From: Geosiphon pyriformis uo1
Lineage: Eukaryota; Fungi; Glomeromycota
Direction of reading: 5' to 3'
DNA length: 12,666 nucleotides
Assembly (NCBI GenBank): GCA_016748015.1
Contig: JAAOMT010000391.1
Location: 16,909-29,574, forward strand
This document shows, piece after piece, positions 1 through 12,666 of the stretch. Made by a program: the position numbers and the translations under genes. The stretch's first letter is position 1, and each line of letters opens with the position of its first letter. The notes beneath the pieces are model-generated. The model was not told the DNA's origin and did no database searches. It saw only the letters and a list, made by a program, of their open reading frames with translations.

Positions 1-2581
1 TGTTTATAATAATTTCTTTTTGCAGTTTTTTGGTTTAAGTTGAAAATATTTTTTTATTTAAAAACTTTTGAAATAGGATAAATAAAAACTTGCATGTAAT
101 TTTATTTTTTACAATTTATGGAGCTTTTTTGAATTAATATTTAAATTTATGTATATTAGTAATTAAACTTTTTATTAATTGAAAATAATATTTTTTGATA
201 AAAAATTTTCAAATTTAATTTAAATTTTCATAATTTTAGATAAATATATAATAATAATTGTAAGAAAGTTTTTAAATTGTTTTCTATTGAAATGTTATGT
301 ATTGTTTAAGTGTAAAAAATATTTTAATTTTAAAATTAATTTAAACTATTTTTTTTGATTATTTAAAAAAATTAAGCATATATTAATAATAATTTTAAAA
401 TAATTTTATTTTATACAACATTTTTTCTACCAAATTTATTTTTTACAAAATATTTATAAAAATTTAACTCTTAAAATCAAACAATAGATTTAAACTTTAA
501 TTGAATAAAAAAAATTGTTTTAGAATTAAATTAATTCTTGATTAAATTCTACTTTTTTTAATAATAAAACTGTATTATATAAAAACTTTAAAATACTACA
601 ACTAATTTAACAAGTACTAGTTTTTAAATTAACACTAATAATGTTATTTAAATTGTTTAAAATATTTAATCTTTAAAATAAAAATTATGTTAATCATAGA
701 AAATATCTATTTTTATTAAATACTATAAAAATATGATTAAAATAGCTACATAAATGTTTAAAAAATGTTTTTACTTTGTTAAAAACTTTATTTTTTTATA
801 AAAAAAATTTTACTTTTCTGATTTTTCTGAATAAACACACTAATTTTAAAGTTTAGATATTAATTAACACAATTAACTTAACTGAAGTTAAAAAAAAGTT
901 TTGTTTAATAAGATGTTTTTTAATATTATTTATTTATTTTTTATTTAAAATTTTTTTAGTAAATTTGAAAATTGTTTTAAAGTATTTTATTTTAAATTGA
1001 TTATAGTTTTAAACATAAATGTAAATTTTTATAAAAGATTAATATTATTTTTAATATTTTTTTAATGTTAATTTTTTGAAAATTGAATATTTTGCTGTTT
1101 ATAAGCAAAATAATTAAAATATCTATTACTATTAAATAAATACTATTTAATAATATTCTTAATAATAATTTTTAAGTTTTTTAATATATTAGATATATTT
1201 TTTTATATAGAAATTTTTACACTAATAATTTTTTATTTATTGGTTTATAAACTAATTAAAAAATTTAAAGCAATATAATTAAGTAGCTAAAATAAATTAA
1301 TTAAAATGATTTTATATTTTTTGTAAAATAATCAAAATAGAATAAATATTCTTAATTTTTTTAAAAATTTAGTTTTATATAATAAAATATATATTTGTAT
1401 TAATAAATCACTTTTAATATTTCAAAAAATTTATTAATTAAAATTTTTTCGTGTTTATAAAATATTATATATTATTTAATTATAGTTGTATAATTTTTTA
1501 AACTTTAAATTTGTAAATTAAGTTATTTTTTTGTATATAATAATCTAGTTTACATCAAAATTTACACAATAATTTTAATTAAGGAGTAAAATTTGCAAGC
1601 AATACAAATTTAATTGTTTTTTAACAAAAAAATAATATTTATAAATAAAAATATTTAAAATTATATATTGTTAATTTATATTAAACTAAGTCTTAAATCA
1701 AAAAATAAAATTTTAAAAGAACAAATATTAAAAATTAATAAAATATTATTATTATTAAGTATTAATATTGTTAAAATTAAAATAATTATTTTTATTTATT
1801 TATTTATAGAATAACAAAATATACAGATTGTTTAATAGTTATTTTTTAATTATTATTAGTATTTTTATTGTTTTATAATATTTAAAAGTTTTTTGTATTA
1901 GATATTATAATTATTAAATAATTTATTATAAAAAAAATCAGAGTTTATAAATTAACTTAACTATAGTTTAATTTTATTATTAGCTTTTTTTTTCATAATA
2001 TATTAATGTAATTTTATTATTATTGTTTTATAGTCTATTTTTTTAAAATTTTTTACAGATTATAAATTTTTAAAAAAAAATTTATTAATTAAATATTAAT
2101 AACTTTATGATTTAATTTTGTTTTTTAGTCTAATTTTTTATTATTTTTTATTCTTATTATTAAAATTCTAGTCTTTATTAAAGCATATTTAAGTTTTAAT
2201 TATATTTAAAACTTAATAACTTTTTATTAGTCTTAAATTTAGTTATTTTTTAAAGTATATTTTTATTCTAATTATATTACTCAAATTATGATTGAAATTT
2301 GTTTGTTATTAAAAGTATTATGAACAAATTATGTTTTATTTTCTGTTTTTTAAAATACTTTATATAAATTTCAACTGTTTTTATTATTAATATTATTATA
2401 TACACAAAACATTTTTTCAGTTTTTTATAGAAGTTTTTTAGAATTCTAATTATTATTATTATTATATTAAAAAAAATTACTATCTTTTTTAGAAAACAAA
2501 TTTTAAATATATATTCTTTATGCAAATTAATAATTAGTTTTTTACTTTAATTTATATTGTAATATTAAAAAAATTAATAAT
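1..2581. other. Extremely AT-rich, probably terminally decayed repeat-derived DNA
   Basis: Sampled 60-nt lines carry 5-9 G/C; I found one CpG (1450-1451) and no recoverable protein motif. Same composition resumes at 3578-4487. Repeat origin is inferred from the neighbouring decayed elements. Confidence 0.5.
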
Positions 2582-2590
2582 TAAACTTTA
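2582..2590 (+). repeat. Left target-site duplication TAAACTTTA
   Basis: Identical to 3569-3577; the two copies sit exactly at the edges of the GC-richer island. Confidence 0.8.
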
Positions 2591-3568
2591 ATTTTTTTTT
2601 ATTCAATTTAATAAGTGAGATCCAAATACTGCCTAGTATAATACATTATATAAATGATCTAAACTAGATGTGAATCATGTATTTTCTATACATAACCAGC
2701 CACTTAGGCTAATCAGGACAACATTATGCACATATATGTACTGAAACTATGTTATCTATACCCGAAAAAAATAAACAAGATTTACAAAACCCAAAATTAA
2801 CACCAAATGCATCTGCAATACCCAACCACTAAACCACACTAGCCGAAAGCACTAAAAAAAGACCAAAGATTGAAACAGGAACAAAACCATCATGTAGAAT
2901 CATGCCACTTTTCTCCATAACAGCCCAGTGCTTAGCACATACTAACCAAACATCATTATGAAACACAAGACAAAACTTATATACAAAGACCACAATATTT
3001 TGAGCTGTAATCTTAGAGTTTTTAAAAACAGCAACAAATTCTCAATACCACTCCTTGAAAACAAAGCCCTTATACAGAGCTGCACTAACACCAACATTGG
3101 AGATGCAAGTAGAAAACAGCTGCAAAATACATGAAGAAGAGCAAAATAAATCCAAGCATGTCTTCTAAGCAGATGCATGAACTTCCACCAATTGAGCATG
3201 ACCAGCAGCATCAAATGGGCAAAAAAACACATAGTTTGAGATCTCAACATTGCTGCAGAATAAACATATTACACTGGGGTAACTTCTATTATAAAGATGC
3301 TTATGCATAACAATTAGAAGATGATAATGCAATACCTTTATAAAATATGTTCAAAAGCCAGCAGTCTGAGTACTAGTGAAATCAGCAGTCATATGAAAGT
3401 CTGGATGCCATATCAAAGAAGATCTAAACCAATTAATGTCAGCACATAAGCTATCTATTAAGACCCAAAAACCAGAACCAACCTTCTAGTGTACATGGTA
3501 AACAGATTAGAAAACACTACAAACAAAATACTTAGAATTACTGGACACTGCAGTACCATTAGCCCTGA
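2591..3568 (-). mobile_element. 5'-truncated non-LTR retrotransposon (LINE) with 3' UTR, poly(A) tail and target-site duplication
   Basis: Sharp GC-richer island. Minus strand ends ...TTGAATAAAAAAAAAT (AATAAA at 2598-2603 merging into A9 at 2592-2600). Flanked by exact direct repeat TAAACTTTA at 2582-2590 and 3569-3577. Contains an ORF2 C-terminal remnant. Confidence 0.88.
2724..3566 (-). pseudogene. C-terminal ~280 codons of LINE ORF2 (post-RT region with Cys-rich Zn-binding motif)
   Basis: One frame without frameshift, six internal stops: RANGTAVSSNSKYFVCSVF*SVYHVH*KVGSG...INWFRSSLIWHPDFH...TYFIKVLHYHLLIVMHKHLYNRSYPSVICLFCSNVEISNYVFFC...HNDVWLVCAKHWAVMEK...VSVHICA*. CxxC-x7-(H>Y)-xxxC at 3219-3266 matches the L1-like ORF2 C-terminal motif; terminal TAA at 2724-2726. 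Confidence 0.82.
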
Positions 3569-3577
3569 TAAACTTTA
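3569..3577 (+). repeat. Right target-site duplication TAAACTTTA
   Basis: Identical to 2582-2590. Confidence 0.8.
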
Positions 3578-4487
3578 TATTTATTATTTTTAGCATAAAT
3601 AATTAAATATTTTGTAATTACATATATAATTTTAAGAAAAAAATATTAATTACTAATAATTAAAAAAATTATTGTTTTTAATCTATATTTAACATAATAA
3701 TTAAGTATTTTTTTATGTAAAATTTTAATTAAATTTTTAAGAGTTTTTGTTTTATTTTTTAATAAAAGTTAATAATAAATTTAAAAGATTTAGTGCCTAA
3801 TAAAATAAATTAATATTAATAAATTAATTAAAAAAAAAACTGGTTTTTGGTTTTATAATTAAAATATAAAGCTTTGTAATTATTTTTTAACAAGCTTTAA
3901 GATACCAATACTAATAATTTATAAATTATTATTAAAGTTAATATTAATTATTAATACATAATTATTATAAATAAGTAAATATTAAAAAGTATTAAAAATA
4001 AAATATTAAATTTTTTAAATCAAAATTTTTAAAAATTTTGGTAAATTTAATAAAAAAATTAATTAAAATTCAAAAAATACAAACAGTTAAAATAATTTAT
4101 AACAGTAAATAATTATTATTATATAATAAAATGCTAATTTTTTTAGGCTTTAATACAAATAAACTGTTTAATTAGCTTTGTTTATAAAGTTATATATAAA
4201 AAATTAATAGAGTTTTATAATTGTAAAAAAATATTTTCTTAATATTTTTGCTGTTATATTAAATATTAAGATAATTTTAATTATAATATCATAATAATAT
4301 TAATTTATTAAACTATATTTTTAATAAATAATATGTTTTTTATAGACTATTATATAAAAAATTGTGAAATAATTTTTAATTACTATAAAAATTTTTAAAA
4401 AGATATATTTTACCAAAAAATTCAAAATCTAAAAAAATATAATTTAATATTTAACAATATGTTTTATAACTACAATTATATAAATAT

Positions 4488-5240
4488 TTATAATTAATAT
4501 TTAAAATGAAATTTATTAGTATTTAATTAAACTTTTTAGTATTTATTGTATTTTATGCTAATATGTTTTTAACAAAATAATTTTATAGTATATTATTTTT
4601 ATATAAGTTTTTATTTTATTAATACTTATAGTTAATATTTAAAAAAAAATTATTAATATTTAATAAAATTTTTAATACTTGTTATAATCTATATTAGTAT
4701 GTTTTTTATTAAAATAATTTAATATTATCTTATTTTTATATAGTTTTAAATTTATGAATTCTTATAATAATACTTAAAAAAAAATTTGTTAATATTTAAT
4801 AAAACATTTTAGTACTTATTATATTTTTATGTTAATATATTTAATACTATAATAATTTAATATTATCTTATATTTATATAAACTTTTATATTTTTTAAAT
4901 TATTTATAATTAATATTAAAAAATAGTTTTTATAATTTTTGTTTTTTAATTTTCATTAAGTATAATTTAAACTTAACTAATTTAAAATTTTATGTAATTT
5001 TTGATCAATAAAAAAACTAAATATATAATATTTTTATAAAATTGTTCTTGAAAATTAATTATATAAATTTTTATATTTTTTTAATTACTTATAATAATAC
5101 TTAATAAGTAAATATGATAATTTTGTTAATTACATTTTAAGTTTTATTTTCTTGAAAATTTTATATAATTTTTAATTAATTAAAAAACCAAATATATAAT
5201 ATTTCTATAAAAACTGGTTTTAAAAATTTATTATAAATAC
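4488..5240. repeat. Diverged composite tandem array: about three ~138-bp units followed by two ~171-185-bp units
   Basis: Unit heads of the form TTATA(A/G)(T)TAATA(T/C)T at 4488, 4626, 4762, 4904 and 5089. Exact 21-mer AATAATTTAATATTATCTTAT at 4713 and 4851 (period 138). AAATATATAATATTT at 5019 and 5190 (period 171). Confidence 0.65.
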
Positions 5241-5324
5241 TATATAAAGTTTTTTTATATAAATTATTAAGTTTGTAAAAAAATATTGGATTTATAATAA
5301 AAATAAATTATTATTTATTATATA

Positions 5325-6060
5325 TAAGTTTGTTAAACTTCTTAATATAAGTCATAACAAATTTAGAAATATTATTGTTAGTAAATTGTTTAAAAAAAAA
5401 ACAGTTTTAAAAATTTGTTAATTGGCAAAAAAATTGGCCAAGTTTTTGAATTAGTTTCTTTAAAAAAATAAGGAATTGTTTATAATATTTTTATTGTATT
5501 CTATTTGTTTGTATTTTTTGTCTTAGTAACTTAATCAAACTATTTTTAAAGACTGGTTTCAATATTTTTTTCAGAAAAATCAGAAATCTTTATAATATAA
5601 ACAGTAGCTATTTTATTATTATTATTTTTTTTTATTTGTGTTTTTTTTTTAATTGGTTTAGAAACATTTTTTTTATTAGTTAAAGTTTTTAAATGTTTAC
5701 TTTAATTTTTAATTATATAATCAAAAAAGTTAGTACTAGTATAAATTAATTCTGACTGTTAAATAAAATTTTTAATTAAGTTTTTTGGTCTTAAAAACCA
5801 ATATTACAAGTAATTATTTAAAGTATTAAAACAAATAACAAACCCATAATTTGGTGTTTAATAATTATTGATAATGATAATTTCTAAAGGTTTTGAAGTC
5901 AAAAAGTTTTGGTTGAATTCTTTATATAATGAACAGAAATTCATTTGATGAATTTTTTTCTTTAGTATAGTAGTCAATTTATTTTGGCAGTTATGCTATT
6001 CTAATAAGCTATTTTTAAGTTTTTTACTCTTATTTTACAGATTTTTTACCAAATTGTTTT
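5325..6060 (-). pseudogene. Decayed retrotransposon gag (capsid N-terminal part), truncated
   Basis: Minus strand from 5611: IATVYIIKISDFSEKNIETSL*K*FD*VTKTKNTNK*NTIKIL*TIPYFLK, then FKTVFFKQFTNNN and FVMTYIKKFNKL. Reversing transitions gives IPDFSG...PQEWL...ANGW...IPYFLKG...FKTAFLEQF...SVMTYIGRFNKL, a typical Ty3/gypsy capsid pattern. Start boundary approximate. Confidence 0.7.
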
Positions 6061-6179
6061 TAACATCAATTATTTAGCACTTAATTTTTTAATCAATTAG
6101 TAACCAACAAAAAAAATAAAAATAAAAAAAATAAAAGAAAATAAGAAAAGAAATAAAAAATTAATATTTTGTCAATAAT

Positions 6180-6461
6180 TATGATCAAAAGTTATTGGTT
6201 TAATATAGTTAAGTATAAGATTTTATCAAAATAAATTGTTGATAATGCAAAAATAATTAATATTTTTTAATTAAGCAATGACAATATGAATTAGATAATA
6301 ATAAATATTTTTATTAATATAAGTATAATTTTATTTCAAGTTATAGAAACTATTAATTAAAAAAAGAGATATTAGATAATTATTTATTTATAACTACTGT
6401 TTTTTTTGGTTTTTAATACTTTCACTATATATACATAATTTGTATTATATAAAATTCTACA
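6180..6461 (-). repeat. Probable LTR (~280-290 bp)
   Basis: Starts TGTAGAA directly after a purine-rich tract. Ends either GATCATA at 6180 (decayed ...CACA, followed by ATTAT and a decayed TGG-type PBS TGACAAAAT) or TTGACA at 6170. No second LTR in the window to confirm. Confidence 0.55.
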
Positions 6462-6479
6462 TATTTCTACTTTTTTTCT
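6462..6479 (-). promoter_or_regulatory. Polypurine tract (plus-strand primer) of the gypsy element
   Basis: AGAAAAAAAGTAGAAATA immediately before TGT on the minus strand, downstream of pol. Confidence 0.55.
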
Positions 6480-6549
6480 ATGCTATTTTCTGAAAATATG
6501 CTTTTTTTTAGAAATATGCTGTAATTTTTTAAAAATATGTTTATTTATT

Positions 6550-7275
6550 AAGTATTATTCTTCTATTGGTCTATTTTATAATCTGGTTTTTTTATCTTTT
6601 CTGGTATTTTTTTATAAGTAATAATTTTTTTTTTAATATTAAGCTTTATTGAATTTTTATTTTGAATTAAGTTTATTATATCTTTTTCTAATATTATTTG
6701 TTTAATTCTGGTTTTTATGTTTTTAAATTAAGAGTTGATTATTCTTTTTTACTGGTTAATGATTATTGTTTTCATTTTTAAATGTAGTAATATTTCTGGA
6801 TAATCTTAAAATACAGTATATAGTCAATAAATTGTTTTAATATATAATATATAACTTGTTCTTTTTTTAAAAAAGTCTTTAATCTTTTGTACTATTTTTT
6901 AATTGAATATTTTTTTGGATTTGTCAGTATATAATTTTTGAATATTCAGCTATTATTTCAACTGATAATAATAATATGCTATTAAAAATTGTTTTATTTA
7001 TAACTTTTAGTTCTTTTTAGTTAGTTTTTTTATTGGAATAGTACTTGGTATTTTTTTAAAAGTGTTCTTTATTTTTTCTATAATTTTATCTGATTAGTGT
7101 TTTATTTAATTCTGTAGTTGCTAATATGAGATGATTTTTGTTTTTTTTTGTGTGTTTTTATAATAAATTGTTTGGTAATTAATAATAATTTCTATGTTTA
7201 ATTGTTGTTGATTTATGGCTTAAAATAATTATTGTGCTATGATGTGAATATAATCTGAGATTTTTATTTTTTATT
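6550..7275 (-). pseudogene. Decayed additional ORF (~240 codons) between integrase and PPT, function unknown
   Basis: One frame reads ISDYIHIIAQ*LF*AINQQQLNIEIIINYQTIYY...KIPSTIPIKKL...YTVF*DYPEILLHLKM...IPEKIKKPDYKIDQ*. Surviving CCA/CAG codons at 7046, 6962, 6797, 6602 and 6584 share one frame; stops are mostly TAA/TAG, as expected from CAA/CAG/TGG decay. Confidence 0.5.
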
Positions 7276-7439
7276 ATTGTATTTATAATATATACTGTGT
7301 TTTTATATACTTTATTTTAATCTATTTTTTTGTGTTTTTTTCAATAATTATAATTGGTTCCAAATTTTATAGAATTTTATCTGGTTTAAGTAGTATTTTT
7401 TATACTCTTAGTTGTAAAATATTATTAATATATGATAAT

Positions 7440-9960
7440 ATTATATTGTAATATAATTTCAGTTAATTATTATATGCTGTTTTAATTAAGATTTTGTCAT
7501 TTATCTTAATTTATAATCTTTATTTTCTAGAATTTTTTTAATGTAAAATAAACTATTCTATTTGAGGTCAAACTTTTTACTTAATTGTTTTTCTACTTTG
7601 ATACAATATAAAAGTACTTTGTTTTTAATCTTAAATTTGACCAGTTTATCTAGTAACTAATTGTTATCTCGTTTTTTTGTTTTTTTTGTAAATTTTATAT
7701 GTTATTAACTGTTTTTTATTTTTTTTTCTAGAGTTTTTATTAAGTTATATGTTTTTTTTAGCAATATTTTTTAAAAGTTGGCTTTTGTTATTGATTTTGT
7801 TGAATATGTATTAATATTTATCTTAACTAATAATATTGTTGTTTTTCTATAAACTAATTTAAATAGTGTTGTTTATGTGATATTTTGTTTTATTGTTCAA
7901 TAAACAAATAATATTAATAGTATAAACAAATTTTATTCATTCTAATTTTTTTGGCTGATTTTGGCTATTGCTTTACACAGTATTCTGTTAAATCTTTTGA
8001 CTAAGCTATTTGTTTATAGATAATATAAAAATAATAATAATTTTTTAATTCCAAATTTTTAACTTAATTTTGTCAATGTTTTGTTTATAAAATAAGTTTT
8101 TTGGTCTAATAACAATTTTTTAAACATCTATGTTGATAAATTAAATTGTAGTATATGAATTTGATTATGAATTCTGTATCTGTTCTTTGAATGGCTTTAG
8201 TTTTTGGCTATTTTGTAAGATGATCTATGGCTATTATTATGTATTGATTGCTTTTGCTAGTTATTATTAATAGTTTAACTAAGTTAATTTTGATTCAATT
8301 AAATAATTGTACTTTAATTGGTCTTAATAAATTACTAAGTTTTGTTCTTTCTTTTTTTTTGACAAGTATCACAATTTAAACATATTAGATAATATTTAAA
8401 TATATTAATAACCAATAGTATCTTTTTCTGGTTTTTTTTATAATTATATTTTTATGAAAATATTCTGCAGTTAGATCTGAATACATATTAAACAGTATTG
8501 TTTCTTTCTTTGATTCTGTAATTATTTTGTGTAACTAGTCTGTTTTTTTAATATAATATATTTTGATAAGTAATAAAATATTTTAATTGTTGTTTTATGT
8601 TGTTTTGTTTTTATTAAGATAATTTTTTTTAAACTATTGATTATTAATATAATATTAAAGTTATTGATATTTTTGTGTATTTATTTTTTGTTATATTTTT
8701 GAGTTAAAATGTTTTTAAATTTGTTTTATTTATGACAAACTATTAGCATTTTTATTTTTTATTTTTTTTATAATATACTGTATAATTAAATAATAATAGT
8801 TTTATTTTTTATCTTGTATAACAATTATTTCCAAATTTTTGCTTTTGGATTAATGTTAATTCTTTGTAATTAGTGTATACATAAAATCTCTAACCTAAGT
8901 ATTTTTTCTATTTGATAACAGCCAAATAAATAACTAAGTGTTTTAATGTTAAACTGTTATAGTTTTTTTCATCTAAACTTAAATTTTGATTAATATATGT
9001 TATTAAATGTTCTTATTTATTCAGTTTTTTTTGTAATAATACTGTTTTTAATGCTTAACTTAATGTATTAGTAATGATAATAAATGGTTTGTTATGATTT
9101 AAATAGATTAAAACTAAAGTTTAAATAAGCTTTTGTCTTAAAATGGCAAAGACTTTTTATTGTGTTTCAGTTTATTTATGCTTAGTGTTTTTGGCTTAGT
9201 GCTAATATAATAGTTAAGCCAATTTGAAAAAGTTTTAGTGAAGCTCAAAAATGCTCTTAGTTCTGTCAAGTTTGTTGATACTAAAAAGTTTTTAACTATC
9301 TCAATTTTATTTGAATTTGTTTTAATACTGTTTTTGCTTACAATATGTTTTAAAAACTTGAATTCAGTTTTTTTAAAAAAACACTTGATAGTATTCAATT
9401 TTAACTCTGCTTTTTTTAATCTTTTGAATACTTATTGAAGATAATAAAAATAGTTATCAAATGTCTTAAAAAATACATTGATATTATTCAAGTAAACTAT
9501 TAATAATTTTCATAATAGTCTAGTATTAACAATTTTTATTAGCTATTAAAAAATAATTGGAGTATTGATTAAGTCAAAAAACATAATATTAAATTTAAAA
9601 TTTCTTTTTTTTATGATAAATGCTGTTTTTTTTTTATTAATCTGAATTTATAACTATTTACCAGTATTTACTGTCTAAGTTCAATATAAAAAATTATTTT
9701 TTTCCTTTAAAAACATCAAATAATTCTTAAATTTATAGAATTAAGTAGCTGTTTCTATAAGTAATACTGTTAAGTTTTCTATAATCTACACAAAAGCAAA
9801 ATTTTCCATTTTTTTCTAAACAAGTATTACTAATAATGATTATAAGCTTATTAATAATTAAATTAACTTGTTGTTTAATATACAGTTAATTTTTTAACAA
9901 ATAATCTTATGGTTCACAAATAGTATTTAATATGTTTTTTGTTTAATTGATATTGTATTT
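7440..9960 (-). pseudogene. pol: Ty3/gypsy pol: reverse transcriptase, RNase H, integrase with GPY/F region
   Basis: RT: KKNGKFCFCVDYRKLNSIT (core 9769-9792), LNLDSKYW*I (LDLASGYWQI), KTAFI, MFFDLINTPIIF** (MPFGLTNAPATFQR), VYLNNI (YLDD>YLNN at 9483-9494), KC...KFLKHIVS...TNLTELRAFL. RNase H ~8730-9095: KPFIIITNTLS*ALKTVLLQ, EKNY, FYVYTNYKEL, NANSLS. Integrase: RKRYYW...CDTCQ (~8360-8430), AIDHLTK*PKTKAI, LLDQKTYF, YYL*TNSLVKRFNR (~7984-8025), KFKIKNKVLL...KFDLK*NSLFYI (GPF). Confidence 0.93.
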
Positions 9961-9961
9961 T

Positions 9962-11982
9962 AAAAAAACTTTTTGTTTTCTTAATTTTATGATCATAATC
10001 AGAACAAAGAGTAAAAAAGCTGTATCTGATATCTGTTCTAAGATATCTAATAAGATTTCAATTAGAAGAGCTTTCTCTATCATAGAGGCAACTAGACAGA
10101 ACGTTTTAAAAGCTTTTTTTTTACCCAGTAATTATAATAAGCTGCCTTTAGTAGCCACTGAAGCAATTTCTTCATCTTTGACTGGTTTCTTACCAGTCAA
10201 AGTTCTCTTGAAAAGACACACTTGGGTTAGTCCCAGTGTTGCTTCCACTCCTACTAAGAGCCCAAAAGTGTTTAATAACAGACCAGTTAACAAACTGGTC
10301 TTCCCTTTTATGGTTTCTTCATCTGGTGCTGCTAGCACCTCCTTTTCAAAAAAAATGGTCAAAAAGATCAAAAGTTCAGAAAAATGGGGGCAGTTATTTG
10401 CCTCTGCTATTGTTACACCGAACCCCTTTGTGATTCCCAATGAGATTTTAGATGAGATCTCTGTAGTATTGTTTGACATATTGTTCAAGATAAACCAAGA
10501 TCAACCACTGGCTGTATTGTCAAATATGGTGTCTTCTGACAGATTATCACCAGTTTTAAAAGCAAAACAATCTCTTTCTGTTGGGTTACCTGTTTTTGAA
10601 AACTGAGCTGATCAAATGGAAACTGAATTATCTCCTTTTCTAGTTTTTGGTGCTGCTTTTAGTAGTGCTTAGAAAACTATTATTAGTCATCAAAGATTTG
10701 CTACTTTTAAGATCAAATTGGCTTATGTTAAGACTGTTTTTCAGTTAGTACATGGTTTCTTGGGTGTAAAGTCAATATCAAAAGACAATGTGAAGCTGTT
10801 TTGTGTGGAGTTTGCTTCTCAAGTGTTTTTGAAAGCTGCATTTTTGGTTGAGCTTATAAGCTCTGTATATTTGGGCACCCTCAAAATTGCCAAGTCTTTG
10901 GTAATTTCTGAGTCTGATTCCTTTTCTGCTGTTGTTGCACTGTGTAATATGCACTTGAACGTGTTTACTACTGACATTAAAACAGCTTTCAGTGTGTTTG
11001 GTAGTGTTACTCGTGTTGTACTGAAGTCTACTAATATTTGGGAGTATGTGGTAGTTTATTTAGAAAAGTTGGACTATGTTGTATTTGCTTTGAATTATTG
11101 GTCAGTTTTGGTAGACAAAGATAGTGTTAAAATCCTCCCTCTGATGAATCAAAATGAGACTATTTTGTTTTATAATAAGTTTAAGACCAGATTGGTTAAT
11201 CTTCTTTCTGGTTGTACTGTCTTTAAGATTTGTGATCAGACATGTTTTATTCTTTATTTGCCTGATTCTGGTCATTGCTTTTGGTTTGCTCTGGTTACAT
11301 TTGATTCTCAAGTTGATTTGAATTCTGCAGTTGTTAAAACTGGTACTCTAAGAAAATGCCGTATTTGGTGGGAAATCTCTGGTTGTTGGCGATGCTTCAG
11401 GTGTTAAAAAGTGGGTTATTTAGCTGTTAACTGTAAAGTTTTTCCATCTTTCCTTTCTAAGGCTTCCAAGATGTTTAATACACGTTTTGTAAATAATGTT
11501 TCTTATGCAAAAGCTTCTGCTTTCCTGGATTCTTCTGAGTTTTCTTTCCTAGTGGTTCTTACTTTCTTTTCTATAGTTTTTGGTGATTTCTTGGTGTCTT
11601 TTTGGTTGGCTTCTTTGGAATCTGATTTGGTCAAGCTTTTTGTTTTGGTTGAGTCTATTGTTAAACCAGTTAGTTCCTTAGTTAAGTTGTTTGACCAGTT
11701 TATTAATAAGATTTGGTTTTAAGCAGTACATTTGGCTTGAAGGTTAATGAAGTTATAGTGCATATGAGTTTTTTTAGTAAGATTGTTGGTAAGTTAAGAA
11801 AAGAAGTGGTTTTTTTAAAAAAAAAATGTTGCATGGAGGATATTGATATTTCTGGTAATTTAGAACATTCAGTTGGTTTGGATGATGAGGTGTTTTTTAA
11901 CTTGAAGTTTATTTGGAAACATGAGTCTATTGATGTTAAAACTAATGCCTTGAAAACAGTTGAATGGTTGGTTGGATTGGTT
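9962..11982 (+). mobile_element. 5' part of a non-LTR retrotransposon (LINE) nested in gypsy pol and truncated at its 3' side by telomeric repeats
   Basis: Abrupt rise in GC at ~9990; gypsy homology stops at ~9960 at a TTTT/AAAA junction; ATG at 9989. No ORF2 or poly(A) follows; sequence passes directly into TTAGGG at 11981. Confidence 0.8.
9989..11982 (+). pseudogene. LINE ORF1 (gag-like nucleic-acid-binding protein: Ser/Pro-rich N-terminus, two RRM-like segments, CCHC zinc knuckle, coiled-coil-like C-terminus)
   Basis: Track ORFs 9947-10606, 10718-11407 and 11411-11722 are all one frame, broken by TGA 10604, TAG 10670 and TAA 11405. Knuckle CFRC*KVGYLAVNC at 11393-11434 is CX2CX4HX4C with Q>stop and H>Y. 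RRM-like DIKTAFSVFGSVTRVVL...YVVVYL and FALVTFDSQVDLNSAV. After a frameshift near 11709 the frame continues DLVLSSTFGLKVNEV...ALKTVEWLVGLV into the repeats. Confidence 0.8.
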
Positions 11983-12666
11983 AGGGTTAGAAATAAGAAT
12001 AGAGATAGGGATATTTATAGGGTTAGGGATATTTATAGGGATATTTATAGGGATAAAGATATTTATAGGGATATTTATAGGGATATTTATTGGGATATTT
12101 ATAGGGATAGGGATATTTATAGGGATATTTATAGGGATAGAGATATTTATAGGGATATTTATAGGGATATTTATTGGGATAGGAATAGGGATAGGGATAG
12201 GGATAGGGATAGGGATAGGGATAGGGATAGGGATAGGGATAGGGATAGGGATAGGGTTAGGGTTAGGGTTAGGGTTAGGGTTAGGGTTAGGGTTAGGGTT
12301 AGGGTTAGGGTTAGGGTTAGGGTTAGGGTTAGGGTTAGGGTTAGGGTTAGGGTTAGGGTTAGGGTTAGGGTTAGGGTTAGGGTTAGGGTTAGGGTTAGGG
12401 TTAGGGTTAGGGTTAGAGATAGGGTTAGGGTTAGGGTTAGGGTTAGGGTTAGGGTTATGGTTAGGGTTAGGGTTAGGGTTAGGGATAGGGTTAGGGTTAG
12501 GGTTAGGGATAGGGTTAGGGATAGGGATAGGGATAGGGATAGGGATAGGGATAGGGATAGGGATAGGGATAGGGATAGGGATAGGGATAGGGATAGGGAT
12601 AGGGATAGGGATAGGGATAGGGATAGGGATAGGGATAGGGATAGGGATAGGGATAGGGATATGTAT
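11981..12666 (+). repeat. Telomere-type G-rich hexamer array (TTAGGG / ATAGGG / ATATTT-ATAGGG mosaic)
   Basis: 114 hexamers plus 2 nt in unbroken register, G-rich strand running 5'->3' to the window end. Decayed units 11981-12010; ATATTT/ATAGGG zone 12011-12178; (ATAGGG)12 at 12185-12256; (TTAGGG)26 at 12257-12412; mixed 12413-12520; (ATAGGG)23 at 12521-12658; ATATGTAT at the end. Confidence 0.93.
12011..12178 (+). repeat. Two copies of an 84-bp (14-hexamer) higher-order repeat
   Basis: 12011-12094 and 12095-12178 differ at only two positions (12023 T/12107 A; 12056 A/12140 G); both end with the rare variant ATTGGG. Confidence 0.9.

Follow-up and report, generated by a model that had tools for sequence, protein, structure and literature searches.

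The window, that is, the whole 12,666 nt stretch of DNA that we analysed, is the right end of contig C581, and it finishes in a telomere array made of three hexameric words, ATAGGG, TTAGGG and ATATTT (abbreviated A, T and x when we give block orders). This telomere array is genuine. It comes from an early-diverging fungus whose DNA is very AT-rich, and its combination of two repeats, or three words if ATATTT is counted, characterises the genome as a whole. Within the literature that we searched, a genome that carries ATAGGG and a 12-nt word (ATATTT+ATAGGG) beside TTAGGG at every chromosome end appears to be undescribed. The reading that we favour, with a probability of about one half, combines a telomerase that adds TTAGGG with a variant-rich inner satellite that is reshaped by duplication and exchange. 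The original prediction, in which co-existing telomerase RNA templates take turns on this end, is only partly supported, because it depends on two features of this contig: a block order unusual in the genome, and an end that is probably not the tip of a chromosome.

Structure of the terminal array

We read the sequence over 11400-12666 and parsed it into hexamers over 11975-12666. From 11981 to the last base there is a single 6-nt register with zero indels, and all blocks described here are on the forward strand. The array starts (11981-12004) with one TTAGGG at 11981, followed by the decayed units TTAGAA, ATAAGA and ATAGAG. In the inner zone (12005-12184) the 12-nt word ATATTT+ATAGGG is repeated; a few of its units carry G>A or A>T variants, and a single TTAGGG is also present. 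Then come a block of twelve ATAGGG units (A12, 12185-12256), a block of twenty-six TTAGGG units (T26, 12257-12412), and a mixed zone (12413-12520) with the order TTAGAG, A, T5, TTATGG, T4, A, T3, A, T. The outermost block of the contig is (ATAGGG)23 (A23, 12521-12658). After it the contig has a tail ATATGT AT (12659-12666), which reads as an ATATTT-like unit (a single T>G change separates it from ATATTT) and the first letters of a further one. The A12, T26 and A23 blocks, the mixed zone and the unbroken register are exactly as originally predicted, in count and in position. What that description lacked is the 12-nt zone, which it did not name, and the last 8 nt of the window, which are not ATAGGG.

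Tandem Repeats Finder calls an array at 11999-12661, and the GC skew across the array is +1.0. We have here a short G-rich tandem repeat at the end of a sequence, with its G-strand running 5' to 3' toward that end, which is the configuration of a telomere. The contig itself comes to its end at the ATATTT-like unit. Of the blocks beyond the inner zone, the outer half is 67% ATAGGG.

On the inner side of the array lies a subtelomeric dispersed repeat with no recognisable protein domain (10253-11795, forward strand). A copy of this repeat, 73% identical and in the opposite orientation, is found beside the telomere of C334, and a Pfam scan of the ORFs of the subtelomeric repeat gives no match. In sequencing run X1, obtained from the same sample, 10000-11400 is a very high-copy repeat with copies that differ almost only by transitions. 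Intergenic DNA of the window has 8-18% GC. The claim that transition decay cannot account for the T/A difference between the two telomeric units is upheld.

Run X1 includes an exact 158-nt unitig over 11876-12033, which covers the start of the array and includes the first A, T and ATATTT units. The comparison with reads covered the window up to 12064, into the inner zone of the array, and over that range runs X2 and X3 have no sequence placed on the window. A basecalling artefact was considered for the units themselves and rejected, since the units are found on either strand and at left as well as right contig ends, and the exact X1 unitig contains the first of each.

Telomere arrays across the genome

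We surveyed the complete assembly (128.3 Mb in 792 contigs) and tokenised 30 arrays, located on contigs of 2 kb to 2.3 Mb. The same repeat is present at many chromosome ends, with the G-strand forward at right contig ends and reverse at left ends, as telomeres require. The mixture of ATAGGG and TTAGGG is thus not restricted to one locus, and inspection of the other contig ends finds it genome-wide. There are 865 four-unit windows of TTAGGG and 562 of ATAGGG, so that both units are co-dominant. All units stay in phase in the surveyed arrays, and the assembled arrays are fairly uniform in length, about 250-770 bp.

The ends have a common layout. Decayed ATAGGG-like units are followed by an (ATATTT+ATAGGG) zone, found at most surveyed ends, then by an ATAGGG-rich zone, and last by a TTAGGG-rich outer zone. 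The unit after ATATTT is of ATAGGG type in 233 of 236 cases and is never TTAGGG, so ATATTT+ATAGGG behaves as a single 12-nt word. G>A decay falls mainly in the inner zone of the arrays. If we define the outer zone as the part of an array outside its last ATATTT, the outer zones hold 884 TTAGGG and 594 ATAGGG units (about 40% ATAGGG). The other variants at position 1 in these outer zones are five GTAGGG and two CTAGGG.

If each outer zone is divided into halves, the mean ATAGGG fraction is 0.55 in the inner halves versus 0.32 in the outer halves, and the inner half is the richer one at 23 of the 30 arrays. At 21 of the 30, TTAGGG forms the outermost run of three or more units. Across the genome, this is the arrangement of a proximal variant-repeat zone, with variants inner and canonical repeats outer. 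In the window that order is inverted. ATAGGG units are found outside the longest TTAGGG run at about half of the ends; the window has 26 of them, the highest number in the 30 arrays, which makes it the strongest exception. The proposal that distal ATAGGG reflects the current template therefore generalises from an exception. Co-existing templates would place both units at the extreme termini with no gradient, and the gradient that we find is better fitted by a layered history of repeat types.

Two interstitial arrays, in C629 and C6, have unique DNA beyond them. Both are decayed and both contain the two units, so the mixture of ATAGGG and TTAGGG is old and not a change in progress. This goes against the other proposal made for the window, a telomere-sequence transition that is under way or a recent switch.

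Clustering, alternation and duplication

The two units are strongly clustered. We count 351 runs of T or A, compared to 620 in within-array shuffles (z = -17), and the non-randomness that had been noticed in the long pure runs of the window is confirmed for the genome. Run lengths are bimodal: half of the runs consist of one unit, and a heavy tail takes in lengths of 12-40 units. None of the pure runs is longer than 37 units (222 nt), many are just under that length, and those of ATAGGG reach 33 units. There is also an excess of strict alternation, with seven stretches of at least seven alternating units where a first-order chain expects 0.12. The double alternating unit has 46 matches in the genome. 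Clustering together with excess alternation is not what independent choices at a single template position would give. Misincorporation by telomerase shares one property with these arrays, as ATAGGG, the main variant among the canonical repeats of the outer zones, differs from them at position 1, like the rare GTAGGG and CTAGGG. It would also produce variants at low frequency and placed almost independently, whereas here we find 594 ATAGGG versus 884 TTAGGG units and the clustering just described.

Three contigs point to duplication or exchange within arrays. The inner zone of C732 has a tandem duplication of about 45 units (about 270 bp), and C37 has a shorter one. In C731 the order is (ATATTT+ATAGGG)3, T37, (ATATTT+ATAGGG)5, and then a mix of T and A, so that a block of inner type is found outside the T37 run. 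Amongst the 30 arrays, no distinctive blocks of tokens are common to different ends beyond generic patterns.

Contig tips

Eight other contigs carry short non-telomeric tails (AGA, AGATG or TGATG), and all eight tails come after TTAGGG-type units. AGA is also how a widely used Illumina read-through adapter begins. By this inference, the eight tailed contig ends may be physical DNA ends. In three of the eight, ATAGGG units are found within the last 10-15 units. The tail of the window is unlike these, as its last 8 nt are ATATGT AT, and ATATTT-like units are characteristic of inner zones. Because the window contig has no adapter-like tail and stops in an ATATTT-like unit, A23 is probably not a chromosome tip.

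Telomerase genes and candidate templates

A profile search of the genome for the Telomerase_RBD family identifies two loci, in C572 and C608. The C572 locus has matches to both Telomerase_RBD and TERT_C in open frames. The C608 copy has 71-84% DNA identity to C572 and no TERT_C match, and when it is aligned to the C572 frames, stops and frameshifts appear throughout. The TERT inventory consists of one intact-looking gene (C572) and one pseudogene (C608).

The template search used six boundary-anchored patterns over the assembled sequence, and it kept isolated matches of 13 nt or longer. Those template-like matches that lie in non-coding DNA of typical composition are all of TTAGGG type, and the assembly has no ATAGGG-type match of that kind. 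The proposed genome search for CCCUAA versus CCCUAU templates thus yields candidates for the first but none for the second, at that length and in that class of DNA. Several other matches were discarded. ATAGGG-type or mixed matches lie in long ORFs (C348, C600), at the edges of arrays (C731), or on small contigs with 43-47% GC (C60, C73, C82, C111) that may belong to another organism. The four matches to an ATATTT-containing template are a TATA-like motif of a dispersed repeat.

The best candidate for a telomerase RNA locus is C779:409676-409688, which is TTAGGG-type. It is at the start of an ORF-free island with 35-51% GC, and the predicted fold (z = -4.3) would leave the template in an open loop. 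The candidate has a tandem duplicate that does not include the template segment, and there is no paralogue of it elsewhere in the assembly. An Rfam scan of four candidate loci reports no telomerase RNA family, and only a weak HDV-ribozyme-like match. Amongst matches of at least 13 nt in the assembly, we find no pair of telomerase RNA genes or alleles whose templates differ.

These results bear on the alternative that survives best, in which telomerase makes both units. It could use two RNA templates, from paralogues, alleles or different nuclei, or read one RNA in two registers, for instance with a 12-nt template that contains each of the two units once, and the type of each block would be set by the template or register used in a given extension event. 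We consider this a tentative possibility. A more explicit version, in which telomerase actively writes TTAGGG, ATAGGG and perhaps ATATTT+ATAGGG, using two RNAs or alternative registers, such that each extension results in a pure block or a 12-nt alternation, is doubtful. The recurrence of ATAGGG near T-terminated ends and the excess of 12-nt alternation keep the both-units alternative alive; it is also consistent with ATAGGG outside the long TTAGGG runs at about half of the ends (some of it near adapter-tailed termini), with run lengths divided between singletons and a long tail, with a phase that is kept throughout, and with the co-dominance of the two units. What argues against it is that the isolated templates in typical non-coding DNA include none of ATAGGG or ATATTT type at 13 nt or more, that the C779 candidate is without a paralogue in the assembly, and that only one TERT looks intact. 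A random alternation of templates would also not be expected to produce the gradient from inner ATAGGG to outer TTAGGG, nor to have every adapter-like tail placed after TTAGGG units.

Assembly of the outer blocks

Three contigs, C28, C530 and C732, have differing inner arrays, yet their last 46-56 nt are identical. Scaffold joins made with runs of N pass through telomere arrays in C731, C681, C44 and C629. The identical tips, the ceiling of 37 units in pure runs and the N joins indicate that the order and length of the outer blocks may be in part assembly products. Carried over to the window, the proposal would be that the units are real, and that the outer blocks of this contig owe their order and length to the assembly. 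The words are common to all telomeres, and a path could go from a collapsed TTAGGG run into the ATAGGG run of another end or of an inner zone. Besides the observations above, with many runs just below the ceiling, this is suggested by the adapter-like tails, which indicate contig ends built from short reads, by X1 pieces that across this region are short unitigs, and by the ATATTT-like unit that follows A23, which is what an assembly path returning to an inner zone would show. It is contradicted by the 30 end arrays, which all differ and have no long distinctive blocks in common, by the private variants TTAGAG and TTATGG in the mixed zone of the window, which could anchor reads, and by the interstitial arrays, where the same mixing is flanked by unique DNA. 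On this evidence we judge such an origin for the outer blocks of the window unlikely.

It is very improbable that the ends are kept mainly without telomerase, by recombination that spreads variant blocks along the array as in ALT cells or yeast survivors: the block duplications and the inner-type blocks outside TTAGGG runs would agree with it, as would the general rise in variant repeats in human ALT cells (PMC3919612), but the genome has an intact-looking TERT gene, the assembled arrays are short and fairly uniform, and the outer zone is consistently TTAGGG-rich.

Comparison with known telomeres

Human telomerase, using a single template, makes the position-1 variants GTAGGG, ATAGGG and CTAGGG (Lee et al. 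2014, PMC3919612), and GTAGGG clusters in blocks in human telomeres (PMC3919612). The arrays described here belong to the same hexamer family and vary at the same position amid canonical repeats, including rare GTAGGG and CTAGGG. In human telomeres the variants are a minority, whereas here ATAGGG makes up about 40% of the outer-zone units, dominates the inner zone, and forms pure runs of up to 33 units. Vertebrate telomeres have proximal variant zones with TCAGGG, TGAGGG and TTGGGG blocks (cited in PMC3919612). As in those zones, variants here are inner and TTAGGG is outer, and the pattern is blocky and specific to each end. Unlike those zones, the variant is at position 1, there is a 12-nt ATATTT+ATAGGG word, and at half of the ends the variants return beyond long canonical runs.

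Plasmodium, TT(T/C)AGGG, and Paramecium, TT(T/G)GGG, have degenerate telomeres that are copied from a single template and in which the units are finely interspersed. In common with them, we find two co-dominant units that differ at one position and keep one phase. The difference is in the long pure blocks and strict alternations, which neither an independent choice nor a first-order chain reproduces. A simple wobble opposite one template base cannot give a T/A alternative.

In fungi, Rhizophagus irregularis has TTAGGG-type ends, and TTAGGG is the only repeat reported (PMC10234402). It belongs to a related fungal subphylum and shares the TTAGGG-type ends, with no ATAGGG or 12-nt word mentioned (PMC10234402). 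The literature that matches ATAGGG together with telomere is mainly human, and there are no fungal telomeres among the matches listed. A metagenome scan for four ATAGGG units reports a telomere with the order T10 A5 T5, from an organism that is unrelated and has 76% GC. The same scan reports a 180-kb contig that ends in pure ATAGGG units.

Discussion

In the explanation that we prefer, TTAGGG would be the unit added at the physical ends by a single working telomerase, and ATAGGG would be a position-1 variant that became fixed in the inner part and was amplified there. The inner and middle zones would change as satellites do, through tandem duplication, unequal exchange and the copying of sequence from one end to another. 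Such a process would generate the long pure blocks, the 12-nt alternation, and the occasional inner-type blocks outside a long TTAGGG run. The A23 block of the window would be one of those displaced inner-type blocks, and the contig would break off within that block, at an ATATTT-like unit, rather than at a chromosome tip. As a displaced inner block, A23 would be uninformative about the current template.

We count in favour of this TTAGGG telomerase with an inner satellite the presence of correctly oriented arrays throughout the genome, the gradient along the arrays, the T-type tails, the ATATTT-like tail of the window, the duplications, the clustering, and the interstitial fossil arrays. To these we add the one intact-looking TERT, the isolated template-like matches in non-coding DNA, which are all T-type, the inner G>A decay, the human position-1 variants, the GTAGGG and CTAGGG units of the outer zones and the metagenomic T10 A5 T5 telomere. 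Four observations are against it. The ATAGGG units outside the longest TTAGGG run at about half of the ends are difficult to account for unless addition is ongoing or recombination is frequent. At 40% of the outer units, ATAGGG is far too common for ordinary misincorporation. The excess of strict alternation could be a sign of a 12-nt template. Finally, there is no unique marker that proves any block to have been copied between ends.

For the window, the practical consequence is one of caution, as the outermost ATAGGG block should not be taken as the product of the current template. For the genome, ends of this kind could show how much sequence freedom at position 1 is tolerated by telomere-binding proteins, and they could show how the inner zones of telomeres become satellites. 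If telomerase truly writes both units, they could also show how the choice of template or register is controlled.

Candidate telomerase genes

We find two loci for the telomerase protein TERT in the assembly. The copy at C572:750500-760499 (locus L040) has open frames with matches to the RBD and TERT_C domains. The copy at C608:674500-684499 (L039), adjoined by a Vps54-like gene, has a DNA identity of 71-84% to the C572 copy, and is broken up by many stops and frame changes. For the RNA component, the candidate is a GC-rich island without ORFs at C779:409600-410640 (positions 1400-2440 of L042; GC 35-51%), a putative gene for telomerase RNA whose template would be of the TTAGGG type. The island includes CCTAACCCTAACC, which the predicted fold places in an open loop (z = -4.3); after it comes a tandem copy, about 545 nt long, from which the template segment is missing. 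Positions 2445-2612 of L042 give a weak HDV-ribozyme-like match (27.5 bits, under the family threshold). This match overlaps with a fragment of 123 nt whose identity to the 5' end of the C572 TERT gene region is 86%.

Contig ends, joins and interstitial arrays

At eight contig ends, those of C42 (L031), C334 (L035), C391 (L075), C578 (L067), C634 (L069), C635 (L070), C778 (L079) and C393 (L080), the last TTAGGG-type unit is followed by a non-telomeric tail, AGA, AGATG or TGATG. These tails may be adapter remnants at physical DNA ends. The left ends of C28 (L061), C530 (L066) and C732 (L073) have identical outermost 46-56 nt and different inner arrays, as would result from either end-to-end copying or a common assembly path. 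In C731 (L054, L048), C681 (L071), C44 (L032) and C629 (L068), runs of N join scaffolds right at telomere arrays, which suggests mis-scaffolding via the telomere repeats; C731 also has a run of 37 TTAGGG units with an (ATATTT+ATAGGG)5 block outside it. Interstitial arrays, in which unique DNA follows the repeats, are found at C629:164000-164460 (L068) and C6:2350-2560 (L074). Both include ATAGGG and TTAGGG units together with G>A decay, and are fossil chromosome ends.

Dispersed repeats and GC-rich contigs

Positions 10000-11400 of the window belong to a repeat family of very high copy number in X1, a public sequencing run of the same sample, where the differences between copies are nearly all transitions (C/T, G/A). 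The strand as read is strongly skewed (G > C and T > A), and a Pfam search of this repeat finds no domain. Another dispersed repeat, present at C572:1093515, C783:485141 and 494959, and C64:4283 (L081-L084), carries the TATA box-like motif CCCTATAAATATCCC, whose likeness to the 12-nt telomere word ATATTT+ATAGGG is by chance. Four small contigs of 8-9 kb, C111, C60, C82 and C73 (L044, L046, L047, L049), have a GC content of 43-47%, far above the remaining genome, and may derive from another organism within the sample.

ATAGGG units in metagenome telomeres

Amongst the metagenome contigs, SAMEA104315420__coassemble_76 (180830 bp) has an end (1-60; L092) made up solely of ATAGGG repeats. There are at least eight of them, oriented as in a telomere, and they adjoin unique DNA with a GC content of 46%. 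The contig may come from an organism whose telomere is ATAGGG-only. Ga0206682_10116380 (GC 76%), from an unrelated organism, has a telomere (1150-1302 of L099) of ten TTAGGG, five ATAGGG and five TTAGGG units, so ATAGGG blocks within TTAGGG telomeres also occur elsewhere.
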